Shown: positions 1-64,000 of the stretch, in pieces
Numbering within the stretch: the stretch's first letter is position 1
How the letters are laid out: each line of letters opens with the position of its first letter
From: Hyaloraphidium curvatum SAG 235-1
Taxonomy: Eukaryota > Fungi > Monoblepharomycota
DNA length: 64,000 bases
Direction of reading: 5' to 3'
NCBI GenBank assembly: GCA_025558095.1
Contig: JAIVFI010000011.1
Location: 310,001 to 374,000, forward strand
The notes under the pieces: model-generated
Databases searched by the model: none
What the model was told of the DNA's origin: nothing
The model's input: the letters and a program-made list of their open reading frames with translations, nothing else
Translations under genes and position numbers: made by a program

Positions 1-3000
1 GGGACGAGGCAGTCTTTGACGTGCCCGGAATCCTAAGCCACGTCGCCCTGAAGGGCGCGGTCCTGCCCGACCCCGAAGTGTCGCTCAACATCGACCCCAA
101 GACCAGGGAGCCGGAGCCCGTGCGCTGGGTGCCGCCCAAGAAGACTTACATTCGCTTTGCCGAGCCGGGTAAGGTTCCCAAAGGACCTGTCCCGTTCGGC
201 AAGCGGGCCGAGGACCTGATGGTGGTGTACGCGCCGCGGTCCAAGACGATCGAGGACCGCGATGCGGACCTGCTCAAGGCCGCGGTGGAGAGCGACTGCA
301 CGTGGGTGCAAGGTGCGGTCCTGCAGGACATCAAGAACACCAGGAACAAGTCGCTCGGTGAGTCGGCGCATTCCCCGTTCTCGTGCTCGGCGGAAAGGCT
401 CACCTCGCGCGCGCGCGCTCGGTCCAGAGTCACTCGACCCCAAGTACTACGAGCGGCTTGCGATCGCGACGGAGACTCTCCGGCTCTATGCGCCGGGCGC
501 GGTCAGCTGCCAGAAGATCCGTGATCAGGAGCAGGTTCGTGCGAGGCGGACTCTGTGGGGCGGTCGTCACCTCACCCTTCCTTGCCGCGACCAGGTCACG
601 CACACGAAATTGGCCGGAGACGTGCTCTTCAAGGCCGTTTTGGGCCAGAGCATGTTTGAAGACGACGCCGAGCCGAACGACGGGCCGCTGGAAGCCGCGG
701 CGGCGCGCGGATCGGAGCCGGTTGAGGCCGCGGCGCCCGGGGGAGCCGCGGCCTCGGACGGACTCGATGCGGGCACCGGCGACGACCAGCGGGACGAGGA
801 GATGCAGGAACGCGACGCCGAATGCGGCGGCGAGGCGTGCGAGGGTGCCGGCGGGGAGACGGCGGGAGCGGGTGATGCGGAGGATCGTGGGGATGTGGCT
901 CGAGTTGGAGTGGCTGAGGACGCGCGCTCCGACGGCAACTCGGAAGATGCGCATGACGCCGGCGCCCGCGAGCAGGAAGCCGGCGCCATCGACGTGGAAT
1001 CGGACGCCGGGGAGCAGGGCGGCGCGCGTTCGGATGCCGAGGAGCCGGGCGCGGGTGCGGAGGGCGCCGAGGACGCCGACGACGCCGCCACCGAGGGCGG
1101 CGGCGCCGAGGACATTGAAGCCGGCGCCGTCACGGACGACGACGGCGCGGAGGACGAGGATGACGAGGAGGACGCAGAGGACGACGACGATGCCGACCAG
1201 GCGTCCGAGTTCGACCCCGCGCAGGACTCGGAGGAGGACGAGCCGCTGGACCCGGACGGAGCCGACAAGGACTTGGCATCGGAGGACGGGGACGCTCGGG
1301 ACGGAGCCGCGCCGGACTCGGGCGCCCCTGAGGGTGCGGCGGGCGCGTCGGGCAAATCGCCGCAGCCGCCTGCCCCCGCCATGGACCCCAAGCTCGCCAA
1401 GAAGCAGCTGGCCAAGGATGCCAGGGACAGGAACCAGGCCCAGCTGGGAATGGTACCGCTGATCAACGCCGAGGCCGCCCAGGACGTGTGCGTGACCATC
1501 AGCGACCAGCTGTACCCCTCGCCCGACGCGGAGGAGCAGATGAAGTTGCTCCGGCGGACCGAGCACCCTGGAAGCTCTTCCATCCCTCGATTGGCCGCTG
1601 GCCAGGGGACAGAGCAAGACCCCGTGCTGCTTTTGAGGGACCTCGCGGAGATCGCCCGCCAAGCCCGTCGCACGTCAACTGCACTGACGTCGAACGCCGC
1701 GATCGGGCACCTCCTGCGCGCATACGTTGTCTGTGTCCTCGCGCACATGTACGACCTCGTGGACCAACTCGCGGAGGTCATCGTGAAGCACGATGGCTCC
1801 ACGATTCTCGATGCGACGAGCATCACGTCGGGAGACTTCTCTGGTCACGATCTCGTCGTGCTGGCCGAGCAGACGCGGTCGGCCATTGCGCGCATCGATG
1901 CATCGGAAGACTTTGAGCAGCACCTGAACAAGCTCCACCGGACGTTCCCGCTGCTCTTCTCTGTCCCCGCCCACCAGGAGGCCAAGGCTGCGGAGACGTT
2001 CCGGAAGGCAAACTCCATCCGGAACCAGAAGACCACGGATCGGGAAAGAGCAAACTACGCGCTCTTCTTCGCGCTGTTCATCGTCTACCCCGTCGACATG
2101 GCCCTGCGCAGGATGGTCTATCGCGACGACGATTGCAGCCCGGGATATTGGCTGCGGTACCATTACGTGCGCGGCATCAAAGAGCTGCACCGCATTCTCG
2201 TGCAGCACGGCTCGCGGGCGCTGCTCTTTGTCGGTACATACCACGCCAAGCTCATGTCGTTCAGCGGCGGGAAAGGAGGTGATCTGCTGACCAAGGACAA
2301 CCTACCGAGCCTGCACAACTTTGTCGATGAGAAGGCGATCCCGCTGCACGGTACGAAGCGGCTTCCTCGTTCCAGTCAAGCTCTTCCTAACGATCGATCT
2401 CGCAGAGGCCTTCGGCAAGCTGGAGGAGCTGCTCTTCGAGACTGATCGCCCCCCGAGATCGGCCAACGAGACCCTGAACAGGCTCCTTGGCGCGCTGCGC
2501 AGCATCTGGAGGATCCGGCCGCCGATGCTCACGGCCGCCGATCTCAAGAACATCAAGAAGCGGAAGCAGCAGGACAACTCCAAAAAGCGCAAGCGGGACG
2601 AGGTCGACGGGGAGGACGAGGCGGAAGTGGAGAAGGCGAAGCCCAACTTCGTGCCCAAGAGATGTGGGTGTCGGTGCACGGGGGCTTCGAGTGCTTCGGC
2701 TGACTGTCGGTGCTCCCACAGGGGAGGTGGCCGCGGTGCTGTCGATGAAGGCGCTGTACGCGCAGCTTGATGCACTGCTCAGAAAGGCCGAGAGCAGGTC
2801 CGCGTCCGCCCTGGGAAAGGAGGCCAAGCGTGCCGCAGTCGCCGAGGTCGAGAAGATCGAGAAGCAGACCGACAAGTTCGACGAGAGGATCGCAGCCATC
2901 CAGTTCGACACCCCGGGCATGCCGTCGCTCGCCGAGTACAAGAAAATGCTTCACGGCAAGCTGCACGGCAAGGGGAAGCACGCGGAGGCCTGGATATCGC

Positions 3001-3531
3001 CCAATCGCCAGGGCACAACGACGGCGCAGGCGTACTTTTACCCGATGCGCGCAACGTGGCCTGGCAACAAGGTGCCCAAGACCCAGCTGGGCAAGTGTTT
3101 CGCCGCGTGCCTCTTACGGCGGGCTCTGGATTGGGGGGATTCGCAGACCGAACTGACCGCGACGCTGTGTAAGTCGCCTGCTTCTCGCGCATCGACTCTG
3201 CCGGGAATCTCACGCACCGATGCAGTTCCCAAGGGCGCCATACCCAAAACACGGAAAGGATGGGAGGATGCAGTTCTCCGGGCCAAGAACATGCAGTGTT
3301 CTCCTACGGCGTACCAGACGCCGCTCAACAAGATCCTGAAGCTGGGCCGCCAGGACCTTGCGGAGCACTGCGGTCTACTAGGTGACTTGGCAGCAGCAGC
3401 GTTCGAGTTGTGCGCCAGCGTGGCCTTCTTCCCCACCAACGCTTAGCTCTTGTAGGAGGAGGAATGCCGAGGTAGTTGACGGGTCGCTTCCGGGGGTCAG
3501 CCTGGGTGATGGGACGCATTGTGGTCACTAA
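1..3531 (+). CDS. Large multi-exon hypothetical protein (5' end outside window) with long acidic low-complexity tract and basic NLS-like segment
   Basis: ORFs 21-524, 262-2445, 2321-2770 and 2487-3446 join through GT-AG introns (e.g. gtgagt at 358 to ccag 427; gtacga ~2351 to gcag ~2405). D/E-rich tract at ~780-1290; KKRKQQDNSKKRKR motif. A probable last intron at ~3410-3455 gives a terminal exon ending ...GTHCGH* near 3531. No family recognised. Confidence 0.55.
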
Positions 3532-3709
3532 GCCGCTGGCCCGCGCAGCACACACGCCGCAAACCCTAACCTGCCTCTTCCATGATTCGCTGTCACTCGG
3601 GTACGCTGGATTGGTCCCTCGGACTTCTGGAGACTGGCAGGTCCGTGTGAATGGATGCATCTGGGCAGGAAAGGCCGTGGCGTCGGGGGAGCGCGGTGCG
3701 AGAGAACCG
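3437..3709 (+). repeat. Direct repeat copy A (diverged; partner at 7210-7456)
   Basis: caacgcttagctcttgtagg...gacgggtcgcttccggggg...gggacgcattgtggtcactaagc...gcaggtccgt aligns colinearly with 7210-7417, with scattered substitutions. A shared tgcgagagaacc follows after an indel. Confidence 0.9.
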
Positions 3710-4322
3710 ATGCACCCTGAAGACGTCCACTTGACTCTCTGCCTTCAAAGAAAGCTACTCTTCTCCCTCTCTTTGTGGTGGCTGCGTTGGAATTTGACCT
3801 TGGCGGACGCGGAAAGTCTGAGGCCGTGGAAGCTTTCCGTCAACGTCCCCATCTCCATCGGTCGCGATCGCCACCGCCGCGATCGAAGATTTGACCCCTC
3901 GTTTGCACTGCGTGCATGCATGAAGGCCAGGGAAATGAGGAGAGCTGCATCGGCCGAGCATGCTGCGGCGGCTAGAGCTGGGTGGTGCCGAGACATAGGA
4001 CTCAAGCGCAACGTCTCGGCTCGAAAAGAGCTAGTTTCGGAGCACAGGTACAGAACGGCATTCTAACATGAGCTTAAGAGCAGTTTGCTGATCAACTCGG
4101 CGGTCGGCAGGGTGATTGGTGGGCTCAATGAGGACTCGCAATCGTCGAAGCCGCTGAGCGGCAATCTCGAGATCATGGCCACCTCCCAATACCCTTGTTC
4201 ACAGTCTGATAACCGAGAACATAATGATAGTAAACACTATGATAGTTTAACCTTGACAGTGGACGGTAGAGCGAGGGGGCATGCGGGACTCGGGTCCCCA
4301 ATCGAATTGGAATCGACACCTA

Positions 4323-5648
4323 ATGCAGGCCCTCCAGACCGAGCTCGAGCGACTCCGCGTCAGAAATGAGCGGCTTCTCGCCAGCAACGCGGCGCTGCGG
4401 GCCGACAACGCCGCCTTGCGCGCGCAGCTCGCCGCGTCGGACCCCGTACACTCCTCGCCGTCCCCCGCTCCGCCGACCCTTCCCTCGCAACTGATTCTCC
4501 GCATCGCGGAGTTCTTCCCGCCGGGCTCGCCGACGCTGCTGCACATGATGATGGCGTGCCGGGCCCTCTACGTTCTCTTGACGCCGCACTTCCTTCGGGA
4601 ACTGGACGTCTCCAAAATCGTCCATGCGTCGGTGGACCGTTTCCTAAAGGGACCAGGCGCGCCGGAGAAGTTTTCCAAGGTGCAGAAGCCCAAGTTCGCC
4701 AACCTCGATACGACCGATTGGCAGACTGGTGCCCTGCTGAGCCGATGCACCGCGCTCCGCGAGGTTTGATGCCAGCGACACCAATCATGTTTACTTTCGG
4801 TTGCGAAACAATCCGCTGGCGAACCTCGCAATGCTGCGGATACGGCTTCCCGTCTTCTTCTACAAGCACGATCCGGACGTGACCCCTTTGATGGAACGGC
4901 AGACATCAAGTTGGAACTGCCTCTCCTGAAGCATCTCGAGTACATCGGCATCAACTGGCCTGAATTCTTCCTCGCGATCAATGAAGGATGCCCGCGGCTG
5001 GAAACCGTGCCTTGCGGGATCGACGATCTGCCGGAGGACTGCCACGGCTTGATGCCTGACCGCTTCGTAGCCAAGATCGAGACGTAGATCTACGGCGCGC
5101 GGTTGGGCGTTCGGTCCATGCGGGCGGCGTTCCCGTCGTCGTTCCTTCCGTCCACGATCGCGATTTCGGAGAGATACTGTCGTGACGACGGAGACCTCGA
5201 AGAGTATCACCAGGAGTGGCGAGACATCCTGAGTGTGCCGTCGGTCAAGAACCCGAAGCTCGGCAAGTCAGGCACGCGATGCTTGTGCCTTGGGCTTCCT
5301 TCGAAACTGGAAGAGCTCCGGATAGGCTGGCTCACGATGAGTGAGCTCCGGCCGGACGAACTTGACGTGCTGGAGAGAGTGCTCCGCGGCAGCACGACAC
5401 GGCTCTCGTTTCAAGTTAACGGAGCGTACAACTGGGACGGGGTGACCAAGAATCTGCAGGCTGAGGTGCGCTTCTGGACGCGGCTTGCAGAGACGTTGGA
5501 CAGGCTCGAGTTCGAGTGGTCTGAGGATCCCGAATGGATCCTGCACGTGCACGAGGACGATTCGCTCCGATGGTACTACGACATCATTTGGGCACCCACC
5601 GGCACTGAGGTCTCTTACGTTTCGGACGCCTCGACCGACTCGGAGTGA
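4323..5648 (+). pseudogene. Disrupted coiled-coil + F-box-like / LRR-like gene
   Basis: N-terminal coiled coil, then the F-box-like LPSQLILRIAEFF...LLHMMMACRALY. The protein-like reading continues only via frameshifts (~4765, ~4887) and through an in-frame TAG at ~5085 (KIET*IYG) into ORF 5103-5648. No introns explain the breaks. Confidence 0.65.
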
Positions 5649-5697
5649 CTGCGGCTGGCAGGTTGGCCATTGGGCGGAAACCTCTTCGTACGATACA

Positions 5698-6914
5698 TCA
5701 GCAGAACACATCCGAGCGGGCGAACTCTTCATCCGAGCGGGCGAAACTGACTCTATCCAGTGCCATCCAAAACTCCTCCTCTTTCACGATGTCCTCCACA
5801 GGTGGGCTCTCGCTTTCAATCATGTTGTGCCAAACGGCTTCGATTTCGATCTCCGTCGTGGACGACTCCAAGGCCGCTCCTACGGTCGGGAACGCCGCGG
5901 CCGGCAGACCGAGCATGAACCTGTTCAACCTGACCACCTCAAGCCCCACCCAATGGCATCCTTGGAGAATTGACGTGCTGCCGTCGTAGACTTCTAAGAC
6001 CCTGACACCGGGGAAAGTGCGCCGGATGCGTCGTACCACCTCAGAGCTCGAAGGATAGTTGAAGACCACTGTGACGTGATCCACGTTCTCCAACGCGCCT
6101 TCGAGCGGGGCCACTTGTCGAGATCGTAGTTCATTAAGGCTATGCAGCGCAGCGAAGCGGCAACCTGAGGGAAAGTGCCAATCGTCTGGACCCAGTTGCG
6201 CGGACGGTTGAAGTGGGCTCCAAAATCAACATCTTCCAACTCCAGCCGGTCAAGCGTGGTGAGTTGGTCAAGGTGCCGGAGCAGGGGAAGCCAGTGCACC
6301 GCATCGCTTTTGAAGAGCAGAAGGTGGCGCCGGAATACCCCGCCGTTCATGACGAGGCGAACGCTGCGAAGCATTGCAGCTTCGGACAACCCGTCCAAGA
6401 AAAAGCGAACACCCTCAGGATCGCGTTCGACGACTTCGAGCTTCTCCACCGAAGGGCCGACGCCACGCAGAAGCGAAGCGTAGAACGGATCCGGAGATGC
6501 AACCGTGACAGAGAGGCTTTTGACCCGGCGTAACTTTCTCGAGCCCAGTCCCTCCTCGAGCAAGCCGCGCCACCTGTCCAACTCCGCCGCAATTGCAAAG
6601 TGTCGTTCCGAGCTTACGAAGGTTTTCGGTACAGGGGGCCAAAGATCCAGCTCGTCCCTGATGCGAAGCTCCCGTACCAAAAGGCCGACACCTTCCATCA
6701 ACAGGGTCCGACAGGTAGAGAGCAGGTGGAGTAGCGACTTCTTTGAGCCTGCCTCCCGAAGCTTGTCCGCCACGAGCAGCAGCACGTCGGTCGTGAGCGC
6801 GGGACTTGTTTCAACCGGCGGAGCGCAAACCGGGTGCGGAGCGCCGTCGGAGAACGGAGCGCCCTCGGCGGACGAGGCCGGCACAAGCACGAGCGCAGGC
6901 GGCGGGCATTCCAT
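5698..6914 (-). pseudogene. F-box-like / LRR-like gene with a frameshift near 6110
   Basis: F-box-like LTTDVLLLVADKL...LLHLLSTCRTL in ORF 5994-6914. The LRR-like reading continues in ORF 5698-6114 (PLEGALENVDHVTVV) after a 1-nt shift in a short C run. Could be an assembly indel. Confidence 0.55.
5709..5746. repeat. Short tandem duplication with 21-nt period (catccgagcgggcgaa x2)
   Basis: Seen directly; encodes FARSDEE/FARSDVF at the C-terminus of the minus-strand F-box gene. Confidence 0.8.
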
Positions 6915-7209
6915 AGCTTCCGGCGTGCACGTAGGGGCGCAGGGTTGTGTGGGCTAGGGATCCGAAGCTGGGCGGCCGAGTTGCGGTGACGGCTCAGTTC
7001 CACGATTTGAGCAAACTCAATGAGGATGTTACACTTCCTCCTACTTGCACCGCAGAAGGTCTTCGATTCATGATGTTTTATGATCCATTCAGCAGGGCGC
7101 AGGCACGGATGTTTGAAGCTCTTCACGCCGAACCCGGGGCTAACCCAATTCGCATCCACAGATGTGTTTTCTGTGAACATGGCAAGGGCAAAGGTTGCCA
7201 CTACCTAAA

Positions 7210-7456
7210 CAACGCTTAGCTCTTGTAGGTGGAGGAATGTCGAGGCAGTTGACGGGTCGCTTCCGGGGGTCGGCCTGGGTGCTGGGACGCATTGTGGTCA
7301 CTAAGCGGCTGGCCCGCGCAGCACACACTACGCAAACCCTGACCTGCCTCTTCATGATTCGCTGTCACGCGTGTACTGGATTGGCCCCTCGGACTTCCCA
7401 TCGACCTGCAGGTCCGTTGGCTTGGAGATCGCGGGGCGCGGGCTGCGAGAGAACCA
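7210..7456 (+). repeat. Direct repeat copy B (partner at 3437-3709)
   Basis: Same alignment as copy A; the ORF track translations 3476.. and 7195.. share TGRFRGSAWVxGRIVVTKxLARAAHT. Confidence 0.9.
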
Positions 7457-7619
7457 AGGCACGCCAAAGACAGTTCAACATACCACTGTTCTTTCTTTCT
7501 GCGGCGGTCGCTGCATTAGCTTGACCCTGCCGAACGGGGTGCGCTGTTGATTGATCAACCGAAGCAATCAACTTTTGTTTGACTTCGAATTCGGACGTCC
7601 GTCCTCCTCCTTCCTCGCC

Positions 7620-9340
7620 ATGCTGACGACGGAAGACGCCGAGTTTGACGAAGCGGTCGCTCCAGACCGCGAGGGTGCCGTGGCCGCTGTCCGCGAGACG
7701 TTTGCGGCCTTCCGTGTAGACGCGCTCGCGGCAGAGGCCCGTGCCGCCGAGCTCCTGTACGTCGACCGCCTTGCCTCGAGTTCGTCACTTGACGAGCTTT
7801 GCTGGGCTCTAAAACACAGTGCTGCTTCGCGCAAGGGCACAGTGCCCCCGGGAGACACGCTCGCCGTCGTCGAGCGTGCGTTGCAGTTGGCGGAGGGTAC
7901 GCTGCGCCTTGCCGAGGACGCAGACGGCCTCAATGGCGCATTGCGGGTTGCGGACATGCTGGACGCTGCGGAAGCTGGCTTCAGGAAGGTGGTCACTTCC
8001 TACCGCGTGGACGAACGAGGGACGCAAACAGGGCTCCCCGCCGCAGATCCAAGCAGTCATCGACAAGACCCTGCCGCTCTTCCGCGAGTACGGCTACCAA
8101 CCTCCATTCGACCTGCCCCCTTCGCCGCAGCCCCAGACGGCCGTTGCCGAGCCGAAGACCCCAACCAACCTGTTTTCTCCGCCGCCGCCCAAGTCTGCTC
8201 ACCTGCCTGATACGCCTGTCGCCGGAGGCCGCGAATCCAACGCGTCTGCGAGCACCATGTCGGCACCTCGAACACCTGCCGTGCTGAAGGAGTTCAGGCG
8301 TGTGGAGGAGGAGACCTGGGAAGACAGCCCGTCCATGGAGACCCTGGCGGGCGGGCTTTCGCAGAAGGGTCTCGAAATCTTGCGAGGTTCGGAAATCACT
8401 TCGGGCTTCAGTCCCGTCATTTGGCTGAACAAGGTGCCGTGCGCGTGCAGAGGGCAGCCTGGGAGCGCCGGGGACGCCAGATCACAGGCAATACCAAGAG
8501 CCTGAAGCACCCCCGACAGTTTCGCCGCCTAGGGAAGCTCACTACGAGGAGATGGGCGAGCCCGTTGCCCGTCTTCCGACAGCGCAGGATGCGGAACCAA
8601 CGGCGGCAACTATTCCAGCGGCTCTCGGAGACTTTGATGCGGCATCTCCTTCGTCACCCGACTACCGCCGCGCCGACTCTGATGAGATGGAGGACACGTT
8701 CGCGAACCTCAACCTGCAACATGATTTTCCGATTGCGAGGGGCCGGGAACCGCCGTCCGTGCCCCGCGGCCGTCCTTCTTTTTATCAAGCGGACGATATC
8801 GACAAGTATGTAGCCAACGAAGCGCTCCTGTCTCTCGTCGTGAGCTGACATCTTCCCTCAAGCACCTTCTCCTCGCTCCCTCCTCGGCCGCACGTACCCG
8901 CGACGCCTCACACTACCTCGCGCATTCCCGTTCTCACCCCACGCGCTCCCGTTTCTGACTCTCTCTACCCGCTTCTTGCGCCGATAAGCGAGGAAGAGTA
9001 CGAGGATGCCATGGACGCCTTTGGCCGCCGCGCCACCCCCTTGGATTGGCTGAACGAGTGCGTGGCGCAAGTCAACGAGGCGCTCACGGACGTCCGATTC
9101 GACATGGCGGATGACGGCGCTGCTTCGGAATGGCGGGAGGTCACCGTCAAGGAGCTCGAAGTCATGCTCGACATGCGTGAGTACCAGGGCTGCGACACTG
9201 TTTTGCACCGGACTCAAACTCCGTCCTGTCACAAATCAGCGGAAGGGAAATGCATGGGATTCGTCGCGGCGTGCTTGAAACTCAATCGATTGGCGCCGGC
9301 GACGAAAAAGGGGCAGAAGGCGTATCGAATCATCGAGTGA
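7620..9340 (+). CDS. SKA3: Probable spindle and kinetochore-associated (Ska) complex subunit Ska3-like protein, 5 exons
   Basis: Helical N-terminus ending in REYGYQP (cf. Ska3 KYGYxP), SP/TP-rich linker with SPSMETLAGGLS, and C-terminal PISEEEY...LDWLNECVAQVNEAL...LKLNRL...AYRI helical domain. Introns ~7989-8046, 8387-8449, 8806-8862 and ~9177-9239 keep frame. Confidence 0.6.
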
Positions 9341-9411
9341 CTAGAGTTCCATTTCCCGCCGCGTACAAGCTGCCATGTCCAAGTCTCCTGCAAATCGAGC
9401 ATTTCCGGTTC

Positions 9412-12400
9412 CTAAGGATCGAATCCGAGCGCTTTCAGCCGAATCTCCACGGCCTCCGCCCCCGCGATGGCTTCGTCCATCGCGTCCCGTGCTCCCTTTT
9501 GAATGTTTGCTCCCGAACGACCCAGTTCGTCCAAGCGCCGCTTCAGCATGCGGTAAACCAGGGGACCAAAGTGTTTCAGAACGAAGTTGTGCTTGGGCTC
9601 GCTCAGCAAGGGAGTCTGCTTTCCGACAACACGGTCGATAACGGCTGGCAGTGACAGCAGGCCCTGCTCCAGCTCGCTGTCCTCCTTGCCCGTCGCGCGC
9701 CGCACCAGCGGGGCTGCGTTAATCGCCAGTTGGTTGAAGGACTTGTACGTCTCGATCTTGTCACCGATGATGCCCATCATTTTCGTTATCGCCTGGAGTA
9801 TCGAACCGGACCCGCCGTCCTCGGTCGCATCCTGTCTGGCACGCCGGAGAAGCACGACGGCCGCCGTGATGTCCTCTTCCGTTTCGACTTCCAGGAGAAG
9901 AGGGTGGTCTCCCCCGTGTTCGAAAAGGTGCTTCACGACGGGGTGGCGCTTCTCCTCAATCCAGACGGCCCCGAACATGCAGCGCGTCATGAGGACGAGC
10001 CAGGACGTGATGGTATCGCGGCACTGCTCCCTCTCGTCTTCAGTCATCTGCGCACCGATCTCAAGGTTGCGGAACGTCCTGATCTCCGCAAGGGGGGCGA
10101 GCGGGCGGTCGAGCACGCATAGCTCCTCAAACTCGAGCCCGCGGCAGTCGTCGATTCCCAAGGTCAGCAAGGGATCAAGCTCTGCGAAGGCGGTGGACCC
10201 TTGCTTGCTAGTGTGCAGCACCACGAAGTCGAGCGTCGCTCTTCTGATGAGGCGCCGCGCCGTCTCTACGCTCTGACACAGGATGACAGGAGGCGAGTCC
10301 CAAAGGGAGGAGCGGATCACGGCATCAACTGCAAAGTCATCGAAATCCTCCTTGAAGTTGGGCTTGAGCCAGCGCTGCAAGACCGCGTCGAGAACCTGAA
10401 GCACCCCGACGGGGCAGCGGAAGTTGATGCTCAAGTTGACGGTCTTGTGTTCCAAGATCGCACCGACAGCCTGGCACGCATCGAAAAGAGCCCTGCGCAC
10501 GCCCGAGCGCCTGGCTGCGGACTCGCGTCCGACGCTCTGCTTGCTGTCCAAACCCACAACGACCGTGTTGGGCTGACCGCTCGACAGCGCAAGGAGCTTG
10601 ATCTGCAGCGGCGTCAAGGACTGGGCCTCGTCGATGAGCATGGGTGCAAACTCCTTGCTGAGCTCTGCCATCTCGGGGCTGTCGAGCGTGCGGCGCATCT
10701 CGTCCCAGACGCCCTTGAGGTACTCCCACAGATCTTCCTCGTCCTTGAGGTTGTTCTTTTGCTTCCACTCCCGGTACCACCTCAGCTTGTAGCGATCGAC
10801 CCACATGTTGGCGATCTGGTCGTCCACCTCCTTGCCTTCCAGCCGGGACCGGGCTTGCTGAGCGAAGTCCGCAAAGACAACACGCCTCCAATCTTTCGGC
10901 CAGAGAGGATTCAACCGATCCAGCACGGTCACTGCTTTGACCTCGGGGTACGACCGAAGGACCTGGTCGCGAAGTCGGGTGGTCGGCAACACCACGACCG
11001 CCCCGGTCTGGGCCTTGGCAATCTCGGAAAGAACTATCGAGAACCGGCGTCAGAGGAAGAAGATGCAAAAGCTTCCGGACACGACATACCAGTCGTCTTG
11101 CCGTTGCCCGCAGAACCCTTGATGTAGAGCGTGGTTTGGTGCTCGCACGCCAACTTAATGGCTTCCAGCTCTTGCCTCGTCAGGACCGCCGAGCTCCGTC
11201 CGGACTGCGGGTCGGTTTCGATGAGCATGTCAAGGTTGCCCAGGTAGCGGCGGGGAAGGAAGAAGCCCGCGCCCATGTCCGGGTTCTTGTCGCAGTCCAT
11301 CTTGAACTTGGTGATGATGTCCCAGAGAACCTCGGCATGTGACTTGAGGCGCACGGTTTCCCGCTCCTGTCGCTCATGTTCCTGCGCTTCTTCGTCGTTC
11401 TCCGAATCCGATGCGACAGGTGCCACTGGAGTCCCTTCCTCCTCGAGGCTGGCCTTGATCATGACAGCGTGCTCAATGATTTTCGAGAAGCCCTGTGAGG
11501 ATAGTTTGTGAGAAAATGCGACCACGCATGCCGCCGTGGCAGTTCACTTTGTGGTTGAGAACGATGGCGGTAATGAGGTACCTGTTCGCCTCCAGCTCGA
11601 TGTAGAAAATGCGCTCCTTGTGGTTCAGGCGGCCTTCGAAAACGTGGTTGTCGACCTTCTTCTGGTCGTACCACCGAGCACGGCCGGAAAAGACCTTCAT
11701 GATTTTCGTCTCGAGCTCCGGGAAGTGCGTCAACTCGCGAGCGGTGTGTGCGGTGACCAGAACACGGATGTCGCCCTTGCCAGCTCCGCGAGGACCTTCC
11801 GACGGTCCTGCAGCGGTCATTCCAGTGATGCTCTTAGAAAGCTTCTGTTCGCCTCCGGACCTCCGCATCTGCCTAGTCAGTTCCTCGATGGTGTCTCCCG
11901 CTTCTTCGAACGACGGGATCTCTTCGGAATCGTTGACGTCGCCCTGAGCAGCCCGACGCGGCGGGAAAAGGGCACGCACGAGATCGGTCTGTTCGGGTTC
12001 CTTAGGCAGCTTGTCCAGAAGCGCCGTTGCCCAGGAGTAGATGGTGCGGTAGCCTTCCTTCTGCTGCCTCTCCTCTTCCGCCAGCCTGAGCCGCTCCTGC
12101 TCTTGCGCGGGGGTCTCCGTTTTCGGCGGGACCCATCCCTTGGGATGGACGTTCGTGCAGCTGGGATCCTTGCAGTTCCTGCCGTTGGGGCATTGCCGCG
12201 ACTTTGGCGCTGCTTTCGCGCGCTCTTGGGCTTCCTTTTCCGCCGCAACCTTGAGCACCTTTTCGCGGTCCTCCAGCTTCTTCTTGAGCTTCACCGCGAC
12301 CTTCTTCCCCGCCTCGTATTTCAGGACCTCGTTAAGATCAGCAATGGCGCCCTGCACCAAATCCAAGTTCACCGCCGCTGGGCCGGAAGGCGGGTCCGTT

Positions 12401-15066
12401 TCGGCGTCCCTCAGCTGCGCACGAATGAGCAACGCTTGAAGCCGTTCCGGAGCTCCCAGCTTGGTCCTCGGGAGAGCCTGCTCGACATCGCTAAGAGCGC
12501 CCGGCTTATCAAAGTGGAGCTTGCACCTGGCTCTGGATACAATGAGTCCGATCCGCTGGGGCTGCATCTCGATGGCTTGAGAATACAGTGCGGCAGCTTC
12601 TGGCCAGAGCTGCTCCTTCTCTTTCTCCTGTGCGTCGAGGAAAAGCTGGTCGAAAGGAGAAAGCTTGGCCGAAGAAGACGGGGGAGGACCGTTTTCGGCG
12701 GGCTTGACCTCGACACGGAGGACGACGTACTCCTTGCTGTCATCGGCAATCATCGTGAAGCCGGATCCACCCTTGAGAACATCCGCGGGGAAGGCCTTGG
12801 CCAACCCCATGGAGTTGCGCCCGTCGAATAGGTTGCCGCCCACGAAATCCGCCCAGGTTTCCACGCTGATGTCCTTGTTCACGACGGCGGTGGTGCCCTT
12901 GTTCAGCAGCGTGATCTTGAACTGGTACGATCGGCGCCAGGAACTAGGTATCTTCGTGATGTCGTTGGACCCGTCGGCCGGGAGGATAGTGAGGTAAGCA
13001 CCGAGGTGCTTGGCTCCGCCAGTCGCCGGGTGCACATCCACGTCGAAAGTGACGGCAGTCTCGGCCTTCCACTTCACCGGCGTCACATTGGAGCTGCCTT
13101 CTAGATTTCGCAGCTTCCTGGCGTCAGCCACAGCGTAGAAAACAAGCTTCTCCGTCGTGTTGATTTCGCTGCCGACGAGAGGGGCCACGGCAAGCTGCCG
13201 CGTGAGTTCTTCCTTGCTAGGCCCGGTCTTGGGCTGCTTCTGCTTATTCAGAAAGCCGGGCTGCATCACCTTCTCCTTGCTGATGACCTGCTCCAACTGC
13301 TGCCTGAGCTGCTTCGTTCTAGTCTCCCGTTCCGCGCGGGCCTGGTTGAACTCCTTCCACGCAGAAGGCTCGTTGTACTTGACGACGTCCAAGCGGATCC
13401 TGGCGAGCAGCGAACCCTTAAACGCTTCGTTGTTCAGTCGGGGATGCACGAGACGGTCCCAGAGAGACCTATCGAGCTGCCCGATCACGGCCTTGGTGTT
13501 CTGCGGATTGATCACGACCGGTTGCTGTTCGTTGCGTTCGTACTCCTTCCCGGCATTGTCAACTGCCGAACACCAAGGCTTCAAGCGCAGCGAGAATTCA
13601 GCCGGAAGCGGGGTGGTGACCACAAGCTCGAGCGGCACCGGCCCGGAAGCAGGGTACTCGTCCGGGAAGCCGACCCGGAAAGCGATGTCCTTCCACCGGA
13701 TCTCTTTGCCGAACATGTCGTTGTCCGCAACTCCGACCTTGGCGTCCGGCCGCGTGGGCACGAGCACCTCGAATTCGACTTGCTTCTCGGCCACTTTGGC
13801 TTCCATCACCGGGCCCCACTTTCTCGCCAGCTCCTTTGCGATCCTCTTCGGGTCGTACGTGCGCCGGACCTTGCTCCCTCGCCAGTGGGCGGCGATGACC
13901 GATGCAGCATCCTCGCGCTTCTTCGACTCCTGCGCTTCGGTCCATTTGGCCAGCTCCTCGGTTCCCATGCCCTTGATTCTCGCCTCGTCATCGATCTCGG
14001 CGATGCGGTCGTAGTCGCCATCGATCGTCTTGGCGTCCTTGTTCAGAGCCTTCGCGAGCTCGTCGAGGCCCATGTCGTTCGTCAAGCGCAGGACGATGCT
14101 CCAAATGCTGCCGCGGATCTTCTGGCCGGCGACCTTGAGGTCGTCCCCCTTGTCGACCAGGTAGCCGCCAAAGCTGTTCACGTCCTCCGTGAGGAGCCGG
14201 ATGGCCGGCACACGCTCGATCTTCAGTTTGGACTGCATCGACTTGATGACTCCCTTGGCCGGCTCGGGATCCTCGCCTAGCAACCGTTCGAGCAGCTCGT
14301 ACGCCTTGGCAAGGTCCAGCGCGGCCCGAGACAGGTCCTGGTTCGCCCATCCCTTGTAGCCCTTCTTCAGCCTTTCCATCAGCAAGCATCTGTCGCGGGT
14401 GGCCCGGAGCAGCGCGTAGATGACGCCGACATCCTTGGCCAGCTTGGCCCGGACGGATTTCGACTCGCCGAGGTGGTGCGCGAGCGCGGAGAGGTTGAGG
14501 AGGATGGCGGTCTGCAGCTTCGAATCCAGCAACGCGGCCGCACCGACCGTGTTCAGCTCGACTTTTTCCGTGTCGGGAAAGATGGGCCGGAAGCCGCTCG
14601 CGGAGCCGCCGGGGGCGTAGAGTCCGTAGATGGCATGCACGCGCTGGTCCAGGCAACCCCAGAAGAGGTCGCTGAGCGTGTCGTGTCCGGCTTTGAACAT
14701 GCGGAAAAGAGCATCGGCCATGATCGCGCGGTCCCCGGGGGTCCGCTTTCCGGCGGGCGTCCTCCGGTCCGTGAATAAGTCCGCGAGCTGGTCGAAGTCC
14801 GCCGGAGCGTCGGACGAGATCCCGCTGGCCAAGGGTTGGACAACCGTGTCGGTGTCATCGAGCGCCTGGGAGAATCGGGACACGGCCGCCTTGTTCTCCT
14901 CGAGCCACCGCGTCCGCTCCTTGGCCGAAGCGCCCGGGTCCCGCGGCGGCGACTTCCGGAGCGCCTCGTAGTGCTTCCGCGCCGTGCCGAGGAAATCATT
15001 GTAAGCAGCAAAGAGCTTGTCGGAGTCCAGATTGGCCCAAGAGGCCGCGCCGGCGGCGTCGGCCAT
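9412..15066 (-). CDS. ~1847-aa multidomain UvrD/SF1 helicase-like protein (IQ, RWD-like, MATH, TPR, CCCH, RelE/ParE-like, SF1 helicase); TRANK1-like module
   Basis: Exons 15066-11548, 11492-11090 and 11033-9412 join in frame via GT-AG introns. Helicase motifs: I GSAGNGKTT, II MLIDEAQSL, III VGLDSKQS, IV LSINFRC, V GIDDCRGLEFE, VI VLMTRC. Confidence 0.85.
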
Positions 15067-15431
15067 GGCGAAATCTGGGGGCGTCGACGAGGTCAGAGAC
15101 CTCCGTGGGCGCCTCAAAATCCGCGAATCGCGTGCCTGGCGTTACCGGCGAATGTTGATAGCGCTTCTACCGGACTAAGCGGCCCGCATCCGGGTCATCT
15201 GGGTGCGGGAGATGGGCCAGTGTAGCCGTCGGGGAAGGTCAGCCGACGGGGAGGCTGTGCCTTGCACCATCGTCCGCGGAGGCCCCTGGCGGAAGGAGAA
15301 AAGAAGCAATCAGACGGATGTGTTCGCGAATTCATCTCTTCAGCAGTAGAAGGCATGGGGCATCTAAGTCTGCGCCGGCCGAGAACACGGCTTCCCCGGC
15401 ACGCCGACGCCTAAAGGCAGCCGGAAGACCT

Positions 15432-16802
15432 CTACGCGTCCGACACCTTCACGGGCTTGTACACGACCTTCCTCGTCTGCAATGATGCGCGTCAGCATTT
15501 TGCGATTCCAAGCGCGGCACCGCACGGACCTTGATGTAGCTCCAGCGCAGCCTCTTCCAGTACCACGCCAAACCGAGGAAGAGGGTGTTGATGGCCAGGA
15601 ACTTCCAGCCCATTTTCTTGCGCTCGTCGTGCTCCGGCTCCGAAGCCCAGGACAGGAACTCGATCACGTCCTTGGCCAGCTGGGATTTGGTGTTGGGCGT
15701 ACCGTCCTCGTACTCGACTGCGCCGTCGTACAGGGGCGCCGCCATGGAGATGGCACCGCCGGGGAAGTAGGGGTTGTAGTGGAGGCCCTCGCGGACCGAG
15801 ACGCCCGCCGGGGGGTCGCAGTACCCGGTGAGGAGGGAGAAGAGGTAGTCCTGACGGCGGACGCGTCAAGCTGGGGCTGCCACCGCAGGCGACGGTTCGG
15901 CATACCTTGCCGCTGTGCCTGGCCTTGATGATAAGGCTGAGGTCCGGCGGGTAGGCACCGCCGTTGGCCGCGCGCGACGCCTCCTCGTTCGGGTAGGGCT
16001 TGGGGAAGTAGTCGGTGAGCTTGCCGGGGCGGGTGAACATCTCGCCGGCGTCGTTGGGGCCGTCCGTGAACTCGTATTCGCTGGCGAACGTCTGCGTCGC
16101 CGAAACACAGTCAAGCAACGAACGAAGCTGGCCAGGCGCGGTCGGCCCACCTTCATCTCAGCCTCGGTGTGCGCGACACCAATCAGGTTGCGGAAAGCGA
16201 TGCGCTCCATCGAGTGGCATGCAGCGCAGACCTCCTTGTACACCTGGTATCCGCGGCGGATGCTGCCGGGAGGTCGCGTCAGCGTCCGTTGAGTCAATCC
16301 GCCGTGGTCGGCCGAAGTCCCGTCCCAGCTGGCTTCCGTCCAGCCATCCCGCCCCATCCAGCTCCCCGCAGCAAACTCAATGCAGGCCCATGTCCCGGCG
16401 GCGTCCGCACGCGCCGATCCGATGGCCACGGCGCCTTGCCCAGGCGCCGATCCCAGCTCTCAGGCAGCCTACTCACGCGGCGTGGTCGTAGGTCTTGTAC
16501 CACTTGTCCGACTCCCACGGCATGTGCGCCGGGTGCAGACCGTGATCCGGCGTCGAGAATGCGTGGCCGGCGGGCACCACGATCCTTGTCATGCCGCCCA
16601 CGGCCTCCTTCAGCGAGGCCTGCCACGACGCCAGCCGCTCATCCGTCACGAGGTACTCCGAGGTCAGGTACGCGGCCGACGAGCAGCCGAACAGGGTGAG
16701 GATGGTCGACTTTGCGGACACGGCGCCGCCTGAGGATGCGGTGCCCGCCGCCGTCGAGGCGAAGCGGGTCGCGGTCGCGCGCAGCAGTGGGCGGGCGAAC
16801 AT
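15432..16802 (-). CDS. CYT1: Cytochrome c1, mitochondrial (complex III), multi-exon
   Basis: Presequence, [22 protein letters not shown] heme motif, [36 protein letters not shown] and C-terminal TM helix. Confidence 0.97.
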
Positions 16803-17185
16803 CGCGGCAGCCGAGCGACCTGCGGGGGCGCGGTGACGTCAGCGCTCTGCGGCGGCGGCTCGGTGGCCCGGTGGGCGCGGCAGGCGGATGGCGCGGCGGG
16901 GGCGTGGCGGCGGTGCCCGCGGGGCGCGCCCGGCCGCCGCCTCCCCCGCCGCATCGGCCGGCCGATGCGCACCTTGCTCTCCGAGCTGAGCAGCAGGTCC
17001 TCTCCGTCCGTGCCTCGGGATGGACGAGGCGCTCGCGTTCGGTGGCGCCAAAGAGAGACGCTCGCTCGGAGCGATTTTCGTAGTTGTGCCCGCTAACCGC
17101 CGCCGACGCCGACCCCGAACACCCCGCGGGCGCCGCATTCGGGCCTGGAGAGGCGCATTGCGACCATGGATACGCGGAGATAGCG

Positions 17186-18400
17186 ATGGCAGACCAGGAG
17201 TCGGTCCCCGGATGCGCGATTCCCCGACCCGGCTCACCCCGCACGCAGTCCGCTCGCCCAGCTCGAGGCCGAGAATGCGGCCCTCAAGGCCGAGCTCGAC
17301 GAGTTCAGGACGTCGTCCAAGGAGCTCGAGGAGGAGCTCGAACGCGAGCTGGAACGCGCACAGGCCGAGAACGGGACCCTGAAGGCGCGGGCGGATCAGG
17401 CTCGCAAGGAAGCGGATGACTGGAAGGTCCGCCTCGGAGCGCGCTGCGGGGAGGCTGGAATGCCCCTCTCATTTGCATTCTGGTCTCCAGGAACGGTTCA
17501 ATGCCCTCCAGCGGAGCTCGGCGGGGCAAATCTCGGAGCTCGAGCTGGAACGCGACGCCCTCCGTGCCCAGGCGGCCAAGGACGCCTCCAGGATCCGGGA
17601 GCTCGAGATCGGCAACGACGAACTGGAGATGGCAACGCGGGTGGCCATGTCCTCCATCCAGGACCTCCAGACAAAGTACAATCAGACACTTGAGAGAATG
17701 GTTTATCTTCAAGAGGAACTGGACGTCGCAAAGGAGATGTCGGACGACCTCCAGCGCATGAAAGACGAGCTAAGAGGCAAGCGGGACTTTTGCCTTGTGC
17801 CTCTCTTCCGCTTGACGCCGCCGTGTCGACAGATGCCAACCTGGAAATAAGCGTGCTCCGGTCCCGCTCCAACTCCGCCAACAGCTCCCCTGGCCCCTCC
17901 CCCCACCGCCCCGCGCCGATGCCCGGCATTTCCGAACGCGGCGACGCCACACCTTCTCCCAGCCCCGCTCCCGGCGCCCCCGTCTCCCCCACCGCGCTCG
18001 CGGAATCCCTCTCCAACATCACCCTCGAATCGCCAAAGCCCCCAGAGACGCCGCAGAAGCCGGCCGCCGCCCCCGCGGTGCCGCAGACCCCGTCGACTCC
18101 CAGCGCGGCGCTGGCGCTCGTCAATTCCGTGACGTCGGCCTCGGTGGGGGTCATTACGGACCTGCTCAGCAAGGCCAAGGCGATCGAGGGGCGGTTGGCA
18201 GCCGCAAGAGGTTGGCGCGCGAACGATCTGTTCATCTTGGCTTGCGCTGATGCCAGTCCCCAGCCAAGTACATCAGCCCGCTCCTCATCCCGTCGGCCGA
18301 CTCGAAATCGGGGCAGACCGACGCGGCGTCGGACGGCAGCAACGATACCCGACTCCCCGGCGCCTGGGACATCGAACGGACGCCTCCGGCGGCTACCTAG
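17186..18400 (+). CDS. nudE: Nuclear distribution protein NudE/NDE1 (dynein regulator), multi-exon
   Basis: ELDEFRTSSKELEEELEREL, RIRELEIGNDELE, QRMKDELRD coiled coil, Pro/Ser-rich linker, and C-terminal KAKAIEGRLAAAR. Confidence 0.88.
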
Positions 18401-18456
18401 CCTTTGCCGTTTCTACAGGAGATCTATACCCCGCCAAATGTACAGGCCCCGCGAAT

Positions 18457-21400
18457 CTACGGCTTCTGTGTCTGCGTCGGCGTCAGGAACGCGAGCCGGT
18501 CCCAGAGGTTGCCGAACCTGGCCTCGCCCTCGGTGGCGGCGGCGGGGGCGGCGTCGCCCATGCCCATGTCTTTGAGCATGTCCGCGACCTCGTCCTCCTC
18601 GTCCTTGGGGGCTTCAAAGTCCGGCGCGGAAGGGGGGGCGTCGGGGACCAGCCCTGGCCGCGAAAACGAAGGCGGGGGCGTCGAGGAATAGGTGATCAGG
18701 TCCTCCTGGGGGAGCCTTGGTGCGGGCAACGGCACGCTGCCGAGACTGGGGGAGTAGCTCGCCTGCAGCCCGAACGGTTTCGGAGGCAGCGGCGGGGGAG
18801 GGCCGGTCGGCAGCGGGGCGTCCTCGCGCGCGATCGCATCGCGCCACGGCTGGCTCTCGGCCAGAATCGCGGAATGAGTCTTTACCAGGTCCTCGGGCTC
18901 GTGGTCGGTCGCCTCCGATTCGGCGTCGGCTGCCCGGTGCGGAGAAAGCTCGTCGAGCTCGGCGAGGTCGTCGTTGGAAGAGTCCGCCCGGCGCACCGGG
19001 CGCGATGCGGAGACGGAACCAAGAAAGTCGAGACCGGCATCGTCGAGCGTGAAGCTGCCGGGCATGCCTGGCGTCGTTGGTTCCTCGTCCACGTGGGGCT
19101 CGGCCGGTGCGGTTGCCAGCTCCGCATAAGCACCATCGTGCGTAATCTCCACCATCGAGTCCATTCTCGACACGGCTGCGCTTTCCGAGCCCGGTGTGAC
19201 CGCGGCCGTCGCGAAACCACCCTCGGTGTCCTGTTCCTCGTCTCGTGAACGATTCTGGTCGCCATCGTCATCGACCGGTGGAGCATCACCGTCGGACTCT
19301 TGCTGGGCTTCCCCGTCCGAGCCTTCAAGGTCGCTCTCGGCAGCACCGTAGCCCTCGTCAACGCCGCCACCATACTCACGGTCGAGTTCGCGGAGCTCGC
19401 GGTCAAGTTCGTCCTCGTCTTCGGGAGACAAGGCATCGGCATTGTCGACCTCGGCTTCGTCGGGGACTGCTTCGTCCTCAGCCGTGCCGTCATCCTCGGC
19501 ACTCTGGTCGACAAGCCGCGGAGTCAAATGCACGGTGTGCTCCGTCTCTTCCACGGATTCCGCGCTGCCCACGCTGGCTCGTCCCTCAGGGGGGCCACCA
19601 TCTCGAGGACCGTCCTCGTCCTCTTCGGGCCCCTCATCTTCTCCAGACCAGGGGTTGGCGTCCGGCGGTGGGGGCATCGCAGAGAATCGGTCCTTTTCTC
19701 CACCGATGTCAGCATCGTCATCCGAGTCGGAAAAGTCGTTGGTGGGAACGTTGGGAAGCGACAGATCCGGCTCCAAACCGGTCCCGCCTTCATCACCGTC
19801 GACCTTGCCGTAGAAGGTGTCCCCAACGAAATCCTCTTCGTCTGCCTCTGCGTCCGATGGCGCTCCGGCACCCTGTTCCGAAGCCTCGGCGCCTTCCACG
19901 CTCTCCATGGCGCCAGGCTCAGCGACAGTCTCCGCCGCCGGCGGTCCATCCGTAGTCGTAATTTCCGATTTCAGAGGCGACAAATCGACGACATTGACCC
20001 CGTCTTCAGCAAGGATCTGAAGAGGGTAGTAAACGCCGTCGAACCAATCGCCGCCGCGTGTGAACTTCTTCATCAGGCTTTCGCGGGCAATGCTCTCCAG
20101 CCAAAGCTCGCGGCGAGTGTAGAACGGTTGGGTGAGGAGCCAATGCTGGAAAGGTTCGTCGCCGCCGAGCGAAGCTGGCAGGAGGGCGTCCACGGCGCGT
20201 TGCCGACCGGCAACTTGCTTTCCCTTGCCAAGAGCCGCTTCTTGCTGCGCAATCGCAGCTCCGGCCGCCGACAGGGATCCGAGCACCTCCTCAATCCCTG
20301 CCTGGTTGCCGCTGTAGACGCCACAACTGAGCTCGACCAGGGCAATCCAGTGATTCAACAGCCGCGTCCCCTTCTCGGTAAGCGCCAGAAGCTCCAAATC
20401 CATCAGAGGATCGCCCGACGCCTTCCAAGAGCCAATGGGAGTGGTCGAGTACTGATGGACGATCGCACGGATCGACTCGCACACTGGGGTCCACCACGGC
20501 ACCAGGACGATGCCCGCTTCGCGCGACGTCCCGTACCAAGTCCGGAGCTCATGTTCGACCTCATACGCATACCCATTCCAACGTTCCTCCTCGTGCCCAG
20601 CGTCCGCGTCCACGTTTGGCGAAAAAGCGGGACGGACCCTCTCCAGATACTCCCGTGCCCGCGGTTCAATCAGCGCCCAGCTGGACCGCAGGCGCCTTAC
20701 TTCGGGGCTCGTCGCGGCCACCATGACCGCAGCCGCAGTCCCATGACAACGGTACGTGCGGCGCAATATCTGCGATGTCGCAAGAAGGTGGGTGATTGTC
20801 CTGGCGCGGGCGTGAGCGGGGGTAAAGACGTTCTCGTTGCCGGGTACAGAGGTCCGGTCCGGAACGGAATTGAGGATTGCGGATATGAAAACGTGCACCA
20901 GGTATCTGTGAAAGTCCCGAAGGAGAGTCAACTCCCCCGTCAGCTCCGACTCTGGCGCGATAGCCTGCAGAAGCAGCACGTGGCCCAGCCTGGCCCCGCT
21001 TTCAGGCGAGACACATCTGACAAGCAATGGCCTCAGCAGCTCCATCTCCAAGATGGCCAACTGCCGCGCAAGAAAGTCCGGATCGAACGACTCGACCGTA
21101 TAGTCCGGCTGCGACATTCGAGCGATCGTCCTTTCCAGAGCCTCCGCCTTGTCTTTCCGGATAGACAGGTCCTCAATGAGCCTCCGCAGCGACGAAGAGG
21201 ATAGATTAGGGTTCGCAAGTCGCGACATGTCCAACTTCATCTGCGCTTTCGCCACTTCCTCCTTTGTCGCCATCAGACTGCGGGTCAAAGGTGACAGGGC
21301 GATGCGAGGGAGCGGAAAGCCAGATTGGTAAGGCAGTTGCTCCGCCAGAGCTTCAATAGGGTCGCTTTCGTCGTCGGGCTCCGCTTCAGGGGCGGAAGCC

Positions 21401-21657
21401 GCCGCCTCCTCTGTTCCGGAAAGCAGCTCGCCAATCGACAGCGGTTTTGGCACCCCGGTTTCCGCGTCCCCTTCTCCAACCTGCTCTGTCACGAGCGAGA
21501 TGACAAAGGAAAGTGCTTTCCGCGCGTCCTCGCACGTTTCCACCAGGTCGGGAGGATAGGAAACGACACCTGAAGCTGCAAGTGTCACAGTTTCGTCACG
21601 GCCACGCGCTTGTCCAAGGCTGACCATTCTCTGCCGACGAATCCCATTCCACGGCAT
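18457..21657 (-). CDS. RasGEF (CDC25-like) domain protein with long acidic/proline-rich C-terminus
   Basis: LARQLAILEMELL, ARARTITHLL, SPEVRRLRSSW and LVPW motifs; single 1066-aa ORF. Confidence 0.7.
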   Translation of the reverse strand: MPWNGIRRQRMVSLGQARGRDETVTLAASGVVSYPPDLVETCEDARKALSFVISLVTEQVGEGDAETGVPKPLSIGELLSGTEEAAASAPEAEPDDESDPIEALAEQLPYQSGFPLPRIALSPLTRSLMATKEEVAKAQMKLDMSRLANPNLSSSSLRRLIEDLSIRKDKAEALERTIARMSQPDYTVESFDPDFLARQLAILEMELLRPLLVRCVSPESGARLGHVLLLQAIAPESELTGELTLLRDFHRYLVHVFISAILNSVPDRTSVPGNENVFTPAHARARTITHLLATSQILRRTYRCHGTAAAVMVAATSPEVRRLRSSWALIEPRAREYLERVRPAFSPNVDADAGHEEERWNGYAYEVEHELRTWYGTSREAGIVLVPWWTPVCESIRAIVHQYSTTPIGSWKASGDPLMDLELLALTEKGTRLLNHWIALVELSCGVYSGNQAGIEEVLGSLSAAGAAIAQQEAALGKGKQVAGRQRAVDALLPASLGGDEPFQHWLLTQPFYTRRELWLESIARESLMKKFTRGGDWFDGVYYPLQILAEDGVNVVDLSPLKSEITTTDGPPAAETVAEPGAMESVEGAEASEQGAGAPSDAEADEEDFVGDTFYGKVDGDEGGTGLEPDLSLPNVPTNDFSDSDDDADIGGEKDRFSAMPPPPDANPWSGEDEGPEEDEDGPRDGGPPEGRASVGSAESVEETEHTVHLTPRLVDQSAEDDGTAEDEAVPDEAEVDNADALSPEDEDELDRELRELDREYGGGVDEGYGAAESDLEGSDGEAQQESDGDAPPVDDDGDQNRSRDEEQDTEGGFATAAVTPGSESAAVSRMDSMVEITHDGAYAELATAPAEPHVDEEPTTPGMPGSFTLDDAGLDFLGSVSASRPVRRADSSNDDLAELDELSPHRAADAESEATDHEPEDLVKTHSAILAESQPWRDAIAREDAPLPTGPPPPLPPKPFGLQASYSPSLGSVPLPAPRLPQEDLITYSSTPPPSFSRPGLVPDAPPSAPDFEAPKDEEDEVADMLKDMGMGDAAPAAATEGEARFGNLWDRLAFLTPTQTQKP

Positions 21658-21957
21658 TCTCTAACCGCAAGACGGCGTCTTTGGCGATGTCCAGATATGT
21701 CTCGAAGGCGGCCTGTCGAGCACGCACGAGATCTGGTCAGAAGTTGCGAGCGCGGTTCAACCATTTCTTCCCCACTTTGCGCGCTCCATCTGCCCTCAGT
21801 TCGGCGGCACGACGGAAGAGCTCCCGGTTATCGGCAGTGCCGAGGCCCATCGCAACCACGCGTCAAGCGCGCCGCAGCGTCAGTTCGATCCTGCTTTTCG
21901 TGAGAGCACTGCGATCGCCCGCGCGCGCGCGCAAGGATCCCCGAAGGCCGCGGAAAT

Positions 21958-22722
21958 ATGGCTAGCGCGGGCTCTTCGACCTCCATCGCGTCTATTCTGG
22001 AGTTTTTCAACACGATCGAGAGGCTGAAGACCACGAAACGCACGGGATGGGTGAACCACAAGGTTCCCAGGCCCGAGTCGATCAGCGACCACATGCACCG
22101 GGTTGGAATCATGGCATTCATCATCGACGACCCGAAACTGGACAGGAACAAGTGGGTACTAACCGCCGCAAACGGGTTCAGGCGGCTCTGAGCCTTTCGC
22201 AGGTGCATCAAGATGGGCATCGTTCACGATCTTGCAGAGTCAATCGTGGTGGGCCTCAGTCGTGGGCCGCCGTTTTCGGACTTTCTTAATGATGGTCAGA
22301 GCAGGGCGACATTACCCCGGACGAGCCTGTGACGAAGGAGGAAAAGTACGAGCTCGAGCGAAGGGGCTTCGTCCACCTCGTCGATCTGCTGGGAAACACG
22401 GCCCCGGCAAAGGAAATGTTTGACCTTTGGGAGGAGTACGAGCAAGGGAAGACGCCGGAAGCTTTGCTGGTGAAGGATCTGGACAAGTTTGAGGTGTGTT
22501 CATCCGTCAAGGGAGGAGGCGCAATGTGACCGGCTACCCGATCCGCAGATGATCGTGCAGGCGCTCGAGTACGAGCGTAGAGGACGGGAACCTGGCGCAA
22601 ATGAGGGACGCTTCTTGCAACCTTTCTTCGATTCGACGAAGGATGTTTTCACGCATCCGACCGTTCGCGCGTGGGTTCACGAGCTTTGGAGACGGCGCGA
22701 CGAGGAACTGCCGCCCTCGTGA
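21958..22722 (+). CDS. HDDC2: HD-domain 5'-deoxynucleotidase (HDDC2/YGK1 family), multi-exon
   Basis: LKTTKRTGWV, ESISDHMHR, HDLAESIVGDITP, LWEEYE, VKDLDKFEM. Confidence 0.92.
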
Positions 22723-22960
22723 CGTTCCGGAGTGCTGGAAGCTGCGGTTGCCGATGCTGGATGTGGATATCTACATACCCAATGGTTGAGGGATGGTCCC
22801 TTGATTGCCACGTCCTGCGAGGTGCGGACCCTTCTGAATGAACTTCACCCGCGTTCCTCTACGCACGCTGTTTATTGCCGGTGTCCGCCGGCCACGAATC
22901 GCATTCTATAGCATCGCTCTAGCGCAGCAGCGTGCCCTGTTCCGCCCCCCGCCAGCCCCG

Positions 22961-24382
22961 ATGCGGCCCTCGACGGTTCTCGTCGCCGCCCTCTTCTTCA
23001 CGTCTGCCCTCTTCGCGCCGCGGGTCCGGGCTCAGGAGCCGCCGACGCTCCAATATAAACCCCGCTCCCTGCCGCTGGAAGCCGTGAAGTACCTCATCTA
23101 CAACGACCTGTTCACAATAACGCGCTTCGAAACCACGTTCAACGAGACTCAGGGATCCTTCATCTCGCCCCTGCTCATCCCGCGGGTCTCGGGGACCGAG
23201 AACAATGCGATCGTTCGCCAGTTCATCGTCGACACGCTGAAGGCCGTCAACTGGACCGTGGAGCTGGACACCTTCACGGCCATGACGCCGCTCGGGGAGA
23301 AGGAGTTTACCAACATCATCGCGACCAAGAACCCTGCGGCGCCCAAGCGCATCGTCGTGGCGGCGCACTACGACTCCAAGTACTTCCCGGAGCCCGAGGT
23401 CTTCGTCGGCGCGACCGACTCGGCCGGCTCGTGCGCCATCCTGCTGGACCTCGCGACGCGGCTCAACAAGTACTTTGACGACAAGGAAACCGCCTGGCTG
23501 GGCCCCGTGAAGCCTCCCAAGTCGGACACGACGCTCCAGGTCATCTTTTTCGACGGCGAGGAATCCTTCGGGGAGTGGTCGGACGCGGACTCGCTCTACG
23601 GCTCGCGGCACCTGGCCGAGAAATGGGAGGCCGAAAACAAGCTCAAGTCCATCGAGCTGTTTGTTCTCCTCGACCTCCTCGGTGGGTCGCACCCGAAGAT
23701 CAGGAACTTTAGCCCGGCAACCTCGGTCGCGTACCGCCACCTCTCGGACATTGAGCTCAAGCTCGGCGACAACCTCATGCTGACCCCGATGGCGGCGCCC
23801 CCGGACGACGAGGGCCTCACCGACTTCCAGGACCAGGATGAGCTGTACTTTGTCGACATGGACAGGGCCCCGTCGTCGCAGAACGTCAAGATCGACGACG
23901 ACCACGTGCCCTTCGTCAAGCGCGGCGTCCCTGCGCTGCACATCATTCCCACGCCGTTCCCGGACTACTGGCACACCGTCAGGGACGACGCGTCGGTCAT
24001 CGTGCCCGAGACCCTGAACGACTTTGCCGTCATCCTGCGCGTATTTGTGGCCGAGTACCTCCAGCTCCACGAGGGGCTTGCCGTCGAGATGAAGAACAAC
24101 CCCACGACGCCCGAAAACTCCCCTCTCGTGACGTCCCAGACGGGCGCCGAGTCGTGGCAGAAGCGGATCGACGCGGACAACAAGGCGATCGCGGATGCGG
24201 AGGCGGCGGACGCGGCGGAGGCGACGAAGGCGGCGCGGGAGGCCGATCCGGGTGCCGCGGGCGGCGAGCTCGAGGTGGAAGAGGAGATGGAGATGCTGGA
24301 GCCGGCAGAGGCACCCGAGGAGCCGCAGCAAAAGCCTGTCGAGAGCGCGGAAGGCGAGGAGCGGGAGCGGGACGAGTTGTAG
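22961..24382 (+). CDS. Glutaminyl-peptide cyclotransferase (peptidase M28 family) with signal peptide and C-terminal RDEL
   Basis: AHYDSKYF, GATDSA, FFDGEE, SLYGSRHLA, LLDLLG, DDHVPF and WHT motifs; hydrophobic N-terminus from ATG 22961; intronless. Confidence 0.92.
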   Translation: MRPSTVLVAALFFTSALFAPRVRAQEPPTLQYKPRSLPLEAVKYLIYNDLFTITRFETTFNETQGSFISPLLIPRVSGTENNAIVRQFIVDTLKAVNWTVELDTFTAMTPLGEKEFTNIIATKNPAAPKRIVVAAHYDSKYFPEPEVFVGATDSAGSCAILLDLATRLNKYFDDKETAWLGPVKPPKSDTTLQVIFFDGEESFGEWSDADSLYGSRHLAEKWEAENKLKSIELFVLLDLLGGSHPKIRNFSPATSVAYRHLSDIELKLGDNLMLTPMAAPPDDEGLTDFQDQDELYFVDMDRAPSSQNVKIDDDHVPFVKRGVPALHIIPTPFPDYWHTVRDDASVIVPETLNDFAVILRVFVAEYLQLHEGLAVEMKNNPTTPENSPLVTSQTGAESWQKRIDADNKAIADAEAADAAEATKAAREADPGAAGGELEVEEEMEMLEPAEAPEEPQQKPVESAEGEERERDEL

Positions 24383-24545
24383 ACACTAACGAAAAAGAGT
24401 GATTGGGCGCGCCCAAACCGCGAACCAAGCAACGGTTGTTCCACACGTGCGGGCCCGCCGCCGGCTCCGAGCGCGCAGCAATCTCGCGGCGCCGAGTCGC
24501 GTGCGCCGGCCGGCGTCGCACCCGCTCGGCGCGCGGCGCACACGA

Positions 24546-25958
24546 ATGGACCTGAGCGTCGTCCAGCTCCTCGCTACCCGCCTGGCGCCGGGGAACGAGG
24601 CGACGGCCATCGCGTCGACGACGGAAAACTCGGTTGCCGACCCGCAGAGCGGCGCGCCCGGCCTGTCGTCCGCGGCCACCGAGCCCGAGACGGAAATGGA
24701 GGTGCCGACGTCGCGCCAGTCGGCCGGCGAGCCCGAGCCGCAGCTGGAGATGCTGTACTACGCGCGGCTGGAGCAGGCGCCGTTCCCGGAGGACGGCACC
24801 GGCGTGTCGTTCCTGCTCGACAAGCCGTACTGCGTCATTGGCCGCCGCACGGCCGACGAGGACCCGGTGCAGGTGTCCATCGACTCGACCAAGGTGTCTC
24901 GCCGCCATGCGCGCGTGCAGTTCAACTACGACAGGGGTGAATACGAGCTTGCCGTCTGGGGCCGGAACGGCTGCTGGATCGAGTACCCGGAGTGGTACGA
25001 GGGACCGGTGGACGCCGAGAGGAAAGTCTTTGCCGAGGGCACATCGGAGGACAACAAGGCGCCGAAACCAGTTCCTCTCGTTCATGAGTGGGTTGATTCT
25101 TCCGCATCTGGCCGCAATCAAGAAGGCTCATCGCCTTCCAGCTGCGTTCTCGTCATCGGGGGGACCCGGCTCCGCTTCCTCCTCCCCGATCCGCCCGAGC
25201 TTCCCGAACCGAAACCAAAGGGGCCAAAGAGCAAGAAGCGCAAGACCGCGCACGTGCAACCCGTGGATTCGGACTCGGGAATCGACGACCCGAACAACCC
25301 GAACGCGCGCGTACAGCACCAGAAGCCTCCGTACCCCTACTCCTACCTGATCGCGCAGGCCATCCTCTCTTCGCCGAACAAGCGCCTGACCCTCAACGCG
25401 ATTTACCAGGAGATCAGCTCGCGCTACCCGTACTTCAGGATGGATGTCACCGGCTGGCAGGTGGGTTCCGAAGCGCGCCGCGAGATCCTGCACTCACGAG
25501 TAAATGATTTTAGAACTCTGTTCGGCACAACCTTTCGCTCAACAAGGCGTTCAACAAAGTCAAACGTCCCGACAATGAGCCCGGCAAGGGAGCGTTCTGG
25601 GTTGTTGCGGAGGGGACCGAGGTGAGGGACGCGCTAGCTGTTCCAGAAGACCTGAGCCGACTCTTTACAGGAGCAGTTCTCGCAACCCATCACCTACAGG
25701 CGGAAGTCGGCGGCTGCATCGGCCACGCCATCTGCCGCGAACAGTCGGCCCGAGACCCCCGTTTTCGGCGCAGCGCCGGACGCCGGACAGGAGTACTTGG
25801 GATATGGGGGAGTGGAAGTTGCGGAAGGCCAGCTGCCGGGCGAGGAGGTTGCATCGTACGAGGAACAGCAGGACATCGTCATGGCGGAGGTGCCGAAGGA
25901 AGATCTCAAGCCCACGCCTCTGGCGAAACCCGTGGCAAAGCGCTCGGCTCCTTCTTAG
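24546..25958 (+). CDS. FHA + forkhead transcription factor (Fkh1/Fkh2-like), multi-exon
   Basis: FHA motifs IGRR...VSRRHARV...GRNG; forkhead [14 protein letters not shown]...GWQ|[13 protein letters not shown]...GKGAFW after splicing. Confidence 0.9.
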
Positions 25959-26091
25959 GCCAACGGTGTCTGGCAACCAAGAGCTGCCCCGGGGTCGGGC
26001 AGGCTTTGAGTTTGTGCTGCGAGCTGCGAGACTGTACGCTACACCCTTTTTGTAGGTAGCAGGTGAATAATGCCATGGAGTTTCAGACATT

Positions 26092-27445
26092 CTATCTTTT
26101 GAGGACGACTAAGACAATGACTCCGGTGATTACGAGCACTACAATGAGACAAAGAACAACGAGACACATCATCTGCGTTTCCAAAGCGAGGTGTGAGCAT
26201 ACGCGCTAAAGCACACCGTCCGTCTGCTTACCTTCCGCGACTTTTTCTGCTTCTTCCTCGCCTTGCGCAGCTCATCCACTCCTTTCTCCGTGTACTCCAC
26301 CGTCTTCTGGACGTTCTGGCCGATCTCGATGATCGCGTCGTCCTGCGCCGCAACCAGCACCGCCATATCCATGAAGAGCTGCTGGAGCTCGATGACCGTC
26401 TTTTCGATCCGGAGGATGTCGTTGTGCCGGGCCTGGATCGAATGCAGGGCCATCCTCGCATCGTCGGTCTGCCTTGACCCCTTCAGCGTCTGCTGGGCAA
26501 AGATCGAGGCGGTGCCTTGCTGCAGGGCTTCCGCCACTTCCTCTTCTGTCGCATTTGGTCTGACTGGAATAGGATGAGGCGAGCGACAGCTCGTCAACGG
26601 AGTGAACTCACCGACGAGCACTTCCTTCCGCAAGCGGTTCTTGTACTTGTCCTGGTACTTTTCCTCCACCTCCTTGTACTGCGTCATATACTCCAGGAAC
26701 TTCTTCGTTATCGCCGCTTGCTGCATCCCACGGATCAGGATGTGGTTGCAGGGATTATACGACCAGCCCACCTGGGTTTGCCGCACTCGTTGGTTGGTCG
26801 AATCCTTCTCAACCTTTGCGGCGGCCTTTGTTTCGGAATCGATTTCTGGCAGGCCCATTTCGAACGCTTCCTTGAGAAGTGCGCGGATCGCCGCTCACTT
26901 TTCAGAATCAGTCGGACCTGGTTCGCCGTCACGCTGATTCTGTTCATGAGGTTCTCCATTTCCGTCGACAGCTCTGTACGGCGGAGCTTAATTGCATCTC
27001 TCATGGCAGGAGCGAATGAGACCTGCCATCGATCTCGCTCTCGCTGGTGGCATTCAAGGTCCTCGAATGCAACGGATCCACGCTGTCAATCGCCCGCTTC
27101 AGCGTCGCAAGTCCGTCCCTCGCCGTTGCGATCTGAAAAGGGAAGAGCTCCAGCATGCTCTTCGGCAGTTTCGACGAAAAATGGCTCACGTCCTCGAACA
27201 ACTTCGCCATGTCCGTTGAGGCGCCTGGTTGCGCCGTCCCCGCTTCGAGATCGTCCTCGCTCTTGTCTCCCATGATATTGAAGCCGAACCATGGCTTGGT
27301 AGACTTTGTAGATGGCGGAGGAGATTCCTTATCCAGCTCCTCTTCCTCCTTGGGAGGACCCGTCTGGAAACGTTCGGTGCTCAATCCAGAGCCGAACGGC
27401 TCTAGCCATATTGGGGCCAACCAATTCCCTCGTCCGGTCCCGCAT
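26092..27445 (-). CDS. Plasma-membrane syntaxin (Sso1/syntaxin-1 family t-SNARE), multi-exon
   Basis: N-peptide MRDRTREL, SNARE helix IQARHNDILRIEKTVIELQQLFMDMAVLVAAQ, and a C-terminal TM exon at ~26170-26092. Confidence 0.9.
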
Positions 27446-27614
27446 CTCTCGGGAATCGATTTAGGCTACAATGAGAGATGCATCGCCGGTCCAGAATGGA
27501 TCGTGGACTTCAGAATTGGTCGGAGCGTCGGAGTAGTACTATCGCGGCAGCGGCCGCGTTTAACCCCTTTCTCTTTCAAACTGTCGCCTCGCGGCCTATC
27601 CGTGCCCCCTACGG

Positions 27615-28335
27615 ATGTCTGTCCACCATACTTCCCATGCTGGACCGACGTTCCGAACGCGAGGGACCCGGGTGAAGGATGAGGAGGATGCGAGCACCCT
27701 CAAGTTTGGGCGAGGTCGGTTTCCGAGCTGGGGAGGAAGACCGGCGAACACGCCCTCAAATTGCGGGATTGGACCGCGGCGGGGCTTTCCATGGATGCGG
27801 GAACGATGGACACGGGATTTTGCGGCGGCTGGCTTGCTTTTCCTGTCCGACGTCTGCCGTCGTTTGACGCGTTTCGCGTGTCCAGATTTCGACGACCAGG
27901 CGGACGCCAAACCGTTGATGCTCTCGGAAGTGGCCATCGTCATCGAAAGCACGAGGGGCAAGTTCGAGGACGAGTTGGGGTTCGGCGACAAGATGAACCC
28001 GTGGGTTGCGATTGGCCGCCTCCCAACCGTGACCTTTCTGACCCATCTTTGCACCTTCGGTCAACCTCAGTGTCAAACAAAAATGCCTGGATTACTGCAA
28101 TGCGTTCAAGCGCATCGACGGGAGAGGACCCATCGGCGAGGCGCACCAGTTGCTCAACTTCCAGGCGAACCCGCTTCACCCGTTCGAGCGGACGCAGCTT
28201 TTGAACCTCATGCCCCAAACGGCCGAAGAGGCCAAGAACTACATCCCGAGCTTGAAGAACAGCTGGGACGACGACGAGCTGCAGGCTCTTTTGGACGAAT
28301 TGAACGCTCTTGCTTCCCTTCGGGAGGATGTTTGA
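27615..28335 (+). CDS. RPB4: RNA polymerase II subunit Rpb4, 3 exons
   Basis: EEDASTLKFG, PLMLSEV, LHPFERTQLLNLMPQTAEEAKNYIPSL, DDDELQALLDEL. Confidence 0.92.
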
Positions 28336-28811
28336 AGCCGAGTGATTCTTGCGGGCCTTGGATCGTTGCTAATGTACATGCGGCACGGTTTGCTGTCGAG
28401 AAGAATGTGGCAGGGAGGCGGGGACTAGGACGTCGTTTGGGGTGGGGACTTGGATGAAGCGCGACACCCGGCCTGTCGTGCGCGGGCCAAAAAGGTGGAG
28501 ACGGCACTACAGTTCAGGCAGTAATGAGTAATTCGTTGATGAAAAAGAAGCTATAGAGATATCTTCAAGCGAGTTGCTTCGGATAAAGTCCGAGTGGACG
28601 GTTTGTCTTCACTCCACCCCCACGGTCATCGACCGTCCACACACCGCGATCGGACGTCCGGACCGTCCGGAAACACTCGGGAGCAAGACTGCTTGGTGCA
28701 TTATCTATCTTGAATGCTACAAGCGTCACAAGCGACTGTGGAAGTGATTGTTGGCGAGACCGGGGGGACGCGTGAGAAAAAGTCGAGAGCCAGCCCGAGA
28801 CCCAAACCCAC

Positions 28812-30744
28812 TCAGTATGCCATCTTCGTCATGGAAACGCGCATGCGTGAGTAGTCCTGCATTGATTCTACGGGTCCATAAGCGGAGATAGCAAGGTCGT
28901 TGTCGTAGATGTACTGCTGGGCCACCCGCATGACGTCAGAGACCGTGACCTGCTGGATGAGCGCATCCGTCTCCCAGGGCGTCAGGCGCTTTCCGTAGTT
29001 GAGAATCTGCCTGCCGATATCTTCTGCGATAGGCGTGGTGCCGTCCAGGGAGAGGAGCATCGAGGTCTTGAGCTGGTTCTTGGCACGGAAGACCTCGGCC
29101 TCGGAAACGTTGGTGCAGAGCCGCATCCATTCCTGGATGACCCAGTGGCACACGTCATCAAGCCCCGTCTTGGCCTCCGAGGTAAAGTAGATGCCGAAGA
29201 GGCCGATGTCGGAGTAGGAGGTGTTAAACGACATGAAGGAGTTGGCGAGGTTGCCGTTGGCCAGGTTCTGGGCCAGCTTCGACGAAACGTTGCCAGCAGC
29301 ACCGAGCGACCGATCCCACGTGCCGACGATGGATTGGAGCACGAGCAACGGCCAGAAGTCGGGGTTGGTGTGGCTGACACCCTCGACGGCCATGGCGACA
29401 TGTGCGACGGGGTACTCGTCGTAACGCGCGTGCACCTCCGAGCCCGTGAAGGTGGCCTTGGGGAACGGCTTCTTGCCGCCAGACGACTTAAGACCGCCAA
29501 AGTGCTTCTCGGCCAGCGCCACGAGGGCGTCGTGCTGGACGCCACCCGCACCGACGAGGACCATGCGGTCCGCCGTGTAGTTGGTGTTGATGTAGTCGGT
29601 GAGGTCGGCGCGCTGCAGCGACTGGATGTTCTCGGTGGGGCCGAGGATGGTGAAGCCGAGGGACGTGTCCTGGAAAAGCGAAGGTCGGTAAACAGCCATG
29701 GCGTGGGTGGCAAACAACGAACCTGGAAGGCAATCTTGTGGAGCTCGTCGAACACCACCTCGTCCTTCTGCTTGTGCACCTCCTCGTACTCGCGCAGGAT
29801 GACGTCGCGCTCGCGCTCGATGGCCTCGGGCGCGATCGTGCTGTTCTGCAGGATGTCCGCGATAATGCCCACGGCCTGCGGTACGTCCGAGTTCAGCGCC
29901 TTGGCGTAGTACACGGTCTGCTCCCTCGAGGTGTAGGCGTTGAGGTGCGCGCCAAGGTTCTCGATCTCGACCTCGAGGTCGGTCTGCGAGCGGGTCTTGG
30001 TGCCCTGCGCGGCCAGTCAGCCTTGAGTCCAACGCGCCGCACCCGACCCCCGAACCTTGAACGCCATGTGCTCCAGGAAGTGCGCAGCACCATTGTTGCG
30101 CACATTCTCGAACCGCGAACCCGCATCGATCCAGACGCCGACCGTGGCGGTCTGGTAGTTGGGGTTGGACTCGGTGGCGACCCTGAACCCGTTGGGCAGG
30201 GTGGTGACCTGAGCGCGCATGGATCTTGTCAGTGATGCTGCCACCCGGCCAAAGCGGCATGCGGTCCCACCTTGGTCTCGGGAATGGCAGCGAGACCGGC
30301 GCCGTAGTTGACGTTCAACTGAAAGTTGGACGGCGCAACCAGCGCCTTTTGGGACAGGGCCCCACGGGTCGTCCCGAAGGACTTTTGCAGCGGTGCCGAG
30401 AGCGGGCGAGCGACCTAGCGGGGCGGATGGCGGCGAGGGGTGTCAGACACTGGAGGTGTCCATGGCGTCGCCGCAACGCGACGACCGGGCCGCTGCCGCC
30501 GCATCCGTCCGAGAAGCCGCCGCAGTCGCCGGTGCACATCAATCCAGAGCGGTCCAGACCGCCGCAGTTCCGGCAAAAGGGGCGCCTGGCGCGTGCGATG
30601 GTCCGCGGGCTCGTGGCGCCACCATCGCGGGCCGCGCCGTCGGGGCCGGACGCCGCGGCGCATCCCGGGGGCGTGCGGCAGAAGTCCCTCGGAGGCGATA
30701 CCCACGCTCTTCGCCGCCTTCGCGGCCGCCTGGCGGAGCACCAT
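28812..30744 (-). CDS. MAS1: Mitochondrial processing peptidase beta subunit (M16), multi-exon
   Basis: [34 protein letters not shown] zinc motif, [35 protein letters not shown]. Presequence exon [13 protein letters not shown] at 30744. Confidence 0.95.
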
Positions 30745-30971
30745 GGTGACCAAAGTGAGCTTTGCGACCCCGTTGCGACGTCGCGCGCGAAGCCTGGCTA
30801 GCGCTTTTCGTGGTTCCGATCGAACCCACGAAAACCGCTAAGAGCGGAGCGATCGGGACTCATCGCGGTCATGACGCAGCGACGGTCCCTGTGACTCCAT
30901 TTGGTTTTCATCGGTGGCAGTCATCGAGGGTACAGGACGCAGCAGACCTTCCGGGCATCTCCTAGCCAGCC

Positions 30972-32761
30972 ATGTCCTTCCTGAAGCGCGTCGTTGTCAC
31001 CTACGGTGGGAGGCATTGGCGTGGCGTCGCCACCTCGTCGGGATACACTCGCTGACCGCCGTTCGCCGCCATGAACAGGGACCTTCGTTGCCGGTGTGTA
31101 ATCTGGCCTGTTGAGGAGGCATGGCACGCCCCTCTAGGGCTTCTGGCGCTTGAATGGCAGCCCGGTGGTGCCATGCTGTCATGATCATCGTTGACCCTGG
31201 GTTCCCTCGGCTCTCCCCTCTGGCACTGCTTTGGGTCCCTACGAACGTCATCCTGACCTATGAATGGCTTGCGTTCCCCGCCGTTGGCGCTCGTTGGCTA
31301 TTTGTCGCGATCTCTTCGCTGGGCAACCTCGTCACGGCCCTTCCTCGCCATCCCTGGGCACTTCGACTGCTTCACACAATAGCGAACTGGGGCTCGAACT
31401 TCCTCCTCTACCCTGACAAGAAGGTTCGTTGATTTTCTTGTTCGTAACTTGTGACGCTGACCTGGCACTCCTTCGCTGTGCCACATTGTCTCACCGAACC
31501 TACTCTTCTCGCGACTCACCCCACGTTACGCCTCGCTACCTCAGCTCGACTATGGCTTCTTGAACAGGGCGCTCGGCAGGGTGCGTTTTGGTCCCGTCCT
31601 TGGCCTGGGGCGGCGATCAAGTACGAGCGGTTCTAACGTCTACTCACACAGCCCGTCAACAACGAGTGGTGGGGCACTCGTTCGCAGGTGAGATTGATCA
31701 TTGGGCGAGCTGGTTTGGGGTGCTAATGACCCGGTCGGTTCCAGCACATCTTCACGATCGCGCTGCCGCTGTCGATCTGCGACCACCTGTCGCTCGACAT
31801 GTGGAACAAGTGGCTGCTCCCCAAGTGGGGCATCCAGGGGCCGCTGTCGTGGAAGTTCACCCCGACGCCGATGATGTACCACAACGTCAGGTGGGTTGGT
31901 CTGAGGGACGGCGGTTCCGGCGGCTGATCCCGATCGGCTTGCTCCTTCAGCTTCGCCATCACCGGCATTATGCTGTACGTTGCCCACGACGCTTACTTTA
32001 ACCCCCTGGTGAGTTGCGGGCGAGCATCGCGTCCCATTGGCTGGCTTGACGTGTCCTTTCCCAGCACGAGGGCAAGTCAGTATCCTCTGCCTTTCCAACG
32101 CTTAGCCCTCTTTCCTAACGCGTTTGCGCTCTTGTAGGGATCGTGATGCCCTGGTCACCGGCAAGGTTCGTTGCGTTTTGTCCTCGGAGCATAGATTATT
32201 GCTGACTCAAACCGTCTAGCTGTACCCCGAGGTTTGATCCAGCTTTCCCTTGCACCGGCGACCCTTTTCCAACCATTCCCTCTTCAGATGAGCGGGGTCA
32301 TGACGATGTGGACGCTCGGAGCTACGGGACACGTGCTCGAGAACCTGACGGGCCGCATGTGGCCCCACGGTACCCCGCTTGGTGTGATCCCCCCCATGAT
32401 CGCCTTCACGACCGTCAAGGGCTTCTCGATGTGGGTTGACTGCTGCACTTTAGGGTATGGGAGTGGAGTGTTGACGGATTGCTTGCTTTTGCCCTCGGAT
32501 CGCCCCCTGAACGATCTGGCAACTCTGCACAACCACCCTGGCGTCAATTCCGCTCACTTTTCATTTAAAGGTCGTGGCCATGGAGAAACAACCTTACGCC
32601 GTAAGTCGTTGGCGACGCCTGGAGGTGTGGGGAGACGTCGGCTGATCGATCGTTCCGTCTTGGGATGCTTCGCCCCCACTCGGCCCACGACCAACTACCA
32701 TGACCTCCCCTTTAACCTAATCCGCACGACCAGTTTCGAGCAGAAGCTCAACGAGGCGTAG
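30972..32761 (+). CDS. Unknown membrane protein encoded by ~13 exons including micro-exons
   Basis: Phase-consistent GT-AG exon chain from MSFLKRVVVTY to ...WPWRNNLTPFEQKLNEA*; several hydrophobic segments; no family recognised. Confidence 0.65.
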
Positions 32762-33008
32762 AGGAATCCGCTCGGGGAACAGACACTGCCAGATATCGTG
32801 TAGAATGCCATGCAGCGGAAGGCACCTAGGCAAAAGTAGCTTATAGATCACCTGACTACTCAGTGCCTCTTCTTGCTTCATAAACAAACGTAGACGAAGG
32901 ATTCGGTGATGCTGTGTTTCGCCTGGCGTATCGCTTCACGCTGTGTCAGCGGCCATGTAATGAAGGTCTGATAACATCTCATCTCTAATCTGCTCTCCCC
33001 GACGGGTA

Positions 33009-35563
33009 TCACCACTGCCCGACAAAGTCCACCAGCGACGCCTTGTACTGCGCGACCGGGCCCCGCATGTCGCCCTCCTTGGACTCGAAGCGCGTGAACT
33101 TGCCGCTCTCGCAGACCCAGACCTCCTTGCTGTTGGAGGAGCCCGATCAGCAAACCCGTACGAAAAGCCCGATCGTGCCGGCAACGTACCAGCAAGCATC
33201 GAGGAACCGCTGGTCGTGCGATACAATCAACACAGCGCCTGAAAAGTTCTTGATCGCGCGGATGAGGGCGTCGATCGTGTCCACGTCTGGGCACGCAGGT
33301 AACGGTGAGCCAAAAGTCGATATCCAGATCAGATCACTGAGCAACCCACCGAGATGGTTCGTCGGTTCGTCCAGCACCAGCACGTGCGGCACCAAAAGCC
33401 CCAGCGACGCAAACACGACCCTCGACTTCTGCCCTCCGCTGAGCGTCCCGAGGATCTGCATCCCCGTTGGCCCCGTGATGCCGAACTTGCCCAGAGCCCG
33501 GCGGTAGTCCTCCTCGCCCCGCCCCGGGAACTTCTTCGCCAGCCACTGCACCGGCGTGAGATTCATGTCCAGGACGTCCAGGTGGTGCTGCGAAAAGTGG
33601 GCCACCCGCAGCCTCGCGTGCCGCTGCGAGTGGCCCCGCAGCGGCTCCAGGAGGCCGATGGCCAGGTTCAGCAGGGTCGACTTGCCGGCGCCGTTGGGGC
33701 CGACGATGGCGATCTTGCTGTCCATGCCGATGTTGAAGGAGACGTCGCGGAGGATGAGCTTCTCGGGCGTGTATCCGAAAACGACGTCCTCCATCTTGAG
33801 GATCGGGGGTGTGAGCTTGTCCGGCTCGTCGAAGCGGAAGTAGAGGTGGGCACCGCCGGCGCCGAGGCCTTCGTCCTCGGTGGTCGGGGGCGGGCCGAGC
33901 GGAGGGAGCCTGACACGAGGCGATCAGCAACGATTCGTCGGTGAACCGACGCCTCATCTCACTTTTCCAGGATCTTGATCTTGGACTGGGCCTGCGCCGC
34001 GCGGTTCGCGTTGTACCGCCACCTGTCGATGAAGGCCTGGAGGTGCTGCCGGTACGCGACCTGCGCCTCGTAGTCCTTGATCCGCTGGCGCTTGCGCTCC
34101 TCGCGCGTCTTTTGGAACGTGGAAAAGTCGCCCTTGTAGTGCTCGAGCGAGCACGAGTGCTGGTGGTAGATGTCCGTGGCAATGGTGTCGAGGAAGGCGC
34201 GGTCGTGCGAGACGACGAGGATGGTGGTGGGCCACTTGATCAGATACCGCTCGAGCCAGACGACCGCCGGGAAGTCTGGCGAGAGAGGGAAGGCGTCAGC
34301 AGCAGTCCAGGCAAACTACAGGCGACGGCGGCCCACCAAGCATGTTGGTCGGCTCGTCGAGCAGCAAGAGGTCCGGCCTCCGGAAGAGCGCCCTCGCCAG
34401 GGCCAACCGCATCCTCCACCCGCCCGAAAACGTCCTCGTCGCGGCGAGCTGCTGCTCCGCCGAGAACCCCAGGCCCGATAGGATCACGGCCGCGCGCGAC
34501 TCGGCCTTGTCGGCCTCGATCTCCTCAAGCCGCTGGTGCACGGCCTTGAGCCGGGCCGACGCCTCCTTTGCCTTTTCGTCGCCGCCCTCCATTGCCGCAG
34601 TCAGCTCCTTCTCCTCCGCAAGCAGCGCCTCCCGCTCCAAATCGGCCGAGAGGACGGACCTTATGGCCGGGGTATCGTCGCCAACAACCTGCCAAAAGGA
34701 GGTCAGCCCGGGAGCCCGAAGCCGCCAGCAGATTGGGCAAACGCACCTCCTGTTCCACGTGCAGCACTGAAATGTTCTGAGACACATACAACTCGCGGGT
34801 GCTGATGGCCCGGAGGAGCGTGGTCTTGCCGATGCCGTTCCGGCCGACGAGCCCGTACCGGCGCCCGAAGGAAAGCTGGATCGCGGCGTCCTTCAGGATC
34901 ACGTGGCCACCGTAGGAAATGTCAAAGTTCTCCAGGGCAATGTCCTTGGTCTGGGCGACCGCCGGGGGACGGTTGGGCTGGGTGACGATGCTGGAGACGG
35001 AGGATCAGCGGCTGCCGAACAGGAAACCGGGCTCTGGCGCCCCAATCAAACGCAGATCGAAATACCCACATCGGAGGCACCGCGTTGGGATCCCACACCG
35101 CCTCGGCCTTCTTCCCCGTCTTCTTGGAGCGCTGCCGCTCCTCCTGCTGCTTCAGCTTCAGCATGTCCACGCTCGAGATGGGCGCCTTGCGGCCCTTGCC
35201 CGAGGTCCACGTGATGTCCGTCACGATCGACGACGCCATGTCGAGCGTCGACGAGGTAAAGTCCGCGTCCAGCGCCGTGTAGACCTCCTTCAGCTTGGCC
35301 AGCCCCGGCCCGGCGCCGCCCGCGTCGTCGGGGAAGATCTGCGCCGCCAGCCGCGCGCACAGCTCGTCCACATCGTCGGGCTCCGCGCCGGCGTCGAGCA
35401 GCAGCGGCCCGAGGAAGTCCGTCAGCGCCTCGCGCGACCCGTCGCGCACGTTGTCCGCGTCGTCGAACCAGCCGAGCGCGTAGTCGACCGTCGAGTCGTC
35501 GATGAGCGGGCACGCGCGGAGCACCTCGGCCCGCACCATGTCGGTGACGTCGGCGCCCGCCAT
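33009..35563 (-). CDS. GCN20: ABCF3/Gcn20-type soluble ABC ATPase, multi-exon
   Basis: [68 protein letters not shown]; no TM domains. Confidence 0.92.
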
Positions 35564-35694
35564 CGTGGCGAACGGGGGGCAATCGGCCGGGGACTACGAG
35601 TTGTTTTTGTCGACTGGGACGGCGTCGCGGCCTTCCATCATCACGCTGCAGCGTCTTTTGTCCTCGCACAAAGCCACTCTCGGCGCCTGTCGAC

Positions 35695-36898
35695 ATGCCT
35701 CCGCGCCGCCGCGCCCCTCCTCCTCTCTCCGCCTTCGCCGTCTCCGCGGCCGACACGTCGAACGGGCGCCAGCTGTTCCCGGCCGAGGTCCTCTCGCTGA
35801 TCCTCGGGCACGTCTCCGCCGAGCGCGACCTCCACGCGATGCTCTCGACCTGCAGGCTGTGGCTCATGCTCGCCGCGCCGAAGCTGTGGAAGGACGGGCC
35901 GAGGTGGGTCTGCGGCGCGGAGGGGGCGATCGCCCGGTCGGTCGGGGCGCGGTGCGAAAGTCTGACGCGCCGTCCGCGCAGGTTCCGCACGCGGAAGCAG
36001 CTCTTCGAGTTCATGTTTTCGAACTACGACGACGCGCTCTGGACCGCTCAGATCGAGGGAAGGGGCAAGCACCCGGCCCTGCGCGCCCGCTGCCCTACTT
36101 CGGTGTCGTCAAGCGGTTCCTCATGGATCGGATGCCCGTGGCCGTGCTCACGCATCTCGGGGTGGCCAAGCTGGCGAGCAACTGTGCCGTCGTGGAGGAA
36201 GTCAGGCTGCAGCTTGGGGCCATCGACCAGCAGGTGGGAAACGACGGGCGATCGGAGCCGGGACGAGCTAACGGACGCCGTCCAGATCCTCGACGCGCTG
36301 GCGAACAAACCCATCCGGATTGTTGACCTGCGGGGCGAGCTCGGTTACTACAGAAGGGCGGTTACCAAGGGCCTCACTCGCTTCCTGACCAAGCTGGAGG
36401 ATTTGCGCGAGTTCCGAACCGGTTCACCTATTACCGAATACTGGGCGAGCAAGTTTCTGAGGTCCCCCGGGGCGAGAAGCATCCGGATCCTCTCCGTCAG
36501 CTGCGCTGCAATGGGAGAATGGTCGAAGAACTTGGCTGGTTTGGAGGTGCTCGACTACCGCGTGCCCGTCTACTACCCGGAAGAGGTACACAGGACGTTG
36601 CTGCGCGCGGTCGGCGAAGACATGAAGAGCCTCAAGCGTCTGTCGATGCGTAGCATGCAGGGCGTCACCGAAGCACTGTGCGAAACGCCGTGCGTCAGCC
36701 GTGCAGATTGCATCTCAACCACTCTCCAACAGCGTCATCGATCTCGTCTGCTCCCTCCCCAAGCTCGAGCAGCTCGACATCACCGGCTGCACGGGGCTCG
36801 CCAACAAGCCTGGGGTGCCGGATCCGGGCGTGTGGGACGCGGGGCAGCTCGAGGCGATCCGGGCGCGGGGGAGGTCCGGCGGACCTGCCGGGGCGTGA
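35695..36898 (+). CDS. F-box / leucine-rich-repeat protein (possible internal frameshift ~36060)
   Basis: LFPAEVLSLILGHV...LHAMLSTCRLW...KLW F-box; LRR-like LPKLEQLDITGCTGL in the last exon. Confidence 0.7.
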
Positions 36899-37061
36899 TC
36901 GCCCCCGGAATGTGGCCGGGGCAATAGCATGCGCCTCAAGGAGGGCTCGCCACTGCGATAGAACGACACTTAGTGACCTCGATCGCCGACGTGTCGCGCG
37001 GGCTGGCGGAGTTGCTCGCTCTGAGATACACGCAACTCGCGCTGCTCCATCGGGGGCGATT

Positions 37062-38799
37062 ATGGCGAGTCCGGCGCGGGGCACGCCGTCGCCGCCGCTG
37101 GGGGCGCGGCCGCCGTCCGCGAGCTCGCTGTCGCTGTCGGCGTCTGCGTCGGGGGCGGCGTCGGACGGGTCTGGCGAGCGGGGCGGGCCGGCCGGGTCTC
37201 GCGAGGGCCGCGACGCGGTTGTCGGCCGCCGCGTGTACGCCAAGCTCGCCGCGCTGCTGATCGGCGCGCGCGCGGTGCCGCAGCCGCCGCCGCGGCGCCG
37301 GAAGCCCGACGTGTGGTTCAACATCGAGGCGGCCGAGCCGGACGGCGCGAGGGAGGCCGCCGCGCCGTGGCGCGACATCGGGCCGCGCGACGGCGCGCCG
37401 AGAATGGTCGTCGACGTCGTGCTGCGCGCCGGCCGGCTGCGCGTGGGCGACGGGGCCGGCGGGGCGAGAGAGGTCGACGCATCGCGCGGGCTCTTGCTCG
37501 AGACGTGGGCGCTGTCGCGCGTGCCGCTGCCCGCCTCCGCCGCGCCGCCGCCGGTCTCGCAGTCCTACCTCGCCCTCACGTCGTTCTTCCGGCTGCTGTA
37601 CTCGACGCTGCGGCTGCTGCCCGGGCACAGGATCGTTAGGAGGCTACGAGCAGCCGCTGCGCCCGGCGACGACGCCCCCGTCGTCGAGGTGTACTTTGGG
37701 ACCGAGCGGGGCAGGTGGGGCGTCGAGCTGGGCGAGCCATTCGGCGGGCGGGACAGCGGCGAATGGCACACTCGCGTCGAGACCGGAAGCGGGTCGGTTG
37801 CGTCATCTCGTCTTGCTGCTACGGCCGACTCACGCGTCCTCCCTTAAACCCCACCAGCACATATACCCTGCACTGTGCATACCGCACGCTGGCCGACTTT
37901 TCGCCCGTCTCGGCGCCCGCGGCCGTGCCCCGCCGCGCCGAAACGGACCCGCTGCCCCGCGCCGCCTCGCCCTACTCCTCCTCCCTGCCCTCGCGCAACC
38001 CGCAGCCCATCGCCCACCGCCCGGCGCTCACGGACCACCCGCCCCCCGCGCGCGCATCCCCGCCGCCGTCGCAGCTCTCCATGACGCCGCTGCCCGTCCC
38101 GTACCGCCGTCAGTCCTCCTCCCTCTCCTCCTCCCGCCCCGCGGTACCCTCCTCCCTCGGCCGCTCCTCCCCCCGCCCGCTTTCCTCCTCCCCGCGCGGC
38201 TCCTTCTCCTCCCGCGACCGCGAGGACCTCCGGCGGCGCTCGCTGGTGGGCTCGGCCTCGCTGGTGGACGACGACGCGGAGCTGCAGGGGTTCCTGGGCA
38301 TGGTCGAGGGGCAGCGCCGCGAGGTGGACATGGGGGGGTCGTTCATGGGCGCGTCGGTGCTGCGGAGCGGGATGCACAACCCGGAGGACGCGATGGCGAG
38401 GAGCAGGGTGCTCGAGCAGAGCAAGGTCGGTACACCCCGCGCCGCCGGCGGACGGAACCCCACTTACGCCATTCCTCCCGCGCTTCCTAGATCGCTCTCG
38501 CCCGGTACTCTGCCCTCGCGCCGACCATCGCCTCCCTCTCCGCCGCAGTCGACTCGCTCCCCCGCCGTTCCCCCGGCCGCGGCGGCCTGCGCCCCTCCCG
38601 CTCCGGCACCCTCCCCCGCGGCCCGTCTAGCCCGACGGCGGCGGAACCGGAGCCCGAACCCGAGGCCGAACCGGAACCGGAGCGGGGGGAGCGGGCCGAG
38701 GAGCCCGAGGTGCGGCAGAGGATGCCGGGGGGGTTCCCGGAGAGCGGGGAGGACGAGCTGGTTTTCGAGATGAGCGGGATCACGGAGGGGTGGGGATGA
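37062..38799 (+). CDS. ATG13: Autophagy protein Atg13 (HORMA domain + disordered tail)
   Basis: KPDVWFNIE, LLLETW, FFRLLYSTLRLLP, AYRTLADF HORMA motifs; Ser/Pro-rich tail; C-terminal EDELVFEMS. Confidence 0.8.
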
Positions 38800-39186
38800 T
38801 GGGATCTGCGGGCACCGGATGCGCGCGGCATGGATGTGGAAGGGCACGGGAGGGTCACGGCGGATGGAAGGTAGGGTGGTGGTGGGCGGGGTTGCGGGCG
38901 GGATGCGGTGCGCGGCGGGGACGCTCGGCACGGGGCGGTATGATGATTGATTGATTGCCTTCGACTGGATGATATGACGATACACTGCGATGCGATGCTG
39001 GAATGGGGATCGCGGTAGCGAGTGGGTTGTGGCTGACGCGGGTGTTTCTCCGACCGAGTCCGTCCGTCCGTTCCGGTGCAAGGACACCGCGACCAAAAAG
39101 GGCCGGATGGCGAAGCGGACGTGCTTGCGGCACCGAAATCGACGACGAACGCACGCTGAACCCTGAAACCCCGCTTTTCGGACGGA

Positions 39187-42100
39187 ATGGAGCCCCCGGC
39201 GACCGCCAAGGCGGACGTCCCCCTCGCCAGTCAAGCGCTCCCTCCGGCGCACCTCCCCGAGCGAATCCTCCCCGGAGAGCCCGAAGATGGCCCCGCCATC
39301 GAGCTCACGCAGACGGGCCCGGCCCAAAGCAAGGGCGAGGTGGCCATCGACCTCGAGGACGCGGACCGGCCAGTCGAGGCAGTCCCACCGCAGACCGCGG
39401 ACGCCGCAAAGGCGAAGAAAGTGCCCCTCTGGCGGCTCTTCCGCTTCGCGTCGCCCACGGACTGGCTCCTCATCCTCCTGGGCACGCTCGCCGCGGTGCT
39501 GACGGGAGGAGCTCTCCCGACGATGAACCTGGTCCTGGGATCGGTTACGAATGCGTTAATCAGCTACCCATTCACCAACGACGTCGCCCTGCTTGAAGCC
39601 GAGATCGCACGGGCCGTGGTCTTCTTCATCGGGCTCGGGATCGCGGTCATGGTCGTCTCCTGGGTTCAGATCGCCTTCTTTATGTGGAGCGGCGAGAACC
39701 AGGCCAAGAGGATACGACAGCTTTACTTTCGGGCGCTGATGAGGAAGGACGTTGGGTTCTTCGATGGCCAGGAGACAGGTGATTTGACGTACCGCCTCGT
39801 AGGTTCTTTGGCGGGGAGGATGGGGACTTTGACTGAACGCCATCTAGTCGGGCAATATTGCACTGCTTCAGGAGGGCATCAGCGAGAAGGTCGGAAACCT
39901 TCTCCAGTACGTCTCGTCGTTCATATCGGCCTTCATCGTTTCGTTCGTACTGTCGTGGCGTCTGAGCCTGGTTCTGTGCTCGGCGCTACCCCTCCTCGTC
40001 ATTTCGGGCTGGATCATAGGCGACTACATGGCGGAGTCGAGCACGGACGGCCAAGGCGCCTACGGGAAGGCCGGCGGCGTCGCGCAGCAGGCCATCTCGT
40101 CGATCAGGACCGTGGCGGCGTTCGGGGCGGAGGAGAAGGAGATCGCCCGATTCGCCAAGTACCTGGACGAGGCCTACGAGATCGGGAAGAAAAAGACGAT
40201 TTACCAATCACTCTCTTTCGGCTTCATCATGAGCATGCTTTACGCTACCTACGCGCTCGGCTTCTACGTGGGTAGTGACTGTAGTTGCTTTTTGTTTCTG
40301 TGCTGAAACGCTGCTCTCCAGTACGGCGGCCTCCTCATTTCCTGGAGCCTCGCAGACCCGGGCACGGTCCTCACCTGCATTCTGTGCATCATGCAGGGGG
40401 CGCTATCTCTGGGCCAGACCACGCCGCTCATCACCGCGATCGCGAGCGGCGCCGGCGCGGCCGCCGACATCTTCGCCGTCATCGACGAGCCCTCCCCGAT
40501 CGATTACAAGGCCGGCAACGGGCGCAAGCCGGACCGCGTCGAAGGGCTCTTCGAGCTCACGGACGTGGACTTTGTGTACCCCACCCGGCCCGACGTGCAG
40601 GTGCTGCACAAGTTCAACCTGAACATCAGGCCCGGGACCAAGGTCGCGCTGGTCGGGCCCTCGGGTTCGGGTAAGAGCTCCGTGGTGAAGCTGCTTGAGC
40701 GCTTCTATGATCCAATTGGCGGATCGGTTAAGCTGGACGGGGTCGATTTGCGTGAGGTGGGACCCCCAGGTTGGGCGCGCAAGCTGCCGCTGACGTTGCT
40801 CCAGATCGACCTGCATTGGCTCCGCCAGCAGATCGGCATCGTAGGGCAGGAACCTAGTCTCTTCGACTGTTCGATTCGCGAGAACCTCCTCCTTGGGCTG
40901 CGGACGGACGAGGAGATAGCTACAATGTCCCGCGCGGACCAGGATAAGGCGATCGAGGCCGCGTGCCGGGCCGCCAACGCGTGGGACTTTGTCACCGCCC
41001 TTCCCAAAGGGCTTGAGACCACCGTTGGAGAGGCTGGGAGCATGCTGTCGGGCGGCCAAAAGTTGGTTGATGGCGTGGCGAGGCAGGGATTCGGTCTGAC
41101 CCACAACCGGCACAGGCAACGCATCGCCATTGCTCGTGCCTTGATGCGCGACCCTCAAATCCTTCTCCTCGACGAGAGCACAAGTGCTTTGGAGTATGTG
41201 CCTCATTCCTTGGATCGGAAAGCTGAACTGACTGTCCCGCACAGTACCCACTCGGAGCGAGTCGTCCAAGCTGCTCTGGACGCTGCGTCGAAAGGGCGCA
41301 CGACCGTGACGGTCGCCCACCGGCTCTCCACCATTCGCTACAGTGACTTGATCGTGGTCATGGACAAGGGCAAGATTGTCGAACAGGGCACGCACGAGGA
41401 GCTTCTGAAGCTTGGTGGCACTTACTCTAAGTGAGCCATTCGCTGCATCCGCCGTGCATTGCGACTGATTCATGTCGGAAAAGACTAGTGGAAGCGCAAC
41501 AGATAAAGGAGCTTTCGGACGCGGACGGGAAGGACGTCGCTCAAGAGCCGTCGGAGAGCGACACCGAGGACACGGCGGGCATCGCCGCTGCCCCGTCACG
41601 GATACCGATTGACGACCGGAAAGCGTCGCATGTGCCGTCCGCTGCCGCTATCGCTCTGGAGGAAGAAGCACGCGAGGAACAGTTCGCAAAGCGGAGCATC
41701 CCCTGGAGCAAGCTCTTCGCCTACTGGAAGCCCGAGACAGGGATGCTTCTCGTCGGCTCCGTAGCAGCAATCGGCTATGGTATTATCATACCCGTGTTCC
41801 AGATTTTCTTTGGCGAGGTGCTCTTCGTCTTTGCAGCTGGTGGGGAGCAGCTCATGGCTGGCGCCGCACGCTGGTCGGGCATAATGGCGCTTTGTGCGTG
41901 CGCTGCGTTCGTCTGCGTCTTCGTCGACTGCTACTGCTTCATCCTGTCTGGAGAGAAGCTTACCAGACGCATTCGGCACAACACTTTCAAGGCGATTCTC
42001 TTTCAAGATGTCGGATGGTTCGACCTACCGGAGAACTCCCCTGGTATCCTCTCGGCAAGGCTCGCGGAGGACGCGGGCAAAGTGCAGGGTCTTGCAGGGG

Positions 42101-43555
42101 TCCTCATGGCCACCATCATCGAGACCGGATCGCTGCTCCTCGCATCAATCGTCATTGGCCTCGTGTTTTCGTGGCAGCTCACCTTGGTGGTTCTGCCGAT
42201 GATCCCGCTCATCGTTCTGGGATCGTTCGCGGAGATGAAGGCGATGGCTGGATTCGGCGCTGTCACCAAGAAGGTCAGAGACAGCCAGTCTTCGCTCGCG
42301 ATACAGACGCTCATCCACTCTCGTGCAGGCCTACAACGAGGCGTCCAAGATCCCGACCGAAGCCATTGCTTCCATCCGCACGGTCGTGATGCTCAATAGG
42401 GAGGACTACTTTCTGTCGCTCTACGACTCCAAGATCGAGGCACCGCACCGTGTGGCGCATCGCGGCGCCGCTTTTGCTGCGAGCGCATTTTCGTTGTCTC
42501 AATGCGTGCAATTCTTTGCCTTTGCGCTGGCGTTCTGGTGGGGCTCTCGACTGTTGATCAACGGCACTTCTTCTGCGGACGGGGTCTTCATCGCAATCTT
42601 CTCCTGCATCTTCGGAGCCGTTTCCGCGGGGCAGAGCGCGACGTTCGCAAGCAGCGTCGCGAAGGCCGCGATCGCGGCCAACTCAATCTTTGACATTATC
42701 GACCGGAAGCCGCCGATCGACGTCACCTCTTTGGACGGCAGCGAGTCGCCGGACAGGACCGGGGAAGCGGGGACCGAGCACGCAAAATTTGCCTATCCGA
42801 CTCGGCCGGCGAACCCGATCCTCAGGGGCCTGGACATTGTTGCCGAGCCTGGCAAGACGATTGCCCTAGTCGGAGCTTCGGGCTGCGGCAAGTCGACGGT
42901 TATTCAACTGCTGGAACGATTCTATGACGTCAGCAGCGGAGCGGTCAAGCTGGATCACATGGACGTCCGCGACTGGAACCTCTCCAAGCTCCGGAGCCGC
43001 ATGGCCCTTGTATCGCAGGAACCACGTCTCCTGAATGTCAGCATTCGTGAGAATATTGCTTACGGAGCCCTGCATCCGCCGACGGAAGAGGAGATCGTGG
43101 AAGCCGCCAAGATGGCCAACATCCACGACTTTGTCACCTCGCTACCGCAGGGCTACGACACTGTAGTCGGGGAGCAGGGAGGCTCGCTCTCGGGAGGACA
43201 GAAGTGAGTGCTGCGTTGCTGCTCATGCTGCTTATGCTTACAACGGTTATTCAGGCAACGCGTTGCGATCGCCCGTGCCCTGATCCGCAAGCCGCCGGTG
43301 CTCCTGCTGGACGAGGCAACTGCGGCACTGGACGGCACGAGCGAGAAGGTCGTGCAGGAAGCGCTGGACCGCGCGGCAAAATCGCGGACGACCATCGTGA
43401 TCGCGCACCGGCTCGCGACCATCCAGGGAGCCGACCTCATCGTGTGCCTCAAGGACGGGCGCGTCGCGGAGAAGGGCACGCACTTTGAGCTGCTGGCACA
43501 GAACGGCATCTACGCGAACCTCGTAGCGCAGCAGAGCTTGTCGGTGGATGGTTGA
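39187..43555 (+). CDS. Full-length ABCB (MDR/P-glycoprotein) transporter, multi-exon
   Basis: TMD-NBD-TMD-NBD; GPSGSGKSS and GASGCGKST Walker A, two LSGGQKQR signatures after splicing, [10 protein letters not shown] and [11 protein letters not shown]. Confidence 0.95.
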
Positions 43556-43759
43556 TGGACACGTCTGTCGCTAGATTTCAATGAAGTGATGAACTGATTG
43601 GGCGCCATACGATTACTTACCACTCGAGCCATTTGGTGGACGGTTGATGCACGCGACGTATCGCGCTGATTCGAGGGATTCGATGACCTTATGGAGTCGA
43701 GGACAATGTTTGGGGCTGTGCAGCCAGTCAGTCGGCAGAAGTCGGGTTGGGACCTGTTC

Positions 43760-44970
43760 ATGCAACTGTTGGCCCGCTCACTGCCCGGGACCATACGCGC
43801 CGGACTCCGCCCCGCCTCAATTTTATTGTGCTCTTCTCGTCCTCGCCTTCCCCGTCGCCCGTTGTCCGCGATGCCGTCTGCGGAGGCCCCGGATGTGCCG
43901 CGTGCTCTCGCGTCGGTGAACACGGAGGAGACCGTCATCTCCACCAACCGTGCCATTCTGTACGCGCTAGGGGTTGGCGCGAAGCGCAACGAGCTGGATC
44001 TTGTGTACGAGGGCGCGCCGGATTTCAAGGTAGCGAAGTCTCGGATGTCGTGGCCAGGGGCTCTAACGCCACTTGCAGGTTCTGCCCACCATGGGAGTCA
44101 TTCCTGCGTTCGATGTGATGTGGCAGAACAAGTGGAAAGATGCCGTTCCGCCTTTCGATCCCGTGGGCGTCGCTGCGCTTCCCGTGTTTTTGCCGCCACC
44201 TGACCGCTGCAAACGGACGATTGCCGGCAGATGGCCCTCCTCCACGGCGAGCAGTTCCTGGCTCTGCACCGGCCGATCCCCACCGATACCCCGTTGGTGT
44301 CGGAGTGCAAGCCGCTCGCGTTGCTTGACAAGGGCAAGGCGTTGTGTGCCATCTTCTCCGTCACGACCTCGCTCAAGAGCGGCGAACCTGTCTGCACCAA
44401 CGAGTTCACCCTCTTTATCCGCGGTGCCGGTGGCTGGGGCGGCCAAAGGAACCTGGAGCGCGAGGGTGCTGCTTCCTGGGCCAACGAGGTTCCCGCGAGG
44501 GAGCCCGACAAGGTCGTCCAGGAGAAGACGACTGAGGAGCAGGCTGCGCTCTATCGTCTGAGCGGGGACCTCAACCCGCTGCACGTCGACCCCAGCGAGT
44601 CCAAGAAAGGAGGGTTCGACGTGCCAATGTGAGGCGCGGCGGGGAATAGCTGACGGGGGCGAATCTCACCCTTCCTCAGCCTTCACGGCCTGTGCACGTT
44701 TGGCATTGCTGGGAAGCACATCTTCCGGGACTACTGCGGCTCGGATCCGGCAAAGTTCAAGTCCATCAAGGTGTGTCGCTCCGACTATAGGATTGCGATC
44801 TTGGGGCTAACCGTTTTCGCAAAAAGGTCCGGTTTGCCGCCCCCGTGTTCCCGGGCGAGACGTTGGAGACGCGGATGTGGAAGGAGCCCGGCAAGGTCGT
44901 GTTCACCGTTCGCGTTGTCGAGAGGGACACGATCGTGATCGCCAGCGCTGCGGTGGAGGTCGCCGAGTAG
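43760..44970 (+). CDS. Stand-alone (R)-enoyl-CoA hydratase 2 (MaoC double hot-dog), multi-exon
   Basis: LYALGVG, LLHGEQ, YRLSGDLNPLHVDP hydratase-2 motif, LHGLCTFG, FAAPVFPGETL. Start is either 43760 or 43871. Confidence 0.9.
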
Positions 44971-45065
44971 ATTTTGGAGATCAGCAACTTTTGACATGGC
45001 GATCTAGTCGAGTGGTGAACATAGAAACAAAGCCACAGCAGTACACAAGTGCTTTTCTGCAGAAC

Positions 45066-47139
45066 CTAAAGGTTTTGCCCCCCTCCTGCCTCGCCGCTCG
45101 CGGTGCCAACCACCTCGTCCTCCGGATCCTTTGGTCGAGGGGAGATCGGCTCGGTCTGGCGCCGTATCAGCTTCTTGAGCTCCTTCCTCTTGATGAGGCC
45201 GGCGACAGCCTCTCCAGCTTCCCCCGGCGGCAAAAGTCCCTGCTGAACAGCCTTGTCTAGCAGCTGCTTCTTCTTCTGTTCCTTCCGGTTGCTCCTCGTG
45301 ATCGTGTTCATGTTGGGCGTCGACTTCGAAAGGAGCGGCTCCCGCTCCGTGCCGACGACGTTCGCATTGACTGCTTGCGCACCAACCGCTGGCGACGGGC
45401 GGATGCGAATGGGGACCTTCGCAGTCTCGTAGTACCCGTGGATGCTCTTGACCAAGTCCGGCCAGGGCTTGCGTACCGCGCGCTCCTTGCTTTGCATGTC
45501 TGCGTACACATCTGCCGCAGATCCAGGAGTTGAATAGACGGCCAGATCGCTTCCTTGAGCTCGCTCACCGGTCTCGTCCACGATCTCCTCCCCGAGCAGC
45601 TCCTCGATCACATCTTCCAGCGTGACGATCCCCACAACCTTGCGCGGCTGCCCTTCCTCCACCTTAGAGACGGTGGCCGAGATGTCCGACGCAGCGAAGC
45701 CCAGGTCCTTGCCTAGCGAGTCCTCCTGGCGGTATGGCTTTGGGTCGTCGGGAACGCCGTCTTCGTCCGCGTCAGCCTTCAGCGACAGCTTGTTCGTCAC
45801 CGCGGCCATGTGCGTCCTGCCCTCCTGGAAGAAATTGAGGAGGTCAAACAGCTCTGTTCCTGCCCCAACGATGGGCAGGAAGCTCAGGGGAAAGTCCTTG
45901 ACCTTCCAGGCTTCGTCAACGTCGTATCCCACCAGGCTCTTGACGAGCAGCATGCCGATCAGGTTGTCCTTGGAGCTTTCGTACACCGGAATACGCGAGT
46001 GGCCGGCGGTACGGATCCGGTCCACGGACTCGGCGTCCAGCACCGCGTCGAGCGCGAGGGAAAACACGTCCGAAAGCGGAGTCATGACCTCGTACACCGT
46101 TTTGGACGAAAGGTCGAGGACGCCCTGGATGATGTTGACCTCGTCGCCGCTGAGCTGGCCCTGGCCGTGCTCGGCCTGGTGCAAGGCGATCAGCGTCTTG
46201 AGCTCCGCCCGCCGGTACTGTCGGAGACAACTCAGGAACGGAAGGCCCCGACCGTGCGCGAATGCTACGTACCACGACGCCCTCCTTCTCTCCCAAGAGG
46301 CAGTCCAGCAGCTTTGCTATGGGAAAGGCGATGGGCCAAAGGAGGAACATGCAGACGCGGATGATCGGGGCAAAGAATGCTCCGATTTGGAGGCCGTAAA
46401 TGTTGCACACCGCATTCGGAATGACTGCGGGACCGGCAATGAGTGCTAGCCCATGAAACGGGCACTGCAGAGCTCACTTTCGCCAAAGACAACGACCAGG
46501 AAGGTCGATATGACGACAGCCGCCACACCCCCGCCGATGACCGAGTCCATCAGAATGGGGATCGACTCGTTGACGACCACCGTCCCAAGGAGCAAGGTGA
46601 TCAAGAGGAGGTGGCCCTTCTCGCGCACGGGGAGGATCCTCTTCGCGTACTTCTTTTGATGATCGTCACCGGACTGGATCAGGATCTGAAGATTGGTCAA
46701 ATCTGCGGGGGAAGAGTCAGCCCGTGACCTGGCACCGTCTCCTGCAACGCAGACACGTGCCCATGCTCATGTACGCGATCGTCAAGCCGGCGAAGATGCC
46801 TCCCACGAGCACGAGGCCGACCGCAGTCGACAGCATGAAGACAAACTCCGGGGACCCCGGGGGGTACTTGGCCCCTCCGCCCCCGTGCCCGGTCAGAGAC
46901 ACGCCAGGGGCATACGCGACGCGTCCAGCAGCAAGCGGAGCCGATGCAGCGCTCAGTTCCGATCCAGCTCCGCCAGATTCCGTCCCCTGCCCGCCAGTTG
47001 CGAACGGCAATCCAGCGATCCCGACAATGATCCGTGACGAGAGTGCGGAGAGCAATGCGATTGGCAACGACACGTAGGAAGACGCGCTCCTTGAGAAGGG
47101 GACCCTGGGACGCGTTGTGACCTGCACCGGCCGAGCCAT
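45066..47139 (-). CDS. CNNM/DUF21-CBS domain membrane protein (Mam3-like), multi-exon
   Basis: LVLVGGIFAGLT, HLLLITLLL, VVFGE; CBS pair with GHSRIPVYE, FQEGRTHMA and GIVTLEDVIEELLGEEIVDETD. Confidence 0.92.
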
Positions 47140-47320
47140 TGTGGCGCGATGCCTCCCTCGAGATGAGCTGCCGCGCACGGCGTCTGCCGAGATGGGGGCG
47201 TAGCGCAGCGGGATGTCGCCGTGGCGGGCGATCGGGGTGGTCTCCGATGCGGAAACGCGTCGAAGCGCGAGAGGCGGGTGCGCGGCCCGCGGACGTCAAC
47301 ACGGGTCGTCCGCGTCCCGA

Positions 47321-49321
47321 ATGGCGCCGCCGCATGTCGCCGGCGCGTCCGCGGCGGGCGCCGCCTTCGCATCGGTCGAGCTGCTCGCTCTCGTCGCGTC
47401 GGCGCTGGGCCGGAGGTTCCCGGGCCGAGATGCGCCCGCCGGAACCGGGACGGCGAGACGCCACAGTTCGACGGCCCCGAACGGGTTGCCCCGGCCGACC
47501 TACAAGTCGCCGACGACGGGGAAGGAGTATCGCGCCGTCATCGGGTTGGAGATCCACGCCCAGCTGAACGCGCAGACCAAGCTGTTTTCAGGTGGGCGCC
47601 CGCGGCACTCGGCGCTGCCCCGTCTCACGCGTTTCCAGATGCCGTGGCGGCGGTCGAGGGTCCGCCAAACAACAACGTGACGGTGTTCGATGCTGCGATC
47701 CCCGGGTCGTTGCCGGTTCGTCGCGACAAGCTGTCTCGCCGAGCGTCGGAGCTGACGATCCCACAGCGCCTCAACTCGAAGTGCGTCCGGGAGGGCCTCA
47801 GGACCGCGTTGGTCCTGAATGCCAACGTGAATCGGCAATCGTCTTTCGACCGAAAGCACTACTTCTACCAGGATATCCCGCTCGGCTACCAGATCACGCA
47901 AAAGAACTGTGGGTTGCTTCCGCTGGCGCGCCGCGTGGCATCCCGCCAACGTGCCTCTAGCCCCCCTTGCCAGCGGAGGACACTTGACACTCAATCCCCC
48001 GTATGATGGCCTGCCCTACAGTCTCAGCGTGCCGCTTGTGCAGCTGCAGATTGAGCAGGACACGGCGCGGTCCTACACCATCTCCTCGCCCTCGTTCTCT
48101 CACTTCCGACATTACGCTCTCGTCGGGATCGATCTGAATCGCGCCGGCGTGGGGCTGATGGAGATCGTGACGGAGCCCGTTCTGCGATCCGGCGCCGAGG
48201 CTGCGGCGTTTGTCCGCAAGCTGGTCAAGGTGGTGGAGCACATCGGGAGCGTGAGGCCCGGTGGCATGGAAGGCGGGGTGATGCGGGTCGACGTCAACGT
48301 GTCGGTGGTACCTTTGTCGGCGGACGGCGACGGCGACTCGGTGCCCACCTCGGGCGTGCGGGTCGAGGTCAAGAACCTGAACTCGGTCCGATCGGTTTCC
48401 CGGGCGGTGGACCATGAGGTGGCCAGGCACATATCGTTGCTGGAGGCGGAAAACTCGCCCGGCATCCAGCGCGAGACCCGGCACTGGGATGAGATCCGCG
48501 AGGTGACGGTGGCGAACCGCTCGAAGGAACTGAACGAGGACTATCGCTACATGCCGGACGGGGACCTGCCGATCTTGCGCGTCTCGGAAGGCGCCTTGCA
48601 TGCCCTCCGCAAGACCATCCCAATGCTCCCCGACCAGGTCCGGGCGGACCTCGTCGCGCGGCACGGACCCAATGGGCTTGCTGCCGAGGCCGCGACGATG
48701 CTGCTGAACGAGCCCGGCGCGGTGCCGTACTTTGAGGAGCTCGTGGAAAAGGTCTACGAGCGCCGGCGCGCAAAGGGAAACTCGGACCTCGACGTCCGCG
48801 ATTGCGCAAACTGGACGACTCAGACCCTGTATGGCGTCCTGCACGCCCAGGCGAGGACGATGGTGGAGGCCACGGCACAAGGCATGGGACCGGCTGTGCT
48901 GGCGGAGTTGATTCACATGACGGAGACTGGTGTCGTTTCCCGTGAGTTCGTTCCTCATGCCGAAGAAGCCTGCCGCTCACCATCGGATCTAGAGCTGTCG
49001 GCCAAGTACATCCTCTCCGACATCGCCGCAGGCGACCAGCGCAGCCCGTCGCAGCTGGCTTTGGACCGGGCGTACCTCCAGAACTCCTCCGAGGATTCGC
49101 TGCTCCCGCTCGTTGAATCCTTCGTTGCCCAGCATGCCGATCGTGCGGAACGGGTACGCCAGGGCAAAGACGGTCTCATTGGTTGGTTCATCGGGGAGAT
49201 TCGAAAGAAGAGCGGGTGGCGGGCAGACCCGATCGTCCTCCGGAAGCTGGTGGAGAAGACAATCTGGGGCAATCAGGGGAAGGAAGGGCACGGTTCGGCA
49301 GAGGACGGAGAGAAGAAGTAG
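47321..49321 (+). CDS. PET112: Mitochondrial Glu-tRNA(Gln) amidotransferase subunit B, multi-exon
   Basis: [75 protein letters not shown]. Start codon uncertain. Confidence 0.93.
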
Positions 49322-49455
49322 ACGACTGTAAGCGGAGAACGATGCCGTCCTGCATCATATGTTTGGGAAAGGAGGCGGCCATGACGTGTCTTCGACTCCC
49401 GAGTGGCTCCGCCGGCACCACCGCCACTGCTTTCCTCCCGCATCGCGCCAGCACG

Positions 49456-51699
49456 ATGCTGCGGACGGCTACCACCAGGCTCGCGGACCGAGCACGCCGA
49501 CTGGCAACGTCGGCAGCACCGCGGCTCGCGTCGCGGCCCCGGGGGCCCCGAGCTGCAGCGTTCGGAGCCGCAGTCACCGCCGCTTTTCTGGTTGCCCAGA
49601 ACGTCGTGCTGGCCGAAACCCCCTCTGGTTCGGAAGATGCGCCGAAGCGAAAGGTTCGGATAAGCTCCCGAGGGCGATTTTGGAGGTGGAATGCCGACGG
49701 TCCTGGCTGCAGCCCATCTATGACGACAACGAGACGAAGCTGCCTCCTCCTCCCCCTCCTTCCGATTTGGAACTCTTCATCCGCAAGGTATGACTTTCTA
49801 TTCGACGTCCGCTCGCAAGCATGCCGATGGCTCGTCCGCACACAGCTCCGCCACACCGTGACAGCGTCGTGGGACGACGCTCGGGATGGCGCTTCAGGCC
49901 TTGTCGACCGTTGGATCAAGTTCGAGCAAGCCACGGAAGCCGCAATCAAGAGCGTTGTAGACAGCAAGGAGCCCTTCCTTCCCGGCGCAGCGTTGCTCGG
50001 AGGCAGCTTCCTAGCCGGCGTCGCCGTCGCCCGCAAGCGTGAGAGTTGTTGCCATCCGGTAGCCGCAGGCAGTGCCTGATAGGCTCTTACTTCAGGGGGA
50101 TTCCTCACCCGGCTCTTAACGCCTTTGACGTTTACGGCCATTTCGGCCGTTGTCATCTATCCCCGAGTGAGTACAGGCTAGCCATTGAGTCGGCCACTGC
50201 TGACCGCCGAGGCTCCAGACTACCCGCAACGTCGTCATCAAGGCCGGCGGGCAACCTGTGATTGATGCGCTTTCGTTTGCGTCCGAGAGCACTCATGGTG
50301 CCTTCGACGCCGGCATCAACGCCGTTTTCGGCGGGATCGACAAACTCCGCAAGGGCCTTTCTGGCATCGTGGGCAAGACGGAGGACGTCGTCTCGGAAGG
50401 CGTCAAGGACGCAGTGCACGCGCCCGAGAAGATATCGAAGGCGATCGCGGAAGCGGCCGAGAAGGCCAAGCAGAGTCTGGACCATCCGCGGGAGCCCGTG
50501 CCGAAGGAATGGGAGTCGGGCGCGGACCTCCACGTGCGGGGACCCGAGAGCTACGCTTCTCTGGAGGTGGATGCCGCCGACAAACCGTCAGGAACCTCGC
50601 CGCCTTCGGTCATTGGCGATGCGATCCACAAAGTGGAGCATGCTATTGAAGACGCGGTCGATTCTGTGAAGAAAGCACTCGACCACCCGCGCGAAAAGGT
50701 GCCAAAGGAGTGGGAGTCGGGAGCGGACCTGCACGTTCGAGGACCGGAAAGCTATGCGTCTTTGGAGGTGGCGGCCGCCGACAAACCTTCCGGAGCATCG
50801 CCGCCTTCGGCCATTGGGGATGCGATCCACAAGGTCGAGCACGTCATTGAGGACGCAGTCGATTCTGTGAAGAAAGCGCTGGACCACCCGCGCGAGAAAG
50901 TTCCAAAGGAGTGGGAATCGGGCGCGGACCTGCACGTTCGAGGACCGGAAAGCTATGCGTCTTTGGAGGTGGCGGCCGCCGACAAACCTTCCGGAGCATC
51001 GCCGCCTTCGGCCATTGGGGATGCGATCCACAAAGTCGAGCACGTCATCGAGGACGCAGTCGATTCTGTGAAGAAAGCGCTGGACCACCCGCGCGAGAAA
51101 GTTCCAAAGGAGTGGGAATCGGGCGCGGACCTGCACGTGCGCGGGCCGGAAAGCTACGCATCCTTGGAGGTGGCCGCTGCCGACAAGCCTTCCGGAACCT
51201 CGCCGCCGTCCGTCATTGGGAACGCCTTGCACAAAGTTGAGGAGGTGATCGAGGATGCCGTCGAATCCGTGAAGAAGGCCCTGGACCACCCGCGTGAGAA
51301 GGTGCCGAAAGAATGGGAATCTGGTGCGGACTTGCATACACGGGGACCCGAGAGCTATGGTTCCCTGGAAGTGGCTGCTGCGGATAAGCCGTCGGGAACC
51401 TCGCCGCCTTCCGTCGTTGGCGATGCGATCCACAAGGCCGAGGAGGTGATCGAAGGTGCAATCCACAGGGCTGAAGAGGTGATCGAAGAAGCCGTCGAAT
51501 CTGTGAAGAAGGCCCTGGACCACCCGCGCGAAAAGGTGCCAAAGGAGTGGGAGTCGGGAGCGGACCTGCACACGCGTGGCCCGGAAAGCTGTGAGTGGCA
51601 GCCACAATCGGGCGGAGTCGATTGGTTTGATTGACGAATGCCTTCCCAGACGTTTCCTTGGAGGTTGACGCTGCCGAGAACGACATCAAAAAGAAGTGA
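49456..51699 (+). CDS. MICOS subunit Mic26/Mic27 (apolipoprotein O family) with C-terminal tandem-repeat extension, multi-exon
   Basis: Presequence, K|PIYD, PSDLELFIRK, VDRWIKFEQ, EPFLPG...LAGVAVARKR, LLTPL...YP. Spliced into ORF 50258-51634, with a last exon ending ...ENDIKKK* at 51699. Confidence 0.75.
50480..51680 (+). repeat. Coding tandem repeat, 201-nt (67-aa) unit, 5 full + 1 partial copies
   Basis: DHPRE starts at 50480, 50681, 50882, 51083, 51284 and 51518; unit 5 has an extra 33 nt. Consensus DHPREKVPKEWESGADLHVRGPESYASLEVAAADKPSGxSPPSxIGDAIHKVEHVIEDAVDSVKKAL. Confidence 0.97.
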
Positions 51700-51804
51700 A
51701 TCTCTCTGTAGACATTGCTGGTAGCAGATCTTGAGGCGTCTGGGTCCAAACGCTCCCAAACAAACAGACGGCTCCGACCCGCTCGAGCGGGCGCCGCGAA
51801 AGCG

Positions 51805-53637
51805 ATGGCCGAGGACGAAAGCTCGGAGACGCTTGTGGTGCAAGGCGGCGTGGAAGACGAGCCCGGTGCCGTGGATGAGTCTATCCCCGCGAACGCGGCG
51901 GAGGTAGACAGACCTGGGGCGGACCCAGACACGCCCGAATGGGCCGACTTTCAGGCAGCGGACTTCAGTGCCGTTACTGGCACGGGATTTGAACCCGGGA
52001 GCGAAGGGGAAATGGACAGACCTCAAGGAAGCGAGGCGCCCGAGGTCGGGAGCGGACGAGCAGGGAGCGGGACCCCTGCAGACTCAAACGCCGACACCAT
52101 GGGCTCCCAGGAAACCACCTCCGTCGCGTCGTCTCCGACTGCCGCCGAGGCGCCCGTTGTCGCGGCACCTCCAGTGCGGACAACGTCGCTGCCGCGGACG
52201 CCAGCAATCGAAACCGCACGGACTGCAAACACTTCGTCGCCGAAGCGCGGGAGCAAAGCACGCTCCTCCGTAGACGCCGCGCCGGCATCGGCAACGCAAA
52301 AGCCTCCCAGTGCCCGCGCCAAGGAGCTCTTTGTCCTGAACAAATGGATGCTTTCCGAGCTTGAGGAGCAGGAGCGGTTCTCACGGGGCAAAATCCGCGA
52401 TTGGACGCGGGTCCATCGGGACGTCGAACGGAGACTTGCGATGGCTCGCAGGGACCAAGTGAAGCTTAGCCGCATCGCAGCAGGCGCGGAACTGCCAGCA
52501 ACACCGGGCGCTGGCAAGTCGCGTAAGCTTGAGCGAGGCGCCGCGGTCTTTGCACGATGGCCGTTGGGAGGGGACCGGGATCTTGGCGACCTTGGAGCGA
52601 TCGAGGACGACGAAGCGGCGATGTGGCACTTTGGACTTTACTTGGGCCCGGATCCTTTCTCGGAGGACCTGGCGCGGATCAAGTTCCTATTTCCAGCTGC
52701 TTCAGAGGCCGGAAAGCGCCCAGCCGGGAAGGCGGCGGCCCAGGAACGGCGCCCTTCGTCTTCGACACAGACTGCGTATCCGGCACCGTCAGCCAAGCTT
52801 GCACCTGTCCAAAGCAGCAGCTCGGTGCAGACTCTCGTGTTTCCGGGCAAGGACATCGACTCCGACGGAGAGGATCAGTTCAGCTGGGTTCTGAGTGTTG
52901 CGACGAAGGACGTCGTCGAAGCATCGTGGCTTCGACCTGGCGATCGTGTTCGTTTCTTCGAAGGTGCCCAGTCTTTGAACGTCAGGGTGGAGGCGCGCAA
53001 GGCGTCGGGGAGCATGTCGGTCGCTCCCTCGAACCTCTTTGACCCCTCAGCTGCTCCTTTCGGCATCGGATTTCTTCAGATGACTTTGGAAGAGCGCCTG
53101 ATCGCTGAGCGTCCATCGCTGGCGTACACACCCTACATCATTGCGGGCCCCGTTGTCATCCGATCGTCGCCACCGGAAGAGGACGTGAGAGGCAAAGCGT
53201 CGTCGCCCGTGGACAGTGCGCCGTCGAAGAAAGCAGGGAAAGGGGCGGTGCCATCTGCGGCCGAGCTTCCGCCCCCTTCATCGCCAGTGTCGGGGCCCGC
53301 GGCCGTGTACCACGTGCCGCTCACGGTCATCCCGGAGGGGCGCTACGCCCAGTTCGAAGCAGCGCTCAATGACATGGCGGATCCGGAGAGCAATGTGGAG
53401 AGGGCTGCCATCGATGCCAAGTTCCTGCTTCGCGGAGATCGTCCATCCAACCTCCGCGAGCTGCGGCCAACGCCGTTTCTCGTCGGGACCGCCGTTGTGG
53501 ATGACCACACGGCGGCGGCAATGCAGGCGCGGTCAAGGGGGAAAGGCGTGAAGAGTGCGCTGGAGATGGTCTTTTCTGGGCCGTTCGGGGCGAACGTGGG
53601 AATGGGGAAGTGGTCGGCTTCCTCACCGGCCAAATGA
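51805..53637 (+). CDS. Hypothetical protein with disordered N-terminus and possible Tudor/SH3-like beta-barrel
   Basis: Long intronless ORF; LERGAAVFARW...WHFGLYLG...ARIKF and LRPGDRVRF resemble Tudor-like patterns. Confidence 0.55.
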   Translation: MAEDESSETLVVQGGVEDEPGAVDESIPANAAEVDRPGADPDTPEWADFQAADFSAVTGTGFEPGSEGEMDRPQGSEAPEVGSGRAGSGTPADSNADTMGSQETTSVASSPTAAEAPVVAAPPVRTTSLPRTPAIETARTANTSSPKRGSKARSSVDAAPASATQKPPSARAKELFVLNKWMLSELEEQERFSRGKIRDWTRVHRDVERRLAMARRDQVKLSRIAAGAELPATPGAGKSRKLERGAAVFARWPLGGDRDLGDLGAIEDDEAAMWHFGLYLGPDPFSEDLARIKFLFPAASEAGKRPAGKAAAQERRPSSSTQTAYPAPSAKLAPVQSSSSVQTLVFPGKDIDSDGEDQFSWVLSVATKDVVEASWLRPGDRVRFFEGAQSLNVRVEARKASGSMSVAPSNLFDPSAAPFGIGFLQMTLEERLIAERPSLAYTPYIIAGPVVIRSSPPEEDVRGKASSPVDSAPSKKAGKGAVPSAAELPPPSSPVSGPAAVYHVPLTVIPEGRYAQFEAALNDMADPESNVERAAIDAKFLLRGDRPSNLRELRPTPFLVGTAVVDDHTAAAMQARSRGKGVKSALEMVFSGPFGANVGMGKWSASSPAK

Positions 53638-53707
53638 TGAGATGGATTCTTCCTCAGCGAGGGTAGATTTGAACCGTGTTCTACATTACGATCGCATAGA
53701 CTCTCGC

Positions 53708-55791
53708 TCATAGCTTGATTGACGGCAGCGAAGCTCCCATCATCACCGCTTTCTCTGCAAGGCGCGGGCTCGTTAGACTCCCCCTCAAGAACAGCAAAAA
53801 GGTCACGCACTCAAAGCATCGCGAACACCGAAATCGCTCATTACTTCCTCGCTGCCGCCGCCGATTGCGTAGAACTTGACCTCGCGGTAGATCCTCTCGA
53901 CCTTGGCCCCTTGGCCGCCGCGAGTGTAGCTCAATCCGCCGAAGATCTGCGCGGCTTCGCGGGCGCACTAGCAGGAGCTATGAGCCGGAGCGATTGTACA
54001 AGCAGTGGTGAGCAACCCACGTAGTTTAGGACGTCCGTGGCTTGGACCTTTGGGAGGACCGTCATTACCCGACTAGTTGGCGCTGTTCCTCAAACTCACC
54101 TTGAGAAGCGCCGTCATTCCGCCGATCCGCTGGTTGAGCAGGCGCTGATCCTTGAACTTGTCGATGTTGTAGGCCGCCAGCTCCATCCACGCATGAGCCG
54201 ACTCGATTTGGCGTGCCATGTTGGCCAACCTGCGGGAGTCGTTGGCCTCTGTTCCAATGCCCTCCCGTAGCACCCACTTTGCCCGGATCACGGGATGCTC
54301 GATGAGGTACTTCCCAAACGTCTTGCGTTTGTGCTGGAAGCATATCAGTGACTTGATGATGGGACGAATAGATGGCAAGCGACCTACCGCGTACTTCAAC
54401 GCCTCTTCGTAAGCAACGCGAGCGTTCACAAGAGCACCGCGAATGAGCATGAGCCTCTCAGGGTTGAAGTTCCTAGGAAACGGAAGTCAGTTCCGGCTTC
54501 GACTGCACCCGCCGTACATCCACCCACCACATCACGTAGGTGAAACCCTGGCCCAGTTCACCGATCAGGTTCGTCACCGGCACTTTGACGTTGTCGAACT
54601 CGACGAGGCACGTTGACGAGGCATAGTGCCCCATCGTCTTGAGCCGCCGGGTCGTCACGCCCTGGGATGTCGATTAGAGGCTGCCGTTCACCTGTGCGCG
54701 TGCTGTCGTACCCCGAACTTCTTCTCGATGAGCAGGAGTGAAACACCTGAAGCTCCGGGCCCTCCGGTGCGTACAGCAGTTGTGAGATACTCGGACTTAT
54801 CGCTTCCGGTGATCCACTTCTTCAGCCCGTTGACTGCGCAGAGAATGGTAAGCTGGAGGTCGGCACGGATGACGCAAAGCGCTTACCGATGAAGTGCTTG
54901 CCGTCTTCCGAGAGCACTGCAGTGGTCTGAAGGTTTTGCACGTCGCTCCCGCCCGTGGCCTCGGTGATCGCCAGGCAGATCTTGGCCCTCCCTTCACAGA
55001 CCTCAGGAATCACGCGGCGCTGCATCTCCGGTGTTCCGAAATGTATGATCGGAGGAAGCCCGATAGCAACACCACCAGTGATACCGCCCAGCGCGCCTCC
55101 CGAGCCGACCTTGCCGAGTTCCTGCCCCAGAACGATATGGTGGAACTGGTCCACTTGCTCGGGCTTCAACCCGCACGGGATGGGATGATCCGGCCTCAAA
55201 TGCCGGTACACGTGGGGCGCATGCTGGAAAGCAATGAGCCCGAGCTCTGCCCACTTCTTGTAGACCTCGATGGGAACGTGTTCGTTTGCCTCCCACTCGT
55301 CGACATGAGGCTCCAGAACCTCCTTGTACACCTTCCGACCGCAATTCGTCAGATCCGCGTCGAGTCCAGGTTATTCAGCAACGAACCTGCCGTCCGAATT
55401 CGGCGATCTTGAAGTGCGTTTCGTTGTAGAACGGACTGTACCAGTCTTGCATCCACATCGGGTCCGCAAACGGCAGCATCTCGCCCATGTACTGGCCCTC
55501 TCCGCGGAAGAGCTTGCCCTTCGTCGCTCCGCCAGCTCCGGCAGGGGGCAACGCCGAGGCAACGTCGCCGACGAGCAGCTCCGGGCCCCACTTGTCCAGG
55601 ACGGCGGCGGCGTGAAAATTGTCAAACTGCTTTGTGGCATCCTTGCCCGCGACGCCCAGGAGGATTTTGCGGCCTCCGGGGTGCTTGTCGAGGAACCTTG
55701 TCACGTCGTAGACGCGCCCATGGATGATGATATAGGCCGAATCCGCAGAGTTGTGCTGGGCAACCTCGGGGACGGTCACCGAGGACGGCAT
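53708..55791 (-). CDS. Cytochrome b5-fused acyl-CoA dehydrogenase, multi-exon
   Basis: N-terminal b5 domain VYDVTRFLDKHPGG...DATKQF; ACAD motifs CLAITEATGGSDV, NGLKKWITG, RKTFGKYLIEHPVIR, QIFGG, IGGGSEE; ends ...PSIKL. Confidence 0.92.
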
Positions 55792-55979
55792 TGCTTTCCT
55801 CCTGATGGTGAACGGAAACCGGACGTTGTGTTGACCACCGTGAAGCGGCTGAACCCGTCGGCCGGCTGCAGGATGGCCGGACGGGAAGGCAGTGGCCAGG
55901 TGCCGTGCGGAGAGTGATCGCGGTGGCAAACCGCGGCAAGTTAGACCCGCGAGCGCTCCCGGACTCCAAGCCGGAAACG

Positions 55980-57260
55980 ATGACCTCCGATAGTGCTCGG
56001 ATGGCGCTTCTAGAAGCTTCCGACGCGTATCCCGGTCTTGATGCGTTCCCGTCTCTCCCCGCGGCGTTGCCCGGCCCGGCCACCGCTGTCGATCCGAAGC
56101 TGCACACAAGGCTCTTGCTCGTGCCAGCGGCGGATCCGGGCTTCGTCATCGCCGCGCAGCTCATATCTCTCTCCCCCCTAACGGATTCGTGTATCCGGGC
56201 GGCTTCGGGCGACCCAAAACCTGCCGCGAACCTGCTCTTTTGCCACGCGACGGGGATCCCGAAGCTCGCCTACCTGCCTGTGCTCCGTCGGCTGCTCACG
56301 ATGGCGGGACCGGACCGTCTGAACGTCGTGGTGGCGATTGACGCGCGGAATGCGGGGGATTCCGCCCTGAACAACCCCGTGTTTCCCGACGAGCCGTTCG
56401 ACTGGCGGATCGCCGCCCGGGACAACCTGGCCGTCATCAGGCACCTGGGATTGCACCCGGCTGTCTCCGGAAGGCCGCTTGTCGCATCCGGACACAGTCA
56501 CGGCGGTGGAACCCTCCTGATGGCTTCCTTGATGGAACCCGGCATCATCTCTGCGTATGTGGGAATCGAGCCGATCTCGAGCTCCCCCGAGACCGTCGAG
56601 CGCGCTGCCGAAGCGCGCCGTAAGGGAATCCAGGGGCTCGGCCCGGATCTTGCCGTGGGAGCGCGCCGCCGCAAGGCCAACTTCGACAGCAAAGCCGCCG
56701 CGCTCGCGTCGTTCAAGTCGAAGCCCTTCTTCGCGGCATGGGATCCCGAATCGCTCCTTTGCTACGTCGAGGACGGCTTTCACGCGCCTTCCGGATCGAG
56801 CGGAGTCACCCTCAAGACCCCGCCGATCAATGAGTCCAACACGTTCAACGGATCGTTCTCCACCTCACTTTTCTTCCCGCGCCTGGGCGAGGTCCGCATC
56901 CCGCGGGTGCTGGTTCTCTCGGGACTGGAGAGCGAACAGCTCCTCTACATGGAGCCGGGTCCGGACTCGCCGTCCCCGGCTTCCTGGCCTCGCCCGCGCA
57001 ACGCAAGGGAAACCGAGCTGTACGCCGGCATCAAGCGGGACAATGGACGGAGATACTACCCCAAGGACATCACGATCGCGCGATGGATTCCCGGCGCTAA
57101 TCATCTCCTCGTGGAGGGCGCGGGCCACATGGTCCCGATGGACAAGCCGGAGGAAGTCGCAAAGTTGATTTTAGGCGTCGTCAGCGAGGCGGTCGATGAC
57201 GTGGATGGGTGGAGGGCAGCCGCCGGGGCCGCATCGCAAGCGGCTCAAGCGAAGCTCTGA
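55980..57260 (+). CDS. Peroxisomal alpha/beta hydrolase (Lpx1/MpaH-like) with PTS1
   Basis: HATGIPK, DARNAGDS, nucleophile GHSHGG, GAGHMVPMDKP; C-terminal AKL. Confidence 0.85.
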   Translation: MTSDSARMALLEASDAYPGLDAFPSLPAALPGPATAVDPKLHTRLLLVPAADPGFVIAAQLISLSPLTDSCIRAASGDPKPAANLLFCHATGIPKLAYLPVLRRLLTMAGPDRLNVVVAIDARNAGDSALNNPVFPDEPFDWRIAARDNLAVIRHLGLHPAVSGRPLVASGHSHGGGTLLMASLMEPGIISAYVGIEPISSSPETVERAAEARRKGIQGLGPDLAVGARRRKANFDSKAAALASFKSKPFFAAWDPESLLCYVEDGFHAPSGSSGVTLKTPPINESNTFNGSFSTSLFFPRLGEVRIPRVLVLSGLESEQLLYMEPGPDSPSPASWPRPRNARETELYAGIKRDNGRRYYPKDITIARWIPGANHLLVEGAGHMVPMDKPEEVAKLILGVVSEAVDDVDGWRAAAGAASQAAQAKL

Positions 57261-57398
57261 TTAGGCAGCTTAGCATAGAGCTAGACGAGAGTTAGAGTGG
57301 CACACAGACACTAGGTGGCAAACTCCGGGGATGATGGATCGGCGGTGCCTCGGCGTCGCGTCGGCCCGTGCCGATCCCCGCTCGCCGCTTCTCCCACG

Positions 57399-59007
57399 AT
57401 GCTCTCCCGCACGGTGCGCCCGCTGTGTGCCGCGGCTGCCTCGGCTCTGCCGGCGATTGCCTGCGCGCCGCGGCCGGCTGCCGGGCGGCCCCGCGGTGTG
57501 CGCCGCGTCCACTCGACGCCGCCCGCGCCCGCCGCCGCCGCCCCCGCCGCGGTCGAGGAGAAGGCCGACAAGTCGTCGTTCTCGGCCGTCGGCGCCGCGC
57601 GCCACAACTACGTGACGCCCACGCCGGCCGACCACTCGGACATTCGCGAGGCCGTGCGCGCGCTGTGCGCAAACTTCCCCGGCGCGTACTGGCGGGAGAC
57701 GGACCGGCTGCGGGCCTACCCGACCGAGTTCGTCAAGGCGCTCACCGATGCCGGCTGGCTGGCGTGCCTCATTCCAGAGGAGTACGGGGGCTCGGGCCTT
57801 GGGATCGGCGCCGCCGCCGTGCTGATGGAGGAGATCCAGCGTTCCGGCTGCAACGGCAGCGCCGCCCACGCCCAGGTGGGCAGATTGCCGTCGCTGCCTT
57901 GGGGGCAGCACCTCACGTTCGAACTGCTACCCGCAGCTCTACATCATGGGCACGATCCTCCGTTCCGGGAACGCTGAGCAGAAGCAAAAGTACCTGCCCA
58001 AGATCGCCACGGGCGAGCTCCGCTTGCAGGCGTTCGGCGTTACGGAACCCACCGCCGGTACCGACACCACCTCGATTCGCACCACCGCTGTCCGCGACCC
58101 CGCGACGGGCGACTACGTCGTCAACGGCCAGAAGATCTGGACCTCGCGCGCGGAACACTCGGACCTCATGCTGCTGCTGGCGCGGACGACGCCGATCGAG
58201 CAGCGGAAGAAAAAGACGGACGGTCTGAGCGTGTTCCTGGTGGACATGAAGAAGGCCCTGGCGTCGGGACAGCTTAGCATCCGGCCGATCCGCACCATGC
58301 TGAACCACTCGACGACGGAGATCTTCATCGAGAACCTGAGTGAGTTGTCCTCATGGCACCCTGTCCCCGCCTTCGCGTGACGCGGTGCCAGGGGTGCCCG
58401 CGGAGAACCTCATCGGCGAGGAGGGCAAGGGCTTCCGCTACATCCTCGACGGCATGAACGCCGAGCGCATCCTGATTGCGGCCGAGTGCATCGGCGACGC
58501 ACGCTACCTGCTCGACCGCTCCGTTTCCTACTCCAAGGAGCGCGTGGTGTTCGGCCGCCCGATCGGCGCCAACCAGGGCATCCAGTTCCCGATCGCGCAG
58601 TGCTTCGCCAAGACCGAGGCGGCGGCGCTCATGGTCCGCGACGCGGCCGAGATGTTCGAGGCAGGCAAGGAGATCGGTGCCAGGGCTAACATGGCCAAGA
58701 TGCTCGCCGCCGAAGCCAGCTGGATGTCGGCGGATGTCGCTGTCCAGACGCACGGAGGGTTCGGGTTCGCCGAGGTTGGTCTCTGCGTCGTGTCTACCAC
58801 CGTCCATGGCACTCATTCTTGGTGTAGGAATACGACATTGAGCGGAAGTTCAGGGAAACTCGGCTGTACAAGGTGGCGCCCATTTCGGACAACCTCATTC
58901 TCGCCTACATCGGCGAGCACGTCCTTGGGATGCCGAAATCGGTGAGCCAGTTCTGCTTTATTCCACAGCCATCTGTCTAAAACGCAATCATCAATTCACA
59001 GTACTAG
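57399..59007 (+). CDS. Acyl-CoA dehydrogenase with mitochondrial-type presequence, bacterial-like subfamily, multi-exon
   Basis: IPEEYGGSG, GVTEPTAGTDT, VNGQKIWTS, NAERILIAAECIG, VFGRPIGANQGIQFPIA, QTHGGFGFA, IERKFRETRL; ends GMPKSY after splicing. Confidence 0.92.
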
Positions 59008-59094
59008 ACACCCATGACAGAGAAGCGAATGTCTTGCGCCAAAGCAAATAGAGTAATTGTCATCATCCATCATCCGGTCCAGCGGCCATCTTCC

Positions 59095-61906
59095 TCACGA
59101 GCACCGCTCAAGCTTCTTTTGCCACGCCGACTCCACGATCTGCCTCAGTTCGTCGACCATGATGGGCTTGGTACAGAAGCCCTCCATCCCATGGAGTAAA
59201 CAACGCTCGCGATCCTTCTCCATTGCGTTGGCCGTGCAGGCGACTATTGTCCGGGGCTGGAGCTCCGTCGGGATGTTTTGGGGATCGCGCATTTGTCGAG
59301 CCTGATGTGGTGTCAACAGAGCTCGCTGCGAGCGCAGAGACAGCTCACCGAGCCGAATCCATCCAATAGCGGTAGCTGCAAGTCCATAAGGACGAGGTCG
59401 ACGACGCGATGATCGGGCCCTTGACCGAGGGTCCGCACTACGTCGACTGCCTCGACGCCGTCCCATGCCGCAAACACCTCCATGGGGATGGTCTTCCCGA
59501 TTCTAGCGAGGTACTTCATGAGCACCTTCATGTTGATGGAATTGTCTGGGGAAAACATCAGTAACACGCGCGACCGACGCCTCCAACGTACTTACCTTCG
59601 ACGGCCAGTATAAGGAGCTTCGAGTCATCGTGTACGTTCGACGCCTCCGTCGTGAGCAAATTCTGGCTCGCGGACCTTGGCAAGTCCGCCAAGGACAGGG
59701 ATGACATTCCGGCCACGATTGAGCCGCTCGGGAGCGACCCAGAGCCATCCATGGTAACGGCTGGCCAATGCGGTGCCGCCATCATAAAGTCGACGCTCCC
59801 ACCATTAAATCCAGCATCAGAGCCGAACAGGGTTCCGCTCGTGGTCGTAGCCGAGGCCTGCGTGTAGCTGCGCTCCGCAACAGGGCCAGGTTCCGCCTCA
59901 TGGGCGAGGCCCACCCGAGTGCCTGGGCTCCGGGGCAGAGAGCCCACCGAGCCCACCGAGACAAAACCATTCGGAGCGTGCGGGTCTGCAGGCGACCCGG
60001 CTGCCGACGACCGCATGCGAGGTAAGCTCTTCGTTGCAGGCAGTTCGGGGAAGTAGTCCGCGCTTGGCCGGTCGAGTACAATGTCCTGACTCGCGACAAT
60101 ACGCACAGGCACCTCGAGGAAGAAAGTCGATCCCTTGCCGAGCTCGCTTTCTGCCCAAACGTGACCGCCCATAACCTCCGTCAAGGTCTTGACGATTGAC
60201 AGCCCGAGCCCAGCTCCCTGGTGGATGCGGCTGCTCCCCTGGTCCGCTTGAGTGAATTTCTGGAACAGCTGGGGAAAGAAGTCCGGAGGGATCCCTTGCC
60301 CCGTGTCTGCGACGGTGAAACGGAGGACCACCGTCCGGTGGTGGCCATCCGGGGTTTCCACCCCCTGGGCCTCGGGCCGACGAACTGCTGCAACTGTCAG
60401 AGTCACAGAGCCGTGGTTCGTGAACTTGAAAGCGTTCGTGACCAAATTGATCAGGCACTGCTTGATCCGGCCCACGTCAGCACGCGCGAGCGACGGCAAT
60501 CGCACAAAGTCCCCCTCCTCCGCATCGAGAGCCGAAACAACCATCTCAACTCCCTTTTCGGCGCTGCGCAGCCGAAACATGCTCGCAAGCTTGGTCAAGA
60601 CCTCACGCGGATCAAACTGCTCCTCAACCAAGTCGATCTTTCCCGCCGAAACGCGCGAAAGCAGCAGCAGATCGGACACGATGCCGAGCAGCCCCGTTGA
60701 GCACTCCAAAATCTCAGCCAAAAGTTCGGTCTGCTCCTCCGTGAGCTTTGTGTCGTGAAGCAACGAGGAGCAGTTGCCAATGATGCCGTTCAATGGTGTC
60801 CGAAGCTCATGCGACACGTTCGCGACGACCTCGTCGCGGACCTTCAAGGCCCGCTCAAGGTCCCTCTCGACCTTCTTCAGGTCCGAGACGTCGAACACAA
60901 CGCCGAGAACGGAACCGTCCGCAAAGCCTCGCTGCCGCAACGTGGCCCACCGCATTTCCCCGGTGTCCGGCCGGATGAAGCGCACCAGCTCCTCCTTCAG
61001 GACGCTCCGCGAGTCGTCAGCCCCGCTCAGCCCGAAGTAGGCAAGTCCGGCCTTCGACCGCGCCTCGGCGGCGAGGACGTCATCTGAATGCATGAATCGA
61101 GCCCATCCGCGTCCAAGGCAATCGTTTGGTTCCACGCCGAGAAAGTCGCGTATGTGCTCCGATACGTACGTGGTGTCTCCGCGGGGATTCTGGGAGAAGA
61201 TCACGATCGGAGCCACCCGAACGAGTTCCGTGACAAAGGAAATGGCCGTTTCCTTTGCGTAGAGTGCCTTCTCGAGCTCCTTCGTCGTGGCAGAGAGCTG
61301 TGCCATCATCGTGTTGGTCTTGAGCGTCGCCGGAAAGATCGCGCTGTCTGGTCGGAGACAGTTACGGAACCCCAGTGAGCGTAAAGAGCGGCGAACACGT
61401 ACGAATAATGACTGTGAGGACGAAGCCGGTTATGAAGGGGAAGCCAGACCACTTGGCGGCAACATAGATGATACTGGAAACGAACGCGACTGAAGCGGGC
61501 ACAGGGCGAGTCAGCAACGGAAATTGGCGAGACGAATGCCAGCAGCCCCACATATCGAGCCCATCTGCAAGAGTGATAACCGAAGAACTGCAGCGTGGTC
61601 CACCTGAATGTCCTGGAGCTTGACACCGCGCTTCAGGGCACCCCGTTGGACGTCGGGCTCTGCCAGGCGTTCGAAGTCGTGCACGGCATCTGGCCAAGCA
61701 GGAGCGTGGGCTCCGAGGTCATCCGAGCCTCTTCGAACGACATCATTGTGGCCTGACGGGGTGACATCCCCGTTGGAGCCATGCAGGGAGCCCGGAGCGA
61801 ATCCAGGCGCTGCACTCGTCATGCCATGTTCCCAGCTCCCCCGCCGGCCGGCGGCCGGCCGAAGACGGGGCCCGTTTGAGGGCTCCGGTTCCGTTTCGGC
61901 GGCCAT
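59095..61906 (-). CDS. Hybrid sensor histidine kinase (TM - PAS - HisKA - HATPase - receiver), multi-exon
   Basis: H-box NVSHELRTPLNGIIG, NLVTNAFKFT, DTGQGI, GAGLGLSI; receiver VE|DNSIN, LMDLQLPLLDG, TANA...TKP; PAS-like GRGWARFMHSDD. Confidence 0.93.
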
Positions 61907-62164
61907 ATCAGCGCATGTGGTCTGGAGGCATCGCGGGGTCAGGAGGTTCGGTCTGCGCGCTGGTCACTCTGCGCGTCATCACGATCATCCTCCACTTCCC
62001 GGTGAGTCGCTTTCCGACTCATTGTGTCTTTGCTATATCGGCGAAGCTGTATTCGCATCAATCCTGGCATCGGCCTAGGATCGTATCCTCGGTTGCCGCG
62101 GAGGAAGCACTTGGACTTGCCTCCGGTTGGCCACCAAGGTCGGTCTGCTCTCGCAGAATCCCGA

Positions 62165-63319
62165 ATGGAAGCGATTCCGGTGGTTTTCCAAGCTTCCACG
62201 CCGGGAATTTTCCTGGCCTGCGAGTGCTACACGTTGGGCTCCGGTGCTGCTCGGGTCGGACGGATTCCGTCTTCGGGACGAGGCACGGGAGACGGGGAAC
62301 GCAAAGTCTCCGTTTTCTTCTCCCACGCCAACGGAGTCCCTAAGGAGACGTGGCGGCCGACCGTGAACCGCATGCTCCAGGACCTGATGACGCGATTGGG
62401 TCTCGCAGAGCTCGCCCGTTTGCGCCATTTCGTGTCGATCGACGTGCGAAACGAGGGAGACTCTCTCATCCTGAATAAGGCTGCGAATTCGGGCCTTTCG
62501 CCGTTCCCGGACGTGATTGTGTGGCAGGACCTGGCGGAGGACCTCCGCCAGCTGGTCCAGCTCCTGGCCCCGAACGACCTGGTCCTCGGAGTGGGGCATT
62601 CGCTCGGCGGCGGACTTTCCTGCATGGCCCAAATTCTCGCCCAGCCGCGTCGACTCTTTTCGCGGATGTACCTTGTGGAGCCGATTCTCTACCATGGCGG
62701 CCTGCTCGGCAGCCCGTTGTTCTCAGACCAGCTGGGAAAAAGCGCCCTAAGGCGTAAGAACGGGTGGCCAACACGCAAGGCGTGGGAGAGCTACGTTCAA
62801 AGCCGGCCATTCTACGCACGGTGGGCTCCCGACGCGCTTCAAGAGTACTTGGATGTCGGCGTCGTGGGCTTGGACAAGGACGGCGCGATATGCTGGAGCA
62901 CGGGACCGATCAAGGTTACCGAGCGAGGGGATCCCGTTCACGTGGCCGATGAATCGCGGATACAGTCCGTTGTGCTCAAAACGGAGCCGCGGGAGGAAGC
63001 AAGCGTGTTCATGGGCTCGGTATCCGAAACCCATTCGTTCTTCGAGCGCTTGGGCGAGATTGCGGGCATACCGGTGACGGTCGTCAGCGGCGCCAACTCG
63101 GACATCGTGCCGACCCCCATGCCCGGTGCGGAGGGGCAAATGCTGAATAAGGACGAGGCGATCGCATCGCGCCTCAAAGCCACGTGGAAGACCCTGCCGG
63201 GGGGGCACATGCTCGTGCATGAAGACAAGGACGGCATCGTCGGTGAGTTCGTCCGCGCGATCGGGCCGTCTGGCAAGGTTCCGCTGACCCGATTGCACAG
63301 CGACAGAACTTGTCCGTGA
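62165..63319 (+). CDS. Alpha/beta hydrolase (Lpx1/MpaH-like), paralogous to the 55980-57260 gene
   Basis: HANGVPKETW, DVRNEGDS, GVGHSLGG, VEPIL, GGHMLVHE. 5' end uncertain. Confidence 0.8.
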   Translation: MEAIPVVFQASTPGIFLACECYTLGSGAARVGRIPSSGRGTGDGERKVSVFFSHANGVPKETWRPTVNRMLQDLMTRLGLAELARLRHFVSIDVRNEGDSLILNKAANSGLSPFPDVIVWQDLAEDLRQLVQLLAPNDLVLGVGHSLGGGLSCMAQILAQPRRLFSRMYLVEPILYHGGLLGSPLFSDQLGKSALRRKNGWPTRKAWESYVQSRPFYARWAPDALQEYLDVGVVGLDKDGAICWSTGPIKVTERGDPVHVADESRIQSVVLKTEPREEASVFMGSVSETHSFFERLGEIAGIPVTVVSGANSDIVPTPMPGAEGQMLNKDEAIASRLKATWKTLPGGHMLVHEDKDGIVGEFVRAIGPSGKVPLTRLHSDRTCP

Positions 63320-63448
63320 GGTTCTCGCCCTCATTCAGGAGCTGCCCAGCGCGAGCTTGTGACCCATCGAATTCCCATGTCGAATGCGCACAATAGACGC
63401 CATACACGTGATGCAGGGATCCCGTCTGCAGAGCTTCCTTGGCCGGCC

Positions 63449-64000
63449 TCAGGGCTCCGCCTTTGCTTTGCTCCGCCTCGACTTCTTGCGGCCTCCAGAC
63501 CGCTTCGATCCGCCAACCAGCTGGCTCCCGAAGACTGCACCCGACAGCGTGCCAAAGATCATCGACCGCAGCGTGATCCCTTCGAGCGGCATGGAGGAGA
63601 GGACGCCGGCGTGCTCCATCGCGTCCTGGAAGCCGGCCTCGCGCATGACGCCGTCGGACAGCGACCCCACGGGCTGGCGAGCGGGGACGGCATCGCGTTA
63701 GGGCGCTCCCGCGGCGATGGCTGGCCGGCATGCCCACCTTGCCCGTCTTCTTGCCCACGACGGCGGGCAGGTAGCCCCACTTGCCCATCATGACGCGCGC
63801 CCAGCACTCGCCGAACGCGTAGCACACGCCCGACACGAAGGGGAACACGACAAAGTTCGCGGCGTAGATGTAGAATCGGGGATGCACGAGGAAGTTGGAG
63901 AGCAGGATCGGCTGCGACTGCGGCACCAGCACGCCGGCGGGCGGCGCGGCGGCGGCGTCGGCGGGCTTGCCGGACGCGACCGCGAGCTCATTCTCGGTCG
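63449..64000 (-). CDS. MIM1: Mitochondrial import protein Mim1/Tom13-like (5' end outside window)
   Basis: AANFVVFPFVSGVCYAFGECWA matches the Mim1 TM pattern (INLxLPFxNGxMLGFGExxA). Intron ~63736-63678, then a C-terminal exon to 63449. Confidence 0.6.

Follow-up and report, generated by a model that had tools for sequence, protein, structure and literature searches.

The window, that is, the whole stretch of DNA that was analysed, comprises 64,000 nucleotides of the genome of Hyaloraphidium curvatum SAG 235-1. A large gene on its minus strand consists of three exons that splice in frame, as had been proposed in a sequence-only reading of the window, and the translated exons are identical to a public 1847-aa protein of H. 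curvatum, DFJ74DRAFT_705017 (P0001 in the following). The features of the gene, in window coordinates, are as follows.

9412..15066, minus strand: whole coding region, three exons, 1847 aa and stop codon (P0001)
15066-11548, 11492-11090 and 11033-9412, minus strand: exons
15075..15135, minus strand: 5' UTR intron, 61 nt, GC..AG, absent from the X1 transcript contig
11493..11547, minus strand: intron 1, 55 nt, GT..AG, phase 0
11034..11089, minus strand: intron 2, 56 nt, GTATGT..AG, phase 1, right behind the Walker A codons
13936..15066, minus strand: N-terminal region, aa 1-377, without known domain
13855..13917, minus strand: IQ-like motif, aa 384-404, with invariant residues
13372..13797, minus strand: first beta-sandwich, aa 424-565, from AF2 secondary structure, with MATH as the lead
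13186..13365, minus strand: long helix or helices between the two sandwiches, aa 568-627, from the AF2 model
12691..13164, minus strand: MATH/TRAF-C domain, aa 635-792
12307..12660, minus strand: TPR domain, three repeats, aa ~803-920, from the family profile against the PDB
12145..12192, minus strand: C-x5-C-x4-C-x3-H zinc finger, aa 959-974, Nab2-type spacing
11548..11778 (aa 1097-1173), minus strand: RelE/ParE-superfamily (BECR) fold domain, aa 1097-1178, from the fold match
9826..11285, minus strand: SF1 (UvrD-like) helicase core, aa ~1243-1710, Pfam PF00580, interrupted by intron 2
11117-11091, minus strand: Walker A, GSAGNGKTT
10632-10621, minus strand: motif II (DExQ), DEAQ
10554-10528, minus strand: motif III
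10425-10411, minus strand: NFRCP
10143-10129, minus strand: RGLEF
9993-9970, minus strand: motif VI
9415..9825, minus strand: C-terminal tail, aa 1711-1847, without known domain

P0001 is one expressed polypeptide from one spliced mRNA. A transcript contig of 7606 nt from run X1 spans all the exons, and in it both coding introns, as well as the 5' UTR intron, are precisely removed. The position of intron 1 is identical in the paralogue on contig C9. The objection that the N-terminal part and the helicase could belong to separate transcripts is contradicted by the same contig. The 1847-aa protein could also be an annotation artefact in which an adaptor gene has been fused to a separate RelE-helicase gene; such a fusion would fit with the two short introns that lie close to the junction and with the lack of any homologue of the N-terminal part in two paralogues. 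However, besides the precise splicing of the X1 contig, in the orthologue P0002 one frame of 1859 codons runs without interruption through the entire protein, the RelE-like domain shares exon 1 with the MATH, TPR and CCCH modules, and the layout of paralogue P0003 matches that of P0001. An artefact is extremely improbable.

The N-terminus (aa 1-377) is helical. This region is common only to P0002, P0004/P0010 and, weakly, P0003, and searches with it gave no significant match. The IQ-like motif that follows is present as previously read, though sub-threshold in P0001 (Pfam IQ 14.3 bits, cut-off 20.3) and borderline in relatives at 19-20.6 bits (20.6 in the P0003 exon ORF and 19.7 in P0002). Its residues A387, A388, W395, K399, R401, and R402 are invariant across the relatives; there is one copy in P0001, and two copies lie in tandem in P0002 and P0003. 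An RWD-like domain had been read in aa 424-565. The AF2 model of this segment has 10 strands and one short helix and is all-beta, in contrast to the alpha+beta, UBC-like RWD fold. The YPASGP motif, taken as an RWD-type YPxxxP turn, is missing from P0002, P0003, P0011, and P0004, and Pfam RWD has no match. Language-model neighbours of the segment are all MATH families, at 0.84, and in the P0004 segment homologous to it Pfam MATH reaches E 0.0015. RWD was not confirmed, and the segment is probably a degenerate MATH-like domain. The link to translation surveillance of the Gcn2/IMPACT type is likewise unsupported, because it depended on the RWD call.

The helix between the two sandwiches is, in the model, reminiscent of the TRAF-N coiled coil; the alignment to TRAF3 chain 8zuk_A begins at model residue 201. 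The second sandwich is predicted to be eight-stranded and antiparallel and superposes on USP7, SPOP, and TRAF domains, so that a MATH-like domain is upheld by fold, with Pfam MATH sub-threshold (16.1 bits for aa 635-795, cut-off 32; best family member E 0.0016). The TPR domain was confirmed by comparison of the family profile with solved structures, including SPAG1 (2e-16), TOM70 (1e-12), and RPAP3 (1e-11), and also Hop, PP5, and CHIP. The matches cover profile positions 9-124 with E values of 2e-16 to 1e-5 over the whole range, natural TPR proteins lying between 1e-12 and 1e-5, and Pfam TPR_9 matches P0003 at E 1.8e-5. At the positions that we take to be those of the EEVD 'carboxylate clamp', the Asn residues do not appear to be conserved. 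The zinc finger has exactly the spacing noted earlier, and its four ligands (C959, C965, C970, and H974) are invariant in five relatives, with Pfam Nab2-zf4 below cut-off in P0001 (14.2 vs 20 bits) and at E 0.02 in P0011.

Behind the finger lies a segment of ~90 aa that reaches the boundary of exon 1, with its final residues GFSKI encoded in exon 2. In the AF2 models, which rest on shallow alignments of 7-10 sequences, it forms a compact beta-alpha-alpha-beta-beta-beta domain that superposes on solved RelE/YoeB/ParE toxins. All of the top 50 PDB entries matched by the model are RelE/ParE-superfamily toxins, among them RelE bound to the ribosome and Cami1, a CARF-RelE protein. The RelE/ParE-like segment is thus borne out by fold, and not by any sequence model: Pfam has no match to the domain in P0001 (in one of ten members YoeB_toxin comes to E 0.15), a PDB profile search with the domain matched no toxin, and a YoeB model searched against the H. 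curvatum genome gave no match. In a low-support hhalign alignment (probability to YoeB <2%), YoeB Arg65 (R65) is in register with the invariant R1152, which sits in an R-[IL]-[FV]-[YF] strand. In the same alignment H1172/K1173 are at the place of YoeB His83/Tyr84, and K1136/K1137, in the preceding strand, align with YoeB K49/H50. In the RNase members of the superfamily, catalysis relies on an Arg in strand 3, His/Tyr at the C-terminal strand and Lys/Glu in strand 2. A basic/His cluster (Lys, Arg, Glu, and His) is invariant across the family. No antitoxin-like inhibitor or partner was identified.

The helicase core carries the full SF1 motif set that had been read from the sequence. Motifs I, Ia, II, III, IV, V, and VI are all invariant in six relatives, and Pfam UvrD-helicase (PF00580) is matched at 34.1 bits, above its cut-off of 23. 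UvrD is the best match of the helicase profile in the PDB, at E 0.02, and PADLOC reports GajB at E 2.4e-5. The relative P0008 passes the Pfam SLFN-g3_helicase model (29.8 bits, cut-off 24) and matches AbiO, Nhi, and GajB. The UvrD_C model has no match, motifs IV and V are closely spaced, and a family-specific N-terminal extension of the helicase carries an invariant GNLDML motif. Conservation of the C-terminal tail extends to P0002 and to the P0008 group. Seven of the eight modules named from the sequence hold, and RWD alone fails.

DNA is the usual substrate of UvrD-like helicases, and ParE-type members of the RelE/ParE fold are not nucleases. The RelE/ParE-fold domain may be non-catalytic, either binding ribosomes, RNA or, like ParE, topoisomerase, or capping the helicase structurally. 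The sole enzyme would then be a UvrD-like translocase on DNA or RNA, within a scaffolded helicase for DNA repair, replication conflict or chromatin. We consider this unlikely, since the invariant Lys/Arg/Glu/His cluster is aligned with YoeB catalytic residues, the CCCH finger just upstream is spaced like the Nab2 fingers that bind poly(A) RNA, and the motor of P0008, which passes the Schlafen group-3 model, is of a type that in Schlafens accompanies an RNase. P0001 is probably an RNA-cutting or RNA-unwinding effector, and we give the combined RNase-plus-helicase biochemistry slightly better than even chances.

The gene had been placed in an accessory-looking end of the window. This is contradicted by its surroundings: it is flanked by cytochrome c1 and a Ska3-like (kinetochore-like) gene, and the block is collinear with a contig of a divergent relative, in which P0002 also adjoins cytochrome c1. 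P0001 and this orthologue are 33-53% identical and the neighbouring genes 40-67%; its divergence is similar to that of its neighbours, so that nothing indicates a gene that is mobile or evolves unusually fast. Four full paralogues and one fragment share aa ~1011-1845, and among the paralogues the part from IQ to CCCH is common only to the C9 copy. The family is tiny, with 4-5 paralogues per genome, and by sequence comparison one RelE-helicase core is carried behind unrelated N-termini. The gene of the relative P0014 is preceded, at a distance of 9 nt, by the end of an ORF that carries a MYND finger. An exhaustive protein search gave 8 clusters among 1.84 billion representatives, and family motifs found no bacterial, archaeal, or viral relatives, with 185,579 prokaryotic species genomes covered. 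In the exhaustive search no named or described protein showed the domain combination, and a helicase fusion is not mentioned in two surveys of multidomain proteins of the RelE/BECR kind. The combination, already suspected to be undescribed, was found in almost no other sequenced organism.

The same RNase and helicase biochemistry could serve a housekeeping role, as a lineage-specific factor for mRNA or ribosome quality control or decay. Its logic would be comparable to that of Upf1 with SMG6 or of ribosome-rescue helicases, with MATH and TPR recruiting the ubiquitin or chaperone machinery. The conserved syntenic block, the full-length orthologue kept in a divergent species with neighbour-like divergence, and the spliced transcript of an expressed gene are all consistent with such a role, and the Nab2-type finger and the RelE fold both suggest mRNA or ribosomes. 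A core quality-control factor should, however, be widespread, which the 8 clusters are not, and a set of 4-5 paralogues that differ by swapped N-termini is seen more typically in conflict systems. A housekeeping role appears improbable. A conflict or defence role is favoured over it because the family is tiny, with several paralogues in each genome, and joins the same core to unrelated N-termini.

Since no described protein was found with the combination and P0001 is a single polypeptide, one chain that unites a sensor, RNA binding, and a nuclease-helicase is the best working model. This was the idea of the sequence-only reading, and the architecture and the single mRNA support it, with the exception of its RWD part. 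The conserved C-terminal core, the putative effector, is the RelE/ParE-fold domain joined directly to the UvrD-like SF1 ATPase/helicase. Before it lies a lineage-specific, presumably regulatory and targeting region made up of the helical N-terminus, the IQ-like motif, the beta-sandwich, the long helix, MATH/TRAF-C, three TPRs, and the CCCH finger. From the placement of R1152, H1172/K1173, and K1136/K1137, the RelE-like domain may be an active endoribonuclease. RNA or RNPs, perhaps mRNA on the ribosome, could be what the helicase loads on, remodels or feeds, and the finger may add binding of single-stranded RNA. MATH, TPR, and IQ might bind peptide ligands or calmodulin, by which the effector would be recruited or released. 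Overall, a RelE-fold/UvrD-like effector core behind a lineage-specific regulatory region, with a conflict-type role favoured, is a reading to which we give an even chance. A defence role specifically, by RNA-directed shut-off, is tentative. More speculative still is an innate-immunity or abortive-infection-type effector of the chytrid lineage, in which TRAF-like MATH, TPR, and IQ modules would detect a ligand of non-self or stress origin and release a RelE nuclease that is directed at ribosomes and coupled to the SF1 helicase. If true, the logic of bacterial CARF-RelE and vertebrate Schlafen proteins would have been invented independently in this eukaryotic lineage, and the paralogues would be alternative sensor heads on one effector core.

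RelE-fold toxins are, to our knowledge, regarded as essentially prokaryotic. Here the fold forms part of a genuine fungal gene that has introns, is expressed, and is conserved in synteny, and it stands together with eukaryotic adaptors and a helicase. Provided that the nuclease is active, P0001 would represent a new class of regulated RNase-helicase effectors in eukaryotes, a tractable case for RNA-level defence or surveillance in early-diverging fungi, and a case for the repeated origin of a 'nuclease plus SF1 motor' (Schlafen, Nhi, and RelE-helicase). The conserved core and swapped N-termini are in effect natural chimeras with which sensing could be separated from executing parts.

TRANK1-type eukaryotic proteins resemble P0001 in that a single large chain holds both TPR repeats and a helicase of the UvrD-like kind. 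No TRANK1 was found by shared words in a protein search covering TRANK1-length proteins, and in the literature library that was searched no paper links TRANK1 to UvrD or RelE. Compared with the MATH/TRAF adaptors (USP7, SPOP, and TRAF1/3/6), P0001 is without RING, TRAF zinc-finger, BTB or protease partner domains (the Pfam scan found no RING or TRAF zinc fingers), and its sequence similarity to them is sub-threshold. The full SF1 motif set is shared with SF1A helicases of the UvrD/Rep/PcrA type and with defence helicases (GajB of Gabija and Nhi/AbiO), but the UvrD/Rep/PcrA helicases are very distant, at E ~0.02 to solved UvrD. Among eukaryotic proteins, the RelE-fold examples so far are small toxin-antitoxin fusions for which gene transfer is suspected (PMC11980606). 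E. coli RelE cuts in eukaryotic ribosomal A sites, and the survey of multidomain RelE/ParE toxins lists no helicase fusion (PMC11980606). Bacterial precedents are Cami1 and a fusion of a RelE-like domain to a helicase that has been noted next to Tiamat type I-K systems. Cami1 is prokaryotic, with chains of 372-379 residues and a CARF sensor, whereas P0001 is eukaryotic and has a regulatory region of MATH/TRAF-C, TPR, IQ, and CCCH modules. Schlafens act in antiviral and translation control. The Schlafen core domain is absent from P0001 by Pfam, and P0001 itself scores below the SLFN-g3 model, which only P0008 passes. Schlafen group III proteins such as SLFN11 and SLFN13 likewise join an RNase module to a C-terminal SF1 helicase in one eukaryotic protein, but their nuclease is the Schlafen core, whereas the putative nuclease of P0001 has the RelE/BECR fold.

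The giant gene at 9412-15066 consists of three open frames lying head to tail on the minus strand of the window. The frames are joined by two coding introns, and a third intron lies in the 5' UTR.

11547-11493, minus strand, intron 1, 55 nt, phase 0, GT..AG
11089-11034, minus strand, intron 2, 56 nt, phase 1, GT..AG
15135-15075, minus strand, 5' UTR intron, 61 nt, GC..AG, 9 nt upstream of the start codon, removed in the transcript contig of public run X1

A search with exon 1 retrieved the public protein P0001, deposited as 'hypothetical protein DFJ74DRAFT_705017' of Hyaloraphidium curvatum (1847 aa). Its sequence is continuous across both exon junctions, and a script comparison found it identical to the concatenated exon translation. 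Homology searches were carried out exon by exon for the window and with the public P0001 or its parts for the whole protein. X1 is the sole public run that contains this stretch (0.97 of its words), and a 7606-nt contig from this run spans the whole gene, skipping exactly both coding introns and the 61-nt 5' UTR intron. A spliced form therefore exists, with the N-terminal and helicase parts on one transcript-derived contig, in agreement with the two introns and single transcript proposed in the sequence-only reading. Because the contig extends into the convergent neighbour, it is uninformative on the 3' end of the transcript. The closest relative, P0002 (1859 aa), is 39% identical to P0001 over its full length and is encoded by one unbroken frame on a 17.9-kb Logan contig of either genomic or transcript-derived origin. 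A gene-fusion artefact was rejected on the basis of the spliced X1 contig and the single frame of P0002.

The protein carries a conserved core, a RelE-fold domain followed by an SF1 helicase, behind a variable head. In P0001 the head comprises IQ, beta-sandwich, helix, MATH, TPR and CCCH elements. The H. curvatum genome (G000) contains four full paralogues, namely the window copy on contig C11, one on C9 and two about 30 kb apart on C12, together with a fragment on C14.

G000:C9:716034-721766, paralogue P0003, the only copy sharing the IQ-to-CCCH part, with introns at the same positions as in the window gene
G000:C12:555753-558184, paralogue core with unrelated upstream sequence/N-terminal ORF
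G000:C12:584288-586606, paralogue core with unrelated upstream sequence/N-terminal ORF
G000:C14:211562-212080, paralogue fragment, a 165-residue helicase fragment only

The region common to all paralogues is aa ~1011-1845, and P0003 has aa 378 onward in common with P0001. In metagenome contig k141_297793 (ENA), the gene for P0014, a shorter RelE-helicase relative, is preceded by an ORF that encodes a MYND finger (L010:840-1808, Pfam E 1.4e-8); this ORF stops 9 nt short of the gene and may supply the RelE-helicase core with another N-terminal head. An exhaustive phmmer search with aa 1-1173, the part ahead of the helicase, against 1.84 billion representatives recovered eight proteins, none with a functional name: P0001, P0002, P0003 and five fragmentary or shorter proteins from metagenomes. 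Word-based homologue searches returned family members only. Family motifs found no relative in 185,579 prokaryotic species genomes or in viral contigs, and one extra locus (L008) in metagenomes. Among solved-structure sequences, single-sequence and profile searches yielded no match with exon 1, exon 3, the RelE-like segment, both beta domains or the N-terminus; the matches were limited to weak ones to UvrD for the helicase and strong ones for the TPRs.

The full set of SF1 helicase motifs noticed earlier is indeed present. Walker A (GSAGNGKTT), Ia, DEAQ, motif III (G-DSKQS-G), NFRCP, RGLEF and the TR pair in motif VI show no variation across six relatives, and P0001 scores above the Pfam UvrD-helicase cut-off. 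The best solved relative found with the family profile is UvrD, at E 0.02 only. PADLOC gave weak matches to GajB, Nhi and AbiO, which were stronger for the family member P0008, and P0008 in addition scores above the cut-off of the Schlafen group-3 helicase model. Together, the invariant motifs, the Pfam score and the weak UvrD and PADLOC matches point to a UvrD-like SF1 enzyme that has diverged strongly and has a predicted intact ATPase site.

The RelE/ParE-like segment was recovered at the level of fold. A model of aa 1085-1180 (pLDDT 77, pTM 0.68) was built from ten aligned sequences, among them three further H. curvatum paralogues and relatives from metagenomes. It runs strand-helix-helix and then into a four- to five-stranded sheet, and Foldseek matches it best to toxins, namely YoeB, RelE, HigB, YafQ and ParE (E from 3.9e-3, probability 1.0). 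Sequence models gave nothing significant for this domain, and hhalign of its profile against E. coli RelE gave nothing useful. The hhalign alignment of the family with E. coli YoeB is in register at low probability; it places YoeB R65 (strand 'HRLVY') on the invariant R1152 ('ERIFY'), K49/H50 on K1136/K1137 and the C-terminal H83/Y84 at the invariant N-H-K of 1171-1173. These YoeB residues are catalytic, and the RelE-like domain may have a competent active site. According to the main rival explanation, the RelE/ParE fold would serve for binding, without catalysis, and would be attached to a helicase of the DNA type. We lean slightly towards RNase-helicase biochemistry.

The remaining modules of the head are resolved to differing degrees. 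The predicted TPRs (aa ~803-920) are well founded, as the family profile matches SPAG1, TOM70, RPAP3, Hop, PP5 and CHIP, the TPR domains of which are three-repeat, with E-values of 2e-16 to 1e-5. The CCCH finger (aa 959-974) has the exact C-x5-C-x4-C-x3-H spacing and four ligands invariant in 5/5 sequences, but Pfam Nab2-zf4 matches it only sub-threshold. Similarly, the IQ-like motif (aa 384-404) has invariant key residues, but it scores below the threshold in P0001 and close to it in relatives. Two such motifs occur in tandem in P0002 (aa ~361-400) and P0003 (aa ~412-455); in P0001 the first has been lost and one remains (13855-13917). For aa 1-377, phmmer, language-model look-alikes (noise level only) and solved-structure sequences revealed no relative outside the family.

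A model of aa 405-800, built on an alignment of seven family sequences (mean pLDDT 81), has a clear MATH/TRAF-C sandwich at aa 635-792, in its second half. Foldseek matches this part to SPOP and USP7 (E 4e-7, probability 1.0) and ESM Atlas matches it only to MATH families, which confirms the MATH-like domain proposed earlier. Ahead of this domain runs a long helix (aa 568-600), an arrangement as in TRAFs. The segment at aa 424-565 had been read as RWD, and this assignment was rejected: the model has ten strands and a single short helix, no relative keeps the YPxxxP-like turn, the homologous piece of the family member P0004 matches Pfam MATH (E 0.0015), and every language-model neighbour is a MATH cluster, with a score (0.84) that is a lead only. 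The alignment of this first beta domain with the MATH domain by hhalign is in register at 2.7% probability, too low for evidence. Our best guess is that the segment is a second, degenerate MATH-like sandwich.

The window from ~7660 to 20710 is collinear with L009:1-17878, the Logan contig (SRR23967301) of a divergent relative that carries P0002. The shared genes encode a Ska3-like protein, the giant protein, cytochrome c1, two further small genes and a RasGEF-like protein. Protein identity is 40-67% for the neighbours versus 33-53% for the giant protein. This collinearity and the comparable identities contradict placement in an accessory region; they argue for a locus that is old and syntenic, and for a giant gene evolving not conspicuously faster than its neighbours. 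The cytochrome c1 gene (15449-16805, minus strand) lies directly upstream of the giant gene on the same strand, and its coding part is apparently intron-split near 16265-16394. The giant gene has no introns on L009, a contig that could be genomic or could derive from a transcript.

Overall, the feature is real, and the earlier description largely stands except for its RWD assignment and its placing of the gene in an 'accessory' setting. As the simplest mechanism we propose an effector that is regulated and directed at RNA: its CCCH finger and RelE-like domain would contact RNA, perhaps at the ribosome, its helicase would provide translocation or remodelling, and its peptide-binding modules would govern recruitment or release. 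Rarity, paralogy and head-swapping favour a role in conflict; the conserved gene order and an unremarkable divergence speak for a stable function in the cell. A defence function is considered rather doubtful.

Helicase fusions are mentioned neither in a 2025 survey of RelE/ParE toxins with one or several domains (PMC11980606) nor in a 2026 preprint that classifies BECR proteins, and the eukaryotic cases in both are small toxin-antitoxin fusions. No description of the eukaryotic architecture of the giant protein was found in the non-subscription literature, nor anything in the literature linking TRANK1 to UvrD or RelE. In a 2026 preprint on Tiamat, a RelE-like domain is noted at the N-terminus of a bacterial helicase, and the CARF-RelE defence protein is cited. 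The giant protein is a new eukaryotic variant, of predicted function, of the known nuclease-helicase and multidomain-RelE theme. In logic, its closest analogues are Schlafen group III proteins, bacterial Nhi-type nuclease-helicases and bacterial RelE fusions.

Follow-up and report, generated by a model that had tools for sequence, protein, structure and literature searches.

RNases of the RelE fold are characteristic of toxin-antitoxin and anti-phage systems in bacteria. HigB toxins, for example, are free-standing bacterial proteins of approximately 115-125 amino acids that are paired with an antitoxin and, in TAC systems, with a chaperone as well. RelE-like domains have also been described next to helicases. 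ArmD, which belongs to ARMADA II, an anti-phage system validated by experiment, combines an N-terminal RelE-like domain with a GajB-like UvrD helicase (bioRxiv 10.1101/2025.09.15.676423), and CnuH of the CoCoNuT systems has an RNase-toxin-like (RTL) domain before its helicase, the activity of that domain being left open by its authors (PMC11090510). A helicase adjoining Tiamat type I-K provides a third bacterial precedent for a RelE-like domain immediately ahead of an SF1 helicase. A survey from 2025 that covers RelE/ParE toxins with one or several domains gives few eukaryotic examples, which are small toxin-antitoxin fusions; the word 'helicase' is absent from it, and its author notes that examples in eukaryotic records raise the question of database contamination (PMC11980606). 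Full-text literature searches yielded no description of a eukaryotic protein with both a RelE-fold domain and a helicase, and this layout has so far been described only in bacterial anti-phage proteins.

In this paper we describe a new eukaryotic variant of this bacterial design in the chytrid-like fungus Hyaloraphidium curvatum. In a stretch of 64,000 nt (the window), a domain with a predicted RelE-type fold lies within a fungal gene that is transcribed and spliced and has several paralogues, and the order of the encoded domains is that of ArmD and CnuH. In the reading that we prefer, and to which we assign a probability of a little over one half (about 0.55), an RNA-cutting domain would be coupled to a UvrD-like helicase in a fungal counterpart of those two proteins.

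The gene, its transcript and its relatives

Coordinates are positions in the window, and both the gene and the domain are encoded on the minus strand (Table 1). The three exons encode a protein (P0001) that was matched by a word-index protein search, at 100% identity, to the H. curvatum hypothetical protein DFJ74DRAFT_705017 (NCBI), and that reads across the two junctions as ...LNHK/GFSKII... and ...GKTT/VLSEI... In a transcript-like contig of 7606 nt from one public run, precisely 55 and 56 nt are missing at these junctions, with minus-strand GT..AG ends, which shows that the gene is transcribed and that its splicing follows the model. The public P0001 sequence, consistent with both the translated exons and the transcript contig, served throughout as the spliced sequence.

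Table 1. Features of the RelE-helicase gene and its neighbour in the 64,000-nt window
Feature	Position	Strand	Evidence or product
Whole gene, three exons	9412..15066	-	ORFs; identical public protein; transcript-like contig without both introns
Exons (stop included)	15066-11548, 11492-11090, 11033-9412	-	Product P0001, 1847 aa
CCCH zinc finger, Nab2 type, CPNGRNCKDPSCTNVH, residues 959-975, upstream of the domain	12142..12192	-	Weak Pfam matches below cut-off
RelE/HigB-fold domain (predicted), exon-1 part: strand, two helices, four strands; P0001 1099-1173	11548..11772	-	Translation; AF2; fold matches; invariant columns
Conserved K1136-K1137	11661-11656	-	Invariant columns
Conserved E1144-G-R1146	11637-11629	-	Invariant columns
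Conserved R1152	11613-11611	-	Invariant columns
Conserved H1172-K1173	11553-11548	-	Conserved columns
Intron 1, 55 nt, GT..AG, phase 0, GTGAAC...CACAG	11493..11547	-	Sequence; joint in transcript contig
Helix alpha3 of the domain (predicted), GFSKIIEHAVMIKASLEE, P0001 1174-1191, exon 2	11439..11492	-	AF2 helix; VIA alignments; alignment A2
K1177 (K/R in family), helix alpha3	11483-11481	-	Alignment A2
Acidic, poorly conserved linker, domain to helicase	11265..11438	-	Identity 22-24%; charge count
SF1 UvrD/GajB-like helicase core, residues ~1250-1700, intron 2 inside	9856..11264	-	Pfam; PADLOC; invariant columns of A4
Walker A, GSAGNGKTT, starts at residue 1299	11117-11091	-	
Intron 2, 56 nt, after the P-loop codons, interrupts the helicase	11089-11034	-	Joint in transcript contig
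Cytochrome c1 gene, adjoining the RelE-helicase gene	15449-16802	-	

The 75-residue peptide in which an initial annotation of this DNA had seen a RelE/ParE-like domain is the exact minus-strand translation of its interval and forms the final 75 codons of exon 1, within an open frame of 1214 codons. That annotation had placed the domain directly before a helicase and the first intron directly after the closing HK, and both statements are borne out: Walker A starts 126 residues past the end of the peptide, and P0001 and the transcript contig concur on the intron. Its view that the domain ends at the exon boundary did not survive, since a third helix is encoded in exon 2 and intron 1 interrupts the fold after its last strand (...LNHK), ahead of helix alpha3. 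The position of intron 1 is common to three H. curvatum paralogues (including L002 and L004), and the intron is missing from the fourth paralogue (L003), from two environmental relatives (L006 and L008) and from an orthologue (P0003, at L007); we therefore regard it as specific to a lineage and internal to the domain, and not as a domain border.

A plus-strand reading of the peptide interval was rejected as an unrelated shadow frame. Antisense to the gene there is an open frame of 431 codons (11536-12831, plus strand), a GC-rich shadow ORF without gene support. The neighbours of the RelE-helicase gene are housekeeping genes, namely the cytochrome c1 gene and a Ska3-like gene.

Relatives were sought among 1.84 billion representative proteins with a profile that spans the domain and continues across the first motifs of the helicase. 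This profile retrieved 13 proteins, made up of three H. curvatum paralogues (the gene itself among them) and a handful of environmental/Logan contigs, and no bacterial protein was recognised among those inspected (all but P0008, P0011 and P0012). The H. curvatum genome holds four copies of the domain, and a metagenome scan added two further members. A helicase-alignment search over 185,579 prokaryotic genomes found no prokaryotic relative, and tblastn of one member, P0005, against plasmids gave no match. As judged from sequence comparison, this is a small and isolated family.

The orthologue P0003 is a single ORF of 1859 codons on an environmental/Logan contig (SRR23967301), where it lies beside cytochrome c1 (L007:3866-4852), and because this synteny is conserved we take it to be a true orthologue from a related organism. 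When a paralogue and the orthologue were compared with P0001, identity was 61-63% in the domain, 56-74% in the helicase, 17-46% in the N-terminal regions and 22-24% in the linker. The domain (about 62%, where the N-terminal 1100 residues reach about 30%) is thus as conserved as the helicase, and the persistence of this level of identity in both a paralogue and a syntenic orthologue argues that the stretch is not a chance feature of an open reading frame. The C-terminal part of the paralogue P0002 (G000 contig 9) is a separate matter: its residues 1701-1816 are 7% identical to P0001, where P0003 is 41% identical, and the 115-residue tail of this NCBI model, rich in Arg, Ser and Trp, looks like the result of a frameshift or a missed intron in the gene model.

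Predicted fold and candidate active site

Sequence searches leave the domain outside every curated RelE/ParE family, whether in Pfam (ParE_toxin, RelE, Gp49, HigB, YoeB, YafQ and others) or among the NCBIfam equivalents. The domain and all nine members gave no significant match in Pfam, NCBIfam, PHROGs or PDB sequences, the sole hint of a Pfam type being YoeB_toxin at an E value of 0.2 in one member. Searches of the PDB with phmmer and hmmsearch returned insignificant matches, of which ribosomal protein L27 was the best (E 0.23), and the ParE_toxin and YoeB_toxin HMMs had no match anywhere in the H. curvatum genome. In a profile comparison with hhalign, the family alignment against a 16-sequence alignment of E. 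coli RelE reached a probability of 0.3%; this negative counts as weak evidence because both profiles are shallow.

Structure prediction gave a different result. With the nine-sequence alignment A2, AF2 produced a model with a pLDDT of 86.8 and a pTM of 0.80, and all five models scored 85-87. Residue i of the model is residue 1091 + i of P0001. The predicted strands span residues 10-13, 44-48, 51-55, 61-68 and 71-78, and the helices span 15-23, 26-35 and 84-100. When this model was compared with the PDB by Foldseek, a check proposed in the initial annotation, the matches were almost exclusively RelE, YoeB, HigB, YafQ and ParE toxins at probabilities of 0.9-1.0. VIA alignments to HigB chains reach model residues 100-105; RelE-type matches exceed unrelated rows by 3-4 Z units and extend over the entire domain. 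A shape search of the ESM Atlas returned only clusters of RelE, Gp49, YoeB or ParE type or clusters without a common Pfam family, so that three structure searches are concordant on a RelE-type fold. The Atlas ESMFold model of P0005, which is 36% identical in the domain, matched RelE and Gp49 clusters with TM scores of 0.63-0.75 and also matched bacterial UvrD-helicase clusters, evidently with the same kind of domain. Language-model features favour the RelE-type assignment too (0.88-0.92). An AF2 model made from the single sequence had a pLDDT of 60, and its Foldseek matches (SET domains and RRMs, E above 0.6) were discarded as uninformative.

From these models we consider it very probable that the domain has a RelE/HigB-type (BECR) fold, which places it in the RelE/ParE superfamily at the level of fold. 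Convergence or a modelling artefact, with a small alpha/beta domain (of longin or roadblock type, for instance) unrelated to RelE, would be a highly improbable account of a result in which two independent predictors and two divergent members arrive at the same fold family, the matches separate from unrelated rows by the Z margin given above with the whole domain covered, and the topology, including the C-terminal helix, is that of HigB. The RelE/ParE-like layout of the initial annotation thus stands as a fold; as a sequence-family membership it does not, and the nearest structures are RNases of the HigB/Gp49 type and not ParE. Proteins of the RelE fold do include non-nucleases such as ParE. 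A ParE-like protein, acting as a topoisomerase poison or binding some other protein partner while the helicase works on DNA, nevertheless seems very unlikely to us.

In the Atlas, bacterial, mostly actinobacterial, clusters of UvrD/REP helicases of about 723 and about 300 amino acids were seen, part of which match the domain with TM scores of 0.69-0.70. These are probably ArmD-like fusions, and they would offer a natural outgroup for a structure-based phylogeny.

In model numbering, K45, K46, E53, G54 and R61 are invariant in the alignment. R55 is an arginine in all members save P0010, which has glutamine, H81-K82 is found in all members whose sequence extends that far, and position 86 is K or R wherever it is covered. 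In HigB-TAC, the closest solved neighbour, the catalytic pocket is formed by K58, E66, R68, N73, R77, K95 and K99, of which R68, R77 and K95 have been equated with K54, R61 and R81 of RelE; toxicity is abolished by alanine at K58, R68, R77, K95 or K99 and partly reduced by E66A (PMC9098466). The catalytic constellation of RelE comprises K52/K54, R61, R81 and Y87, a numbering that we confirmed on real E. coli RelE-family sequences, and helix alpha3 is functionally important in HigB-TAC and carries Tyr87 in RelE.

The spacing of the conserved residues is similar in the two proteins. The E-x-R residues are 2 apart in the domain, as in HigB-TAC, and the K..K pair is 4 apart in both; the R(+6)R spacing of the domain can be set parallel to that of the HigB-TAC pocket, and the distance from R to the H/K of the last loop is 20-21 residues in the domain as against 18-20 in HigB-TAC, pneumococcal HigB and RelE. 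Positions within the secondary structure (where one strand ends, where the next begins, and in the loop ahead of alpha3) agree with HigB-TAC. On the basis of spacing and secondary-structure register we infer that K-K, E-x-R, R, H-K and the K/R of alpha3 are the counterparts of the HigB-TAC pocket residues, and because these putative counterparts are kept with matching spacing we consider the domain more likely than not to be an active endoribonuclease.

A serious minority possibility is that the RelE fold is real and catalytically dead, serving as an accessory that binds RNA, ribosomes or protein and places or regulates the helicase, with the latter as the true effector. Such a role would accord with the absence of sequence-level membership in any RNase family, and the conserved basic residues fit RNA binding equally well. 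There are also inactive homologues of the fold, M. tuberculosis HigB2 and HigB3, which may still bind ribosomes (PMC9098466), and among the bacterial helicase fusions the activity of the RelE-like domain of CnuH is explicitly uncertain (PMC11090510) and the ArmD mutants hit only the Walker motifs of the helicase, so that a requirement for the nuclease is likewise unproven there. What such an accessory would explain less readily is that the invariant acidic residue of E-x-R and the H-K pair appear to sit at catalytic positions of HigB, RelE and YoeB, and that exact spacing, rare for simple binding surfaces, is kept among members that are only 33-36% identical. Were the domain inactive, the fold would have been reused as an accessory domain of a helicase, which would bear on the status of the RTL domain of CnuH.

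Helicase, linker and N-terminal region

The helicase motifs DEAQ, GLDSKQ, NFRCP, RGLEFE and MTR are invariant in the family (alignment A4). Pfam UvrD-helicase scores 34.1 bits on P0001 (cut-off 23) and SLFN-g3_helicase 29.8 bits on P0005 (cut-off 24), and the best PADLOC matches of the helicase are GajB, Nhi and AbiO. The linker that precedes it has a net charge of -8 in P0001 and of -2 to -6 in relatives, being acidic in five of five full-length members, and the domain has a net positive charge (+1 to +4). One may speculate that the linker acts as a charge-complementary, antitoxin-like segment by which the domain masks itself. The initial annotation had supposed that the effector is restrained within the molecule, which is no more than a conjecture; a two-chain complex prediction of the RelE-fold domain with the helicase scored 0.00, which gives no verdict on docking either way. 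Pfam scans of the whole protein and its relatives contained no antitoxin-type domain (RHH, HTH or Phd/YefM type), and this monocistronic, spliced, eukaryotic gene does not have the make-up of a type II toxin-antitoxin module.

Upstream of the domain the signals for IQ, TPR and Nab2-type CCCH finger elements are weak. The CCCH finger is kept in P0002, P0003 and P0014 and is a probable RNA-binding element, and the variable N-terminal region as a whole looks like a binding or sensing part. The N-termini of relatives differ, with a MYND finger in P0006 and only 170 residues ahead of the domain in P0005. Since all relatives keep the RelE-fold domain and helicase together despite these different N-termini, the pair is a conserved module. 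A second architecture, seen at L003 (G000:C12:554409-557657), L008 and L006, has another N-terminus before the same RelE-fold and helicase module; L008 shares the CDLSLRG...YAERGF... region of P0006, where the MYND finger was the only match obtained.

An active nuclease coupled to a helicase, the reading that we prefer, suggests the following sequence of events. The N-terminal part and the CCCH finger would pick out an RNA or ribonucleoprotein as the target, the helicase would spend ATP to load onto the target or remodel it, and the RelE-fold domain would cut it, either in the ribosomal A site as RelE and HigB do or as RNA fed to it by the helicase. The protein might then serve as an effector of conflict or surveillance, directed at virus or transposon RNA or shutting off translation, in the manner of the bacterial proteins ArmD, CnuH and Cami1. 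Dependence on the ribosome is less certain than nuclease activity. E. coli RelE cleaves on eukaryotic ribosomes (PMC11980606); against an active domain, one tethered in a protein of 1847 residues may not reach the ribosomal A site, and the housekeeping character of the neighbouring genes speaks against a role in defence.

A more specific proposal is that this would be the first native eukaryotic mRNA interferase of the RelE/HigB type, coupled to a helicase and working at or near the A site of the 80S ribosome, where it would stop selected mRNAs (viral, transposon or stalled) from being translated, as a cell-autonomous immune or surveillance effector, with the ArmD-like design having come to a fungus by ancient transfer or by convergence. 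We put this forward tentatively and regard it as doubtful. If the domain is active, the protein would provide a tractable eukaryotic model for the antitoxin-free control of a RelE-type nuclease by a helicase, a new branch among the immune designs common to prokaryotes and eukaryotes, and a very divergent RelE-family sequence from which a minimal catalytic signature might be defined.

Comparison with known systems

The closest solved structures, both of the Gp49/HigB type within the RelE superfamily, are those of HigB-TAC (M. tuberculosis Rv1955, PDB 7NBU) and of S. pneumoniae HigB (6AF3/6AF4). Their identity to the domain is only 9-18%, with no similarity at the level of profiles, and unlike these toxins the fungal domain lies inside a eukaryotic protein of 1847 amino acids that has no recognisable antitoxin. 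Cami1 (CARF-RelE, PDB 8PHB) is a larger protein in which the RelE fold acts as a regulated effector; it differs in being bacterial and in that its regulator is a CARF domain that senses cyclic oligoadenylate and not a helicase.

ArmD and CnuH were compared through their published descriptions. In ArmD (E. coli NCTC 12900 and ATCC 8739) a RelE-like domain directly precedes a GajB/UvrD-like helicase in one polypeptide, and the same architecture is found here, with the domain at residues 1099-1191, Walker A from residue 1299 and matches to UvrD-helicase and GajB. The database searches described above detected no homology to bacterial proteins, and the fungal gene has no ArmA-C operon: ArmD is encoded together with a methyltransferase and two other helicases in an operon of four genes, whereas the fungal protein is the product of a single gene and has approximately 1100 extra N-terminal residues. 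CnuH also has a domain of the RelE/colicin D fold immediately before an SF1 helicase, and there too the domain is recognised only by structure. Its helicase, however, is UPF1-like (SF1B), an SmpB-like OB fold stands in front and it occurs in McrBC-type operons, while the fungal helicase is UvrD-like (SF1A).

Among eukaryotes, the Group III Schlafen proteins of animals offer a likeness in that an N-terminal endoribonuclease is followed by a C-terminal SF1 helicase, and P0005 passes the cut-off of the corresponding helicase family, SLFN-g3_helicase. The nuclease domain of Schlafen proteins has a different fold, and the resemblance is therefore one of design and not of nuclease ancestry.
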